Shown here: positions 1 through 64,000 of the stretch, in pieces
Layout: each line of letters starts with the position of its first letter
Position numbering within the stretch: position 1 is the first letter of the stretch
Assembly: GCA_963762255.1 (NCBI GenBank)
Contig: CAVXKA010000002.1
Coordinates: forward strand, 160,001-224,000
DNA from: Candidatus Eiseniibacteriota bacterium
GTDB lineage: Bacteria; Eisenbacteria; RBG-16-71-46; JABDJR01
DNA length: 64,000 bases
Direction of reading: 5' to 3'
Made by a program: the position numbers and the translations under genes
Notes under the pieces: generated by a model
Databases searched by the model: none
Told to the model about the DNA's origin: nothing
Seen by the model: only the letters and a program-made list of their open reading frames with translations

Positions 1-404
1 CCCTCGTTCCCGTCGCGACGGCTCGCGCTCTGGAGGCCCTGCGCTCCGATGTCGCGACGCGGCTCGATGAGATCGCCGCGTCCTCCAGTACCTTCCTCAA
101 GGACATGGGCCAGCTCACCGGGTCGGCGCGAGCGAAGATGGACGCTCAGGTGCATCGCCTGGAGGAGGCGCTGGATCGAAGGGCGCGCCAGCGGCTCTAT
201 CAGGAGCGCCCGATGCTGCGAAACCTTCCCGAATTCCTTCGGCCTCGCCGGGCACCACAGGAGCGCGGGCTCTCCGCAGCCACCCTCGCGCTCTTCTTCG
301 CCGATGCGGCGCCGCGCGCGGCGATGGACGCCGCCCACGCGCACCTGGCTCGGCTCGACGAAGGGACCCTGCACCACTTCATCCTGGAGGGAAACCGTGG
401 CTGA
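1..404 (+). CDS. bshC: Bacillithiol biosynthesis protein BshC, C-terminal part (5' truncated by window edge)
   Basis: Frame is open from position 3 (LVPVATARALEAL...). Coiled-coil followed by LRPRRAPQER, matching the BshC C-terminal PxxxxQER motif. Overlaps the bshB1 start. Confidence 0.75.
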   Translation, partial: LVPVATARALEALRSDVATRLDEIAASSSTFLKDMGQLTGSARAKMDAQVHRLEEALDRRARQRLYQERPMLRNLPEFLRPRRAPQERGLSAATLALFFADAAPRAAMDAAHAHLARLDEGTLHHFILEGNRG

Positions 405-1116
405 CGTCCTCGCCGTTGCACCTCATCCCGACGACGTTGAGATCGCCGCCGGAGGGACGATCGCTCTCTTGAGCGCGGCGAAGCGAACGGTCGTCCTCCT
501 CGACCTGACCCGCGGGGAGCGCTCGACCCGGGGCAACCCGGAGCTGCGCGCGCGCGAAGCCGACGCGGCGGCGAAGGCTCTCGGCGCGGCGTCGCGGGAA
601 ACCCTGGAATTGCCCGACGGCGGGCTCGATGCCCACGATCCGGAGCAGATGCAGCGCCTGGTGGAGGCGATCCGCCGGCACCGCCCGCGCCTCGTGGTGG
701 CCATGCACTGGCACGACGATCACCCGGATCACATCGAAGCGGGGGAGATGGTGCGGCGGGCTCTTTACCTGGCCCGACTGCGCAACTATCCGTCGCCGGG
801 GCAGTCGGCGCACCGCACCGAGCGCGCGGTGTTCGCGATGGGACGCCGACCGTTTCGTCCCAGCCTGGTGGTGGACGTGACCTCCACGTACGCCGCCAAG
901 CGGAGCGCGCTGGAGGCCTTCCGGAGCCAGTTTCACCGGGACCCGGACGACCCGCTGGTCACCCCCATTTCCGACCCAGAGTTTCTGCCGCGCGTCGAGG
1001 GGCGCGATCGGTATTTCGGCGGAATGATCGGAGCGACTTTCGGTGAACCCTTCTTCGAGATCGGCCCCGGCGCGGCGCGGACGGCACGCGATCTCCTCGG
1101 AGACGAAGCGCCATGA
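397..1116 (+). CDS. bshB1: Bacillithiol deacetylase BshB1 (PIG-L family)
   Basis: GTG at 397 after GGAGG. Motifs AVAPHPDDVE, DLTRGE, HPDH and AFRSQF. Lies directly upstream of bshA. Confidence 0.9.
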   Translation: MADVLAVAPHPDDVEIAAGGTIALLSAAKRTVVLLDLTRGERSTRGNPELRAREADAAAKALGAASRETLELPDGGLDAHDPEQMQRLVEAIRRHRPRLVVAMHWHDDHPDHIEAGEMVRRALYLARLRNYPSPGQSAHRTERAVFAMGRRPFRPSLVVDVTSTYAAKRSALEAFRSQFHRDPDDPLVTPISDPEFLPRVEGRDRYFGGMIGATFGEPFFEIGPGAARTARDLLGDEAP

Positions 1117-2225
1117 AGGTGGGCATTTCCTGTTACGCGAGCGAGGGCGGAAGCGGAGTGGTGGCCACGGAGCTGGGGAAGGCGCTGGCGCACCTCGGAC
1201 ACGAGGTCCACTTCATCACCTCCAGCCTTCCCGTGAGGCTTCGCCATTTCTCCGAGAACATCTATTTTCACGAAGTGCGCCCCGATCACTACCCGCTCTT
1301 TGTCTACCCTCCCTACACCTTGGCGCTGGCCGCCAAGATGGCTGAGGTCGCGGAGGCTTACCACCTCGACGTGCTGCACGCGCACTATGCCATCCCGCAC
1401 GCCGTCTGCGCGTATCTGGCCAAGCAGATGCTGGGATCGCGCAAGATCAGGACCGTCACGACGCTGCATGGCACCGACATCACCCTCGTCGGCCAGGCCC
1501 CCTCGTTCCACGCGGTGACTCGGTTCTCGATCGAGCAGTCCGATTGCCTCACCTCGGTGAGTTCCTGGCTCAAGAAGGAAACACAGCGGGTGTTTCAAAC
1601 CGAACGTCCCATCCACGTCATCCCGAATTTCATCGATATCGAGACGTTTCATCCGGCCCCCGCGCCGGAGCGGCGGGCGCAATTCGCCGCGCCCGACGAG
1701 AAGGTGATGCTCCACATCTCCAACTTCCGCCCGGTGAAGAACGTGGGCGCGGTGGTGGAGGTCTTCGATGCGGTGCAGCGGACCGTCCCGGCGCGCCTCC
1801 TCTTCGTCGGCGACGGCCCGGAGCGGATTCCGACGGAGCAGCGGGTCGCTGAGTTGGGTCTGACCGACCGCGTCGTGTTCCTTGGAAACCAGGAATACGT
1901 GGAGGATATTCTCCCGCTTGCCGATGTCCTCTTGCTTCCATCCCTGCACGAGAGCTTCGGCTTGGTGGTGTTGGAGGCGATGGCGGTGGGGGTGCCGGTG
2001 GTGGCGACGCGGAACGGGGGCACCGTGGAAGTCGTGGTGGATGGAGAGTCGGGATTTCTTCGCGACCCCCACGACGTGCCGGGGATGGTGGAGGCAACCC
2101 GGCGGCTCATGACCGACCCCGCGCTCGCAGAGAGGATTCGCGCGGCGGCGCTGAGCCGCGCGCGGGACCGCTACCGGGTTGAGGCGATCGTGCCCGAGTA
2201 CCTCAAGGTCTACGCCTCGTGCTGA
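1113..2225 (+). CDS. bshA: N-acetyl-alpha-D-glucosaminyl L-malate synthase BshA (GT4)
   Basis: Motifs GGSGVVATELG, HAHYAIPHA, TTLHGTDITLVG, HISNFRPVK and ESFGL. Confidence 0.95.
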   Translation: MKVGISCYASEGGSGVVATELGKALAHLGHEVHFITSSLPVRLRHFSENIYFHEVRPDHYPLFVYPPYTLALAAKMAEVAEAYHLDVLHAHYAIPHAVCAYLAKQMLGSRKIRTVTTLHGTDITLVGQAPSFHAVTRFSIEQSDCLTSVSSWLKKETQRVFQTERPIHVIPNFIDIETFHPAPAPERRAQFAAPDEKVMLHISNFRPVKNVGAVVEVFDAVQRTVPARLLFVGDGPERIPTEQRVAELGLTDRVVFLGNQEYVEDILPLADVLLLPSLHESFGLVVLEAMAVGVPVVATRNGGTVEVVVDGESGFLRDPHDVPGMVEATRRLMTDPALAERIRAAALSRARDRYRVEAIVPEYLKVYASC

Positions 2226-2893
2226 TCGGGGGGCGCCACCACGGCATACGTGACGTTTCGCCCGCCCGCGCCGCCGCTGCCACGGTGGGAATGCAGCAGA
2301 TGCTGATGGCATCGGGTGCAGGGTGGCGCGCCGGCGATCCCGGCAGGGGCGACCCCGGCCGCCACGAGACGGCGCGCAGCCGCGGCGAAGAGGTCCACGT
2401 GCGGCCGGCCGGCGGAACGGGGAAAGCTCACATCGCCCGGGAAACGGTCGGCCACCTCCGCTCCGACTTCGAAGCAGCATGGGCCGATCGCGGGGCCGAG
2501 CAGGGCGCGCAACCGAGCAGGTTGGCGGAAGTGCGCGACCGCCTTCTCGAGGATCCCCGCGGCGAGCCCTCGCCACCCCGCGTGCACGAGAGCGATCCCG
2601 GAATCGGGGGAGGCGAGGAGGACCGGCAGACAGTCGGCGACGCGCACGCTGAGAACGAGGCCGGGTACCCCGCTCACAACTCCGTCGCAGCCGGCGAGAG
2701 AGCCGATACCTTCGGCGCGGCGCACCGCGGAGCCATGGACCTGATCGAGTCGCACCGCCGCCCGGTCGCCCAGAGGACCGGGTGCGGCCGGGGTCAGAGA
2801 GCGTCCGACGACGCCGAACTCGGCGACGCCGGCTGGAAGGGGAGCGAACCTGAGAACGAAGGCGCCGCCTTCCAAACTCCACTGCCAACTCAT
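2210..2893 (-). CDS. pgeF: YfiH/PgeF-family purine nucleoside phosphorylase / polyphenol oxidase-like protein
   Basis: Motifs QVHG, VADCLPVLL, HAGWRG, GPAIGPCCFEVG and SHR. ATG at 2893 chosen because it follows an extended -10 box. Confidence 0.85.
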   Translation of the reverse strand: MSWQWSLEGGAFVLRFAPLPAGVAEFGVVGRSLTPAAPGPLGDRAAVRLDQVHGSAVRRAEGIGSLAGCDGVVSGVPGLVLSVRVADCLPVLLASPDSGIALVHAGWRGLAAGILEKAVAHFRQPARLRALLGPAIGPCCFEVGAEVADRFPGDVSFPRSAGRPHVDLFAAAARRLVAAGVAPAGIAGAPPCTRCHQHLLHSHRGSGGAGGRNVTYAVVAPPDQHEA

Positions 2894-4811
2894 GGCCGGG
2901 GAGCATAGCAAGTTGGCGAAGGGCTGGTCAGCGCGCCGCGATCCTGCGATCTGGGCGATCTTCATCCTCGCCCTGGGCCTGCGGATCTTCTATCTGGCGG
3001 ACTTGCGGCACACACCGTTTTTCAGCGACCCCCAGATGGACGCGCTCTACCACGACCAGTGGGCGCGACGTCTCGCGGCCGGCGATTGGTGGGGAGGCGG
3101 CGTGTTCTTCCGCGCGCCGCTCTATCCGTACTTCCTCGGCCTCGTGTATGCGCTCACGGGGACGGACTACCTTGCGGTGCGCCTCGTGCAGTTCGCGATC
3201 GGGGCGGGAACGGCGGTGCTCACCGCGGTCCTGGCCGGCCGGCGATTCGGACGCCCGGCGGGGATCCTCGCCGGGGTGCTGGTCGCCACGTACGGCCCCC
3301 TCATCTACTTCGAGGGGGAGTTGCTGCTCGTGGTTCTCGAGGCGCCCCTCAACCTCCTCGCCGCGTGGTCCCTGGATCGAGCGATCACGCGGGGGGGGCG
3401 ACGCCCGTGGCTGACCGCAGGGCTCTGGTTGGGGCTGGCCGCCCTGGTTCGACCCACCATCCTGGCCTTGGTGCCGGTGGTCACAGTCTACCTGGTGCTG
3501 CGAAGAGGACGCGCTGCGCTACGGCCGTCGCTCCTCTACGGCGCCGCGGTGCTTGTGACCGTGAGTCCCGCCCTCGTGCACAACGCCGTCGCGGGGAGGG
3601 ATTGGGTCCCGGTCGCCGCGCAGGGAGGTCTCAACTACTTCCTCGGCAACAACGCTGCCGCCGATGGCATGTCGGCGGTCGCCCCCGATTTTCGACGCAC
3701 CTGGACCGGCGGGGTCGAGGATGCTCAGCGCCAGGCGGAAGTCGCCTCGGGCCGCACCCTCAAGCCGTCCGAAGTCTCCAAGTACTGGTTCGGCCGGTCG
3801 CTCGCGTGGGCCCGGGAGAACCCCGGCGCCTTCCTCCGGCTTCAGGTCCGCAAGCTCCTATACTTCTGGGACGCTTACGAGATCCCCAACAATCAGGATT
3901 ACTATTTCTTCTCGCGACTCACTCGGATCTTCCGATTCCCATTCCTTGTCGGCTTCGGAGTGCTGGGGCCGCTTGCCCTCGCCGGGCTCGGGCTTGGGTT
4001 GGCGCGCCGCCGGCTTCCATTTGCGTGGGGGGCGGTGCCGCTCACCCTGACCGCAGTCGTCGTCGCCTTCTTCGTGTGCGACCGTTTTAGGGTGGTCTTG
4101 GTCCCCATGTTCGCGGTCTGGGCGGCGGCCGGGATCGTCTGGCTCTTCGAGTCGCTGCGCGAACACCGCCGGGGTGCCGCGGCATTCTATGGCGTGCTCC
4201 TCTGCGCGTCGGCGTGGGGAATGAACGCGGATCTGGCCGGCCACCGACGAGAACACAGCCGCGCTGAATCGAACCTGCGCATGGGGATCTTCTACGCCGC
4301 CCGCGGGGACAAGGCTCGGGCTCTCGCGTACTACAAGATGGCGGTCGGCGATTCCCCCGGCTTCGCGGACGGATGGAACAACCTCGGAGTGGTTCAGGCG
4401 CAGGGAGGGGATCTGGCGGCGGCGCGCGATGCCTTCGAGTCAGCGTTGCGCGCGGAACCTCGTCATCCCAAGGCACTCGGCAACCTCGCCTCCCTCGCCT
4501 TGCAGGAGGGACGGCGCGCCGAGGCGGATTCGCTGGCGCGCCGGACGCTTCGCGTGGCGGGAAGAGACCCCGAGGCGCTCTACAATGCCGCGGTGGTGCT
4601 GGGAAACCTGGGCGATGTGGCCCTGGCGGGGGAGGCGTTTCACCAGATCGTTCTCATTCAGCCGTGGAACGCCCCGGCTCGACTCGGGGAAGCCAGGGCC
4701 CTGGCCGCGCTGGGAAGGCGCGCGGAGGCGATCGCGGTGCTGGAGTCGCTCCCCCCGAATCAGCGTCCACAGGACGTGCGCGCGTTCCTGAAGGAGATCG
4801 GAGCACCATGA
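2892..4811 (+). CDS. GT-C (ArnT/PMT, family 39-like) membrane glycosyltransferase with C-terminal TPRs
   Basis: DALYHDQWA, FRAPLYPYFL, many TM segments, RFR motif, TPR units (WNNLGV, ALYNAA). The start could instead be TTG 2913. Confidence 0.8.
   Translation: MAGEHSKLAKGWSARRDPAIWAIFILALGLRIFYLADLRHTPFFSDPQMDALYHDQWARRLAAGDWWGGGVFFRAPLYPYFLGLVYALTGTDYLAVRLVQFAIGAGTAVLTAVLAGRRFGRPAGILAGVLVATYGPLIYFEGELLLVVLEAPLNLLAAWSLDRAITRGGRRPWLTAGLWLGLAALVRPTILALVPVVTVYLVLRRGRAALRPSLLYGAAVLVTVSPALVHNAVAGRDWVPVAAQGGLNYFLGNNAAADGMSAVAPDFRRTWTGGVEDAQRQAEVASGRTLKPSEVSKYWFGRSLAWARENPGAFLRLQVRKLLYFWDAYEIPNNQDYYFFSRLTRIFRFPFLVGFGVLGPLALAGLGLGLARRRLPFAWGAVPLTLTAVVVAFFVCDRFRVVLVPMFAVWAAAGIVWLFESLREHRRGAAAFYGVLLCASAWGMNADLAGHRREHSRAESNLRMGIFYAARGDKARALAYYKMAVGDSPGFADGWNNLGVVQAQGGDLAAARDAFESALRAEPRHPKALGNLASLALQEGRRAEADSLARRTLRVAGRDPEALYNAAVVLGNLGDVALAGEAFHQIVLIQPWNAPARLGEARALAALGRRAEAIAVLESLPPNQRPQDVRAFLKEIGAP
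2902..2931 (-). promoter_or_regulatory. Putative sigma70 promoter for pgeF (near-leaderless)
   Basis: Minus strand reads CTGACC-18 nt-TATGCT with an extended TG, 8 nt before ATG 2893. Confidence 0.45.
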
Positions 4812-5419
4812 GCGTGGATGTCGCCCTCTTTCGGCTCATCAACATCGCGTGGGGTTGGGATGCGCTCGCCCCGGCGATGCGGTTCCTCAGCGGGCTCGTC
4901 TACTGGATCCCGCTTCTCGTGCTGCTCCTTCTCTGGATGCTGTTTCGCGACGGCCGTCGCGGCAGGATCACCGTGCTTCTCCTGCTCTTCCTCGTCCCGG
5001 CGACCGACCAGATCGCGAGTCATGTGCTGAAGCCGCTCGTTGCGCGGCCCCGCCCCTGCCGGGTGGAGGCGGGGATCGAGGGGGTGCGCACTCATGGAGC
5101 GCGCTGTTCGCGCCGCGGGTCGTTCCCTTCGTCCCATGCCGCCAACGTGGCCGCCGCGGCTGCCCTCTTCGCCCTTCGCTATCGCCGGGCACGCCTCCCC
5201 GCCGGCTTGATCGCTTTCCTGGTGGGTTACAGCCGCGTCTATCTGGGGGTCCACTACCCGAGCGACGTCGCCGGAGGGTGGCTTCTTGGGGCCCTCCTGG
5301 GTGGAGCGGCGGCGGGGATCCCGTTGACGATGCGTCGCAGCGGGCCTACACTCTTGGCACGGGGTTGGAATCCAAGGCATCGAAAACCCACTGCCTGCAG
5401 GAACATCGACACGCGATGA
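4808..5419 (+). CDS. PAP2-family membrane phosphatase
   Basis: Motifs KPLVARPRP, SFPSSHA and SRVYLGVHYPSDV. ATGA overlap with the upstream gene. Confidence 0.9.
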   Translation: MSVDVALFRLINIAWGWDALAPAMRFLSGLVYWIPLLVLLLLWMLFRDGRRGRITVLLLLFLVPATDQIASHVLKPLVARPRPCRVEAGIEGVRTHGARCSRRGSFPSSHAANVAAAAALFALRYRRARLPAGLIAFLVGYSRVYLGVHYPSDVAGGWLLGALLGGAAAGIPLTMRRSGPTLLARGWNPRHRKPTACRNIDTR

Positions 5420-8268
5420 GGTCTTCCTCGACGCCCCGTCCGCCGGCTCGTGGCAACCGCAGCCGGCGAATCCTCACCCTGGCCGTGCTCTTCGCCGCCC
5501 TCTGTGCGGTACGACCGGGTGAGTCGACCGTCCCTCCGCCGGCCGGCGTCGGGTGCGGCCCCGCAGATGCCGCCGGTCTTTCTCCGCAGGAGATCCGCCT
5601 GTGGAAAGATCAAGACCTGGGACGGCCCGCCGACCACCTCCTCGGGCAGAGTGCCGAGCGCAAGGCGGGGGAGACCACGGTGCTCCGCGTCGTGGTGATC
5701 CTCGTCGATTTCCCCGATCTCGCCGCCGACCGCGTCCTGCACACACCGGAGTACTACGAGCACCTGATCTTCAGCCGGGGCGTGCGCCCCGGAGGTTCGG
5801 TCGCAGACTTCTTCGCCGAGTCCTCTCGAGGAAGGCTCCAACTGCAGGGAAAGGTCCGCGGTTGGTTCACGGTTTCCCAGACTCGAAACAGTTATACGGG
5901 AGGAGTGAGCGGGCTCGGGAGCTACCCGGTCAACTCTCAACGCCTCGCTGAAGAGGCGATCTATCTCGCCGACCCGTCCATCAATTTCGCCGATTACGAC
6001 AACGAGGGCCCGGATGAGATCGCCGATTCCGGCGATGACGACGAGGTCATCGACGGCCTCGTCCTCGTCCATGCGGGCTCCGGGCGCGCCGAGGGCGGCA
6101 CCACGACCAACGATTTCGTGAGCCTCCAGTGGTGGACGCCGGACCCCGTGCCGGTGGACGGCGTGTATGGGAGGTACTTCACGCTGAATCCCGAGAACGG
6201 GGAGATCGGGATCTTCCTCCATGAGATCGGCCACCTGCTCGGCTTGCCCGATCTCTACGACACGGACGGCGGGTCGGCCGGGGTCGGCCAATGGTCGATG
6301 ATGTCCGGAGGCTTTGTCCTCGACGGGGGCCGCACGCCTGCGGACTTCGATGCCTGGAGCAAGGTCCAGCTCGGGTTCGCCGACGTGAAGCGGATCTTCC
6401 TCAATCGCGCCGACGAGGAGATCCTTCCAACCGCTTCCTCGGGACAGGTGTACCGGCTCTGGGCGAACGGGGGAGGAACGAAGGAGTACTACCTCCTCGA
6501 GAATCGCCGCCGTACCGGGCTCGATGCGCGGCTCCCGAGTCAGGGGCTGCTGATCTATCACGTGGACGAGGGCGTTCCCAACAATCGCAATCCCAGTCAC
6601 TACAAGGTGGCGCTCGAACAGGCGGACGGTCTCTACCAACTGGAGAATCGATACGGCTCCGTCTCGTTCGGGGACTCCGGCGACCCCTACATCCAGGGGA
6701 GGGAGTTTGGCCGCGACACCGATCCATCCAGCTTTGCCTACGACGGGACGGAGAGCTACGTGGCTCTGTTCAACGTGCACGGGCCGGACGCGGCAGGAGC
6801 GTATACCGCTGACCTGCATGTGGAGCCGGGCGCGGTGGTGACGGTCACCGATCTGCAATTGACCGAGGTTTCCGGTGACGACGACGGGTTGGTCGTTACC
6901 GGCGAGACCGCCGGGTTGATGCCGCGGGTGAGCGTGGCACGCAAGGCGGCGGCGAACCTCGTGCTCTCCCTGCGGTCGCTCGATGCGCGCGCCGAGGTGC
7001 TCGATACGACCTGGGCCCCCGGCACCGTGCTCCCGGGTCAGCCCGTCACGCCGTCGCAACCCCTGCGCGTGCGGGTGGTCGGGCAACTCCCGACCAATCC
7101 TTACGGCCTGCGTCTCGAACTCACCGCGACGTGGGACGATGCGCCGCGGAAGATCGTGCCGGTCGAGTTGGGCCTGGGAACTGTCGTCGGCCTCTCGGCG
7201 GATTTCAACGCATCCCAAACCGGTTGGGTGCACGCCCCCTTGCGGTCGACCGCGGTCAACCAGTGGCTGTACGGCCCCAGCTTTGGATCCGGTGCGACCC
7301 CTGGATTCAAGTACGGAAGCGTGCCCTACGGATTCCTGGGTGGAGCGGACGCCGCTCTCGTTTCGCCGCCCATCCTGCTTCCGCCTCATGCCATCCTGGA
7401 GTTCGACCAGGCGGTGGACATCACCTATCCCGACACGGCGACGTTTCTGGGTGGGGGCGTCATCGAGGCATCCGCGAACGGCGGAGATTGGCAGCCCGTG
7501 ACGCCGGAGGGGGGATACCCGGAGTTCTACGGGGGATCGAGCCCCGGCTGGGAGGCTCGCCCCGTCTTCGCAGGTCGCCCGATGAGCGGCACCTACCATA
7601 CCGTGCGCGTGGATCTCGGGGGATTCGCCGGCGCCGTCCGCGTCCGGTTTCGTTTCTTCGCGGAGAAGGGAACGACGAGCGGCACCGGCTGGCGCGTGGA
7701 CAATGTCCGCGTGCTCTCCGATCCTACGCCGGTCCGCGTGGTGGCGGCGTCGGCCACGGCCGACGGCGGTGATGTCCTCTTGAGCTGGGAACTCGCCGAT
7801 CCTCTCCCTACCTTCCTGCGCTGGCGCCGAGGCCGGGATGAGGCCGGCGCGATGGCGATCTCCGACTGGGCGCCTGCGCAAGCCAGCGGCCGGCTTCGGG
7901 ACACCGGAGCGGCGGCGCTGGCTCCGATCCGCTACTGGCTCGACGGGTTGGAACGTGACGGCAGTGTGGAGACCTGGGGTCCGGTCACGTTGGCGGAGGG
8001 TGCGCCCCGTGTCGCCTGGAACTTGCTGGAGAATCCCTTCCGAGGCCCCGCGCGCTTCGCCTGGTCGCCCGCCCTCGATGAGGCCGCGCGGCTGGAGATT
8101 TTCGACGTGAGAGGGAGACGGGTGGCCCTTGTCGGAGTACCCGTGGGGAGTTCTCGGCTGGATTGGGACGGCAGGGGCGAGGGGGGGCAGCCGGTGCCTG
8201 CGGGCGTGTACTTCGCACGGCTTCAAGGAGCCGCGTTTCCGCCTCTCCGGCTGGTGAGGCTCCCATGA
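5416..8268 (+). CDS. Secreted M6-family (immune inhibitor A-like) metalloprotease with C-terminal FlgD-Ig/CTD-like domain
   Basis: Signal-like N-terminus; VILVDFPD, HEIGHLLGLPDLYD, WSMMSGG and EYYLLENR; C-terminal LEIFDVRGRRV...WDGR...PAGVYFARL. Confidence 0.85.
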   Translation: MRSSSTPRPPARGNRSRRILTLAVLFAALCAVRPGESTVPPPAGVGCGPADAAGLSPQEIRLWKDQDLGRPADHLLGQSAERKAGETTVLRVVVILVDFPDLAADRVLHTPEYYEHLIFSRGVRPGGSVADFFAESSRGRLQLQGKVRGWFTVSQTRNSYTGGVSGLGSYPVNSQRLAEEAIYLADPSINFADYDNEGPDEIADSGDDDEVIDGLVLVHAGSGRAEGGTTTNDFVSLQWWTPDPVPVDGVYGRYFTLNPENGEIGIFLHEIGHLLGLPDLYDTDGGSAGVGQWSMMSGGFVLDGGRTPADFDAWSKVQLGFADVKRIFLNRADEEILPTASSGQVYRLWANGGGTKEYYLLENRRRTGLDARLPSQGLLIYHVDEGVPNNRNPSHYKVALEQADGLYQLENRYGSVSFGDSGDPYIQGREFGRDTDPSSFAYDGTESYVALFNVHGPDAAGAYTADLHVEPGAVVTVTDLQLTEVSGDDDGLVVTGETAGLMPRVSVARKAAANLVLSLRSLDARAEVLDTTWAPGTVLPGQPVTPSQPLRVRVVGQLPTNPYGLRLELTATWDDAPRKIVPVELGLGTVVGLSADFNASQTGWVHAPLRSTAVNQWLYGPSFGSGATPGFKYGSVPYGFLGGADAALVSPPILLPPHAILEFDQAVDITYPDTATFLGGGVIEASANGGDWQPVTPEGGYPEFYGGSSPGWEARPVFAGRPMSGTYHTVRVDLGGFAGAVRVRFRFFAEKGTTSGTGWRVDNVRVLSDPTPVRVVAASATADGGDVLLSWELADPLPTFLRWRRGRDEAGAMAISDWAPAQASGRLRDTGAAALAPIRYWLDGLERDGSVETWGPVTLAEGAPRVAWNLLENPFRGPARFAWSPALDEAARLEIFDVRGRRVALVGVPVGSSRLDWDGRGEGGQPVPAGVYFARLQGAAFPPLRLVRLP

Positions 8269-9443
8269 GGCGTCTACTTTGCCTCGGGCTCCTGCTGGCC
8301 GCTCCGGCCTTCGGCGCGACCTGGCAACCGGGTTCGCAGGAGATCCCTGCACCGGAAATGAGCGCGAGCCTGGGGGGCGGACAGCCGGTCGCGTCGGGCA
8401 TCGGCGGCGAGGTGTTCATCCTCTTCCAGGACTTCGTCGATGACACGACGTTTCGTGTGGGAGCCCTCGTTCGCGCTGCTGACGGAACGTGGTTGCCGGC
8501 CGAGCTGCTCTCCGGCGATCGCAATGCGCGCAACCCGAGCGTGGCGGTCGGCCAGGATGGCCGCGCCCATGTCGTCTGGGAGGACATCACCGAGGGAGAC
8601 GGGGACATCGTGTATCGGGTCCGCGGTGCGGACGGCATCTGGAGCGAGACGATCTCGATCGCGCCGGCGGCGGGAGCGTCGCGCGAGCCGGTACTGGCCG
8701 TGGACGCGTTCGGCCGAGTTCACGCGGTATGGGTCGATGCGCGCACCGGCCTCCCTCAGATCGTGCATTCCGTTCTGCCTCCCGGGGGCGCATGGGCGCA
8801 ACCCGTTGTGATCAGTGTCGGCGGAGACAACCCGGACGAGCCCTCGGTGGCCGCCGACGGAGTGGGCGGGGTGCACATTGTCTGGCGCGACCGGACCGGC
8901 TCCATACGCACCGGCGTGAGCTACGACATCCTGTACCTGCGCATCGACGCGATGGAGCCCCCGGGTGCGCCGCTCCAACTGGTCAACCACATCGCCATGT
9001 CGCAGTGGCCGGCCATCGCAGCGACGGAGGACGGTGTGCTCCACCTCGTCTGGGCAGACAACCGGGACGCTCAGCGCGGATCCTTCTTCGAGATTTACTA
9101 CAAGCGGTACCTTCCAGGCGTCGGCTGGGGCCATGACAAGCGCTTCACCCGCGACCAGCACGACCACTCCCGCCCGGTGGTGGCCGTCGGCGCCGGCGCA
9201 AGCGTTAACGTGGCGTGGGAGGATTTCCGGGACGGAAATTCGGAGATCTATTTCCGGCAGATCACGCCCGAGTTGGGCTGGGATCCCGCGTCCACCCGTC
9301 TCAGCCTGGACATCTCCTCCTCGCAGACCCCGTCGCTCCTCGCTCTCCCGGACGGGAGCCTCCTCGCTTTGTGGACGGACGCCCGCGGCTTCGGGGACTT
9401 TCGTCTCCTCGTCAAGAGCGGGGCGATCATCGCTCCGCACTGA
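8265..9443 (+). CDS. Secreted beta-propeller repeat protein (BNR/sialidase-like repeats)
   Basis: Signal peptide, then about 6-7 repeats of S..P.vAvd..G.vHvVW.D...G..dI.Y. Confidence 0.7.
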   Translation: MRRLLCLGLLLAAPAFGATWQPGSQEIPAPEMSASLGGGQPVASGIGGEVFILFQDFVDDTTFRVGALVRAADGTWLPAELLSGDRNARNPSVAVGQDGRAHVVWEDITEGDGDIVYRVRGADGIWSETISIAPAAGASREPVLAVDAFGRVHAVWVDARTGLPQIVHSVLPPGGAWAQPVVISVGGDNPDEPSVAADGVGGVHIVWRDRTGSIRTGVSYDILYLRIDAMEPPGAPLQLVNHIAMSQWPAIAATEDGVLHLVWADNRDAQRGSFFEIYYKRYLPGVGWGHDKRFTRDQHDHSRPVVAVGAGASVNVAWEDFRDGNSEIYFRQITPELGWDPASTRLSLDISSSQTPSLLALPDGSLLALWTDARGFGDFRLLVKSGAIIAPH

Positions 9444-9608
9444 CGCTCGAAGAGTGATTTCCCCCGATTCGGGGGCAAATTCCCCGCGGAGACGCGAATA
9501 CGCGTCCCCCGGGATCGCCTCGCACCTCCGCCCCGGCGATGCCCGGCGTTCCGTATCCGCCTATGGCGAAGCCGCTTGCCCTCCGGCAAGCGCGGCGGGG
9601 GAGTCGAG

Positions 9609-9624
9609 TGGCATGGCGGTTGCT
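9609..9624 (+). promoter_or_regulatory. Putative sigma54 (-24/-12) promoter
   Basis: TGGCATGGCGGTTGCT has exact GG-N10-GC spacing and matches TGGCAC-N5-TTGCW at all but one position. It is intergenic. Confidence 0.6.
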
Positions 9625-9634
9625 CAATCATAGA

Positions 9635-9800
9635 TGCACGCGCGGAGCTCACCGGCGCACCGAAAACGAGCGGTGGTTTCCCTGCGGTGTTCGTGAAGAC
9701 CTGCGTTGAGACGTTGATCCGCCAGAGTAAACACAGTTCACCAGGCACACGGCATCAGCGGGGATCGAAGAGGGCCGGCCCCAGGGCCGGCCCTTTCTTC
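9635..9800 (+). ncRNA. Candidate small RNA with a 6S-like closing stem
   Basis: Bounded by the sigma54 motif and an intrinsic terminator. Region 9679-9764 folds into an interrupted hairpin (UCCCUGCGGUGUUCGUG...CACGGCAUCAGCGGGGA). Confidence 0.5.
9768..9800 (+). terminator. Intrinsic terminator, possibly bidirectional
   Basis: AGGGCCGGCCC-CA-GGGCCGGCCCT followed by TTCTTC. Confidence 0.75.
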
Positions 9801-9811
9801 TTCCCCTCGCG

Positions 9812-9841
9812 TTGACAGCAATTCCCGGCCTTTGTTAGCTT
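9812..9841 (+). promoter_or_regulatory. Putative sigma70 promoter for sppA
   Basis: TTGACA-18 nt-TAGCTT with an extended TG. Confidence 0.6.
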
Positions 9842-9888
9842 CCCTCCACGTTTCGGCGCGCCTCCACCTCCCACAGAACGAGTCGCCC

Positions 9889-10770
9889 ATGGCCACCCGC
9901 ACACAAGGTCTCCTGCTCGGTTGCCTCGTTCTCTTCGTGATCGGCGGTTTCTTCCTCGTGGCCTCGTCGTTCCTCCTCTCCGGCTCCTGGCCGGGCGGCG
10001 ATCTCGGCGGCTTGGGGAGCGGTCGCGTCGGCCTCGTGGTCATCGAAGGTCCCATCGAATCGTCCCGGGACCTGGTGCAGGAGATCGACGACAACCGCAA
10101 GGATCCCAGTATCAAGGCGGTCGTGCTGCGGGTGGACAGCCCCGGTGGCGAGGTGGCTCCCTCCCAGGAACTCCACTCGGCGGTGAGCCGGCTCGCGGAG
10201 GTGAAACCGGTGGTGGCCTCGCTGGGGAGCGTCGCTGCATCGGGGGGATACTACGTCGCGGTCGCGGCGGATTCGGTCATCGCGGATCCGGGCACCCTGA
10301 CCGGCAGCATCGGCGTGATCTTCGCGTATCCCACCGCGAAGGCTCTCATGGACAAGCTCGGCGTGACGCTGCAGGTCTACAAGAGCGGCGAACTCAAGGA
10401 CATGGGTTCGTATGCGCGCGAGCCCACCGAGGAAGAGGGCGAGGTCTTCGACGCGTTGATCGCCGACGTGTACGATCAGTTCGTGAGCGCGGTGGCCGAT
10501 GGACGAAGGATGGAGAGGGATCGTGTGATCGCCCTCGCCGATGGGCGCGTGTATACCGGCCGGCAAGCGGTGGAGATCGGCCTCGTGGATCGGCTGGGTG
10601 ACCTGCACGAGGCGATCAACGTGGCTGCGGAGTTGGGCGGACTCCAAGAGGATCCCTCGGTCGTGCGCAAGGCCAAACCGCGACTTCCCCTCCTCGACCT
10701 CCTCGACACCGTCCTCGGCTCGGGGGCCCGGGCCACCTGGGGACCCCGCCTGGAGTACCGCCTCCGCTGA
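9889..10770 (+). CDS. sppA: Signal peptide peptidase SppA (36K type, S49)
   Basis: Motifs LRVDSPGG, VAASGGYY, TLTGSIGV, KSGELKD and ADGRVYTG. Confidence 0.92.
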   Translation: MATRTQGLLLGCLVLFVIGGFFLVASSFLLSGSWPGGDLGGLGSGRVGLVVIEGPIESSRDLVQEIDDNRKDPSIKAVVLRVDSPGGEVAPSQELHSAVSRLAEVKPVVASLGSVAASGGYYVAVAADSVIADPGTLTGSIGVIFAYPTAKALMDKLGVTLQVYKSGELKDMGSYAREPTEEEGEVFDALIADVYDQFVSAVADGRRMERDRVIALADGRVYTGRQAVEIGLVDRLGDLHEAINVAAELGGLQEDPSVVRKAKPRLPLLDLLDTVLGSGARATWGPRLEYRLR

Positions 10771-10845
10771 TCCCCGGCGGTTCGACGGTTCAGGGTCGCT
10801 CGCCGGAACCGCCCCCACCAGCACGCTCTCTAGGGGCCCTCCCGC

Positions 10846-10874
10846 TTGAATTCCCCAGTATGTTGTGGTAGGGT
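10846..10874 (+). promoter_or_regulatory. Putative sigma70 promoter upstream of the long PilZ leader
   Basis: TTGAAT-17 nt-TAGGGT with an extended TG. Confidence 0.5.
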
Positions 10875-11150
10875 GCGCAGGTTCGTTGGCTTGCGACCGG
10901 ATGGCTTCAAGGGGGGCTTGGGGTCTCTCGGATCGTGCCCTGCACCCCGCCGCCCGCGGCGCCTGAGTGGCTGAAAACGCCGTCGCATGTGATAGGTTCT
11001 AGGAAAGCGACCGGCGTGCCACTTCCGAGGATGCCGTCGGTCGGATCGGCTTGCGCCCCCTCGCCGGGTTCTCTTGGGTTTGAATCCGGCCGACTGGGAT
11101 CGGGGGCTTTGCTCGCGGGTCCTTGGTCTTACCAGAGCGGAGAGTTCGGG

Positions 11151-11171
11151 AGCCCCGCACGCGGGGCTTTT
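11151..11171 (+). terminator. Terminator-like hairpin in the PilZ leader
   Basis: AGCCCCG-CACG-CGGGGCT-TTT; the U tract is short. Confidence 0.45.
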
Positions 11172-11277
11172 CCGTGGGGAAGGGAACTCCCCGCACTGTT
11201 GGGTGTATCTGGAGCCGATGGGCGTTCCCCGGCCCATCCCCCGGCGACCCGCCATGTGGGCGGTGCGGAGGAGTGAA

Positions 11278-11685
11278 ATGGCGAAGAATGCGGTGAAGGA
11301 GCGGAGGAAAGCTCCACGTATCGATACGCGTCTGGCGTTGCAGGTGGAACGGGCTACGAAGCCTGCGACCGAGAGACCGATCACAACGGAGAGCCTGAAC
11401 CTGTCCAGCGGCGGGCTCTGCTGCCAGGTGCGTAGCTACGTCGAGCCACTGACCCGGGTCGGGCTCACGGTGCTTCTGCCTTCCTTCGGCAGGAAGGGTA
11501 AGAAGACGCAGGTGGTGACCTGCAACGGCGTCGTGGTGCGGTGCGATACCCATACTCCGCATCAGGAATACGAACTGGCCTGCACGTTCACGGACATCAA
11601 GAAAGAGGACAAGGTGCTCATCGAGGAGTACATTGGCTGGCGGCTGATGCAGGACCTCGTGGACGAGCGGCTGTCTCAACCCTGA
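11278..11685 (+). CDS. Stand-alone PilZ-domain (c-di-GMP-binding) protein
   Basis: GGAGGAG RBS; ERRKAPR (RxxxR) and NLSSGG (D/NxSxxG). Confidence 0.85.
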   Translation: MAKNAVKERRKAPRIDTRLALQVERATKPATERPITTESLNLSSGGLCCQVRSYVEPLTRVGLTVLLPSFGRKGKKTQVVTCNGVVVRCDTHTPHQEYELACTFTDIKKEDKVLIEEYIGWRLMQDLVDERLSQP

Positions 11686-11723
11686 CCCCGGCCCGGGCCG
11701 GGAGTCGGATCGAAAGCGCACTC

Positions 11724-12752
11724 ATGAAACTGCGATCTCGACTGTCGTTCGCAAGCCGGCCCGAGCGGAAGCCCCGCATCGCGATCCTTGCCGCCACGGT
11801 GCTTGCCTTTGGGGCGCTGGCGTCTCCCGCCCTGGCGGTGGACAAATTCGCCGCGGAGTTCCTCAAGATCGGCGTGGGCGCCCGGGCTCTCGGCATGGGA
11901 GGCGCGTTCGTCTCCATCGCCGACGACGCCAGCGCCACGTACTGGAACCCCGCCGGCATCGTGCAGCTCCAATCGCGCGAGGCCCTGGGGATGCACGCGA
12001 GCCAGTTCGGCGGTGTGGTCGCCCATGACGTCCTCGGCGTGGTGGCCCCCTTGCGGTCCGGCGGATCGGACGCCGCCGTCGGCCTTACCCTGATCCGCCT
12101 CGGCGTGGACGACATTCGCGTGACCAAGGACGCCGTGATCGGCACCGACGAGAACGGTAACCCGGTCCTCGACCCATCGCTCATCACCAAGAAGAGCGCG
12201 TACGACCTCGCCCTGCTCCTCACGTACGCCCGCACGGTCGGGGTCCGCTGGGCGGCGGGCGTCAACGTGAAATTGATCCGCCAGTCGCTGGTGGGCGAGG
12301 GGGCGAGCTTCGGGATCGGCGCCGACTTCGGCCTGCGCTATCAGCCGAACCCGTCCGTGGCGTTCGGCGTGCGTCTGGCCGACATCACGACCACACAGCT
12401 CTATTGGGATACCGGAAGACGCGAGACGGTGGCTCCCACGGTCACGCTGGGCGTGCACGGCACGCGAGCCGTCGAAGCGCTCCAGGGCTCGCTGACCGTG
12501 GGCCTCGACTCGAACTTCGCCTTCGAGGGACAAGAGGCCGACCAGTTCCACACCGGGAACCTGTCCGGCAACTTCCTCCCGGGTCTCGAGTATCTGTTCC
12601 GCGACACCGTCGCCCTACGGGTGGGTTCCAATGCCGGCGACTTCACCGCCGGCGCCGGTGTACGCTACAGGCAAGTCGGGGCGGACTACGCGTATCTATC
12701 GCATGATCAATTGGACGGGACGCATCGCGTCAGCGCGCTCGTGCGGTTCTGA
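11724..12752 (+). CDS. PorV/PorQ-family (UPF0164-like) outer-membrane beta-barrel
   Basis: FLKIGVGARALGMGGAFVSIADDASATYWNPAG; DYAY...THRVS; terminal Phe. Confidence 0.8.
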   Translation: MKLRSRLSFASRPERKPRIAILAATVLAFGALASPALAVDKFAAEFLKIGVGARALGMGGAFVSIADDASATYWNPAGIVQLQSREALGMHASQFGGVVAHDVLGVVAPLRSGGSDAAVGLTLIRLGVDDIRVTKDAVIGTDENGNPVLDPSLITKKSAYDLALLLTYARTVGVRWAAGVNVKLIRQSLVGEGASFGIGADFGLRYQPNPSVAFGVRLADITTTQLYWDTGRRETVAPTVTLGVHGTRAVEALQGSLTVGLDSNFAFEGQEADQFHTGNLSGNFLPGLEYLFRDTVALRVGSNAGDFTAGAGVRYRQVGADYAYLSHDQLDGTHRVSALVRF

Positions 12753-12821
12753 TCTGCTATCGGGCGGGGGCGCAGTGAAGCCGCGCGCTTCGGCACGCTG
12801 TCTATTGAAGAGGGGGGTGCG

Positions 12822-14054
12822 ATGAAGCGCGTCATGGCCTTCGCGCTGGCGGGGGGACGAACGCGAGGGCTCTCCGTCCTGTCCCAGCCGCGATCGGTCG
12901 CCGCCGTGCCTTTTGCCGGCAAGTTCCGCCTCATCGACTTCACCCTTTCCAACTGCGTCAACTCCGAAATCTCGGACATCGCGGTGTTGGCGCAATATGC
13001 GCCTCTCTCCCTGGCCCAACACCTCGGTCGGGGAGAACCCTGGGATCTGAACCGCCGGGACGGAGGCGTCCAGATCCTCCAGCCCTACGCGCGGCAGGAG
13101 GGAGCGCGCTGGTACGAGGGCACCGCCGACGCTCTTCGGCAGAATCTCGACGTTATCGAGAACTCCGGCGCCGAGCGAGTCTTCCTGCTTTCCAGCGATC
13201 TCATCTACAAGATGGACTATTCCTGGATGCTCCAGCATCACCTGGACTCCGGAGCCAAGGTCACGCTCGCCGCGGGGAATGTGCCTTACGGCGAATCGAT
13301 GCGTTTCGGCATGATCAGGACGGACGAGACGGGGCGCGTCCTCGAGTTCGTCGAGAAACCCACCGTTACCGACGCGCACCTCGCCTTTATGGGCGTCTAT
13401 CTTTTTGACGCGCCCTTCCTCAAACGGATCCTGACCGAGACGCAGGGGCCGAACCTCATCCTGGACGTCCTGATGCCCTTCATCCACGACGCGGACCTGG
13501 TGCGGACGTATTCCTTCGGCGGGTACTGGGATGACGTAGGGAGCCTCCCTCACTATTTCAGGGCGCATCAGCGACTCCTCGGTGACGATCCCGCGCCGAA
13601 CCTCTACGATCCGGGTTGGCGCATTTACACCCGAAGCGAAGAGATGCCCCCCGTGGTCTTCCACGACTCGGCGGAGGTCAGCGACAGCCTCCTGTCCAAC
13701 GGGGCGGTGATCGCGGGGAAGGTGGAGCGCTCCGTGCTCTCGCCGGGCGTGCACGTGGGCCCCGGCGCGGTGGTGCGGGACGCGGTCCTCCTGAACGGCA
13801 CGTACGTCGGGCCGGGCGCAGTGGTCGAGCGCGCGGTGGTCGACAAGAACGTGATGATCGGTCCCGGGGCCAGGGTAGGACGCATCGACGCCGATGCCAC
13901 CTGCGGAAACCCTGAGTTCGAGGGCATCACCTTGGTCGGCAAGTGGGCGCGCATCGCGGACGGAGCCCAGATTGAGCCGGGGGTCGTGGTGACCCCTGGT
14001 GAGCCGATGCCTGAGGAGCAACACTATGCCCGCATCGGCGAGGTGCAGATGTGA
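12822..14054 (+). CDS. ADP-glucose pyrophosphorylase-family subunit, GlgD-like (degenerate motifs)
   Basis: VPFAGKFRLIDFTLSN, WYEGTADA and hexapeptide C-terminus. GxGxRL and RAKPAV are replaced by GGRTRGL and RSVAAV. Confidence 0.75.
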   Translation: MKRVMAFALAGGRTRGLSVLSQPRSVAAVPFAGKFRLIDFTLSNCVNSEISDIAVLAQYAPLSLAQHLGRGEPWDLNRRDGGVQILQPYARQEGARWYEGTADALRQNLDVIENSGAERVFLLSSDLIYKMDYSWMLQHHLDSGAKVTLAAGNVPYGESMRFGMIRTDETGRVLEFVEKPTVTDAHLAFMGVYLFDAPFLKRILTETQGPNLILDVLMPFIHDADLVRTYSFGGYWDDVGSLPHYFRAHQRLLGDDPAPNLYDPGWRIYTRSEEMPPVVFHDSAEVSDSLLSNGAVIAGKVERSVLSPGVHVGPGAVVRDAVLLNGTYVGPGAVVERAVVDKNVMIGPGARVGRIDADATCGNPEFEGITLVGKWARIADGAQIEPGVVVTPGEPMPEEQHYARIGEVQM

Positions 14055-15340
14055 GCAGTGTCTACGTGATGATTCTGGCCGGCGGGGTGGGCAGCCGGCT
14101 CTCCATCCTCACCGAGCAGCGCGCCAAGCCGGCGGTTCCGTTCGGCGGAAAGTTCCGCATCATCGACTTCGCGCTATCGAACTGCGCCAATAGCGGTCTC
14201 TTCGACGTGGGCTTGCTCACTCAGTATCGGCCGATGTCGCTGATCGAGCACGTGGGCACCGGAAGGACATGGGATCTGGACCGAACCCTGGGCGGGCTCC
14301 AGATCTTGCAGCCGTATCTCGAAGCGGAGTCGGGCGACTGGTATCAGGGAACCGCCGACGCAGTGTGCCGTAACCTCGTGCAGATCACCCAGCGATCGGT
14401 CGAGGACGTGATCATCCTCTCCGGCGACCATGTCTACGCGATGGACTACCGGCCGCTCCTGCGCTTTCACCGCGAGCGGCGCTTTCCCGCCACCATCGCG
14501 GTGACGCCGGTCCCGCCCGATCTCACCCGCCACTTCGGCATCGTGCAGACCGATTCGCGCGCCCAGATCACCGGGTTCCAGGAGAAGCCGAAGGAGGCGG
14601 ACGGTAACCTCGCCTCGATGGGCATCTATGTGTTCCGGCGCGACACGCTGATTCGTTTGCTGCAGGAGAGCGGGGACGACGGCGCTCCCCGACAGGATTT
14701 CGGCAAGGACATCTTCCCCCGTCTCATCCAGGTGGCCGACGTGGGAGCACACACCTTCGACGGCTACTGGCAGGACATCGGAACGGTGGAGTCCTTCTAC
14801 GAATCCAACATGAAGCTGCTCGATCCCCACCACAGCCTCAAGCTCGCGCGTCACTCCTGGCCGATCCGCACTCCGAGCGTGGAGGCGCCGGCTGCCCGCG
14901 TCTGGGGACGCGGGAGTATTCGGCGCAGCCTCGCGGCCAACGGCGCCGTGGTGCGGGGCAAGGTGGAGAACAGCATTCTGTTCCCCGGGGTGGTCGTGGA
15001 CGAAGGCGCCGTGGTGCGGGACTCGATTCTCATGAACGATGTCCACGTGCACGCCAATGCCCGGGTGATACGCGCGATCCTCGACAAGCGCGCACATGTG
15101 GACACCGGGGCTCAGATCGGAGGCGACGGCCCCGGCGCGCCCAACGCGACCATCCCCGAGCTTCTCGTTTGCGGCATCACGCTCTTGGGGAAGGACGTGC
15201 AGGTCGGCGACGGCGCCCGTATCGGTCGCAACGCGTGCATCGGTGCCAAGCAGGAAGTGGACGCGGGGGACGACCTGCCGGACGGGGCCTACCGCGAGGG
15301 GCGCCTCGGACGTCCGGGAGTGCCTGCGACGCGGCGCTGA
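14051..15340 (+). CDS. glgC: Glucose-1-phosphate adenylyltransferase
   Basis: Motifs [37 protein letters not shown] and YWQDIGT. Confidence 0.92.
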
Positions 15341-15341
15341 A

Positions 15342-16652
15342 CTAGCGGGGGATTTTCAGCCGCTGCCCAGTGCGCAAGAGGCTCGACTTGCCGAGGGCGT
15401 TGGCGCGCTGAAGCGCCCCGACGGAGACGCCATAGCGCTTGGCGATTCCCCAGAGCGTCTCACCCGACTTGACCCGGTGCGTGCGCGAGTCGGGAGCCGC
15501 AGGCGTTCGCGGTTGGGTCAGAACTCCGCGCTCCAGACTGTCCCGCACGCGTGCGGCCGATCCCTGCGGAACGCGGGCGCTGACCTCGTGACCGTCGGCC
15601 GGAGTCACATCCCGCAGCCACGCCGGGTTCAACACCCGCAGCGACTCCGCCGGCGCCTCGCACACCTTCGCCAAGTCCGCGACCCGCACCGGATGGGGTA
15701 GCGTCACCACTTCGTAGTTGAGCGGCGTCTCCGCGGCGGGCAGGTTGAGCATGAACTCCTCGCCGTCGCCGACCAAGGATGCCAGAGCCACCGCCCGCGG
15801 AACGTAGCGCTTGGTCTCGGCAGGCAAGTCGAGGCTCCAGAAATCGGCCGAGTCCCGCCCTGCCGTCGCCCGATCCACGCAGCCAGGGCCGCAGTTGAAG
15901 GCAGCCAGCGCGAGGAGCCCGGTCCCCGTGTCCCGCTTGAGTTCGCCGAGGTAGCGGCACGCGGCGCGCGTCGCGATCTCCCAGTCCCGGCGCTGGTCGC
16001 GGTCTGGCGTAATCACCAGACCAAGGTAACGCGCGGTGGGGGAAACGATCTGCCAGGGACCGACCGCGTTGGAGGGGCTGCGCGCGCCGGGATCGAGTCC
16101 GCTCTCGATGAGGGTCAGCACCCAGAGTTCCGCAGGAAGCCCCTCCTCCCTGAGGACTCTCAGAACGTCCGCACGATAGGGCGCGGCACCGCGCAGCCAT
16201 CTGTCCACCGTGCGCGCGCCGTCCCCCTGGTAATGCTCCCGCCACCGCGCGACTTCCGGATGGGCTTCATCCGACCGGGTCCACCAGGGCGCGGCCGGCG
16301 GGGCGGCGCTGTCATGCGGCGCGGCGACCGCGCACTCGGCGGCCACCTGCGAGAACGCCATGAGCGCCAGGGCGGCGGTCACCAGAGAATCCCCCTCCGT
16401 CGAGGAGGAGAAGCCTTCCAGCTTGAGACGGCTCAGGAGCTCGGTGGCAGCGGCGGCAGCGGCAGCGGGCCTTCCGGACGCAAGCAGCATCTGCGCCCCT
16501 TCGAGCTGAAGCCGCAGGTCGTCGAGGCGGGGATCCGAGGCGCGCCCCGGCCCGGCGGTCGCCGGGGGCGCCGCGGGAGGCGGGGAGGTCGCGCAGGCGG
16601 CGAGCACCCATCCGAGCACAAGCATGAGGGGCAGGCATCTACGGAGGACCAC
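15342..16652 (-). CDS. MltD-like lytic transglycosylase lipoprotein with LysM
   Basis: Lipobox LAAC; IESG, AVGPWQ, AAFNCG and ETKRYV; C-terminal LysM (HRVKSGETLWGIA). Confidence 0.88.
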   Translation of the reverse strand: MVLRRCLPLMLVLGWVLAACATSPPPAAPPATAGPGRASDPRLDDLRLQLEGAQMLLASGRPAAAAAAATELLSRLKLEGFSSSTEGDSLVTAALALMAFSQVAAECAVAAPHDSAAPPAAPWWTRSDEAHPEVARWREHYQGDGARTVDRWLRGAAPYRADVLRVLREEGLPAELWVLTLIESGLDPGARSPSNAVGPWQIVSPTARYLGLVITPDRDQRRDWEIATRAACRYLGELKRDTGTGLLALAAFNCGPGCVDRATAGRDSADFWSLDLPAETKRYVPRAVALASLVGDGEEFMLNLPAAETPLNYEVVTLPHPVRVADLAKVCEAPAESLRVLNPAWLRDVTPADGHEVSARVPQGSAARVRDSLERGVLTQPRTPAAPDSRTHRVKSGETLWGIAKRYGVSVGALQRANALGKSSLLRTGQRLKIPR

Positions 16653-16757
16653 TGAGCGGCATTGTACCAGCCCGCGGCACGGGGGCCCATCACCTGCGGG
16701 TCAAGGACGACGGCAGGGCCGCCGATAACAGGGGGATTGCCGAAGAGGGGGATCCAC

Positions 16758-17048
16758 GTGGCATTCGAAGACTACCGCATGAAGGCACAGGTCCGCGCGA
16801 TTCTCGTGCGTCGCTGGGTGGATCTGAGCAAGTTGGAGTACAGCGTGACCAATGGGGTCGTCTACCTTCGAGGGTCGTTACGTCCCTACCTGACAGAGAG
16901 AATGAAGGATTCCGCCAAGAACGACGATCTCGAGCTGGAGATGGTGGTCCGCCTGGAGCGGTCGCTTCGATCGCTCCAGGGTGTGCGGGACGTCGTGTTT
17001 CAGCTCGATCGATTGAAGAAGGTCGGCTGGCGATGGAGGATCCAATGA
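16758..17048 (+). CDS. Small BON-domain-like protein
   Basis: GTG after GAGGGG; VTNGVVYLRG and GVRDV patterns are typical of BON domains. Confidence 0.6.
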   Translation: MAFEDYRMKAQVRAILVRRWVDLSKLEYSVTNGVVYLRGSLRPYLTERMKDSAKNDDLELEMVVRLERSLRSLQGVRDVVFQLDRLKKVGWRWRIQ

Positions 17049-18370
17049 GCACCCTGCGCAAGCCGGTCCCTCGCTCGATCCTGGATCCCGATCTGGTGCG
17101 GCTCCTCGATGATGAGGCGGAGCGCCACCCCGAGTGGCCCGACGTCCAGAATCGTCTGGGGCTTTCGCTGTTCGCCCGGGGCCGCCTCACCGAGGCGGAG
17201 AGTCGATTCGAGCGCTGTCTCGAGATGAACCCGCGCTACGCGTGGGCGACCCTGAACCTGGCGCAGTGCCTCGCCGTTTCCGGCAAGAGCGAGCGCGCCC
17301 GGGCGGTCGCCGCCGGCGCACCGGATCCATCTCCCGGCGGCGCCGCTTTCGTGCGCGCCTTCGTGGAGCTGGCGGCCGGATGCTTCGAGGCTGCCGAAGC
17401 GCATCTGACCGACCTACCCACCCCGCTTTCGCGTCGCGCCGACTTCGTTCGCCTGCGTGCCGCGCTCGTCCGGCCCCGTGACGCCGCCGCGGCCGACGCG
17501 CTGCTCGCCGAGGCCCGTCTCGACCCCGAGGTGGCCTCATTCGATATCGCCCCCTGGGATGAGCCCGGCACCGGTCCCTCGGCGCTCCTCACCCTCGTGC
17601 CCGGGATGCATCAACTCTGGTTCGAAGTGAGCATGCTCGAAGCCCGCATGGGGCACCCGGCGCAGGCCGAGCTGTCCGCGGTGCGAGGGTACCTTCACTG
17701 GTCGGATCTCGGGCTGCTGCTCAACCAGCAGGGGCTCCTGGCTTCCCTGGCCGAGGACGAGGCGGCGTCGGTGGCGGCCTTCGAGCGCGCCACCGAGGTC
17801 TCGCCGCGCGATCCGCGGCCGCATGTCTCGCTCATGTACTACTGGAGCGCGGCCGGCGAGTTGGAGCGCGCCTTCGTCTCCCTGCGGGCTGCGATCGAGC
17901 GGGCGCCGGGCTGGGCCGATCTCCACCATCAGATGGGGCTCCTGGCGCGCGCGCGCGACGACGCGGAGAATGCGCTCGCCTCGTTCCTTCGGGCCATCGA
18001 GATCAATCCGAAGTACCGGTTGGCTCGTCTCGATGTGGCCGCTTCGCTCTCCGCGCTTGGCCGATGGGAGGAAGCCCGCACGGCGTACCTGGACGTTCTC
18101 GCCACCGGGCTCGTGTCCTCCGACATCTATCTCCACCTGGGGGAGGCGGAGGCAGGAGCCGGCGACATCCAGGCAGCCGAACGCTGCTTTCAGGACGCGC
18201 TGAAGCTCAACCCGGGGGAGGCGCTCGCGTACTACCGCCTCGGCAACTTGTACCGGGATCACGGGGACCGAGTGGGCGCACAGCGCGCCTGGAAACGGTT
18301 TCTCAAGCTCACCGGCGATCCCGAACAAGCGGCGGTGGTCCAAGCTCTACTTCAGGAAGACGAACACTAG
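17045..18370 (+). CDS. TPR-repeat protein
   Basis: Multiple TPRs (WPDVQNRLG, WADLHHQMG, AIEINPKY). ATGA overlap with the upstream gene. Confidence 0.85.
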   Translation: MSTLRKPVPRSILDPDLVRLLDDEAERHPEWPDVQNRLGLSLFARGRLTEAESRFERCLEMNPRYAWATLNLAQCLAVSGKSERARAVAAGAPDPSPGGAAFVRAFVELAAGCFEAAEAHLTDLPTPLSRRADFVRLRAALVRPRDAAAADALLAEARLDPEVASFDIAPWDEPGTGPSALLTLVPGMHQLWFEVSMLEARMGHPAQAELSAVRGYLHWSDLGLLLNQQGLLASLAEDEAASVAAFERATEVSPRDPRPHVSLMYYWSAAGELERAFVSLRAAIERAPGWADLHHQMGLLARARDDAENALASFLRAIEINPKYRLARLDVAASLSALGRWEEARTAYLDVLATGLVSSDIYLHLGEAEAGAGDIQAAERCFQDALKLNPGEALAYYRLGNLYRDHGDRVGAQRAWKRFLKLTGDPEQAAVVQALLQEDEH

Positions 18371-18391
18371 GAGAGGACAGGGGGGACGCGC

Positions 18392-19558
18392 ATGCGCAAG
18401 ACTTCAACGACCGTCGAGCCGACGCCACGGCGCCGGCGGGGAGGGTTCTTCTGGGGGCTCGCCCTCGGACTCGTGGGTGCCCTCATGGTGATCGTGGCTG
18501 CCGACCTTGGCCTCAAGCCCGTGCCCTTGCGGGGAGCGGGGGAGGCCTCTGCGGGTCCCAACGGTCCTGCCTCCGTGACGCGGGAGGTCTTCCTCACCGC
18601 GGCCCTCTCTCCGGGGATGCACGTGACCGTGGACGGCAAGGCGGTCGAGATCCTCGCCCGCCCCGACGGCGCCGTGATTGAAGTGCCCCCCGGCGCTCGC
18701 AAGGTGGAGGTGCGGGGGAGCGGTGGGCCGCTCTGGTCTGCCCGACTGGACCTCGGTGGAGGCGCCCCCGACACCCTCTGCCCCGTCTTCGGGGGCGAGA
18801 TTGTCATCGAGGCCGACCGACTGGCGCCACGCGGCGTCATCTTCCTGGACGACACGCTCGCGGGAGCAGCGCCTGCCACGCTGACCGAGATCACCCCCGG
18901 GTGGCACACGATCAGCGTGCGCGACGGCGAAAGCATCCTCTATGAGGACGCCTGCGTGGTGTCGGCGGGACGGGTCACCCTCGTTTCGATTCCCGCGAGC
19001 CCGGCTCACGGGAAGGGCGGACTGGCCATCCGATCGCGAATCCTCGGAGATGAAGGCATCGAAGAGGGAAGCGGCGACCGCGTGTGGGTGGATGGCGAGA
19101 CGGTGGGATCCACCCCTTGGAATCGCATGCTTCCATCCGGCTTCCACAGCGTTCGGGTCGAGAGGGCGGGGTTCCCCGCGTTCGTGGAGGTGCTCTACCT
19201 CGAAGCCGGTCGCTCGCTCTTCGTGGACGCTCAATTCGGCGGCGCGGAACCCATCGAGGTGATGGCGGATCCTCCTGCGGAGGCGAACGTCCGGACTCCG
19301 GTCGCGATCCCGGTGTCGGTCGGCGCTGCGGGGGAGAGTGTGACGCTCACCGAGGGGTCTCTGTTTCTGGTCCGCGCCGGGCAACCGACAACGGTCTCGG
19401 TTCCTCTGGTCGCATCGGGAACGGATGCCCGTCTTTGGGTCGCGGTGATTCCCGCGGAGCTGACGGCGCGCCGGGGGCCGCTCTCCGGATACGTCTCCTG
19501 CACGGACGAGCAGGGTCGCCGGGGCACCTCCGACATCTTCCAGATCAACGTGCGCTGA
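18392..19558 (+). CDS. Membrane-anchored PEGA-domain protein
   Basis: N-terminal TM segment; VWVDGETVGSTP and GFHSVRVERAGF PEGA patterns. Confidence 0.7.
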   Translation: MRKTSTTVEPTPRRRRGGFFWGLALGLVGALMVIVAADLGLKPVPLRGAGEASAGPNGPASVTREVFLTAALSPGMHVTVDGKAVEILARPDGAVIEVPPGARKVEVRGSGGPLWSARLDLGGGAPDTLCPVFGGEIVIEADRLAPRGVIFLDDTLAGAAPATLTEITPGWHTISVRDGESILYEDACVVSAGRVTLVSIPASPAHGKGGLAIRSRILGDEGIEEGSGDRVWVDGETVGSTPWNRMLPSGFHSVRVERAGFPAFVEVLYLEAGRSLFVDAQFGGAEPIEVMADPPAEANVRTPVAIPVSVGAAGESVTLTEGSLFLVRAGQPTTVSVPLVASGTDARLWVAVIPAELTARRGPLSGYVSCTDEQGRRGTSDIFQINVR

Positions 19559-19680
19559 TCCCTTCGTCCCGCGCGGGGATCCCGCCGGCGCAGCTTCCGT
19601 GTTTGAGACGCCCTACTTCGTAGTATGATTATGCCTTCCCCCATCATGAACGATCTTAGGTTCGCATCCCCAAGGCACCC

Positions 19681-21579
19681 GTGCGTATTCGACATCTCTC
19701 GTTCATCACGATCCTGTCCCTCACCACCCTCCCGTCACCGACGGCGGCGGTCCCCGCAGCCCGTGAGCGCATCGCTCCCGACCCCGAGTACATCCTGACC
19801 CTGGAACTCAGGGACGAGACCGAAACCCCGATCGACGCGCGCGTTTCCGTACTCGATCCGATTTCAGGGCACTGCTTCGCGCCCGCGGATCCGACAGAAG
19901 CCGTTTACGAGAGTTGGAGCGGGCATCGGTTCTTCTATGCCCGGGATCGCGTGGAGGTGATCGTGCCGCTCGGCCCTGTCCGAGTCCTGGTGGCGAAGGG
20001 GCCCGAGTACAGCTATCGCGACGAGGTCATCGAGGTCGTTCGCAACCGGACCCACACCGTGCGACTACGACGATTGATCGACCCGAACGAGTTCGGGTGG
20101 TTCAGCGGGGACACCCACGTGCACCAGGCGCACGGAGGGGCGGGAGCGATCTACACCATCGATGATCAGGAGATGGCGAGGGTTTCGCGAGCGGAGGATC
20201 TCAACGTCACCTGCGTCCTCACCAACGGTCCCAACTTCAACGGTGGGATCGACCCCGCCGGCGATGCTCGCCACCTCATCCACTACGGCATGGAGTATCG
20301 CAGCGCCCTCTACGGGCATATGGGATTGCTCGGTATGAAGCAACTCATCTCTACAGGCTGCTGCATGCCCGGCTATCCGGCGTTCCCGCTCAACAGCACG
20401 ATCTGTGATGCCGCCCACGCGCAGGGCGCTACCGTGGTCTCCTCGCACCCTGTCACCATGGACCCCGCCCTGTTCATGACCGCGATCCTCGACTGGCCGT
20501 ACAGCGGGTTCGCGCGCGAGCTGCCGGTCGACGCGCTGTTGGGGGGCATTGACGCCATCGATGTATTCTCCTATTCCAACTACAGCGACGCACCCGTACG
20601 CCAACTCTGGTTCGACCTGCTCAACCTGGGTCTGCGGCTTCCACTCAGCGTCGGGACCGACACTGCGGTGAATCGGCTCTTCAGTCCGCCGGTCGGCGGG
20701 TACCGCGTCTACGTTCGCCTGAACGATTCGCTCTCGTTGGACTCCTGGCTGGAGGGACTGCGCGCGGGGCGAAGTTTCGCAACCAACGGGCCTCTCCTGA
20801 TGGACTTCTCTCTGAATGGCAAGAGATCGGGAGAAACCCTCCGGCTTGCGGCAGACGGAGGACAGACGGTGAAGGGCAAGTTGGTTCTGTTCACCAGGGA
20901 GCCGATGCAGAAGCTCGAGATCTACGTGAACGGTCCCCTGATGAGGACCTACACCCTCCCGAGCACCTCGGGCTGGATGGTCTACAACTTTACGTTCAAT
21001 CTCGACAGCGCGCCCGGGTGGGTGGTCGGTCGGGTGACCGGATCCACAGCGGCCCCCCCTACGCACGGGTGGCAGGAACAGGCCGTCACGAGCCCGATCT
21101 ACTTGGAGGTGCCCGACCGTCGGTTCGAACCGAAACTCCAGGCGTTGGAGCGCATCGACGGCTGGATCCGCGATCTGCAGACCCTCGTGCTGCAACGCGG
21201 GTCGTGGGCCGATCCCGGCCAGATGATCGGCGTGTGGAACGATCTGGAGGGCGCGCGCCACCGCCTCTATGGCCGGCCCGACACCGATGTGGAACCTCCG
21301 GTCGTGGAGCGTCCGCTCGATCCGGAGGCGATCGTCGTCACGCGCGCGGATCGTGGAACCTCCCACCTGTTCCGGGCGGCGGGAACCGGCGAGGCCGTGC
21401 TCGAGATCTTCGATGTGGCGGGGCGGCTGGTGCGCGTCTCCGAAGCACAGGCTCTCCCCACGGTCTTCACCTGGGACTCCACCAGCCCAACCGGTCCCGC
21501 CCCCTCCGGTCTCTACTTCGCGCGCGTGCGCGGAGCGTCGGCCACTTCCCCGGTGCAGCGCGTTCTCGTCCTCCGCTAG
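19681..21579 (+). CDS. Secreted CehA/McbA-like PHP metallohydrolase with C-terminal FlgD-Ig/CTD-like domain
   Basis: GWFSGDTHVH, GMEYR, GHM, SHP, GTD and GRSFATNGP; C-terminal LEIFDVAGRLVR...WD...SGLYFARV. Confidence 0.75.
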   Translation: MRIRHLSFITILSLTTLPSPTAAVPAARERIAPDPEYILTLELRDETETPIDARVSVLDPISGHCFAPADPTEAVYESWSGHRFFYARDRVEVIVPLGPVRVLVAKGPEYSYRDEVIEVVRNRTHTVRLRRLIDPNEFGWFSGDTHVHQAHGGAGAIYTIDDQEMARVSRAEDLNVTCVLTNGPNFNGGIDPAGDARHLIHYGMEYRSALYGHMGLLGMKQLISTGCCMPGYPAFPLNSTICDAAHAQGATVVSSHPVTMDPALFMTAILDWPYSGFARELPVDALLGGIDAIDVFSYSNYSDAPVRQLWFDLLNLGLRLPLSVGTDTAVNRLFSPPVGGYRVYVRLNDSLSLDSWLEGLRAGRSFATNGPLLMDFSLNGKRSGETLRLAADGGQTVKGKLVLFTREPMQKLEIYVNGPLMRTYTLPSTSGWMVYNFTFNLDSAPGWVVGRVTGSTAAPPTHGWQEQAVTSPIYLEVPDRRFEPKLQALERIDGWIRDLQTLVLQRGSWADPGQMIGVWNDLEGARHRLYGRPDTDVEPPVVERPLDPEAIVVTRADRGTSHLFRAAGTGEAVLEIFDVAGRLVRVSEAQALPTVFTWDSTSPTGPAPSGLYFARVRGASATSPVQRVLVLR

Positions 21580-21651
21580 ACTTTCTGTTCCCCGCCGATT
21601 TCGGCGCGATCCCCCCGCGCAATCCGACCTTGCTCCCGTCCGGGAGAGACC

Positions 21652-23952
21652 ATGCAACCCTGGCGCATGCCCGCGGGCCTCGGCACCTTCTGCGCGCTCA
21701 CCTTGGGGATCGCGCTCGCCCCTCAGGTTGCCTTCCCGATCGCTCTGAGCGGAGGAGGACTGGGCCTCGCCGCCACGGGTGTCGCGGGGCGGACGCGCCG
21801 TCGGGCCGTGAAAGCGACCGCGTCACTCGCGGCGGTCGTGCTCCTCGGGGGCGCTGCGGGCGCGCTGCGGGGAGTCGTCCCCAAATCCACCCCCCTCGCA
21901 TGGACGCCAGACGTCGAGGTTGCGGGGCGGGTGATCGCGTGGGATGTGACGGACCGAGGGGTCTCGGTGCGGCTCGAAGCGCATCGCATCGGGGCCGCGC
22001 GTCTCAACCCGCCCGCTCTGGTGCGATTCTACGGCGAATCGGAATGGGGATCCCTTCCGCGCTCGGAATGGCTTCGCCTGCGAGGCGATCTCGTCCCCGA
22101 CCGCTCCGGCACCAACCCGGGCGCCTGGGCGTGGGGGAGCGGTGGAGCACGACTCCTACCGGCGCGAGGGACCCAGCCGGTCTGGGGCCCGGCCGGCACC
22201 GGGCTTGTCGGGCTTCGCGAAAGTCTCGCTCAACGCGCGAGCCGGCTCCTTCCAGGATTCCCCGGCCGCTACGCGACCGGGGTCCTGCTCGGACGCGGCA
22301 GCGCGCTCACCCCCGATGAGCGATCCGTGTTCCGCCGCACGGGGGCGAGCCATCTCATCTCGGTGAGCGGGCTTCATGTCGGGCTCGTGGTCTCCCTCGT
22401 GATGCTTGCCCTCGGCGGCCTTTCCCGCGGCATGCGCGCGACCGGGGCGCTCGCGGCGGCCTGGGGGTACGCGGGCCTGGCCGGGTGGGCAGCGCCCGCC
22501 GTGCGCTCGGTCGCCATGATCAGCTTCTGGTGCGCGGGTGGGCTTCTGCGTCGGCCGCGCGCGGGCATCGCCTGGTTTGCTCTGGCGCTTCCGTGGATCC
22601 TCTGGTCGGCACCCGAGTACCTTCACTCGGCCAGCTTCCGCCTCTCCGCCGGTGCTGTGGCAGGACTCATCTTCGCTATGGAGATCGCTCCGCGGTGCGC
22701 GGGGAGAGGCGGGACTCTGCTCACCAGCGTGGTGGTGAGTCTCGGTGCGCAGTGGGGGACGCTGCCGACCTCGCTCCAGGTCTTCGGCACGCTCTCACCC
22801 CTCGCGACTCTGCCGAACCTGCTGGCCATCCCGCTCACCGCACTCTTTCTTCCCGCCGCCTTTCTCGCGCTGGCCGTCGAGCCGGTTCCCGCTCTGGGCC
22901 AGGTCTTTCGACACGCGGCGCTTGCGCTGGGGATCGCCGTCGAGCGCACGCTGACCTGGAGCGCGGGCCGGATGCCGTACGAAGCAGGACTGGCCGTTCC
23001 CCCGATCTGGGCGCTCGCCGGATTTCCGCTCCTCCTCCTGGTCTGGTTTACCGCGCCTGCGGCGAAACGCCGGTCGCCGCACTGGCGTGCCGCGGCTTGC
23101 GCCCTGGCCGTGGTGTGCGTCGTCCTGGCGCTTTGGCCTCTCGGACCTGCGCGTGGCCCCTGGGCGGCGTTCCTGGATGTGGGGCAGGGGGACGCGGCCG
23201 TGCTGCGGCTTTCCGACGGAACGGTGTGGCTCGTTGACGTGGGGGACGATCGCGGTCCCGGTGACGCGGCCGCCAACGCGATCCTCCCGTTCCTCCGCCA
23301 TGCCCGGGTGCGATCGGTGGATGGGCTCATCCTCACCCATCGCCATCGCGACCACACGGGAGCGCTCGGCCCGTTCCTCGACGGAGTGCCCGTGCGCGAG
23401 GTGTACGACGCCGGTTACGGATCCGGCCCGACTGCCGCCGCGGTCGACAGCATCCTGGGCGCGCACCGCCGATGGGCCTGCCTCGTCGCGGCGGGGGACA
23501 CCCTTCACGCCGCGCCGGGCGTACTCGTCACGGCCCTCCACCCTCGGCGGGGTGATCCGACGATGGACCCTCCCGGCGGCAATCTCAACGAAGCCTCGCT
23601 CGTGATCCGCGTGGAGGACGGCGACTGGAGCGCGCTCCTGGCGGGCGATGCGGAGGGCCTCGCCGAGGCGTCCTGCCTCGAATACTCGGCCTCGCTGCGC
23701 GCGCGCTTGCTCAAGGTCGGGCACCACGGCAGCCGGACCTCCACCTCGCCCGAATTCCTGCGCGCGGTGAGCCCCGAGTGGGCCGTGATCTCGGTCGGGA
23801 CCGGAAACCATTTCGGCCATCCCGACCCGGCTACGGTGGCGCGCATCGAGCAGGCGGGCGCATCCGTGTTCCGCACCGACCGCGACGGGGCGGTCTTCTT
23901 CCGGCGCCGCCGCGGCGCCTCATGGGAGATTGCGGTGCATCCTCCCGACTGA
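21652..23952 (+). CDS. comEC: ComEC/Rec2 DNA-uptake channel
   Basis: GASHLISVSGLHVG, FLDVGQGD, THRHRDH and KVGHHGS. Confidence 0.9.
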   Translation: MQPWRMPAGLGTFCALTLGIALAPQVAFPIALSGGGLGLAATGVAGRTRRRAVKATASLAAVVLLGGAAGALRGVVPKSTPLAWTPDVEVAGRVIAWDVTDRGVSVRLEAHRIGAARLNPPALVRFYGESEWGSLPRSEWLRLRGDLVPDRSGTNPGAWAWGSGGARLLPARGTQPVWGPAGTGLVGLRESLAQRASRLLPGFPGRYATGVLLGRGSALTPDERSVFRRTGASHLISVSGLHVGLVVSLVMLALGGLSRGMRATGALAAAWGYAGLAGWAAPAVRSVAMISFWCAGGLLRRPRAGIAWFALALPWILWSAPEYLHSASFRLSAGAVAGLIFAMEIAPRCAGRGGTLLTSVVVSLGAQWGTLPTSLQVFGTLSPLATLPNLLAIPLTALFLPAAFLALAVEPVPALGQVFRHAALALGIAVERTLTWSAGRMPYEAGLAVPPIWALAGFPLLLLVWFTAPAAKRRSPHWRAAACALAVVCVVLALWPLGPARGPWAAFLDVGQGDAAVLRLSDGTVWLVDVGDDRGPGDAAANAILPFLRHARVRSVDGLILTHRHRDHTGALGPFLDGVPVREVYDAGYGSGPTAAAVDSILGAHRRWACLVAAGDTLHAAPGVLVTALHPRRGDPTMDPPGGNLNEASLVIRVEDGDWSALLAGDAEGLAEASCLEYSASLRARLLKVGHHGSRTSTSPEFLRAVSPEWAVISVGTGNHFGHPDPATVARIEQAGASVFRTDRDGAVFFRRRRGASWEIAVHPPD

Positions 23953-23976
23953 TCGAACCGACACGCGCGCTGCTCC

Positions 23977-24006
23977 TTGTCGCGTGGAAAGACGCTCTGC
24001 TAGAGT
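23977..24006 (+). promoter_or_regulatory. Putative sigma70 promoter of the pur operon
   Basis: TTGTCG-18 nt-TAGAGT with an extended TG. Confidence 0.45.
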
Positions 24007-24032
24007 GCCCGCTTACCAGGGGGACGAGCAAC

Positions 24033-24647
24033 TTGACCACTCTCGGCATCCTGGCCTCGGGGCGGGGCTCCAACTGCGAAGCGATCCTCCACGCGGTGGA
24101 GGAGGGCCGCCTCGATGCGCGCGTCGGCCTCGTGCTCTCCGATCGCCCCGACGCCCCCGTGCTGGCTGCCAGCGCTCGCCGCGGCGTCTCGGCCCGCCAC
24201 ATCGATCCGGGCCGCCCCGGAGCGAGGCTCACCTCGGGCGCGGAGATCGCGTACGCGACGGCGCTGCAAGAGGCCGGCGTGGAGTGGGTCGCGCTGGCCG
24301 GATTCATGCGGATCCTTGGGGATGTCCTTCTAGGCGCTTTCGAGGAGCACGTCGTGAACGTTCACCCGTCGCTCCTCCCCGCGTTCCCTGGCCTGCACGC
24401 GCAGCGGCAGGCGCTCGAACACGGAGTGAAGGTGGCGGGCTGCACCGTGCACTTCGTGGACCGCGGCGTCGACACAGGGCCCATCATCCTGCAAGCGGCC
24501 GTGCCGGTTCGTGATGACGACACAGCGGAAACCCTCGCCGCGCGGATCCTTGTTGAAGAGCACCGAATCTACCCTGAAGCGCTGGGGCTCTTGATCGCGG
24601 GCACATTGCGCCGCGAAGGCCGCCGCGTCCTGCGCGTCACGACTTGA
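24033..24647 (+). CDS. purN: Phosphoribosylglycinamide formyltransferase
   Basis: TTG start; ASGRGSN, LAGFMRIL, NVHPSLLP, GCTVHFVD and DTGPII. Confidence 0.95.
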   Translation: MTTLGILASGRGSNCEAILHAVEEGRLDARVGLVLSDRPDAPVLAASARRGVSARHIDPGRPGARLTSGAEIAYATALQEAGVEWVALAGFMRILGDVLLGAFEEHVVNVHPSLLPAFPGLHAQRQALEHGVKVAGCTVHFVDRGVDTGPIILQAAVPVRDDDTAETLAARILVEEHRIYPEALGLLIAGTLRREGRRVLRVTT

Positions 24648-24657
24648 GAGGAGGAGC

Positions 24658-25593
24658 ATGAGCGCTTCCGATCGCGCGACCACCGCACTGACCACGCTTG
24701 CGCTGGACGGAGTCCGCCCCCTTCACCGCGGCAAGGTGCGCGAGATGTTCGACCTGGGGGACCGGTTCCTGATGGTGGCCACCGACCGCATCTCGGCCTT
24801 CGACTGCATCCTTCCCACCGGCATCCCCGGGAAGGGGCGTGTCCTCACCGCGCTCTCGGTGTACTGGTTCGAGGCGCTCGAGGGCGTGGTGCCGCACCAT
24901 CTGATCTCGCGACACGTCGAAGACTTCCCGGAGCCGTTTCGTTCGCACCGTGACACCCTTGAAGGGCGCGCGCTGCTGGTGCGCAAGGCGAAGCGCTTCG
25001 ACGTCGAGTGCGTCGTGCGCGGCTACCTCTCCGGCTCCGGCTGGAAGGAATACCGGCGGGACGGCGCGGTCTGCGGGATCCCGCTGCCGTCTGGACTGCG
25101 CGAGTCGGAACAGCTCCCCGAGCCGATCTTCACGCCCGCCACCAAGGAAGACGACGGACACGATCAGAACATCTCCTTCGAGACCATGGCCGGCATCGTC
25201 GGGCAAGGACCCGCCGAGAGGCTGCGCGCTCTCTCGCTCTCCATCTACACGAACCTCGCCGCCACCTGCGCGTCGCGGGGGATCCTCGTCGCGGACACCA
25301 AGTTCGAGTTCGGCACGGTGGGGGACACGATCACGCTCATCGACGAAGTCCTCACGCCCGACTCCTCGCGCTTCTGGGCCGCCGATCGCTATGCCCCGGG
25401 ATGCGGCCAGGCGTCCTACGACAAACAGCCCGTGCGGGATTATCTGGAGGCGCTCGACTGGGACAAGACGCCCCCCGCGCCCCCCTTGCCGCCGGAGGTC
25501 ATCGAGGCCACGGCGCGTCGCTACGCTCAGGCGCTCGACCGGTTGGTCGACCGCGAGCATCCGCTTCACTTCGACAAGGAGACCTGGAAGTGA
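24658..25593 (+). CDS. purC: SAICAR synthase
   Basis: GKVRE, DRISAFD, DTKFEFG and LTPDSSRFW. Confidence 0.95.
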   Translation: MSASDRATTALTTLALDGVRPLHRGKVREMFDLGDRFLMVATDRISAFDCILPTGIPGKGRVLTALSVYWFEALEGVVPHHLISRHVEDFPEPFRSHRDTLEGRALLVRKAKRFDVECVVRGYLSGSGWKEYRRDGAVCGIPLPSGLRESEQLPEPIFTPATKEDDGHDQNISFETMAGIVGQGPAERLRALSLSIYTNLAATCASRGILVADTKFEFGTVGDTITLIDEVLTPDSSRFWAADRYAPGCGQASYDKQPVRDYLEALDWDKTPPAPPLPPEVIEATARRYAQALDRLVDREHPLHFDKETWK

Positions 25594-27203
25594 CCACGAG
25601 CGCCGAGCCCACCACCGCAGGACGCGAGGATGCCGCTGCTATCACCGTCCGCCGTGCGCTGATCAGCGTCTACGACAAGACCGGTCTCGTCGAACTGGGG
25701 ACCGCGTTGGCCGCGGCCGGGGTGGAGGTGATCTCCACCGGCGGCACCGCGGCGCGGCTGCGCGAGTCGGGAGTGCAGGTGACGGAAGTGAGCGACGTCA
25801 CCGGGTTTCCCGAATGCCTGGACGGGCGCGTGAAGACGCTGCACCCCCTTGTCCACGCGGGCGTGCTGGCAGACCGCAGCAAGCCGGAGCATCTCGACCA
25901 GGCCGCGCGACTCAACGTGAGCCTCATCGACATGGTGGTAGTGAATCTCTATCCCTTCGAGGAGGCAGCGGCCCGCGATGGGATCCCGCGCGCCGAGCTG
26001 ATCGAAGAGATCGACATCGGCGGGCCGACGCTGCTCCGCGCGGCGGCGAAGAACGGCGACCACGTCCTCGCGGTCTGCGATCCCGACGATTACGCGCCGG
26101 TCGTCGAAGCGCTCGCCCGAGGCGCCGTGCCGCGCACGCTCGCGCGACGCCTGGCGGCCAAAGTCTTCACCCACACCGCCGCCTATGACGCCGCCATCTC
26201 GGCGCGGCTCGACGAGCAGGTCCGGCAGGAAACCGGCACGCCCCGGGCGCAGGGGCTCCCGTCCCGGATGCCCCTGGGACTGGTACGGAAGGTGTCGCTG
26301 CGCTACGGGGAGAACCCGCATCAAGAGGGGGCTCTGTACAGGCCGGCGGGGCTGCCAGAGCGGGGCCTGGCGGCCTTGAATCAACTTCAAGGCAAGGAGC
26401 TATCGTACAATAATTACTTGGACTTAGATGCTGCGTACCGACTGGCCAATGCCCTCCCCGAAGCGGCGGTGGTGATCGTCAAGCACCTGAACCCCTGTGG
26501 CGTGGGATTCTCCGAGGATGCCGAGGCCGCATACCGCCGGGCCCTGGCCTCCGATCCGCTGAGCGCCTTCGGGGGCATCGTCGCGCTCAACCGCCCGCTC
26601 ACGGCCGCCGCGGCGGCGGCGATGAGCGAGATCTTTCTGGAGGTGATCGTCGCTCCACGCGTGGAGCCGGACGCGCTCGCGGCGCTGGCCGCCAAGAAAA
26701 ACCTCCGGGTCATCGAAGCGCCCGCCGGGGAGCCGCCCTTCGGCGTCGACATCCGCTCGGTGTGCGGAGGCTGGCTCGTCCAGACGCCTGACGGCGAGGC
26801 GGGCGACACCGATCGCCGCGTGGTCACGAGCCGAGCGCCCACGGAGGCGGAGGCGCGCGCGCTGGAGCGGACGTGGCTGGTGGCGCGCTACGCCAAATCC
26901 AATGCGATCGTGATCGGCGCCGAGGACGGTCTGGCCGGTCTGGGTTGTGGCCAGACCAGCCGCGTGGACGCGGTGAAGCAAGCGGCGGATCGCGCGCGCC
27001 GCGCCGAGATCCCCGCCGGCGTGCGCGTGCTCGCCTCCGACGCGTTCTTCCCGTTCCGCGACGGTGTGGATGCCGCCGTGGAAGCGGGAGTGACGGCGAT
27101 CATCCAACCCGGCGGTTCGGTGCGGGACGAGGAAGTGATCCAGGCCGCGGAGGAACACGGCATGGCCATGGTCTTCACCGGAAGGCGCTGTTTCCGCCAC
27201 TGA
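25590..27203 (+). CDS. purH: Bifunctional AICAR transformylase / IMP cyclohydrolase
   Basis: GTG at 25590; [27 protein letters not shown] and SDAFFPFRD. Confidence 0.95.
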
Positions 27204-27247
27204 CGCTCTCGCGCCGCCACGCGCTCTCGAACGAAAGGCCTTCCTCC

Positions 27248-28780
27248 ATGATCCTCGTCCTCGACTTCGGCTCGCAATACACGCAGCTCATCGCGAGGCG
27301 CGTGCGTGAGCAAAGCGTCTCGTGCGAGATCCATCCGTACTCGCTTTCGATCGAGGAGATCCGCCGCCGCGAACCCTCCGGCGTGATCCTCTCCGGCGGC
27401 CCATCGAGCGTGTATGCGGCCACCGGGCCGCGCCCCGATCCCGCGGTGCTGGACCTCGGCGTGCCGGTGCTCGGCATCTGCTACGGCCTGCAGACCATGA
27501 TCCATCGCCTCGGCGGGCGCGTCGAACGGGTGGGCCTCGGCGAATACGGCCGCACCCCCGTGCACCTCACCTCCGAGGCCGGACCGCTCTTCGCCGAAGT
27601 GCCCGAGGCGAGCGTTGCGTGGATGAGCCACGGCGATTCGGTGACGGAGCTGCCGGCTGGATTCGTCAAGGAGGCCGTGACCGCCGACGGCATCGTGGCC
27701 GCCGCCGGCGACGAGGCGCGCGGTTACTACGGACTCCAGTTTCATCCGGAGGTCGTGCACACCGAGCACGGCCGAGTGATCCTGCGGAACTTCCTCTTCC
27801 GCATCTGCCACGCTCCCACGGACTGGGACCTCGGCGACTTCCGCAAGCGGGCGGTGGAGCGCATCCGCGCGCAGGTCGGCCCCGATGCCGGCGTCGTCTG
27901 CGGCCTCTCCGGCGGCGTGGACTCCGCGGTGGTGGCGTGTCTGCTGCACGAGGCGGTGAGGGACCGGCTCACCTGCGTGTTCGTGGATCACGGACTCTTG
28001 CGCACCGGCGAGGTGGAGGAGGTCCTGCGCGTACTCGGCGAGGAATTCGGACTGCGCATCCGGCACGTCGATGCGGCCGACCGCTTTCTCGACAAGCTCG
28101 CCGGCGTGGAGGATCCCGAGCGCAAGCGCAAGATCATCGGCGAGGAATTCATCCGCGTGTTCGAGGCCGAGGCGCGGGGACTCCCCGATGCGCGCTTCCT
28201 CGCGCAGGGCACGCTCTATCCGGACGTGATCGAAAGCGTCTCGGTGGCCGGCCCTTCCGCCCGCATCAAGTCGCATCACAACGTGGGCGGGCTTCCCGAG
28301 CGCATGGACCTCGCGCTGGTGGAGCCGGTGCGCGAGCTGTTCAAAGACGAAGTGCGCGAGTTGGGACGAAGACTGGGCCTCCCCGAGGCGGTCGTGGGCC
28401 GGCATCCCTTCCCGGGACCGGGGCTCGCCGTGCGCATTCTGGGACCGGTGACCCGCGAGGCGGTGAGCACGCTCCAGGCAGCCGACCGCATCTATCTGGA
28501 GGAGCTTCGACGGGCCGGTCTCTACGACGCGATCTGGCAGGCCTTCGCGGTGCTCCTGCCGGTGCGCTCCGTGGGCGTGATGGGTGACGAGCGCACGTAC
28601 GGCAACGTAGTGGCGCTCCGCGCGGTGACCAGCGTGGACGGCATGACGGCAGATTGGTATCCGCTCCCCGCCGAGGTTCTCGGACGCGCCGCCAACCGCA
28701 TCGTGAACGAATTGCGGGGAGTGAACCGAGTCGTCTACGATGTGACCTCGAAACCTCCCGCCACCATCGAGTGGGAGTGA
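27248..28780 (+). CDS. guaA: GMP synthase (glutamine-hydrolysing)
   Basis: [22 protein letters not shown] and KPPATIEWE. Confidence 0.97.
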
Positions 28781-28804
28781 GGCAGGGCTGCGTGCCGGAG
28801 CGTC

Positions 28805-31471
28805 ATGAAGTCACTTCCAACCCATCCGTTCCCGGGGGTCGTGCTCGCGGTCGCGTGCCTGGCCCTGAGCGTCGCCTGCACGACCTTCGCCGCAGAGCGG
28901 CCCGCCCCGAGCTTCACCGGTCTCCGCGCACCTGACGCACCTGGCGCGCCGGTTACCGGCCTCAAGTACTTCCGCCTCGTACCGGCGTCGCCCGATACGA
29001 CCTATCGACTTCTGGTCATTCCGGTGCGCTTCCCCGAAAACCACGACCTCGGCATAGGCCGCGACGCGCTGGCCGAGCGGCTGAACGGCGAGGCGGCGGG
29101 CTCGGTCCGCGCGTACTGGCGCAGCGCCACCTACGGCCGCATGAACGTGGAGACAACCCTGGCTCCCATCGTGACCGCCGCGCACTCACGCGCCTATTAC
29201 ACATCGGAGGGGACCGACAACTACGGCTACGGCACCGACCCCGACGCCTACCCGCACAACGCCCAGGGTCTTGTCGAGGAGGTGACCGCCGCGATCGCCG
29301 ACGCAGTGGACCTGCGCCTGTTCGACAACAACGCGGACGGGATCGTCGACGGGCTTCTCGTGCTTCACTCCGGGCCTCGCGCCCCCGAGGTGATCGAGGC
29401 CTCCACGTCGCGGGATCTGATGCTCGCGCACGCGTTCACGACGTCGGTGCCGGTGGCCCGGCGCGACGCGATCGTCTTTCCCTACGCCATCGCCTCCGCG
29501 CGCGATCCGGTGGGGCCGTGGGTGCACGAGATGGGGCACCTCTTCGGCCTCCCCGACGAATACGTGGCCAGCGGCCTCTGTCCCGGGGAGGGCGTGGGGA
29601 TGTGGTCGCTCATGGCCACCGGGTCCAACCTTGGCGACGGCGAGTCTCCCTCCGGGTTGGACGCCTACTGCCGGCAGTTGCTCGGGTTCGTCCCGGCAAC
29701 GGCCGAAGGGGAGTGGACCTCACTCGCCGAGGGCGCGTTCGTGCGGGCCTTCGCTCCCGGCGCGGCAGGGGGACCGCAGTACTTTCTGATCGAGCGGCAG
29801 ACGATCGAGGTCGGGGACGTGACCCACCGAGCCACGCTGGTGCTCGCGGTGAACGAGGCCGCGGTCGACAACCGAAGCTGCACGCGGCCGCTGGTGGAAG
29901 TCCGGGCTGCGCTCTGCACCACCGGGGACCTCTGCACCGAGCACCTCGACGACGTTACCTCACCAAACCTGCGCGACGCCGACGATCGGCCGACCGGGCT
30001 CGCTCTCGACTTCATGCTCGACGCGGTGCGTGTGAGGTACCAGGACGAGGTCGGCCTCCATCTGGAGCGCGTGCGTCTGCTGCCCGTCGAAGCGGGCGGC
30101 GGGCGGCAGCCGATCGAGCTCACCGTGCGCAACCTGAGCTTCACCGCAGCGGTACGTGCCGACGCGCGGTTCGCGCTCCTGCCCGCGGCACTGAACCGCG
30201 TGGAGCGGGTGGGGGACGGCTGGCCGCGCATGATCGCCGCGGGTGAGACGGTCGTCGACACAAGCTGGGCGCTGGTGCCGCGCGAGCCCGCGACCGCGCT
30301 CGCCTCGCAGCCGCAAGCCCTGGAGTTCACGCTTGCCCCGGCCTCGGGGGGATCTACCTTCGTGGACACCCTCACCTTCGTGGCTGCGTCGTTTGGCCTC
30401 GAAGCGGACCGCCTCGACGAGTTCATCTCGCGGCGCCTCGACAGGAACGGCGCCGATCCATGGCGGCCTGATGGCGTGGAATGGGTGGCGGGTCCGCTAC
30501 CGCGCCGGGCCAACGCCGAGCTCTTGAGCCCATGGGTCACCGTGCCCGATCGCGCGACGCTCGCGCTCGATCATGCGTGGAGCCTTGCGGCGCTCTCGCC
30601 GGACGTCGCGTTGGACGCCGCCGGCGTACGCGTGCTGACGCAGACCGGGCCCGCGGTGGAGCTGACGCCTCCGCTGGGTTGGGGCTACACGGTGGAGCGC
30701 GGCACCGGAAACGCGCTGGGGGGGCAACCGGCGCTCTCCGGAGGCGGCGACCGCGTGCACGTCTTCGATTTGGCCGCGTGGGCGGGGGAGTCGGTGCGGA
30801 TCTCGTTTCGCGTGGCGGGGGACGTCACACTCGACGAGAGCACGTGGCGGGTGCGCGGCGCGAGCGTGGCGAGCGCGCCAGTGGCGGAGGCGACGCTCGA
30901 AGTGCTCACCCCTTCCGGCGCCGAGTCGGAGCTGCGCGGGTCGGTCGTCGCCGCAGGCCAACTTGCCGCGGTGGACTCGATCCGTCTCTACGTCGGTCCC
31001 GCGTGGCGCACACCGGGTGCGGCGCTTGGCGGGGACTACGGCGGGATAGGTTTTGAGATCCCACTTCACGAGCTGTTCGCCAACGACCGGAGCGGCCTGC
31101 CCAAGCGCTGCGAGATGGTCTGGAGAACCGGCGACGGCTACGGCTCGATCGCCCTCGATGTCGATCCGCCGGATGCGCCGCGCGTGCTCCTTCCGCCGGG
31201 ACCCAATCCCACCGCGCGAGGACTCGGACAGACCTGGGTGCTCGGCGTGCCCGAGAGCGGGAGCGCCGGGACCTATCGCCTCGCCCTCTTCTCCGTCGCC
31301 GGTCGCTGCGTCTTCGAGCGCGAGGTGCGTATCGACGAAGCGGGCCTTCGTGAGATCGCCTGGGACGGCCGCGACTTCGCCGGACGTGAGGTCCCCCCCG
31401 GCGTCTACTTCCTTCAGTGCCGGCGGCCCGGCGGCGCGACCGAGAGCAGGCGCGTGGTGGTGATTCCATGA
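28805..31471 (+). CDS. Second secreted M6-family metalloprotease with C-terminal FlgD-Ig/CTD-like domain
   Basis: [22 protein letters not shown] and WSLMATG; C-terminal LFSVAGR...[16 protein letters not shown]. Confidence 0.8.
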
Positions 31472-33899
31472 CGTTCGTGCCGGCGCTCTTCATTGCGTGG
31501 CTCCTCACGCAGGCCGCTTCGAGCCCCGCGGAGTCCCTCGTCTCCACCGCCGGTCGTGCCGCGACGGTGGCCGCGCCTCTCGACTCGGTCGAGCTTTCCC
31601 GCCGGACCCTGGCTGTCGCGCTCTTTCGCGGCGACGCGACGGGCATGGCCGAGGCCTCGCGTTCGGAAGCCCGCGCCCTCGCAGCGCTCGACACCTTCGC
31701 CGACCACGAAGACTTCCCCGGCGCGTGGCGGGCGCTCGACTGGCCGTCGCGCCTGCGATGGTTCGCCCGTGCTGCGGAGGACCGCCGGGTGGATTGGGTG
31801 CGCCGCGCGCTGGAGCTCGACGACGCGGACCTCTTCCCCCGGCTGGGTTTCCCAGCCGGGGCTCGATAGCGCTGGCCGTCGCGGTCAACGCCGAGCAGGC
31901 GCTTACCGCCGCAACCCCACCCGAGCGAGCGCGTCTCGACGCGCTCATCGCACGCGCTCTGCGAGCGGCCACAGAGGCGCCGTCATTCCGTCTGCGCGAT
32001 GAAGCGTTCTTCCGCGAATGGCGCCGAGCCGTGGCGTCCTGGGACACTGCCCGCGCCCTGACCGCGGCCGATTCGCTCGTCGCCGCCGCACCGCGCAGCC
32101 TGCGAGCGCCTCTCGTGCGCGTCACCCGCGCGCGGGCATACCTTGACCAGGGCGATCCGTCGCGCGCGATCGAGGAAGCGCGCCTTGCGCAACCGGTCGG
32201 GGATTCCGCGGAGCTGCGATGGGTTCTCGTGGACGCGCTCATCGCCTCGGCGCGGCCCATCGAAGCGGCCGCCGAGCTGGAAGGGATCGTCGGCAAGTTC
32301 GGCGCGGACACCTCGGCGGTGCGGGCGTATGAACGCCGACTGGAGATGTCCGCCGCGGAACCCGACCTCTACCTCACGACCGAGGGTCGCGTGTCCATCG
32401 CGCGCTTCCTCCTCGTGCAGCCGGAAAGCGGAGCGCTGGCCTGGATGATCGCGGTGACCGACAGCTCGGGACTTCCGGAGAGCGTGCGCGTGAACGCCGG
32501 ACTTGCCGTCGCCGACTATCTCTATCGGGCGAAACGCTACGGCGAGGCCGAGTCTCTGTTGACGCGGCTGTGTCGTTTCGCCACCGGAGCCGAGCGGGAC
32601 CGCGCCGTCTTTCTTCTCGCCCGCGTCTACCGCAACACCGGCCGGCCCGGGCCGATGGAGCCGCTCTACCGCGAACTGATGCGGAGAGACGGAGCCCTGG
32701 CGCCCGAAGCGGCGTGGGATCTCGCACGCGAGTATGAGAGCCTCGCCCGCTGGTCGCACGCGCGCGCGGTGCACGGCATTCTCATCGACCGCTATCCCGG
32801 CTATTCCCACCACCGCGACGCGCTGTTCCGTCGCGGTTTCGCGGAGGTCCGCCTGGGGATGCTCGGCGAGGCGGCGGAGCATTTTCGCGCGGCCTTCGCC
32901 GAGTCGAGAGAAGCCGCGGACCGCGAGCAGGCTGCCTTCTGGCTCGCGCGCACGTTGGGCGCGTCGGGCCGTCACGCCGAAGCGCGCGACGCCGCCGCGG
33001 CCGGCGCCATCCAGCGCGAGCCGGTCGATTACTACGGCGTGCGCTTGCGCGAGCGATACGGGTTGCCGTCGGAGGGGCCGCCTCCTCCCGAGAAGATCCC
33101 CCTCAACCCCGACGTGAGTTGGGAATCGGTCGCGGCCGGCGCCGACTGGCCCGACCCGGTGCGCGAATACTTTCTGCGCGGAGTTGAGCTGGCCCGCTTG
33201 GGGATCCTCGACGCGGCGCGGCGCGAGTGGCAGCGCGCCGCCGATCTGGCCCGCGACTTGCCTTTCGTGTTCGAGACGCTGGCGTTCGCCGCCGCCGTAC
33301 ACCATGTCTACCCGGAAGGGGTGCGTTGGGCGAACCGGGCGCAATCGCTCCTTCCGTATGGCTTCCCGACACGCACGGGCTACGACCGCCTCGGCGCTCC
33401 CGCCGCCTACTACGGCGCGGTATCGCGCGCGGCTGCCGCGGCGGGCGTGGAACCCGACCTGCTGTGGGCGATCATGCGCCAGGAGAGTCTCTACGATCCG
33501 CTCGCGGTGTCGCGCGCGGACGCCCGCGGGCTCATGCAGATACTGCCCGCCACGCTCGCCCGCATCGATCGCGGGGAAGTGCGCAGCGAGCCGCGCCCGG
33601 TCGCGGAGCTCTTCCGCCCCGAGGTGAACATCCCGCTCGGCGTGCGCTTCTTCGCCGACCGCCGGCGCGAGTTCGGCGGCAACGTCCTTCCGGCGCTGGC
33701 CAGCTACAACGCGGGGGAGGGCAAGGCGCGTGAATGGATCGCACGGGCGGACGGGGACGTGGAGGAGGTCTTCGTGGAGTGCATCGGCTATCCCGAGACC
33801 TACGACTACGTGCGACGAATCGTCTGGCTGGCCTGGGTGTATCGGGCCTACTATGCTGGGTTGGAATCGTCTCCGGCGACCGGTCGCATCGCACGCTGA
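31468..33899 (+). CDS. Soluble lytic transglycosylase (Slt70-like, TPR + SLT), split by a -1 frameshift near 31836-31866
   Basis: Signal-bearing N-terminal part 31468-31869 continues in the -1 frame to AIMRQES, ARGLMQI, ASYNAG and ETYDYV. Confidence 0.8.
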
Positions 33900-33913
33900 G
33901 AAGGAGGATCGAC

Positions 33914-36016
33914 ATGGCGCTCGCCGCGCGCTGTCACAGCCTGCGCCCCGAAAAGAACTCGGGGTGGCTGTCCTTCTTCGAACTCGCCCCGCGGGGGGAG
34001 CGCGCCGCGCATTTCCTCGTGGTGGGACCCGCCGAGTCGTCGCGCGAGACCGCGCGAGCCTCAGCGCTGCGCGCCGGCCAGGCGGCCGTGCGCTATCTCA
34101 AGGACGTGCCGGAGGGCGCTCCCCATCTCACCGTGCTGGAGGCGATCGCGCAGATCGCCTCGCACGAAACGCAGGGCTCGGGGGAGGAGATCGAGTTCGG
34201 CGCCGGCGTGCTGGTGTCGAACCAACTCTGGTTCATGACTCGCGGACGGGTGAAGCTGGCCCCACTGGCGCCCATCTGGAGCCCCCCGCTCGCTGCGGAG
34301 CACGCGGTCGTCTTCGCGGTGGCTCCCGGATCGCGCGTCTTCTTCGGCCGCATCCCGGAGGGGGGCGACGAGCGCACCCTGCGCGATTTCGTCTCCCGAC
34401 TGGAGAGCGGGAGCGGGGGAGACGGCGGTCTCATCGTGAACTTCATCGAAGCATCCGGCCTGCGGGCGGTACCGGGCCGCCCTCCGTACCCGAGTCGTCC
34501 CGCGCCGACTGAACCTTTACCGGAACCCCCGAGCGAGCCGGTTGTCGCTGCGTCGAGCGATCCCGTTGCTCCGCCACCGAGCGAACCGGTGAGCTTCGAC
34601 ACGGTCCTGAACGAGTTGCGCGAGACCTTTGCGCCCGGCGCCTGGGAATACGAGCCCGCTCAGGAAGAGACTCCGCCGCCTCGGGCAGAGACGTCGCCTT
34701 CACCGGGCGAGGCACCCTTCCTTCCAGAAGAACCCGCCTTCCTTCCAGAAGAACCCGCCTTCCTTCCAGAGGAACCCGCTCCTCCGCCGGATGAAGTTGC
34801 AGGTGAGTCGGTGGCGATGGAGTCCCCCCCTCCGCTCTATGCTCCGGAGGAGAGGCGCGGCCTGGGTTTCTGGCTTGGCATCGTGGCCGCAATCATCGCC
34901 GTGGCCGCGGTGGCGGCTTATCTTGCCTTCGTGCGCCCGCGCCTGCGGGAGCCCGCTGACCGGGAGGAGCCGCCGCCGGCGCAGACCGAGGCTCCCGAGC
35001 CGGTCCCGCCCGCTTCCGCCGGCCAAACGATGGAGGACACGGCTCCGGGAATTCTCTGGGAGGAGCGATTCTCCCAGGCTGTCACATCCAGCCCCGTCGT
35101 CGCCGGCGATCGCGTGGTGTTCGGGTGCCGCGACGGCGGCGTCTATGCGCTGGATCGCGCGACCGGTCGCCGCGTGTGGGCCTACGCGGCGAGCCAGGGC
35201 TTCGGGTCCTCGCCCGCTCATGCCGAGAGCCTGATCGTGATCGGGGGCTACGACGGTCGCGTCTACGGCCTCAGCGCCGGCACCGGCGAAGAGCGCTGGA
35301 GCTTCGCCACCGAAGGACGTGTCGTGGCCAGCCCCGTCGCGGACTCGACCTTCGCTTACGTGGCCTCGTACGATCGCGCCCTGTACGCGGTCGCGCTCAC
35401 CGATGGAGCGTTGCGCTGGAAGCGGGATCTCGGCTCGGTGCTCTGGTCCAGTCCGGTCCTCGCCGAGGATCTGGTCATCGCCGCCGGCCTGGACGGCCGG
35501 GTCACCGCGATGGAGCGTCGCGGAGGGCGCGTGCGCTGGCAGGCGACATGCGCCGGCGCCGTCTACTCCACCCCCGTTGTGGCGGAGCGCAAGGTCGTCG
35601 TCGGGTGCCAGGACGGAAAGCTCTACGCTTTCGATCTCGCCGACGGCCACATGGTGTGGACGATCCCCGGCGAGAGCCCGGTGAATGGCTCACCCGCCTA
35701 CCGCGAAGGGCGTGTCGTGGTGGGCACCGACGACGGAACGGTGCTGGGAGTCGACGTGGGCCTCGGCCGCATCGTCTGGCGGGTCGCCACCGGCGGCGGG
35801 GTGAAGAGCCGGCCCGCATTCGCGGATCGCATCGTCTGGGTGAGCGGTTACGACGGCTTTCTCCACGGCATCGAGTGGCTCACCGGAGCCGAAGCGGTCA
35901 AGATCGCCCTCGATTCCGCGGCCTATTCCTCGCCCGCCATCCAGGATGGAGTCGCGTACTTCGGCGTGATGGACGGGCGATTCCTGGCCGTCCGCCTGGG
36001 CCTCAAGACCACCTAA
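33914..36016 (+). CDS. Bitopic membrane protein with Pro-rich linker and C-terminal PQQ/BamB-like beta-propeller
   Basis: AAGGAGG RBS; single TM (FWLGIVAAIIAVAAVAAYLAFV); about 8 SSP...G..DG..YA.D..G...W repeats. Confidence 0.85.
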   Translation: MALAARCHSLRPEKNSGWLSFFELAPRGERAAHFLVVGPAESSRETARASALRAGQAAVRYLKDVPEGAPHLTVLEAIAQIASHETQGSGEEIEFGAGVLVSNQLWFMTRGRVKLAPLAPIWSPPLAAEHAVVFAVAPGSRVFFGRIPEGGDERTLRDFVSRLESGSGGDGGLIVNFIEASGLRAVPGRPPYPSRPAPTEPLPEPPSEPVVAASSDPVAPPPSEPVSFDTVLNELRETFAPGAWEYEPAQEETPPPRAETSPSPGEAPFLPEEPAFLPEEPAFLPEEPAPPPDEVAGESVAMESPPPLYAPEERRGLGFWLGIVAAIIAVAAVAAYLAFVRPRLREPADREEPPPAQTEAPEPVPPASAGQTMEDTAPGILWEERFSQAVTSSPVVAGDRVVFGCRDGGVYALDRATGRRVWAYAASQGFGSSPAHAESLIVIGGYDGRVYGLSAGTGEERWSFATEGRVVASPVADSTFAYVASYDRALYAVALTDGALRWKRDLGSVLWSSPVLAEDLVIAAGLDGRVTAMERRGGRVRWQATCAGAVYSTPVVAERKVVVGCQDGKLYAFDLADGHMVWTIPGESPVNGSPAYREGRVVVGTDDGTVLGVDVGLGRIVWRVATGGGVKSRPAFADRIVWVSGYDGFLHGIEWLTGAEAVKIALDSAAYSSPAIQDGVAYFGVMDGRFLAVRLGLKTT
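34716..34778 (+). repeat. In-frame tandem repeat, 3 x 21 bp (FLPEEPA)
   Basis: CCTTCCTTCCAGAAGAACCCG three times, with one mismatch in the third copy. Confidence 0.9.
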
Positions 36017-36017
36017 C

Positions 36018-36046
36018 TTGTCCACCCCCCGGGCGTTTGCTAGCGT
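36018..36046 (+). promoter_or_regulatory. Putative sigma70 promoter for secA
   Basis: TTGTCC-17 nt-TAGCGT with an extended TG. Confidence 0.45.
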
Positions 36047-36109
36047 TTGCGATTCGGGGGGCCGCGACGAGGCCCTCGCCCTCTTTTCCGTCAGGAGACC
36101 CTCGGCCTT

Positions 36110-39100
36110 ATGTTGGACATATTCAGACAGAGCGGGATGAAGACCCTCGAGCGGGTCTTCGGCACCAAGTACGAACGCGACATGCGGCGCCTGGGCCCCA
36201 TCGTGCGCGAGATCAACGAGCTCTTCGAAGACTACAAGTCGCTCTCCGAAGAAGAGTTGCGCGCCATGACGCAGAAACTACGCGAACAGCTTGCCGCCGG
36301 ATCCGATCTCGAGGACGTTCTGCCCCAGGCCTACGCGGCGGTCAAGGAGGCCTGCCGTCGCCACGTCGGCAAGACCTGGGACGTGGTGGGGATGCCCACG
36401 AAATGGGACATGGTTCCCTACGACGTGCAGCTCGTCGGGGCGATCGTTCTGCATGAGGGGCGCATTGCCGAGATGGCCACCGGAGAGGGGAAGACCCTGG
36501 TCGCCCTCATGCCGGTCTACTTGAACGCGCTCACCGGCAAGGGTGTGCACCTCGTCACGGTCAACGACTACCTGGCCCGCCGCGATCGCGAGTGGGTGGG
36601 CCCGATCCTCGAGTACCTCGGTCTGACCCTCGGCGTGATCCAGCATGACCTGAACCCCGTGCAGCGGAGGCAGGCCTACGGCGCCGACGTCACGTACGGC
36701 ACCAACAACGAGTTCGGATTCGATTACCTGCGCGACAACATGGCCATCCGCGCCGAAGAGCAGGTCCAGCGCGGGCACCACTTCGCGATCATCGACGAGG
36801 TCGACAACATCCTCATCGACGAAGCGCGAACCCCGCTCATCATCTCCGGCCCCGTCACCCAGACCCACACCTACTTCGACGACATGAAGCCGCAGGTGGA
36901 GCGGGTGGTGCGCGCGCAGAGCACACTCGTCACCTCCTGGATGAGCGAAATCGAAGGCGCGCTGGAGAAGGAGGGATACGACGAGCCGACCTACGAGACC
37001 GCGACGCGGCTCCTGCAGGTGAAGCGCGGCGCCCCCAAGAACCGGCGCTTCATGAAGCTGACCTCGGAACACCCTGGACTGCAGAAGGCGATGCGCAAGG
37101 TTGAGTTCGACGCCACGCGGGACAAGCGGATGGGCGAGATCGACCAGGATCTCTTCTACACGATCGAGGAGAAGAACCGCGAGATCGATCTTACCGACAA
37201 GGGCCGCCAGGCCATGGGGCCGGACGATCCCGAGATGTTCGTGCTTCCCGATCTCGCGGTGGAGGTGGAGGAGATCGAGGCCCGCGAGGAGCTCGAGCCC
37301 CACACGCGAATTCAGGAGAAGGAGAAGGCCTTCCGGCGCTATGCGGAGCGCGCGGACCGCATCCACGCCGCCATGCAGCTCCTGCGCGCGTACTCGCTGT
37401 ATGAGAAGGACGTGGAATACGTCATCCAGGACGGCAAGGTGCTCATCGTCGACGAGTTCACCGGACGCCTCATGGCGGGCCGCCGGTGGTCGGACGGCCT
37501 TCACCAGGCGGTAGAGGCCAAGGAGGGGGTAACGGTCGAGGGCGAAACCCAGACCTTCGCCACCATCACCCTCCAGAACTACTTCCGGCTCTACGACAAG
37601 ATCTCGGGGATGACCGGCACCGCGGAAACGGAGGCCGCCGAGTTCTTCGCCATCTACAAGCTCGACGTGGTGAAGATCCCCACCAACCGACCGATGCGCC
37701 GCAACGACATGAACGACCTCATCTATCGCACCCGGCGCGAGAAGTACAACGCGATCGTGGAGGAGGTGAAGGCGCTTCACGAGGTGGGACGGCCGGTTCT
37801 CGTGGGCACGACCAGCGTCGACGTGTCGGAGACGGTCAGTCGCCTCCTCAAGCGCGACGGGCTCCGCCACAGCGTACTCAACGCCAAGCACCACCAGCGC
37901 GAGGCGGAGATCGTGTCCCGTGCCGGCGAGTTCGGCGCCGTCATGATCGCCACCAACATGGCCGGCCGCGGCACCGACATCAAGCTCGGGGAAGGTGTCC
38001 TCATCGACGCCGAGAAGGGGATCGAGGGCGCCAAGGACCGCGATGGGAACATGGGGCTCGCGATCATCGGCTCGGAACGCCACGAGAGCCGGCGCATCGA
38101 CCGCCAGTTGCGCGGGCGCTCGGGCCGCCAGGGTGATCCGGGCTCGACGCGGTTCTTCCTCTCCCTGGAAGACGACCTCATGCGGCTCTTCGGCTCCGAG
38201 CGGGTCTCCGCGATCATGCAGCGGCTGGGCGCCCAGGAGGGGGAGGCGATCGAGCACCGCTGGGTGACGCGGGCGGTGGAGAACGCGCAGAAGAAGGTCG
38301 AGGAGCAGAACTTCTCGATCCGCAAGCGACTGCTCGAATACGACGACGTCATGAACAAGCAGCGCGAGGTGGTCTACGGGTTGCGGGGGCGGGTTCTGCG
38401 CGGTGAGTCGATGCACGACGAGATGCTCGACTACATCGACTCGGTGGTCGAGGGCGAGGTGGCGGGGCACACCGACACCGCCGATCCCGTCACCCGGGAC
38501 GCGGTCAGGCTCGTCGCCGCCGAGCTGGAATTGACTTTCGTGTCCCCCATGCTCCACGAGCAGATCTTCTCCCATCCCACGGTGACCCCGACGGACGTGG
38601 CCGACCATTTCAAGCACATGGCTCGCGAGGCCTACGAGCGCCGGGAGAACGACTGGACCTCGGAACTGACCCGCGAGGTCGAGCGGCGGGTGATGCTCTC
38701 GGTGATCGACGAGAAGTGGCGCGACCACCTCTACGAAATGGACATGCTCAAGGAGGGGATCGGGCTTCGCGCCTGGGGGCAGAAGGATCCTCTCATCGAG
38801 TACAAGCGCGAGGCGTTTGCCGCTTTCGAGACCATGATGGACAGCCTGGGCGAGGACGTGGTGAAGCGGTTCTTCCGCGTCTCCATCGTGCGCGAACCGC
38901 AGCGCGCCGCCCCCGAGCCGCCTCCCCTGTCCACCCTCTCTCCCCGCGTGACCTCGGTCAGCGCGGCACGCGAAAGCCACGCGAGCTTCTCAGCGTTCGG
39001 GGGGGGAGGCGGGGAGGCCGCCCCCTCAGCCACTGCGACCTCGGCGCCCTCCGCGCCCGCCGAACCGGTGCGCGTGGGGCCCAAGGTCGGTCGCAACGAT

Positions 39101-39157
39101 CCCTGTCCGTGCGGGAGCGGTAAGAAATACAAGAAGTGCCACGGGGTGGGAGCGTAG
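36110..39157 (+). CDS. secA: Preprotein translocase subunit SecA
   Basis: [32 protein letters not shown] and C-terminal [18 protein letters not shown]. Confidence 0.97.
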
Positions 39158-39191
39158 CCGTCCCGGGGGAACCGCTGGTATTCTCGCCGCG

Positions 39192-40091
39192 ATGCAGACA
39201 CGGGTGCCCGTCTTTCTCGACCACCTTCGCAATGCTCGCCGGTACTCCCCGAGGACGGTGGAGGCCTACCAGCGCGACCTCGCCGATTTCGCATCGTTTC
39301 TGACCCCCCGGATGAAGGGCGCTCCGCGGGCGGAAGAGATCGGTGAAGAGGATGCCCGTGCGTATCTGCGCGAGCTGACCCGCCGAGGCCTCTCCGCGCG
39401 GACCGTGGCGCGACGGCTGGCCACCCTGAAATCGTTCCGCCGCTACCTCAAGGCGCGGGGCGTGGACGGGGTCCGGGTCGGACCCGACATCAAGGGCCCG
39501 CGTCTCCCGAAGCGACTCCCGCCGTTCTTGAGCGAGGAGGATCTGCAGCGACTCCTCGACGGGCCCGGATGGGAGGAGACGCGCTGCCCCGAGCGGGATC
39601 GCGCGATCCTCGAGATGCTCTATGGCACCGGCATCCGACTCGCCGAACTGGTCGGCCTCAGGGTCCGCGACCTGAACGCGGCGGGAGGGATCCTGCAGGT
39701 GCGCGGCAAGGGGAACCGCGAACGCCGGGTGCCGGTGGGGGAGGCGGCGCTGACCGCCGTCGCCGCCTATCGCGCCACGATTCCCGGCGGACCGGGCGAC
39801 GCTCCGCTCTTCCCGGGACGCAAGGGAGCGCTTTCGCCGCGCACGGTGCAGCGCATCGTGACCGGACACCTGCGCCGCATCGCGCGCCGCGCCCACTTGA
39901 GCCCGCACCTGTTGCGGCACAGCTTCGCCACCCATCTTCTCGACCGCGGGGCCGAGCTGCGCTCGGTACAAGAGCTGCTCGGTCACGCTTCCCTGGCCAG
40001 CACCCAGGTCTACACCCACATCACCATGGAACGACTCCGAACCGCCCACGCGCAGGCGCACCCTCGCGGCGGCGCCGGAAACAAGGAATGA
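39192..40091 (+). CDS. xerC: Tyrosine recombinase XerC
   Basis: YGTGIRLAEL, GKGNRER, HLLRHSFATH, LGH and TQVYTH...AHPR. XerC versus XerD assignment is by resemblance. Confidence 0.85.
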   Translation: MQTRVPVFLDHLRNARRYSPRTVEAYQRDLADFASFLTPRMKGAPRAEEIGEEDARAYLRELTRRGLSARTVARRLATLKSFRRYLKARGVDGVRVGPDIKGPRLPKRLPPFLSEEDLQRLLDGPGWEETRCPERDRAILEMLYGTGIRLAELVGLRVRDLNAAGGILQVRGKGNRERRVPVGEAALTAVAAYRATIPGGPGDAPLFPGRKGALSPRTVQRIVTGHLRRIARRAHLSPHLLRHSFATHLLDRGAELRSVQELLGHASLASTQVYTHITMERLRTAHAQAHPRGGAGNKE

Positions 40092-41023
40092 ACTCGATGC
40101 CCAAGCGCGATCTGCTCACCCTGCTCGATCTCACACCGGCCGAGCTCAACGACACCCTCGATCTCGCCGCCGCGCTCAAGCGCGAGCACGGCGAGGGACG
40201 CCTGCGCACGCCGCTCAAGGGAAAGGTGCTCGGCCTCGTCTTTCACAAGCCGAGCCTGCGCACCCGCGTCTCTTTCGAGAGCGGCATGGCCCGGCTCGGC
40301 GGCACCGCCATCTATATTTCGAACGCGGAGATCGGGATGGGCACCCGCGAGACGGTGGGGGATATCGCCCAGGTGCTCTCCCGCTACGTGGACGCGATCA
40401 TGATCCGCACGTTCTCGCACAAATGGGTGGAAGAGCTGGCGGCCAAGGCCCGGGTGCCGGTCATCAACGGCCTCACCGACGACTTTCACCCCTGCCAGAT
40501 CCTCGCCGATCTCCTCACCGTGAAGGAGAACTTCGGCGCGCTGAACGGCAAACACATCGTCTTCGTGGGCGACGGCAACAACGTGGCCAAGTCGTGGATC
40601 AACGCCGCGCGACGGCTGCCCATCCGCTTCACGTTGTCCTGTCCGCCCGGCTTCGAACCCGACGCCGCGTTCATGGATGCGGCCCGCAAGGACACAGGCG
40701 ACCGTCTCCGCATCGAGCACGATCCGCACCGCGCGGTGAAGGGCGCCGACGTGGTCTACACCGACGTGTGGGCGAGCATGGGCCAGGAGGCCGAAGCGGA
40801 AGCGCGCAAGGCGAAGTTCCGTCCCTATCAAGTGAACGAACAGCTCGTGGCGGGGATGGACTCCAAGGGCATCGTTCTCCACTGCCTCCCCGCGCACCGC
40901 GGCGAGGAGATCACCGACGGGGTCGTCGACGGTCCGCGCTCGAGGGTCTTCGACGAGGCCGAGAACCGCATGCACGCGCAGAACGCGCTCCTCGTGCGGT
41001 TGCTTGCCGAGGGGTGGCGCTGA
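40088..41023 (+). CDS. argF: Ornithine carbamoyltransferase
   Basis: SLRTR, HPCQ, DVWASMG and HCLP. Confidence 0.95.
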   Translation: MNSMPKRDLLTLLDLTPAELNDTLDLAAALKREHGEGRLRTPLKGKVLGLVFHKPSLRTRVSFESGMARLGGTAIYISNAEIGMGTRETVGDIAQVLSRYVDAIMIRTFSHKWVEELAAKARVPVINGLTDDFHPCQILADLLTVKENFGALNGKHIVFVGDGNNVAKSWINAARRLPIRFTLSCPPGFEPDAAFMDAARKDTGDRLRIEHDPHRAVKGADVVYTDVWASMGQEAEAEARKAKFRPYQVNEQLVAGMDSKGIVLHCLPAHRGEEITDGVVDGPRSRVFDEAENRMHAQNALLVRLLAEGWR

Positions 41024-41040
41024 AACATCGGGGGCGTCTC

Positions 41041-42162
41041 ATGCAGGCAGCGCGAGGATCGCGCGAGGGGAACCGGCGGCCGCGCGGCGGGCGCTGGCCG
41101 CTGCTTGCCTGCGTTCTCGTCGCGGCTTGCGCTCGTCCGATGCCCCCCCCGGGCGGCCCTCCCGACATCACGCCTCCGCGCATTCTGAGCGTGAGCCCGG
41201 AGAGCCTCGCGGTGGGGGTGCCCACCGAGGCGGCGATCACGATCACCTTCAGCGAACCGATCGACCGCGCGACCATCGAGCGCGCGCTCTGGGTCGCGCC
41301 CGGCGGCGCGGTGAAACCCAAGTTCTCCTTCAGCGGCGACGCGATGACGGTGCGCCTCGGCGCGCCGCTCCCCGATTCAACCACCGTCGGCGTCCTCCTC
41401 ACCACCCTGGTGCAGGACCGCAAGCGCGACGGCACGCAAAACGCCATCGCCGAGCCGCATCGATGGATCTTCTCGACCGGCGGCGCGCTCTGGACCGGGC
41501 GCGTCTCCGGGAAGGTGGATCGCGGCAACGTGACGACGCCGCCCGCTGGAGGAGCGAACCGAGGGCTCGTTCTCGTCGGGCTCTACCCCGGCGACGCCGA
41601 CACCGTGCCCGATCCGTCGGAGACCGAGCCGGCGGCCATCACGCAGATGCGTGCGAACGGCGAGTTCACGTTGGAGGGCCTCCCGACCGACGGCCGGCGG
41701 CGCTGGCTGCTCGCCATGTTCGATCGCGACGGCAACCGGGCCTTCAACGATCGCGGCGACTTCGTGAGCGCGAGCGGAGAGCCGATCGTCCTGAAGCCGG
41801 ACTCGAACGCGGTCGAGGTGTTCCTCCGGCTCATCGATCCCAGCACCCCGGCCGAGGCGAGCGGTACGCTTGAGCGCGCCGAAGGGGACAGCGCATCGCT
41901 CTGGGTGGCGCTCTATGAAGCGGCGGCCGAGACGCTCGCCACCCCGAAGGCCAAGGTCCAGGTCGCACGCGCCGGCGCGTTCCTGCTACGCGGTGTGCCC
42001 GCGGGCGCGTATCGCCTGGTCGCCTTCTGCGACGAGAACGGGAACTCGAGGCGCGATCCCGAGGAGACCTGGATCATCTACGAGGGGACGGTGGAGCTTG
42101 CGCCCGCGGAGAAGCGCGAGCTGGGCACGCTCGATGCGCCTCACTGCCGTCCCGCACCCTGA
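41041..42162 (+). CDS. Lipoprotein with Big_5/SbsA Ig-like domain
   Basis: VAAC-ARPMPPPGGPPDITPP N-terminus and ITFSEPID. Start codon uncertain. Confidence 0.7.
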   Translation: MQAARGSREGNRRPRGGRWPLLACVLVAACARPMPPPGGPPDITPPRILSVSPESLAVGVPTEAAITITFSEPIDRATIERALWVAPGGAVKPKFSFSGDAMTVRLGAPLPDSTTVGVLLTTLVQDRKRDGTQNAIAEPHRWIFSTGGALWTGRVSGKVDRGNVTTPPAGGANRGLVLVGLYPGDADTVPDPSETEPAAITQMRANGEFTLEGLPTDGRRRWLLAMFDRDGNRAFNDRGDFVSASGEPIVLKPDSNAVEVFLRLIDPSTPAEASGTLERAEGDSASLWVALYEAAAETLATPKAKVQVARAGAFLLRGVPAGAYRLVAFCDENGNSRRDPEETWIIYEGTVELAPAEKRELGTLDAPHCRPAP

Positions 42163-42180
42163 TCACAAGGAGAGACCGCG

Positions 42181-43053
42181 ATGTTCGAAGGCGTTTCTGT
42201 GGCTCTGGTGACGCCGTTCCGCGACGGCAAGGTGGACGAGCGCGCCCTGCGCGATCTCATCCGGTTCGTGCTCGGACAGGGTGTCGACGGACTCGTGCCA
42301 ACCGGCTCCACCGGAGAGGCTCCGGCGCTGAGCGACGAGGAGCGCGAACGGATCTGGCGTATCGCGCTCGAGGAGGCCAAGGGACGCGCGTTCGTGATCG
42401 CCGGGACAGGCACGAACGTCACGGAGAGTTCCATTGCGCTCACCCGCCGCGCTGCCGCGGTGGGCGTTGACGGGTGCATGCTCTCCGCGCCCTACTACAA
42501 CAAGCCGACCCAGGGCGGGCTCCTGGCCCACTTCCGCGCGGTGGCGGACGCCGTGGACATCCCGCTCGTGATCTACAACGTGCCCGGCCGCACCGCGGTG
42601 AACATCCTTCCAGGCACCGTGGCCGAACTCGCCGCCCATCCTCGCATCACCGCCATCAAGGAAGCGTCCGGCTCGCTCGACCAGGTCACCGAAATCCTCG
42701 CGCGCTGCGAGATCACCCTGCTCTCCGGTGACGACTCGCTCACGCTGCCGATGCTCGCCGTGGGGGCGAAGGGGGTCGTGTCGGTCGCGGGCCACCTCGT
42801 GGGGAACGAGATGCGGCGCATGCTCGAGACCTTCGAGGCCGGACGCGTCGCCGAAGCGGCGGAGATCCATCGCCGCGTTTTTCCGCTGATCCAGGCCCTG
42901 TTCCGGGAGAGCAATCCGGGACCGGTGAAGGCCGCCCTCGCGCTCCTCGGGCTGATTCAGGATGAGTTGCGACTTCCCCTCGTGCCGGCGGGGGAGGGGA
43001 CACGCGACCTGCTCGCGAGGGAGATGACCGCGCTCGGCCTGCTTCCGCGCTAG
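42181..43053 (+). CDS. dapA: 4-hydroxy-tetrahydrodipicolinate synthase
   Basis: GSTGE, PYYNKP, YNVPGRT, IKEASG and NPGPVK. Confidence 0.95.
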   Translation: MFEGVSVALVTPFRDGKVDERALRDLIRFVLGQGVDGLVPTGSTGEAPALSDEERERIWRIALEEAKGRAFVIAGTGTNVTESSIALTRRAAAVGVDGCMLSAPYYNKPTQGGLLAHFRAVADAVDIPLVIYNVPGRTAVNILPGTVAELAAHPRITAIKEASGSLDQVTEILARCEITLLSGDDSLTLPMLAVGAKGVVSVAGHLVGNEMRRMLETFEAGRVAEAAEIHRRVFPLIQALFRESNPGPVKAALALLGLIQDELRLPLVPAGEGTRDLLAREMTALGLLPR

Positions 43054-43102
43054 AGGGCGGCGCTTCCGCGCTGGAGCGCGGCGCCGAGCCGGCGCGCCTG
43101 TC

Positions 43103-43360
43103 TCAGGGCTTGGCGGCGGCTTTGGCGCCCTTGGCCGAGCGAGCCTTGAGGCGGCTGGCGCGGGACTTCGGGATCACGCCCTTCCGGACGGCAACGTCCA
43201 GTTCGCGGTAGGTCGAGGGCAGCTCGCTCTGGGCGGCCGCGCCTTCGAGCCCGCGCTGCTTCTTCAACTGTTTACGGACGACCGACTTGACCCCCACATT
43301 GCGCTGGCGGGACTGCTCGTTCGTCTTGAGTCTCTTCGTGGCCGACTTGTGATGCGGCAT
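43103..43360 (-). CDS. rpsT: 30S ribosomal protein S20
   Basis: MPHHKSATKR...RN...KS...KGVIPKSRASRLK; GGAGG RBS. Confidence 0.92.
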   Translation of the reverse strand: MPHHKSATKRLKTNEQSRQRNVGVKSVVRKQLKKQRGLEGAAAQSELPSTYRELDVAVRKGVIPKSRASRLKARSAKGAKAAAKP

Positions 43361-43428
43361 CAATTCCTCCCTCACCGGACGGGCCCGCCGAGGCCCCGAG
43401 CGGGTCGGCTAGGCGAAATGAGCGCTGC

Positions 43429-43458
43429 AATTTAGCAGGGAACCGCGCCCACTGTCAA
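43429..43458 (-). promoter_or_regulatory. Putative sigma70 promoter for rpsT
   Basis: Minus strand reads TTGACA-18 nt-TAAATT with an extended TG. Confidence 0.65.
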
Positions 43459-43544
43459 CGAAAGTCTCCGCCTACAGTTCCGCATGACGGCGCCGATACC
43501 TAGTGAGACGGATCGGTCCCCGGGTTGGGGACCGTGATCACCCT

Positions 43545-46475
43545 ATGGAGCATATGGAGCCGAAGTCTCCCGAGACACAGTCTCGAAACTCTCATAGTTC
43601 GTTGGAGAACCGCGCCCAGGATCCCCGGGAGGGGCTTGCCCGCCTTCTGGAGGAGTTGCGCGATGCCGTCTCCTGTGACAGCGCATGGGTGAGCCTCTCC
43701 GATGGCGACCCCGCGGGCCGTCCGGCACAGATCATGGTGGCGGCGGGCGAGGCTCCGGCGGACAACCGTCCCGGAGCCGCTCCCCACGGCGTCTTCGCCT
43801 CTCACGCGGCCTATCCGCTGGTGGAGCAGGGCAAGACGATCGCTCATCTCCATCTTGCGTGTCATCGCCCTGACGCCTTCAATCCGGCATCCGACGACCG
43901 CGCGCGGGCCAGCCTGAGCACCCTCGCCATCTTCGTCCAACACGCGCTTCTGCTCGGCTGGCACCAGCGGCAGTCGCGCTACCTCGGCATCGCGCGCGAG
44001 CTGATCGAGGATCTCGGCGGGTGCGGGCATCTGCGCGAGTGCGCGGAGCACCTCACGCACCGCATGGCCGATTTCCTCGATCTGGACCGCGCGATCCTCT
44101 ATCTCGCCAACGACGAGGGGACGTGGTTCACCTGCGAGGCGGTCCGGGAGCGCGAGGGGAGCGGCGACGAGGACGGTGGGCTCCTGCCCGGTTTCCGCAT
44201 CGATGAGGTGCCCGGCCTGCAGCCGCTGGTTTCGGGGCGCGTGGTCGACGGCCTGGACTTCGGCATCGGCGCTTCGCCCTGCACGGCCCTGTGCGACAAG
44301 CTCCGGCTTCGCGAGATGGGAGCCGGCGTTGCGGTGCCGATCGGCAAGGGAGATCGTCTGATTGGAGTCCTCTTCGCCCTGCGCCGGAATGTCTTCCCCG
44401 TCCTGGCCGCAGAGGAGCGGGAACCGATGTGCCTCCTGGGCCGTCAGGTCGCGCCCATCCTGCACAGCCATCAGGTGGTGGAGCGGCACGAGCGCGGGGC
44501 GCGAAACTTCGCCGAACTTCTCGACATGAGCCACGCCGTCTCGTCCACCAGCGATCTCACCAAGATCCCAGAGGTGATCGCCCATCGCGCCCGCGCGCTG
44601 TGCGAGGCCGACGAAGCCACGATCTTCCTTCTCGAGCCGGACGAGCAGACGCTCAAGCCGGTGGTATGCCTGAGCGAGTGGGCCGAGCAGATGCTCCAGG
44701 CCCGCATTCGTATCGGTCAGGGGCTGACCGGGACGGTGGCGGCGAGCCGCCGCGGCGAAGTCATCAACCACGCCGAGCTCGACCCGCGCTCGATCCAGGT
44801 CCCCGGCACGCCGCTCGAGCCCGAGGCCCTGCTTGCCGCGCCCCTCGTGTGCGCGAACAGACTCCTCGGGGTGCTCACCCTGCACAAGCTGGAAGGCCGT
44901 CTCTTCAAGGGGATGGACCTCGAGACCATCGAGATCTTCGCCAGCCAGGCCGCCATCGCCCTCGAGAACGCCCGCCTCATCGCCCGCATCCGCGAGGAGC
45001 GCACGCGCCTCGTGACCATGCTCCGCCAGATGGAGGAGGGGGTCGTGCTGGTGGACAAGGACGGGTGCGTGATTCTCGCCAACGATGCCGCGATCAGAAT
45101 GCTCGGGCTCTCCGAGCGCGATCCGATCGGCGCCAGCGTGCTCGAACTGCTGAACCGGCCCGACTTCGGGGTGGTACGCGCCGCGCTCGAGCGGATGCGG
45201 CACGAGGAGGAGCGGAACGTCACCCAGGAGTACGCGGTGCGCGGCCGGACCTACCTTTGCTCCATCACCGCGGTGCGCGCGGACGAGACGGTCCAGGGCG
45301 AGGGCGAGGTGATCCTGATCAAGGACATCAGCGAACTCAAGGAGATCGAGAACCAACTGCTGCAATCGAGCAAGATGTCGGCGGTGGGCCAGCTCGCGGC
45401 CGGCGTGGCGCACGAGTTCAACAACCTCATGGCCTCGGTCTACGGCTACGCCCAGTTCATGAAGCAGCACCCCGAGAATGCGGCGGTCGTCCAGAAGGGT
45501 GTGGAGGTCATCCTGCGTTCGTCGGAACGGGCTCGCGAGCTCACCACGAGTCTCCTCACGTTCAGCCGCCGACGTCCCGGGCGCCGCGAGCCGGTGGACG
45601 TGAACCAGATCCTCACCGACACGCTTCTCCTCCTCCATCGGCAGATGGAGAAGTCGGGAGTGCGCGTGGAGCGCAGCTCGGATCGCATTCCCCTCACCGT
45701 GGCCGATCCGGGCAAGCTCCAGGAAGTTCTGCTCAACATGCTGGTAAACGCCCAGCAGGCGATGCCCGAGGGGGGACACCTCCGCGTGACCAGCCGCGTC
45801 GAGGGCGCCAGCATCGAAATCCGCATCGAGGACGAGGGACTGGGCATCCCGCCGGAGAACCTGAGCCGCATCTTCGAACCGTTCTTCACCACCAAGGGGC
45901 CTCTGAGCGGCGCGAAACAGCCCGGCACCGGACTCGGCCTCTCGACGGCCTACAACCACATTCGCGATCACGGCGGCAGCATCCGAGCCACCAGCACGCC
46001 GGGGCAGGGCACCTGCTTCGTCGTCCAGTTGCCCATCCGAACGATCCACGAACAGCGCGAGGAGACGGCCGGCCCGCCCGCCCCGCGCAGCCTGGACATC
46101 ACCGGGCACGTGCTGGTCGCCGAAGACGACCCGACACTCAGCGGTCTCATTTCGGAGATCCTGGGAGGGCTCGGACACGAAGTGCACATCTGCGCGGAGG
46201 CAAGCCAGGTCCTGGCCCACATCGACGAGTCGACCCCCGACCTGCTGATCCTCAACCCCGCGCTGGCCTCGACCGAGGATGCCGACCTCCTCGGGACCCT
46301 GCGAGCCGCCGCCCCTCGGCTCCCGATCCTCATCGTCACCACGCGGGAAGCGGGGGACGCCGTCGAAGCGGGAGGGGATCCATGGCTCTACCGACTCAAC
46401 AAACCGTTCCGCAACCGCGACCTGATCAGCCTCGTCTCCAGGATTCTCGCCCAGAGCCTGCGCCGCGCCGGCTGA
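43545..46475 (+). CDS. Hybrid histidine kinase (GAFs-PAS-HisKA-HATPase-receiver-like)
   Basis: AHEFNN H-box, NMLVNA, DEGLG, FEPFFTTK and GTGLGL; C-terminal receiver fold. Start uncertain. Confidence 0.9.
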   Translation: MEHMEPKSPETQSRNSHSSLENRAQDPREGLARLLEELRDAVSCDSAWVSLSDGDPAGRPAQIMVAAGEAPADNRPGAAPHGVFASHAAYPLVEQGKTIAHLHLACHRPDAFNPASDDRARASLSTLAIFVQHALLLGWHQRQSRYLGIARELIEDLGGCGHLRECAEHLTHRMADFLDLDRAILYLANDEGTWFTCEAVREREGSGDEDGGLLPGFRIDEVPGLQPLVSGRVVDGLDFGIGASPCTALCDKLRLREMGAGVAVPIGKGDRLIGVLFALRRNVFPVLAAEEREPMCLLGRQVAPILHSHQVVERHERGARNFAELLDMSHAVSSTSDLTKIPEVIAHRARALCEADEATIFLLEPDEQTLKPVVCLSEWAEQMLQARIRIGQGLTGTVAASRRGEVINHAELDPRSIQVPGTPLEPEALLAAPLVCANRLLGVLTLHKLEGRLFKGMDLETIEIFASQAAIALENARLIARIREERTRLVTMLRQMEEGVVLVDKDGCVILANDAAIRMLGLSERDPIGASVLELLNRPDFGVVRAALERMRHEEERNVTQEYAVRGRTYLCSITAVRADETVQGEGEVILIKDISELKEIENQLLQSSKMSAVGQLAAGVAHEFNNLMASVYGYAQFMKQHPENAAVVQKGVEVILRSSERARELTTSLLTFSRRRPGRREPVDVNQILTDTLLLLHRQMEKSGVRVERSSDRIPLTVADPGKLQEVLLNMLVNAQQAMPEGGHLRVTSRVEGASIEIRIEDEGLGIPPENLSRIFEPFFTTKGPLSGAKQPGTGLGLSTAYNHIRDHGGSIRATSTPGQGTCFVVQLPIRTIHEQREETAGPPAPRSLDITGHVLVAEDDPTLSGLISEILGGLGHEVHICAEASQVLAHIDESTPDLLILNPALASTEDADLLGTLRAAAPRLPILIVTTREAGDAVEAGGDPWLYRLNKPFRNRDLISLVSRILAQSLRRAG

Positions 46476-46588
46476 CGATTCCGGCCCCCGAACATTCCGA
46501 AAGCTAGGATCGGCCCAAGTCTTCCGGTATACTCTTTCGTCACATTCCGGGCCCCCTCATCGCCTGGAAACCGGGGGAAAGCGGCCGT

Positions 46589-48421
46589 ATGCCCGACCTG
46601 TCCGATAAGTTGGCCCATCTGCCCCGTCGTGCCGGCGTCTACCTGTTCAAGGACCGGCAAGGGCGAGTCCTCTACGTGGGCAAGGCGAAGCGCCTCGACC
46701 ACCGGGTGAGGTCGTATTTCGGCGCGGGGGGCGACAGCCACCCCAAGCAGGCCGCCCTCGTTCCACGCATCACCGATCTCGAGACGATCGTCACCGACTC
46801 CGAAGTCGAAGCGCTCCTCCTGGAGATGACCCTCATCAAGGAGAAGCGCCCCCCGTACAACATCCTTCTCAAGGACGACAAGCGCTTCCCCTTTCTCAAG
46901 ATCACCCTGGGGGAGGAATACCCCAAGGCGCTCATCACGCGGCGCACGCCGCGCGACGGGTCGCGCTACTTCGGTCCCTACACCGACGCCGGAGCACTGC
47001 GGCGCACGTTGAAAACCGTGCGCGCGATCTTTCCCATTCGCTCGTGCATGGGCCCCCGGCCGGGGCGGGGCCCGCACTACCGCGAGTGCCTGGACTTCCA
47101 CATCCAGCGTTGCGCGGCTCCCTGTATCGCGAAGGTCTCCGCGGAGGAGTACAGGCGGCTGGTGGATCGAATGATCCTCTTCCTGTCGGGGCACGGCGAC
47201 GAGGTCGTCTCCGCGGTGCGGCGCGACATGGACGAGGCGTCGGCTCGGCTCGACTTCGAGCGCGCAGCCATGCTACGCGATCGCATCCGCGGCGTGGAGC
47301 GCCTGATGCGGCGGCAGAAGATGCTGGACGTGCAGGAGCGCGATCTCGACGTGTTCGCGCTCGCGCGAGACGAGGACTCCGCCTTCGGAGCGGTGCTCCA
47401 GGTGCGCGGGGGGACCGTCCTCGGCAAGGAGCGGCGGCGCCTGCGCGGCACCGCCGGCCGGCCCGATGCCGAGGTGATGGCCGCGTTCCTCTCGCAGTAC
47501 TACCGCGACCTCGACAGCACACCGGGTGAAGTGCTCTCGGCGGTGGAGCCCGCCGACCGCGAGTTGCTGGAGCAATGGCTCAGCGCGAAGGCGGAGCGCG
47601 TCATCACGATCCGCGTGCCGCAGCGCGGGCGGTTCGCCGGCCTCGCCCGACTGGCCGAGGAGAATGCGCGGGTGGATCTGGAGGAGGCGCGCGGCGGGGG
47701 CACGCGCGGCGGCCTCGATCCCGCGGTGTATGCCCTGCAAAAAGCGCTGACCCTGGCGTCGCCGCCCATCCACATCGAAGGGTTCGACATCTCGAACATC
47801 CAGGGCGCTTACCCGGTGGCCTCGCTTGTGGTCTTCCGCAACGGCAGCCCGGCCAAGTCGGCCTACCGGCGATACCGGATGAACCACGCCGGCGGGCCCG
47901 ATGACTTCGCGATGATGGCGGAGGCGGTGGGACGCCGCGCCGCGCGCATCACCGCCGGCGAGTTCCCCGCTCCCGATCTCATCCTCATCGACGGCGGCAT
48001 CGGACAGGTGAACGCGGCGGTGACCGCGCTCGAGCAGGAAGGGCTCGACGGCGTGCCGGTAGTAGGCCTGGCCAAGCGCGAGGAAGAGATCGTCGTGCCG
48101 GGGTGCGCGGGTTCGCTGAAGCTGCCGCGCAGCGACGAGGGCCTCAAGCTTCTCATGCGATTGCGCGACGAGGCGCACCGCTTCGCCGTCCGCTACCATC
48201 GGGCTCGGCGCGCCAAGGGCGCCCTGGTCTCCCGTCTGGACGGCATCCCCGGCATCGGAGAGCGCCGCCGCACCGTGCTGCTCCACGCCTTCGGAAGCGT
48301 GGCGGGGATCGGCGAGGCCACGCTGGACGATCTCGCAGCCGTGCCCGGCATCGGACTCAAGGTCGCGCGCGCGATCCACGAGGCGCTGCACGAAGAGGGG
48401 AGGGACTCCGATGCCGCGTGA
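46589..48421 (+). CDS. uvrC: Excinuclease ABC subunit C
   Basis: GVYLF, YVGKAK, FDISN, LIDGG, RDEAHRFA and HhH motifs. Confidence 0.96.
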   Translation: MPDLSDKLAHLPRRAGVYLFKDRQGRVLYVGKAKRLDHRVRSYFGAGGDSHPKQAALVPRITDLETIVTDSEVEALLLEMTLIKEKRPPYNILLKDDKRFPFLKITLGEEYPKALITRRTPRDGSRYFGPYTDAGALRRTLKTVRAIFPIRSCMGPRPGRGPHYRECLDFHIQRCAAPCIAKVSAEEYRRLVDRMILFLSGHGDEVVSAVRRDMDEASARLDFERAAMLRDRIRGVERLMRRQKMLDVQERDLDVFALARDEDSAFGAVLQVRGGTVLGKERRRLRGTAGRPDAEVMAAFLSQYYRDLDSTPGEVLSAVEPADRELLEQWLSAKAERVITIRVPQRGRFAGLARLAEENARVDLEEARGGGTRGGLDPAVYALQKALTLASPPIHIEGFDISNIQGAYPVASLVVFRNGSPAKSAYRRYRMNHAGGPDDFAMMAEAVGRRAARITAGEFPAPDLILIDGGIGQVNAAVTALEQEGLDGVPVVGLAKREEEIVVPGCAGSLKLPRSDEGLKLLMRLRDEAHRFAVRYHRARRAKGALVSRLDGIPGIGERRRTVLLHAFGSVAGIGEATLDDLAAVPGIGLKVARAIHEALHEEGRDSDAA

Positions 48422-49397
48422 ACGCGGTCGCAGCGCTCTCGCCGAACCCGCAGCCAAGCCTCCGCTCCCGCGCGCGCTCGATGAAGCCCGCGAGGACTAC
48501 CTGAGCTACCTGCGCTACGAGCGCCGTCTCTCCGATCGCACCGTGGACGCCTACGCCGCCGATCTCCTCGGCTACATGACCTGGCTTCAAGCGCACGCCC
48601 GCTCCTCGCTCGCCGAGGTCGGCCGCGCCGACGTGGAAAGCTATCTCGGCGACGAGGGGGGACGCGGCCTCTCGGCGCGCACGCTCTCGCGGCGCCTCTC
48701 CTGCCTGCGGGGGTTCCATGCGTACCTTCAGCGGCGCCGGGCCGCGCTCACGGATCCCACCGACGGGCTCGATGCGCCTCGGCGGGGGCGGCGCCTGCCG
48801 CGCGTGCTGAGCGTGGACGAGGCGGTGAGGCTGGTGGGCGCGCCGAGCGGCGACGGGCCGTTGGCGCGGCGCGACCGGGCGCTGCTCGAACTCCTGTACG
48901 GCTCGGGCCTGCGCGTCTCCGAGGCGCTCGATCTCACCCCGGAGGGGTTGCGTCTTGCCGAGGGCTATCTGCGCGTGGTGGGCAAGGGGGACAAGGAGCG
49001 CGCCGTCCCGCTGACCGGGCCTTCCGTGCGCGCGCTCCGCACGTACCTCACCGAGGCCCGCCCGAGCCTGGTTCGGCGGCGCGATCCGGGAACGTTGTTC
49101 GTGAACGCTCGCGGCGGCCGGCTGAGTCGCATGGGCCTCTGGAAGATCCTGCGCGCGCACGCGCGCACGGCGGGGATCGGCGGCGACCTTCACCCGCACA
49201 TGCTGCGGCATTCGTTCGCCACCCATCTTCTCGAAGGGGGAGCCGATCTGCGCGTGGTGCAGGAACTCCTGGGCCACGCCTCGGTGACGACCACCGAGAT
49301 CTACACCCACGTGGACCGCGGGCAGCTCCGCGAGGTGCACCGCCTGTTTCATCCACGGGGTGGACGCGCCCGCGCGGCGCGGCGAGAAGAATCGTGA
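48411..49397 (+). CDS. xerD: Tyrosine recombinase XerD
   Basis: YGSGLRVSE, GKGDKER, GADLRVVQELLGH and TTEIYTHV...FHPR. Confidence 0.88.
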   Translation: MPRERGRSALAEPAAKPPLPRALDEAREDYLSYLRYERRLSDRTVDAYAADLLGYMTWLQAHARSSLAEVGRADVESYLGDEGGRGLSARTLSRRLSCLRGFHAYLQRRRAALTDPTDGLDAPRRGRRLPRVLSVDEAVRLVGAPSGDGPLARRDRALLELLYGSGLRVSEALDLTPEGLRLAEGYLRVVGKGDKERAVPLTGPSVRALRTYLTEARPSLVRRRDPGTLFVNARGGRLSRMGLWKILRAHARTAGIGGDLHPHMLRHSFATHLLEGGADLRVVQELLGHASVTTTEIYTHVDRGQLREVHRLFHPRGGRARAARREES

Positions 49398-49436
49398 CGC
49401 CATGGTGACGTTTACCGGGCTTGAAAAGGAGACCGC

Positions 49437-50084
49437 ATGTACAGACTCATGAAGTCGGGGTTGCCGGTGCTGGCGGCGGCCGTGCTGCTGGCCGCGTCGG
49501 CCGGGGCTCAGACCCGGCTCGATCGGGAAGGCACGGTGGGCCTGAGCGCCTTCGGTGACTACGCGACCCTGACCGGGGAGTCGCGCTTCGGACTGGATTT
49601 CAAGTCGGGGGGCGGCTACGGGATCGACATCCGCTACACGCTCAACCCGCACTGGAGCCTCGGGCTCATGTTCCACAACCAGACCTATGGAGCGGTCAGG
49701 GACGTGAAGAGCGCGGGAGTGAACAAGCTTGTGTCCACCGAGGTGGTCGGCGAGGCCTACTACTACCGCGACCGTAACGTGGACGCCGCGCAGTACGTGG
49801 TGCTGGGCGTGGGGTTCTACCGCCCTGAGGTTCATTACGAGGACGAGGACATCCTCTTCCCCGGCGAAAACGTGATCCTGACCGCCGGGCTGGGGGTCGA
49901 GGTCTTCCTGCGCGAGAACTGGGGGCTCGATCTCAGCGCGCGGGGATTGGGCTATCTGGGCGATGGGATCGCCGACCAGGAGCGGGACGGCACCGTCGGC
50001 GACGGCACCCTGGTGACCGCGCAGGGAAGCTTCGCGTTGGGGCTTCAGGTGCAGGCCGGGATCATCTACTACCTCACGCGTTGA
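49437..50084 (+). CDS. Small outer-membrane beta-barrel protein
   Basis: Signal peptide, amphipathic strands and aromatic C-terminal strand (AGIIYYL). Confidence 0.7.
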   Translation: MYRLMKSGLPVLAAAVLLAASAGAQTRLDREGTVGLSAFGDYATLTGESRFGLDFKSGGGYGIDIRYTLNPHWSLGLMFHNQTYGAVRDVKSAGVNKLVSTEVVGEAYYYRDRNVDAAQYVVLGVGFYRPEVHYEDEDILFPGENVILTAGLGVEVFLRENWGLDLSARGLGYLGDGIADQERDGTVGDGTLVTAQGSFALGLQVQAGIIYYLTR

Positions 50085-50098
50085 GGCGGGCGCACGGC

Positions 50099-52054
50099 AT
50101 GTCGGAGAAGCACACCTATCAAGTCGGGGACAAGGTCCACCACGTCGATTTCGGCGAGGGTCTCGTGGTGGAGATCCGCGACCGTCCCTTCTACGACATC
50201 CTGGAAGTGGTCTTCTCGTCGGGCGTAAAGCGGTTGAGCAGCATCCACCCTCAATTGCGCCCCAAGCCTCCAGAAGAGCCGGCGGCGGCCAGGCCGAGGC
50301 GCCGCCGCCGGGTGAAGATCTCCCCGGGTCCGGAGAACGGTTCGCGGCTGCCGTATCTCAAACTGGACCCCGGAGCCTGGACGCTCTTGCAGCGGATGAG
50401 CGACCAGGACGTGGAGCCGACCGAGGACTACCGCATCCTGCTCGACGCCGAGGAACTCAAGGGGCAGGGGGACTTCGACCACCTGATCGGTCTCGAGCAC
50501 CTGCCCGAAGTGCAGCAGCTCGAGTACCAGAAGCAGGCGTGCCTGCGCGCCCTGCGCGAGATGCGGGGACGAGGGCTTCTCGCCGACGAAGTGGGGCTGG
50601 GGAAGACCATCGAAGCAGGGCTGATTCTCAAGGAGTACCTGCTGCGCGGTCTCGTGCACCGCGCACTCGTGCTGGTGCCGGCCAGCTTGACCATCCAGTG
50701 GCGGGAAGAGCTGGCCAACAAGTTCGGCCTGGAGTTCACGATCGCGGGACGGCGGGGGGATTGGGCGGACCACCCGTTCCTCATCTGCTCCCTCGACACC
50801 GCCAAGACCACGCGGAATCGTGAGCGCCTGCTCACGCGCCCGTTCGACCTGGTGATCGTCGACGAGGCGCACCGGCTGCGCAATCACCAGACCCTGGCCT
50901 GGAAATTCGTGGCCGCGGTCAACAGCAAGTATCTGCTCCTGCTGACAGCCACCCCGGTGCAGAACGACCTGCGGGAACTCTACAACCTGGTGAACCTGCT
51001 TCGGCCCGGCACGTTGGGCACGTACCGCCGATTCCGCCGCGACTTCATGGTGCGCGGCGACAAGCGCCTGCCCAAGAACACCGCCGAGCTGTCCAAACTC
51101 CTTCGGCGGGTCATGATCCGCACCACCCGAGCCAAGACCAACATCAAGTTTCCACGTCGCACCGTCCACACGCGGCCGTTCCAACTCAGCGAGTCGGAAC
51201 GGGCTCTGTACGACGGAGTAACGGACTTCGTGCGCGATCGGCATCTCGACAGCGACCGCGCGCAGTTCCTGAAGTGGCATTTCGTCTCGATGGTGCTGCA
51301 GAAGGAGATCGGGAGCAGCACCCCGGCCGCCCACCACACCCTGGTCCGCGCGCGCCAGGACATCCGCTATCGCGCGCACTGGGATGCTCTCAACCATCTC
51401 TGCAAGCTCGGGGAGGCGGTGGACCGGCACGCCAAGCTTGACGGGCTCCTCGAGGTGCTCACCGGCGTCCCCGACAAGGCGATCGTGTTCACCCAATTCA
51501 AGTCCACGATGGAGTTCCTTTCGCAGCGGCTGCGGGGAGCGGGCTACTCCACCGTCACCTTCCACGGTGGAATGTCCTCCTCGGACAAGGAGGCGGCGAT
51601 CCGGGAGTTCCGGGGGCCCACCCGCATCCTCGTGAGCACCGAGGCGGGCGGCGAGGGGCGCAACCTCCACTTCTGCCGCACCGTGGTCAACTACGACCTC
51701 CCCTGGAACCCGATGAAGGTCGAGCAACGCATCGGCCGCGTGCACCGCCTCGGTCAGACCGGCGATATCGAGATCTTCAACTTCAGCACCGAGAACACGG
51801 TGGAGTCGCACGTGCTCGAGATCCTCCATCGCAAGATCAACATGTTCGAACTGGTCGTCGGGGAGATGGACATGATCCTCGGCGAGTTCAGCGACCGGCA
51901 TACGTTCGAGAACACGGTGTTCCAGATCTGGGCCGGGGCGCGCACCCGGCGTGACGTGGAGCGACGGTTCCGGGATCTCGGGGACCAGATGGCGATGAAC
52001 CGCCGCCGCTACGAGTCGATCAAGCAGCTCGACGAAGAGATCTTCGGTGGCTGA
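50099..52054 (+). CDS. SNF2-family ATPase (YqhH/RapA-like) with N-terminal Tudor-like domain
   Basis: LLADEVGLGKTIEAG, DEAH, LTATPVQN, GGEGRNL and YDLPWNPMKVEQRIGRVHR. Confidence 0.9.
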   Translation: MSEKHTYQVGDKVHHVDFGEGLVVEIRDRPFYDILEVVFSSGVKRLSSIHPQLRPKPPEEPAAARPRRRRRVKISPGPENGSRLPYLKLDPGAWTLLQRMSDQDVEPTEDYRILLDAEELKGQGDFDHLIGLEHLPEVQQLEYQKQACLRALREMRGRGLLADEVGLGKTIEAGLILKEYLLRGLVHRALVLVPASLTIQWREELANKFGLEFTIAGRRGDWADHPFLICSLDTAKTTRNRERLLTRPFDLVIVDEAHRLRNHQTLAWKFVAAVNSKYLLLLTATPVQNDLRELYNLVNLLRPGTLGTYRRFRRDFMVRGDKRLPKNTAELSKLLRRVMIRTTRAKTNIKFPRRTVHTRPFQLSESERALYDGVTDFVRDRHLDSDRAQFLKWHFVSMVLQKEIGSSTPAAHHTLVRARQDIRYRAHWDALNHLCKLGEAVDRHAKLDGLLEVLTGVPDKAIVFTQFKSTMEFLSQRLRGAGYSTVTFHGGMSSSDKEAAIREFRGPTRILVSTEAGGEGRNLHFCRTVVNYDLPWNPMKVEQRIGRVHRLGQTGDIEIFNFSTENTVESHVLEILHRKINMFELVVGEMDMILGEFSDRHTFENTVFQIWAGARTRRDVERRFRDLGDQMAMNRRRYESIKQLDEEIFGG

Positions 52055-53021
52055 GCGCTCCGCCGCGCCGGGCGGCCGACACCGATGGATCTTCGAGGTC
52101 CTCGCCCGCTCCGGCGCCGTGTTGCAGGGGAGCGAGCGGGGTATCCATGCCTACCGGCTCGGGGATGGACTCTCCACGCTTCTCAAGCGCGACGAGCTGC
52201 GGATTACCTTCCGCCGCCGACTGGCGGGCCAGGCCGAGGTGGAGCTGGCCACCCCCGGGAGCTGGCTCCACGACCAGTTGATCCGGTACGCCCTGCGGCG
52301 GGGGAGGGTGACCCTCATGCACCTCCGCCCACGCGAGGATCTGGACCGGGCCGCCCTCCTGCGCGCGAGGCGGCGCGGAACTATTGAGCTATCGTCGCTT
52401 GAAGAAAAACGTTACGGCGTTCTTCTCATCTTCACGTTCAGCCTCTCGTACTACTCGGAACCTCCTGCAAACGAAGCCCTGACGGTCACCTACGACGTTC
52501 AGCGCGGGAAGGTCGTGCAGCGGCCGGTGGGCCGGAGATCCCTTTTCGAGGCCGAGAGCGAGCCCGCGGAGGGATTCCTGCCGGCGCCGGTGGTGGACGT
52601 CGCCGAGGCCTTCCACCACGCATGGGACGCCGTGCAGGACCATGTCGAGGCCCGGGTGGGGGAGATCCAGAAGACCGGCCAGCAGGGGCTCGATCGCGAG
52701 CTGACCACCGTGGAGCGCTATTACCGCCAGCTCATCGAGGAGGAGAAGTCCGTGCTCAAGGGGCGGGGGAGCCGCCGCGGACAGGACGAGAGCCGGCGAA
52801 AGATCGAACTCCTCAAGGTGGAGTGGGAACGTCGTGTGAAGGAGGAGACTGAGCGGCTCAAACCCCAGGTGGTGGCCGCATTGAGCGCCGTGGCCCAGGT
52901 TCGCACGCCGCTGGAGCGCTGGCGATGCCAGGGGGAGGCGGATGCCCCCGATCGCGAGATCTGGGTCGATCTGGCCCGAGCCGAGGCGTGGGAGATCGCG
53001 GGGGGCACTCCGGAGCGTTGA
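52047..53021 (+). CDS. SNF2-associated coiled-coil protein (YqhG-like)
   Basis: Overlaps the SNF2 stop; C-terminal coiled coil ELTTVERYY...EWERRVKEE. Confidence 0.6.
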   Translation: MAERSAAPGGRHRWIFEVLARSGAVLQGSERGIHAYRLGDGLSTLLKRDELRITFRRRLAGQAEVELATPGSWLHDQLIRYALRRGRVTLMHLRPREDLDRAALLRARRRGTIELSSLEEKRYGVLLIFTFSLSYYSEPPANEALTVTYDVQRGKVVQRPVGRRSLFEAESEPAEGFLPAPVVDVAEAFHHAWDAVQDHVEARVGEIQKTGQQGLDRELTTVERYYRQLIEEEKSVLKGRGSRRGQDESRRKIELLKVEWERRVKEETERLKPQVVAALSAVAQVRTPLERWRCQGEADAPDREIWVDLARAEAWEIAGGTPER

Positions 53022-53092
53022 TCCCCTCCGGGCTTTCATGGATAATGTTCCGTCCTTCATCGGTATGAGCGGGGCAGGAGGATCACAGGAAG

Positions 53093-54664
53093 ATGCGTCT
53101 CAACACTTTCATCGGTCACCGGATACCCCAGGCACTGGCGGCGGCCTTCTTGACCGCGGTCGCCCTCGGGACATCGCCTCGCGATAGCCGGGCCGACGTG
53201 GAGCGGATCCGCGAAAAGGCCGTCGAGCTGGACCAGAAGCTCAACAAGCAGGGCTTCGAGGTCGCGGTCCGCGGCACCCCCCCGAACTCGACCCGCGTGT
53301 TCAAGGACTTCGACTTCATCCTCAAGAAGTCCAAGGTGGATGAAGTCGCCGAGGCGGAGAGCACCGATCCGCGGGCGAAGCGTCTGCGGCTCTACCTCGT
53401 GGAGTCGATCGTCGCCGCGGAAATCGCCACGTACGAGGACGACCTGCTCAAGTTCGAGCAGACCAGCACGGCCAACGTCGACGGCAAGGACCTGAGCTAC
53501 GGCGAGTTGACCCGCAAGCTGGCGCTCGACGGGGACGACGCGATGCGGCGCAAGCTCTACTCGGCCCTGGCGCCTCTCTTCGAGACTCAGGCTGTCTTCA
53601 AGGGCGACATCCTCAAGCGGCGCAACGAGAGCTTCCAGCCATGGGGATTCCAGAACTTCGCGGAGTTCTATGCGGCTCGCGAGGGGCTCGACCTCGACCG
53701 TGTGGCGAGTCAGGCCGATGAGCTCCTCCAGGGCACCCAGGCGATCTACGATTCGCTCTTCGCCATCATGGCCACGCGCTACCTCAACACCGAGCCCCGC
53801 AAGGTTCGCTATTACGATCTGCCGTACCTGACTTCGGGGGTGCCCTTCGAAGGCGCGTTCCCCGAGGGCGGGCGGGCCCAACGCGTGAAGGCGGTGTTCC
53901 AGGGGCTGGGAGTGAACCTGCCGGGGGAGAGCGGACTCACCTTCGACGGGGACGCCCGTCACGGCAAGGCAGCGCAAACGAAGGTCTTCCCGGTCATGGT
54001 GCCCGGCGATATCAGGGTGAGCGTCAATCCCATGGGGGGCGTGCGCGACGACGCGGAAACGCTCTTCGGTCTCGGCATGGCCGGCATCTTCCTGTATTCC
54101 GATCAGACGGCCTTCGAGCCGGCCTATCTGCCGAACGGCAGCGCGCAGGCGGCCCTCGCGTATCTGCCGCGCTTCGTCTTGGACGAGCCGGCGTGGATCG
54201 AGGCGCAGGCCAAGGGAGACCTCGACAAAACCGCCTACGGGACGTTCCGTCTCTTCAGCCTGCTCTATGATGCTCGCACTCTGGCCGCCCAGGCGCGATT
54301 CGAAATCGATGCCTATCGCGGGGCAGCGGATCTCGAGGCGGAGTTCCGGACCTTGATGGAAACGGCGACAGGGGCGCGTCTCTCCGCGAGCGATGCCAAG
54401 CGCGCGCTCAGCGTGCTCAGCCAGCTTCGATCGGCCAGCCAGTTCGAGGGGCTCCTCCTCGCCAGCGCCATGCACGAGCGACTCGGCGCCACCCACGGCA
54501 AGACCTGGTATCAGGATGGTAAGGTGGGGCCGATGCTCAGAGACCTTTGGAAGCAGGGAGGCGCTCTCACCGTCGAGACGATCGGCACCGCCTGTGGCGA
54601 TGCGCGGCCGGACACCGCTCCCTTTATCAAGCACATCGATACCTTGCTCGCGGCGGCCCGGTAG
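53093..54664 (+). CDS. Secreted M3/M32-like gluzincin homologue lacking HExxH
   Basis: Signal peptide. The D..RHGK...FPVMVPGDIRVSVNPMGG..DD..LF pattern resembles M3-like proteins, but the zinc motif is absent. Confidence 0.6.
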   Translation: MRLNTFIGHRIPQALAAAFLTAVALGTSPRDSRADVERIREKAVELDQKLNKQGFEVAVRGTPPNSTRVFKDFDFILKKSKVDEVAEAESTDPRAKRLRLYLVESIVAAEIATYEDDLLKFEQTSTANVDGKDLSYGELTRKLALDGDDAMRRKLYSALAPLFETQAVFKGDILKRRNESFQPWGFQNFAEFYAAREGLDLDRVASQADELLQGTQAIYDSLFAIMATRYLNTEPRKVRYYDLPYLTSGVPFEGAFPEGGRAQRVKAVFQGLGVNLPGESGLTFDGDARHGKAAQTKVFPVMVPGDIRVSVNPMGGVRDDAETLFGLGMAGIFLYSDQTAFEPAYLPNGSAQAALAYLPRFVLDEPAWIEAQAKGDLDKTAYGTFRLFSLLYDARTLAAQARFEIDAYRGAADLEAEFRTLMETATGARLSASDAKRALSVLSQLRSASQFEGLLLASAMHERLGATHGKTWYQDGKVGPMLRDLWKQGGALTVETIGTACGDARPDTAPFIKHIDTLLAAAR

Positions 54665-54688
54665 CCGGCGAGCATTGGAGAACCCAGC

Positions 54689-55369
54689 GTGACCGATAGA
54701 CTCAGCAAGCAGCAGCTCAAGGAAGACCCGTTGATGAAGTCGACCGCCGAGGCGGCGGACTTCGCTCGTCACCACAGCCGGCTCATCGTGGGAGCGGCGG
54801 CCGGGCTGCTCGTCCTGGCGGCGGCGATCTACTTCGTCCAGGCCGGGGGACAGCGTGCGAACGAACGGGCCGCAGGGATGCTCGCCGATGCGCGTGGCGA
54901 CTACCAGCGAGGCGCCCTGGACCCCGCCGCGACCCGCCTGGAGGAGCTCCTGAGCACTTCCGGTGGAACGGCGTCCGGGAAGCAGGCGCTCATCCTGTAC
55001 GGAGACGTTCGCTACGCCCAGGGCCGCTATCAGGACGCGGCCGGCTACTACCGCCGGGCGATCGACAAGTTCAAGGGCGATCCGATTCTGGGAACGGCCG
55101 CTCGGCGGGCCCTTGCCGCGACTCTCGAGAACATGAAGGAGTACGACGAGGCCGCCAAGATCCACGAGGAGTTGCTGGCCTCCGAGAGCACCGGATTGCT
55201 CCGCACGCAGGCCCAGCTCGACCTTGCGCGAAACCTGCTTCGCAGCGGCCAGACCGATCGCGCGAAGGCCTTGTACGAAGAGGTCTCGGTCAACCAGGAC
55301 AATCCGCTCGCTGCGCAGGAGGCCCAACTGCGCCTCGCCGAAATCAAGACCGCCCAGACGACGGGATAG
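54689..55369 (+). CDS. YfgM-like membrane-anchored TPR protein
   Basis: LSKQQLKEDP N-terminus, one TM segment, TPR repeats. Confidence 0.75.
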   Translation: MTDRLSKQQLKEDPLMKSTAEAADFARHHSRLIVGAAAGLLVLAAAIYFVQAGGQRANERAAGMLADARGDYQRGALDPAATRLEELLSTSGGTASGKQALILYGDVRYAQGRYQDAAGYYRRAIDKFKGDPILGTAARRALAATLENMKEYDEAAKIHEELLASESTGLLRTQAQLDLARNLLRSGQTDRAKALYEEVSVNQDNPLAAQEAQLRLAEIKTAQTTG

Positions 55370-55377
55370 GCGTCCCG

Positions 55378-55451
55378 CACTGAGCGGTCGCGGCTTGCCG
55401 AGTCAGGCCGCGATCACTGAGCGGTCGCGGCTCACCGATCCAGGCCGCGGT
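55378..55451 (+). repeat. Direct repeat, 2 x 37 bp, each unit with an internal inverted repeat
   Basis: CACTGAGCGGTCGCGGCT-N-CAGGCCGCG(A/G)T twice in tandem. Confidence 0.8.
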
Positions 55452-55491
55452 GGGAGATGTAGAACCTCCGCCGCGGCCTTCGTGTATCCAG

Positions 55492-55581
55492 GCCCGACGT
55501 GACCACGACGCTCGAAGTGACCTCGACGCATGGCGTGACTTCGACGCCCGGCATGACTTCAATGCCCGACGTGACCCCGAC
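55492..55581 (+). repeat. Degenerate tandem repeat, 5 x 18 bp
   Basis: GCCCGACGTGACCACGAC / GCTCGAAGTGACCTCGAC / GCATGGCGTGACTTCGAC / GCCCGGCATGACTTCAAT / GCCCGACGTGACCCCGAC. Confidence 0.75.
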
Positions 55582-55648
55582 CCGGGGGACGCGGAGGCCG
55601 GTCTGCCTCAATCCAGGTTCAGGCTCGCCTGGGAGGACCGTTTGTTAG

Positions 55649-55676
55649 ATGTCGCATAATATATATTATGTAAACC
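55649..55676 (+). other. dif: Chromosomal dif site (XerC/XerD recombination site)
   Basis: ATGTCGCATAA-TATATA-TTATGTAAACC versus E. coli GGTGCGCATAA-TGTATA-TTATGTTAAAT. AT-rich island located where gene orientation switches. Confidence 0.9.
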
Positions 55677-55835
55677 TAAAGATGGCACCCCCGGCAGGCG
55701 TCGATTCACAGGGATCCGCCTCGCTCCCCCGAAAAGCCCCTTCCGCTGCGCTCAGGCTTCTCCGAGCCCATACCCCGACCGCATGGCCGAACTGTCTACG
55801 CGCGCGCTCTCTACCGGCCGGGCTTCGTGCGTTCT

Positions 55836-58408
55836 CTACCGCCCCGGCACGATGTTCAGGAGCTTGCCGGGCACGTAGATGACCTTCGCGGGGTCCTTCC
55901 CGCCGAGGTGCTGGCGCACGTTGGCGTCAGCGAGCGCCCGGGCGCGCACGTCGGCCTCGGCGGCGCCCACCGGAACTTCGATCCGGGCTCGCACCTTGCC
56001 GAGGATCTGCACGATCAGGGTGAAGCTCTCGCGCCGGACCGCGGCGGCATCGTGGCGTCGGGATCGGCTGCCCGAAGATGCTCCCGGAGTGACCGGTGCG
56101 CTCCCAGAGTTCCTCGGCCACGAAGGGCGCCATGGGGGCCAGCAACACCAGGAGCCGATCCACGGACTCCCGGAGCGCGGCGCCGTCGGCGGTTGCCGGA
56201 CCGGGCTCGAAGCCCGGGTTCTGCACCGCCAGGGACATCGTGTTGACGAGCTCCATGAGGGCCGCGATCGCCGTGTTCATCGAGAACCGGTTCAAGTCCT
56301 CGTTCACGCGCTGCACGGTCTCGTGGGTCTTGCGATGGAGCTCCCGGCCCATCTCGGAGAGGCCGGTTGCGTCCACCGCGGTCTCGGGGGGCGCCATCGA
56401 GGGGCCGCGATCCACCGCGATCCTCCAGAGCCGGGACAGAAATCGGTAGGTCCCTTCGACGCCGCGGTCGTCCCATTCGGCGTCCTTGTCCGGAGGGCCG
56501 ATGAAGAGCGTGTAGAGCCGCACGGTGTCGGCGCCGTATTTCTCGATGAGATCGCGCGGCGCGACCACGTTGCCCTTCGATTTGGACATCTTCTCCAGGC
56601 GCCCGGTCTTGGGACTCAGCTTGCAGATCATGCCCTGGGTGAAGAGCCGGGCGAAGGGCTCGCGGAAGTTCACCAGGCCCTCGTCGGCCAGGAACTTGGT
56701 GAAGAACCGCGCGTACATGAGATGCAGGATGGCGTGCTCGACCCCGCCGATGTACTGATCCACCGGGAGCCAGCGGTTCACGACCGCGCTGTCGAAGGGG
56801 CGCGTCTCGTCGCGCGGCGACAGGTAGCGCAGGAAGTACCACGACGAGTCGACGAACGTGTCCATCGTGTCGGTCTCGCGAACTGCGGGGCCGCCGCACG
56901 CGGGACAGACGGCGTGCTTGAAGGACGGATGGCGCGCGAGCGGGCTGTCTCCCTTCGGCTGGAAATCGGCATCGTCGGGGAGGAGCACCGGGAGATCCTT
57001 CTCCGGCACCGGCACCGTGCCGCATTTCTCGCAATAAAGGATCGGGATCGGCGCCCCCCAGTAGCGCTGGCGGGAGATGAGCCAATCGCGTAACCGATAC
57101 GTGACGGTGAAGTCCCCTTCTCCCCTTTCCTTCAGCCATTCCCCGATGCGCCGCATCGCGTCGTCGTTGGATAGCCCGTCGAAGGGGCCGGAGTTCACCA
57201 GCACGCCCGGTCCCACGTAGGCCTCGGTGAGCTTGTCGCCGCGGCCGCTCGCGGTCTCGGGGGCCGTATCGGCGTTCCGGATCACCAGATGGATGGGAAG
57301 GCTGTACTTCTTCGCGAACGCGAAGTCGCGCTCGTCGTGGGCAGGCACGGCCATGACCGCGCCGGTGCCGTACTCCATCAGAACGTAGTTGGCCACCCAC
57401 ACCGGCGACCGGTTCGCCGGTGATCGGGTTCAGCACGCGGCGGCCGGTGTCGAAGCCGACCTTCTCCAGATCGGGATCGGCCTGCCGAGCCGTCCGCTGG
57501 TTGCGCATCTGCTGGATCTCCGCCTGGAGCCGCGCGCGTTCCGGATGGCCGGCCAGAAGCCGCTCCACCAGAGGGTGCTCCGGCGCAAGCACGACGTAGG
57601 TCACGCCGCCCAGCGTGTCGATGCGGGTGGTGAAGCACTCCACCTCGAAGGGCTCGCCGACGCCCAGAAACCGCAGGGTGACGCCGTCGCTGCGACCGAT
57701 CCAATTGCGCTGCATGGTGCGCACGCGGTCCGGCCATTCATCCAGGCCGTCCAGATCGTCCAGGAGCGCTTGCGCGTAGTGCGTGGTCTTGAAGAACCAC
57801 TGCGAGAGCTGCTTCTGCTCGACGGTCGTCCCGCACCGCTCGCACGCCCCGTCCACCACCTGCTCGTTGGCCAGCACGGTGACGCAGGACGGGCACCAGT
57901 TGACCGGCGCGCTTCGCTTCTCGGCCAGTCCGCGCTTGAACAACTGCAGAAAGATCCACTGCGTCCAGCGGTAATAGCCCGGATGACAGGCCGCGATCTC
58001 GCGCGACCAGTCGAGCCCTATCCCCCACTCGCGAAACTGTGCCTTGAACTTGCCGATGTTGTCGAAAGTCCACTGGCGGGGATGGATGTTCCTCTGAATG
58101 GCGGCGTTCTCGGCGGGGAGCCCGAACGCGTCCCAGCCCATCGGGGCCAGGACCTCGTAGCCCTCCATGATCTTGCGGCGCACCACGACGTCGCCCAGGA
58201 TGTAATTGCGGCCGTGTCCCACGTGAAGATCGCCGGAGGGGTACGGAAACATGTTCAAGCAGTAGTACTTCGGCTTCGGCGAACCGGTGTCGCAGGCGAA
58301 GAGGCTCTCCGCCGACCACCGGTCGTACCACTTGGACTCGAATTCGCGGAACGGGAAACCCCGTCCGTGCTCGCTCCGCTCCGTCGTCTTGGATTCAACG
58401 CTGTCCAC
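55836..58408 (-). CDS. leuS: Leucine--tRNA ligase (two apparent +1 frameshifts near 57405 and 56055)
   Basis: [38 protein letters not shown] and KMSKS; C-terminal [12 protein letters not shown] in a third frame. Confidence 0.93.
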
Positions 58409-59375
58409 GTGCAGATCCCTCTTGCGCCATCCGCGCCACACGATCCGATTCCAACTTGATGTACTCGAACGATGTTGTCTGCGCCGCCTCGTGCAGTCGG
58501 GCCACACCTTCGCCGGTCCTGCCCACGCCGATGAGCGCGGTGCCGCAGAAGAAGAGGGCCTGGTCCCGCCGGTCCCCTTGCGGGAACCGCGCCAGGTAGT
58601 CCTCCAACCCCGGGAGCGCGGCAGCGTACTCGTGGGCGAACAGATGGGTCAACGCCCCGTCGAGGGTCACGTCGCCGCTCAGGTCCTTCGCCCGCGTGCT
58701 GGACAGCGCCGCCACGTGCGCGAGCACCGCGCGGGCCTCCTCGTAGCGCCCCACAGCCAGAAGCACGTCCGCGTACGTGTAGAGCGCATCCGCGTCGGCG
58801 GGACGAGCCGCCGCTGCGGACTGCGCCTCGTCGAGAGGCTCGCGCACGGCCAGGAACGCCGACAGCATCGCCGCGTACTCCTCGGGCGGCCGGTACCCGA
58901 CGATGCGCCCGATCTCCCTCCCGCTGCGGCTCAGGAGCACGCTCGTCGGGTAGGAGCTCACGCGGAGCAACGCGGCGAGCGCCTTCTCGCGATCTCCGTT
59001 CACCCGAACCGGCACCACGAACCGCATGAGCCCGCCAAATCCGGGGTCGACAAAGGTCGTTCGCTCGAGCTTGCGACACCATCCGCACCAATCGGTGTAG
59101 AAGGTGACGAGAACCGGGCGGCGATTGAGCAGCGCCTTCTCCAGACCCACGCTGTAGTTCGTCAACCACGCCACGTTGCCGACCTGCTTCTCCCACGCCG
59201 CCGTGCTCGCAGCGGTCGGGCTGGCGGTTGGAGTAGGCGCCGGGGTGGCGGTTGCCGTGGGTGCCGGGGCGGAGATCACCGTGGGCGCCGGGGCAGAGCT
59301 CGCCGTGCCCTGCGCGGAGGTTCCGGCGGCAAGCACGGCGAAGGCGATGGCGGCGATCCGGGTCGCGGCGCTCAC
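58395..59375 (-). CDS. Exported thioredoxin-fold protein with TPR repeats
   Basis: Signal peptide, Pro/Ala/Thr linker, FYTDWCGWC, cis-Pro YPT, then TPRs. Confidence 0.8.
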   Translation of the reverse strand: MSAATRIAAIAFAVLAAGTSAQGTASSAPAPTVISAPAPTATATPAPTPTASPTAASTAAWEKQVGNVAWLTNYSVGLEKALLNRRPVLVTFYTDWCGWCRKLERTTFVDPGFGGLMRFVVPVRVNGDREKALAALLRVSSYPTSVLLSRSGREIGRIVGYRPPEEYAAMLSAFLAVREPLDEAQSAAAARPADADALYTYADVLLAVGRYEEARAVLAHVAALSSTRAKDLSGDVTLDGALTHLFAHEYAAALPGLEDYLARFPQGDRRDQALFFCGTALIGVGRTGEGVARLHEAAQTTSFEYIKLESDRVARMAQEGSARGQR

Positions 59376-60403
59376 GGGTTCGACCCGCAGATCGCGACCA
59401 GCGCCTCCTCGACGACGACCCGCGAGTTCTTCCCCGTCGACTTCAGAGTCCGGTCGGCCCCCGCCAGAGCGAGGAGACCGCGCCCCAAGGCGTCCCGCGT
59501 GAACTTCGGCAGAGCGGCCTCCACCAATGCCCAGCGTTTCTCCCACATTTTGAGAGCCGCGCGCACCTCGCCGGTCCGGAGGCCGCTGTCCACGAGATCC
59601 CGCGCGCGGGCCACGTCCTGAAGGAGGTGCGTGAGGTTGGCAATGATGCGCACCTCGGTGTTGTCGCGGAATAGCAAGGCGCCGTCCAGGGCGCGCAGCG
59701 CCCCGGAGAGATCGCGCGCGGCCGCGCTCCCGGAAATGGCGTAGAGCAGGTTCTCGTCCGCCCGGCGGCCGATCACGCCGAGGTCGTCCTCGGTGATCGT
59801 GTCGCGCGACCCCACCGCCATCGCCGTCTTCTCGATCTCCGGGGCGATCTCGCGCAGGGATACGCGCTCTCCCGCGCCCGCACCGCAGAGATCGATCAGA
59901 GCCTGGGCGGTCGCGTCGTCACAGCGCTTGCCGAGGTCTCGGAAACGGATCTGGATCCACTTGCGCGTATCGGATTCGAAGGGGATCCAGAAGATAGCCG
60001 GCTCCGCCCCCGCGTTGACGAGCCGCTGACAGAAGCTGTCTCGCAGGTTCGCATCCGCGCTCAGCACCAGAGCCGTCTCCGGGCACGGTCGGGCCACATA
60101 GGCAAGGAGGCGATCCCGGTCCCCTCGGTTGAGGCCATCCACATCGCGAAGATGAATCGCGCGCCGCGCGGAGAACATGGGCAGCGTTTGGCACGCGATC
60201 AGAATCGCGTCGATCCCGTCATCCCCTCCCCGGAATCGATTGACGTTGAGGGAGGCCATCGCCTCGTCCACCAGCTTCGCAGCGAGGATGCGGAACAGCT
60301 CGTCCTTGAGATAGTCCTCGGGGCCGGCCCATAACCAGACCGGCGGGATGCTCCCCCGCTCGACGGCGCGGCGAACCTCGAGCGATCCGGCGTCCTTCCC
60401 CAC
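59372..60403 (-). CDS. holA: DNA polymerase III subunit delta
   Basis: GPEDYL, CQTLPMFS, EIEK and ADRTLKST; lies directly downstream of lptE. Confidence 0.85.
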   Translation of the reverse strand: MGKDAGSLEVRRAVERGSIPPVWLWAGPEDYLKDELFRILAAKLVDEAMASLNVNRFRGGDDGIDAILIACQTLPMFSARRAIHLRDVDGLNRGDRDRLLAYVARPCPETALVLSADANLRDSFCQRLVNAGAEPAIFWIPFESDTRKWIQIRFRDLGKRCDDATAQALIDLCGAGAGERVSLREIAPEIEKTAMAVGSRDTITEDDLGVIGRRADENLLYAISGSAAARDLSGALRALDGALLFRDNTEVRIIANLTHLLQDVARARDLVDSGLRTGEVRAALKMWEKRWALVEAALPKFTRDALGRGLLALAGADRTLKSTGKNSRVVVEEALVAICGSNP

Positions 60404-60922
60404 TACCACCCCTCTACGGTGCGCGACAGCGCGAAATCCACGATCTGCTTGATGGCGAGTACGCGGGCGCCCTCTTCGGTGGTCACGGTCTGGCCCGCGC
60501 CACCCACGTAGTAGGAGGCTACGCCGCGCACGTTCTCCTCGCTCCAGAGGTCTTTCCCCTTCACCCGGTCGCGCAGGGTCATCTTGACCACCATGAGCAC
60601 GATGTACTCCTGCGCCTGCTGCTCCGCGTTGAATCCGAACACACGGTTCTCGTAGCCGGTGATGTCGGCCTCGAGCACCGCGTCGGCGTCCTTCTGGACG
60701 ACGCGAAGTTGGTTGTTGGCCACGAAGCGGTCCGTGAGGGCGCCGGTCAGGTCCTCGGTGAGGGCCACCTCGAGCGTCTGGTTCTCCACCACCGGGATCT
60801 GGAGGGACTTGAGGTGGCTCGGAAGCGACGGGTTGAACGTGTAGGCGCAGCCGGCGAGGATCTAGCGCGCCGGCAAGGATGGCGGATCGGGTGGATGTGA
60901 TGGCGCCGATGATGCGTCGCAT
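60403..60922 (-). CDS. lptE: LptE-family LPS assembly lipoprotein (apparent +1 frameshift near 60862)
   Basis: Removing one base gives MRRII...ILAGC-AYTF lipobox joined to IPVVENQT...DADAVLEADITGY...EGW. Confidence 0.75.
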
Positions 60923-60928
60923 GCGGCA

Positions 60929-60957
60929 AGGCTACGGCATGCGGCGCGGTGGGGCAA
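60929..60957 (-). promoter_or_regulatory. Putative sigma70 promoter for leaderless lptE
   Basis: Minus strand reads TTGCCC-17 nt-TAGCCT-6 nt-ATG. Confidence 0.55.
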
Positions 60958-60963
60958 GCGCCC

Positions 60964-62392
60964 CTACGCCGCCTGCCGCTTCCCCGGACGATTCATGTTG
61001 TAGAGCTTCATCCGGTACCTGAGCTTGTCGCGCTTCAAGCGCAAGAGATCCGCGGTACGGCTCTGGTTCCACCCGGTGAGGTCGGACGCTTTGATGATGA
61101 GGAGTTGTTCGATCTCGGCGAGGAGATCCTCGAACGCGATCCCCTCGGGGGGCATCCCCGCATCCTCCAGAATCTGCTCGAGCCGCGCCACCGGGGAATC
61201 GGTGTCCCTCGTGGTGCGCCCGCTCCCCAGCTTGAGCATCTCGGCTTCCACCCGCGTCCCGTTCTCGAGCAGCACCGTGCGCTCCATCAGGTTCTTGAGC
61301 TCGCGGATGTTACCCGGCCAGGGGTAGTTGAGCAGCGCCTGCTCCGCCTCGGGGCTGAATCCCTGGAACGGCTTCGTGAACTGATGCGAGAACGCGTACA
61401 GGAAATGCTTGGCCAATGCCAGGATGTCTTCGCGCCGCTCACGCAGCGGCGGCACCCGCAGCGGCACCACCTTGAGGCGATAGTAGAGGTCCTCGCGGAA
61501 CCGTCCCTCCTCGCACATCTTCTGCAGATCCTGGTTGGTCGCGCTGATGATGCGCACCGAGACGGTGATGTCCTTGGTGCCGCCGACCCGCCGGAAGGTC
61601 ATGCGCTCGAGCACGCGCAGCAGCTTCACCTGGATCTGGAGGCTCATCTCCCCCACCTCGTCCAGGAAGAGCGTGCCGCCGTTGGCCATCTCGAGGAGCC
61701 CCTGCTTCTGCGTGCGCGCGTCGGTGAAGGCCCCCTTCTCGTGCCCGAAGAGTTCGCTCTCCAGGAGTTCCTCGGGGATGGCCGCGCAGTTGATCTCCAG
61801 GAACGGCTTGTCGCGCCGGCTGGAGAGATCGTGGATCATGTTGGCGAGGAGTTCCTTGCCTGTCCCGCTCTCCCCCGTGATGAGGACGCTGGTGGAGTCG
61901 GAGGTGGCCACCTGCTCGACCGTCTCGTAGACCTCGCGCATGCGCGGGCTCTCGCCCCGCACGAGGTCGCGCGAGAAGCGGTCGGACTGCTGCCGCCGGA
62001 GATGGTGGAGTTCCCGCCAGAGCTTGCGGCTCTCCAACGCCTTCTCCACCGTGATGAAGAGCTGCTCCAGGTTGATCGGCTTGTTGATGTAGTCGAACGC
62101 GCCCAGCTTCATCGCCCGCACCGCCGACTCCACGTCGCCGAAGGCGGTCATGATGATGACCTGCAGATCGGCGTCGTCCTCCTTGAGCTTCTTCAGCACG
62201 TCGAGACCGTGCATGTCGGGCAGCCGCAGGTCGAGGAGCACGAGGTCAGGGCTCCTGTCGCGCCACGACCTGGAGGCCCTCGCGGCCCTCCCCGGCTGTG
62301 GACACCTGGTAGCCCTCGTCCAGCATCGCCTTCTCGATGAAGTGGCGGATCGACTCCTGGTCATCTACGATGAGTATGTGCGCGTTAGTCAT
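60964..62392 (-). CDS. NtrC-family sigma54-dependent response regulator (apparent +1 frameshift near 62255)
   Basis: N-terminus MTNAHILIVDDQ; DLVLLDL, GESGTGKE, GAFTDA, DLYYRL and HTH. Confidence 0.9.
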
Positions 62393-64000
62393 CCGTTAGT
62401 CTCCATCGTTTCCATGGGATCGAGCGGCAATTTGACCGTAAATACGGCGCCGCCTCCGTGAGCCGTGGCGGCATGAAGTTCGCCGCCGTGGCGCTCCACA
62501 ATGCCGTGGCTCACATACAGTCCGAGTCCGGTTCCGTTGGCCTTGCCCTTGGTGTAGAACGGTTCGAAGATGTGCGGCAGGTCGTCCGCTCCGATTCCAG
62601 GCCCGGTGTCGAGCACCTGGAACACCATCTTCGGGGGCTCTTCGGCCGGCGCTGCGTAGGCCACGACCCTTACTTCCCCTCCCGTCGGGGTGGCCTCCAC
62701 AGCGTTCTTGAGCAGGTTGAGAAGCACCTGTTGAATCTGATCGGGGTCCACCGGAACCGGAGGCAGACCCTCGGGCATGTCGATCGCGATCTCCACCCCG
62801 CGCTCCGCCGGGAGCGTTCCGAGGGAGCGCAGCGCCCGGCGCAGCATCATGACCGGAAGCTCCGGGCTCTTGCGCAGCGGATGCGGGTGGGTGACGCGGA
62901 AGAGATCCTCGACGATGCGGTCGAGGCGTGAAATCTCGCGCTGGATGAACTCGATGTTCTCGTGCTGGGAGGGATCGTCGGAGAGGTGGCGCTCCAGGTA
63001 CTGAACGCCGGTCCCGATCCCGGTCAGGGGATTGCGGATCTCATGGGCGATGCCGGCGGTGAAGCGGCCGAGCGCGGCCAGGCGATCCAGCGCGCGGATC
63101 CGCTCCTCCATCTCCTTGATCTCGGTGAGGTCGTCGAATACCGCCACCGCGCCGTACACCTCACCCATCGGGTTGCGCAGAAGCGTTGTCGTGCAGGCCG
63201 CCGGGAACGCGGTGCCGTCGGATCGGCGGATCGCGCGCTCCACGCGCCGGATGCCCCGCCGCGTGCGCAGGGTCTTGCGCAGAAGATCGGTGATCGAGCC
63301 GCCGGGCGGATCGAGGCAGGTCGTCTCGGCGCCCCGCAGCTCCGCGAGCGTGTAGCCCGTGAGACGTTCCGCCGCGGCGTTGAGCGTCAGGACCTGCCCG
63401 GAGAGATCGACGGCGACCAGCCCCGAGACCATGCTGCGCATGATGTCCTTGCGGAACGCCTCTTCGCGCCGGATGTCCTCTTCGAGGAGGACGTTTTCCA
63501 TCGCGGTTCCCACCGCCTCCACCACCGACTCGAGAATGCCGCTCTCCAAACCTCCCAGAACGTCGTTGCCCTTGCTGCGTCCCACGACCAGCACACCCAC
63601 GACCTTGCGGAGCTTCTGCCCGCGCCCGCTCAACGGGTAGATGACGTACGGGCCGAGTTCGTCGGCGGAGAAGGGGCGCAGCTCCTGGGGCAGATCCTCG
63701 TCGGAGAGGAACGGCAGATCGCGCCGCGCGTGCACCGCTCGGATCGCGCTTCCCCCGTCCAGCGCCCGCCGCAGAGCGCCGTCCCAGGAACCCTGGAGCA
63801 CGAAGGGGCGACAATGGCTGCCGCCGTTGCGCACCGCGATCCAGCCTTCGAGCTGCTCGCGCGAGCGATCGAAGACGCCCACGAGCACGCGCTCGTGATC
63901 GAAAGCCTTGTGAAGGTAGAGGGTGACCGTCTCCGCGACTTCTTCCGGGGTGCGCAAGCTCAAGAGACGCGCCACCAACTCGCGCAGCGAGAGGAGCTGG
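62389..64000 (-). CDS. GAF-PAS sensor histidine kinase (5' truncated by window edge)
   Basis: AHEIRNPL, NLLKNA, DTGPG, FEPFYT and GTGLGL; ATGA overlap with the regulator. Confidence 0.9.
   Translation of the reverse strand, partial: QLLSLRELVARLLSLRTPEEVAETVTLYLHKAFDHERVLVGVFDRSREQLEGWIAVRNGGSHCRPFVLQGSWDGALRRALDGGSAIRAVHARRDLPFLSDEDLPQELRPFSADELGPYVIYPLSGRGQKLRKVVGVLVVGRSKGNDVLGGLESGILESVVEAVGTAMENVLLEEDIRREEAFRKDIMRSMVSGLVAVDLSGQVLTLNAAAERLTGYTLAELRGAETTCLDPPGGSITDLLRKTLRTRRGIRRVERAIRRSDGTAFPAACTTTLLRNPMGEVYGAVAVFDDLTEIKEMEERIRALDRLAALGRFTAGIAHEIRNPLTGIGTGVQYLERHLSDDPSQHENIEFIQREISRLDRIVEDLFRVTHPHPLRKSPELPVMMLRRALRSLGTLPAERGVEIAIDMPEGLPPVPVDPDQIQQVLLNLLKNAVEATPTGGEVRVVAYAAPAEEPPKMVFQVLDTGPGIGADDLPHIFEPFYTKGKANGTGLGLYVSHGIVERHGGELHAATAHGGGAVFTVKLPLDPMETMETNG

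Follow-up and report, generated by a model that had tools for sequence, protein, structure and literature searches.

A conserved, predicted 93-nucleotide RNA of Candidatus Eisenbacteria that resembles the closing arm of 6S RNA and follows a σ54-type promoter element

Introduction

6S RNA is the textbook open-promoter mimic, a small RNA that sequesters the housekeeping form of RNA polymerase (RNAP), and all characterised 6S RNAs known to us are built of two arms around a large bubble. Among similar RNAs, 6S-Flavo (RF01685) is a short 6S-like RNA of a related superphylum, described by a model of 108 positions, and Ms1 is an RNA of about 300 nt from phyla that are said to lack 6S. Qrr and GlmY/GlmZ represent another class: they are products of stand-alone, σ54-dependent small RNA (sRNA) genes with -24/-12 promoters, terminators and control by enhancer-binding proteins, act by base pairing or protein sequestration and have no 6S-like arm.

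One genome can carry several 6S paralogues, as exemplified by 6S-1 and 6S-2 of Bacillus subtilis in the accessible portion of PMC3923129. When 6S-1 is shortened to 78-82 nt (6S78 and 6S82cp), with loss of the -35 region, it binds RNAP about 10-fold more weakly and nevertheless templates a product RNA and undergoes release, according to the excerpts available from PMC8876501. Ms1 of Actinobacteria, which is related to 6S, is presented in the available part of PMC9130861 as a ligand of the RNAP core and not of the housekeeping holoenzyme. The nearest match in the literature to the gene described below is ssrS of Cupriavidus, to which an ECF-type promoter was given in an analysis that, in the sections of PMC13492112 available, did not extend to RpoN. 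In the open full-text literature, we found no report of a σ54-dependent 6S RNA, a natural half-size 6S RNA or an Eisenbacteria small RNA.

Candidatus Eisenbacteria are uncultured bacteria of soil and groundwater. The window, by which we mean the whole 64,000-nt stretch of DNA analysed, belongs to a genome of this group assembled into 3 contigs (4.14 Mb, 93.6% complete). An earlier note on the window had singled out a short intergenic region upstream of sppA as a possible σ54-dependent gene for a pared-down 6S RNA. We followed up that proposal by computation and arrive at a family of small RNAs, hereafter mini RNAs, whose members appear to retain one arm of 6S and little else.

Layout of the locus

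All features of the region lie on the plus strand, in the following order.

9609-9624, plus strand: σ54-type -24/-12 promoter element TGGCATGGCGGTTGCT (TGGCAT-N5-TTGCT), read directly in the sequence
Near 9635, plus strand: predicted transcription start
9635-9675, plus strand: leader predicted at the 5′ end of the primary transcript, variable in sequence and with a short hairpin directly before the core
9676-9768, plus strand: core RNA of 93 nt, in which helices P1 to P5 form a 6S-like closing arm with an apical loop of 17 nt
9713-9720, plus strand: GUUGAUCC motif (GYUGAUCC), which opens the apical loop and is the best-conserved part of the RNA family outside P1
9772-9802, plus strand: intrinsic terminator, made of a 9-bp GC hairpin (9772-9780/9785-9793) and the U tract TTTCTTCTT (9794-9802)
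9812-9841, plus strand: separate σ70-type promoter of sppA, with TTGACA (9812-9817), N15 and an extended -10 element TGnTAGCTT (9833-9841)
9889-10770, plus strand: sppA, a signal peptide peptidase of family S49 (PF01343 Peptidase_S49, E 5.5e-47), a neighbour outside the RNA

The -24/-12 motif that the earlier note had placed at 9609-9624 lies at exactly that position, and the pairings it had read in the core, UCCCUGC/GCGGGGA (9679-9685/9758-9764), GGUGU/GCAUC, CGUG/CACG and CCUG/CAGG, are all present in the minimum-free-energy fold. The plus strand folds with -72.3 kcal/mol (z -2.53), a value equalled by 3 of 200 shuffled sequences; the fold of the minus strand has a z of -1.53. The stretch of about 165 nt had been described as free of any credible ORF, and three ORFs that extend over the locus indeed drew zero matches from Pfam. 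On this ground and on the pattern of invariance in a six-genome alignment, we rejected a protein-coding reading.

The terminator that had been claimed consists, as described, of a GC hairpin and a U tract, and its pairing is kept through compensatory changes in 6/6 genomes, whose consensus is a 13-pair helix with 3 compensatory pairs; across the RNA family, a hairpin followed by a T run is seen by a crude rule in 25 of the 62 members. The σ70-type promoter attributed to sppA is likewise kept in all six genomes of the alignment, with an invariant TTGACA and a conserved TGnTAnnnT. A consensus-based scanner for promoters and terminators returned 0 of either between 9300 and 10000; it passes over the sppA promoter because the -10 element fits just 3 of 6 consensus bases. 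With a σ54-type promoter in front, a terminator of its own behind and the promoter of sppA set apart from both, the locus is predicted to be the stand-alone gene that the earlier note had envisaged.

Distribution across genomes

A nucleotide search of 40 relatives recovered the locus in two genera of the family, that of the window and one other, and two weak RF00013 matches in other families turned out to be homologues. A covariance model, R1, was built from eight sequences and scores 102.4 bits at 9676-9768. At E <= 0.01, R1 finds one match per genome in 65 of 151 sampled genomes of the class (Candidatus Eisenbacteria); this tally takes in the unpublished genome G054 as well as G097 (locus L089), the latter judged a likely false positive. 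The G054 match enters this tally alone. The G097 match has none of the motifs of the RNA family, lies in coding-like sequence and was dropped from alignments and later counts. With the stricter limit of E <= 0.001, matches are found in 55/151 genomes of a phylum-wide sample, which consists of the same single class. Matches are dense in families f1 (7/7), f9 (37/41) and f12 (4/5), and none was found in the sampled genomes of families f2, f6, f7, f8, f11, f13 and f14.

When a genome of each prokaryotic species was scanned for the pattern, 66 loci came up, 49 of which match R1 and come from Candidatus Eisenbacteria MAGs, unlabelled MAGs and five MAGs with other phylum labels; the remaining 17, without an R1 match, are scattered over unrelated phyla and look like chance. 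Within the genomes searched, the RNA family is confined to Candidatus Eisenbacteria. Canonical 6S is found above threshold in 35/41 genomes of the class.

Structure and covariation

We examined the structure on 62 distinct members of 87-106 nt, aligned by MAFFT without structural information and compared with a model of 32 pairs. Standard pairs fill 86.6% of the cells, as against 40-52% when the partners are slid by 1-3 columns, and cells in which both partners have changed number 133, as against 49.7 +/- 8.7 in shuffled alignments, none of which (0/500) attains that count; compensatory change is seen at 15 of the 32 pairs. Covariation thus supports a long hairpin throughout the RNA family. 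The earlier note had named want of conservation or covariation among relatives as a reason to give up its proposal, and the locus proves to be both conserved and covarying.

The architecture is that of a single long irregular hairpin. P1 (UUCCCUGC/GCGGGGAA) is nearly invariant, the 4 pairs of P2 covary freely, P3 (CGYG/CRCG) is followed by an internal loop, and P4 comprises 5-7 covarying pairs. P5 reads UGAG(CUG)/(CAG)UUUCA in most families and UGAG-ACG-UUG/CAG-UUCA in the genome of the window. The apical loop measures 17-30 nt across the family, begins with AUCC, continues with C-rich sequence and in places encloses a vestigial stem of 2-6 bp. Some stem positions are fixed in sequence as well as in pairing, since one P1 pair is U-G and one P3 pair is G-C in 62/62 members, and about 45 nt in the inner part of the hairpin show no change between two genera whose flanking proteins are just 49-79% identical.

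Promoter element and candidate regulators

In 6/6 genomes of the taxonomic family to which the window belongs, TGGCAYG-N4-(T/A)TGC is invariant amid varying flanks. The more relaxed pattern GG-N9-TGC (a form of GG-N10-GC) occurs in the 130 nt that precede the core in 60 of the 62 distinct members, compared with a background of 0.224 occurrences per 130 nt in the remainder of the same loci (both strands, 514 kb). Of the two exceptions, one is a locus that ends at a contig end 53 nt upstream and begins with TTGCA, and the other, from lineage G011, has a σ70-like TTTCAC-N18-TTCAAT in place of the σ54 element. In the genome of the window, the strict -24/-12 consensus occurs 10 times where 8.8 matches are expected by chance; the evidential weight of the motif therefore lies in its conservation across the RNA family. 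The same genome encodes the machinery that such an element would need, namely a single rpoN (PF04552, one match, 216.4 bits) and 23 genes with a σ54 activator domain (PF00158). Judged by the element and by this gene complement, the RNA gene has a predicted σ54-type promoter.

No activator gene stands beside the RNA locus, the nearest being about 52 kb away, and when the 260 nt 5′ of the promoter were aligned from 7 genomes as the place of a possible upstream activator site, no block was conserved between genera. The distance from the GC of the -12 element to the core ranges over the family from 15 to 106 nt (median 48), which suggests that the mature 5′ end may come from processing; in the six-genome alignment, the 5′ leader differs between genera and has acquired insertions and deletions.

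Relation to 6S RNA

Rfam at its gathering thresholds finds no match in the entire window. In a search of the 501 nt from 9400 to 9900, the best match is to RF00013, at 9676-9768 on the plus strand, with 28.1 bits and an E of 6.9e-4, or 1.3e-3 genome-wide. Of the two Infernal comparisons that the earlier note had suggested, the one with RF00013 thus yields a match from end to end of the model that stays below threshold, and the one with RF01685 yields none at E <= 10 in the whole genome. The gathering threshold of RF00013 is 46.4 bits, and the shortfall counts against membership in 6S. Members of the RNA family in other lineages score similarly, at 26.0-34.1 bits (32.1 in a sister species), and in a 59-kb scan of member loci RF00013 reached E <= 1 in only 4/20.

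The alignment spans model positions 1-187, but 38 nt stand in for 133 central positions and the match is thus limited to both ends of 6S; the apical arm that had been reported missing is indeed gone. The mini RNA is a single hairpin of 93 nt and not, like 6S, a rod of some 160-200 nt in which a large central bubble separates a closing arm from an apical arm. The closing (downstream) arm of 6S, including a helix of the UGAGCC/GGUUCA type, is nonetheless recognisable, with UGAG and UUCA paired in the fold. The resemblance to the 6S closing stem, to which the earlier note had pointed, is borne out by the RF00013 match, and the arms are homologous up to the central bubble.

In global alignments with the genome's own 6S, the 5′ arm of the window RNA is identical to its counterpart at 32/47 positions, which 1 of 1000 shuffles equalled, and the 3′ arm at 27/43, which 5 of 1000 equalled; the f9 3′ arm is identical to that of the genome's own 6S at 31/44 positions, which no shuffle (0/1000) equalled. 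Against E. coli 6S, the 5′ arms have z of 3.0 to 3.8, and the 3′ arms are not significant, with 47/1000 and 740/1000 shuffles doing as well. The invariant blocks TTCCCTG, CGTGA, CACGG and GGGGAA, distributed over both arms, are common to the mini RNAs and the canonical 6S of Eisenbacteria in a comparison that could be anchored in 10/30 canonical loci and 58/62 mini members. The reciprocal search, in which R1 was run with filters off against 31 canonical 6S loci and E. coli ssrS, gave no significant match, with a best E of 0.15 among partial, mis-paired ones; the model is unable to bridge an insertion of 90 nt.

The likeness reaches the stretch that is aligned with the start of the product RNA in E. 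coli. The 5′ arm of E. coli K-12 ssrS is CCUGAGCCGAU, with its U at position 44. U9718 (model position 43) aligns with this U44, f9 members read CCUGAGCUGAU with a matching U at position 44, and the invariant GAU of the mini family aligns with E. coli G42-A43-U44 at an equal distance from the 5′ end (43-44 nt). The arms agree in length as well, the 5′ arm having 43-44 nt against 44 in E. coli and the 3′ arm, counted from the UUCA helix to the end, 41 against 40. As set out in the accessible text of PMC3988568, U44 is the start of the product RNA of E. coli 6S, and G42, U44 and A45 affect its initiation and release. Everything that follows GAU in 6S is replaced in the mini family by the loop of 17-30 nt; this comprises the remaining bubble with the -10 mimic and the apical arm with the -35 mimic, roles assigned from work on 6S-1 in the excerpts available from PMC8876501. 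As judged from these alignments, core and closing arm of 6S are homologous, the region aligned with the start site included, and the RNA is a predicted 6S derivative that has kept the arm serving 6S as downstream duplex and template start and has lost the remaining bubble and the apical arm.

Other 6S loci in the same genome

The earlier note had advised looking for a separate full-length 6S, and there is one: some 20 kb past the end of the window, the same contig carries a 179-nt match with a score of 87.3 bits. A second 6S paralogue, on another contig, gives a 154-nt match of 49.6 bits, above the gathering threshold; it was skipped by the fast filters of Rfam and confirmed in a further search. 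The sister species G001 carries the same trio, at 89.8, 42.7 and 32.1 bits. In the second paralogue the bubble is normal and the closing stem is extended, and some 30 nt upstream of it TTGGCA(T/C)-N5-CTGCA is invariant in 6/6 genomes of the family, which suggests that the predicted σ54 control of 6S-type RNAs recurs in this taxonomic family. A further conserved block lies about 50 nt upstream of that σ54 element; when sought at the promoter of the mini RNA, it had no counterpart there and no shared motif was found.

These loci bear on the question of whether the mini RNA is real. A 6S gene of normal length that lost its middle in assembly, a 6S pseudogene in decay or a mere coincidence of sequence could each account for a sub-threshold 6S score and for a promoter motif that is, in the single genome, no commoner than chance. 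Any such origin is barely conceivable given a single copy of the same length in 65/151 genomes (G054 and the likely false G097 included) and a structure backed by covariation. The full-length 6S elsewhere in the genome means that the mini locus is not a deletion in the only 6S gene, and DNA contigs from two other public runs, whose strains are related (90-99% alike), span 9491-9782 and 9652-10143 with no indels, so that the assembly error against which the earlier note had cautioned is not seen in independently assembled DNA. Contigs of two RNA runs cover only 9300-9487 and a few bases of sppA, outside the RNA locus. As far as computation goes, artefact and relic are refuted by conservation and covariation.

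Neighbouring genes

Wherever the locus was examined in f1 and f9, sppA lies downstream on the same strand, which amounts to 32/50 loci. This arrangement could suggest that the RNA and its terminator form a σ54-driven cis leader of sppA, with read-through controlling the peptidase. The 17 true members from seven other families have different neighbours, among them an OPT transporter, an Rce1-like protease, an oligopeptide ABC ATPase, a glycosyltransferase and phosphofructokinase, and in the sppA-linked arrangement a conserved terminator and a separate, conserved σ70-type promoter intervene between RNA and gene. Variable neighbours, terminator and separate promoter together argue against a cis role; we regard the leader as very improbable and rejected it on the variable synteny.

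Proposed function

We posit that the mini RNA derives from a 6S paralogue and still contacts RNAP by way of the segment that, in 6S, occupies the downstream-duplex channel and the active site. It would be made only once an enhancer-binding protein has activated the σ54 holoenzyme and could then modulate RNAP in the manner of 6S, as a decoy or template of weak or specialised action. The stems are invariant and agree with those of 6S, as would be expected if both RNAs had one protein partner, which for 6S is RNAP. The binding that the shortened 6S-1 RNAs retain also speaks for this reading, although those constructs keep the full bubble. Because the 3′ bubble strand with the -10 mimic and the upstream helix are absent, the housekeeping holoenzyme may not bind the mini RNA at all, and the lack of contacts to σ70 raises the possibility that the RNA acts on the core enzyme or on a non-housekeeping holoenzyme. 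That the RNA engages RNAP in a 6S-like manner, under enhancer control, is to us the most likely reading of the sequence comparisons, and one that we hold tentatively, at slightly under an even chance.

A bolder version draws in the second paralogue: 6S-type RNAs of Eisenbacteria would be placed under σ54 and enhancer control, and one of them would have been pared down to its downstream half, namely the duplex that enters the RNAP channel and the template start site, to serve as a decoy that is independent of σ or specific for the σ54 holoenzyme, or as a template that fills the cleft. We consider this possible and, on balance, doubtful.

The best-conserved unpaired stretch of the family, GYUGAUCC with the C-rich residues of the apical loop, invites another explanation, namely that the RNA works in trans by base pairing, with the hairpin as its scaffold and GAUCC plus the C-rich loop as the seed for mRNAs, for example at G-rich ribosome-binding regions. 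Pairing or sequestering sRNAs driven by σ54 do exist in Qrr and GlmY/GlmZ, and descent from 6S would in that case have no bearing on what the RNA does. The scaffold of a base-pairing sRNA needs no invariant stem sequence, and the invariant, 6S-identical stem sequences are left unexplained by this reading, in which just 8 nt or so would be common to the seeds of the whole family. In the genome of the window, words complementary to the loop stand at or below chance, a weak test on a single unannotated genome: 101 were observed against 166 expected for k=10, 28 against 39.5 for k=11, 9 against 9.4 for k=12 and 4, the gene itself included, against 2.2 for k=13. Two identical 13-mers complementary to the loop occur near ORF starts in that genome. 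We judge base pairing in trans unlikely, and it is the strongest competitor of RNAP engagement.

The stems themselves admit of another partner than RNAP. The invariant P1-P3 are shared with the canonical 6S of the phylum and with the second paralogue, and the varying length of the leader (15-106 nt) hints that the 5′ end is processed at the base of P1, a step that E. coli 6S also undergoes. The mini RNA could accordingly be a decoy for some other factor that binds the closing stem, for instance a maturation nuclease or a protein with a stabilising role, so that σ54 induction would alter the processing, stability or release of 6S. We found no candidate for such a factor, and conservation of GAU at the position of the 6S start site would be superfluous for this role, which we think improbable.

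Significance

A natural, conserved family reduced to the downstream arm of 6S with its start-site region would amount to evolution's own deletion experiment, and one in which the pared-down RNA coexists with a normal 6S and, in one taxonomic family, with a full-length paralogue preceded by a σ54-type element. It asks which parts of 6S suffice for biological function and whether forms of RNAP other than the housekeeping holoenzyme can be targets of RNA. Were the mini RNA active, it would engage RNAP in a way undescribed for any RNA, and were the proposed control true, an alternative σ factor would have gained an RNA tool for retuning the RNAP pool. The gene also adds a defined, predicted member to the σ54 regulon of a phylum known only from metagenomes, and an RNA of 93 nt is easily synthesised.

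Comparison with known systems

The mini RNA gene has its predicted mode of control in common with the genes of Qrr and GlmY/GlmZ, and Rfam families of that kind have no match at the locus. 6S-Flavo is also a short 6S-like RNA, but it is a different sequence family, in keeping with the negative RF01685 search. Ms1 offers a precedent for the idea that the mini RNA may act on core RNAP; the phyla of Ms1 are said to lack 6S, whereas the organism of the mini RNA carries a canonical 6S too.

With 6S proper, the mini RNA shares the invariant P1, two further helices (CGUGA/CACGG and, below the bubble, UGAG/UUCA) and the GAU aligned with the start of the product RNA. It differs in size, at 93 nt versus about 180 nt, and in having neither the 3′ bubble strand that acts as the -10 mimic nor the apical arm that acts as the -35 mimic. 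It also differs in its promoter, which is predicted to be of the σ54 type, whereas the accessible text of PMC3988568 gives σ70 and σ38 promoters for E. coli 6S.

The truncated 6S78 and 6S82cp come near the mini RNA in size and likewise have no -35-like region. According to the excerpts available from PMC8876501, they keep the full bubble with a short helix on each side and drop the distal closing stem. The mini RNA reverses this design: it keeps the full closing arm and has lost most of the bubble and the upstream helix.

Gene neighborhood of the mini RNA

The half-size 6S relative (the mini RNA) lies on the plus strand of the window, which also contains:

Window 4849-8268 and 11541-12752, both plus strand: neighbors of the upstream ORF, namely a Peptidase_M6 protein carrying a FlgD_ig-like domain at its C terminus, and a weak PorV-like protein
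Window 8163-9443, plus strand: ORF upstream of the mini RNA, with no Pfam match
Window 9461-9475: hairpin CCCCCG-ATT-CGGGGG, just 3′ of the upstream ORF's stop codon (9441-9443)
Window 61459-61959, minus strand: σ54 activator gene (PF00158; 249.3 bits, the top score among the genome's 23)

The upstream ORF adjoins the mini RNA across all of family f1, to which this genome belongs, at 45-69% identity, and its two neighbors hint at type IX secretion cargo. The hairpin, which has no U tract, keeps its position in six of the seven f1 genomes; a weak Rfam match to asR3 is caused by this hairpin and is spurious. The activator gene lies ~52 kb away from the mini RNA.

An identical 13-mer complementary to the apical loop of the mini RNA occurs twice in the genome:

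Contig C1, 718937, minus strand: loop-complementary 13-mer
Contig C2, 536652, plus strand: loop-complementary 13-mer

Both copies are ≤30 nt from a possible ORF start, and a strict σ54 consensus site (C1:719239) is found ~300 nt upstream of one of them. Since 2.2 such matches are expected by chance, the pair may be without meaning.

Relatives of the mini RNA

Four further RNAs are 6S-like or belong to the mini-RNA family:

Contig C2, 243811-243989, minus strand: canonical 6S RNA of this genome (locus L001), 179 nt, 87.3 bits, ~20 kb past the window's end
Contig C1, 103435-103588, plus strand: second 6S paralogue of this genome (locus L002, 1458-1654), outside the window, 49.6 bits, above the Rfam threshold
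L053, 1391-1601, plus strand: mini-RNA family member of genome G011, family f4
L042, 497-611, plus strand: 6S-like RNA of genome G009, family f2, 123 nt, 30.4 bits

In the canonical 6S RNA, the closing-stem motif UCCCCGC/GCGGGGA recurs in the apical hairpin, and because of this repeat the covariance model of the mini-RNA family mis-pairs with it. The second paralogue, present in six genomes of family f1 only, has an extended closing stem; an invariant σ54-type element, TTGGCA(T/C)-N5-CTGCA, lies ~30 nt upstream, and a conserved block ~50 nt above that element contains ATGCCACAA.

Among complete mini-RNA family members, L053 alone lacks the upstream GG-N10-GC; TTTCAC-N18-TTCAAT stands in its place immediately 5′ of the core, an arrangement which suggests that the promoter was exchanged for one of the σ70 type. 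The L042 RNA, with no clear −24/−12 element and no match to the mini-RNA model, is of intermediate size. It has kept a CACCACCUGG strand of the bubble and, at the apex, a short hairpin, and may represent an intermediate form.
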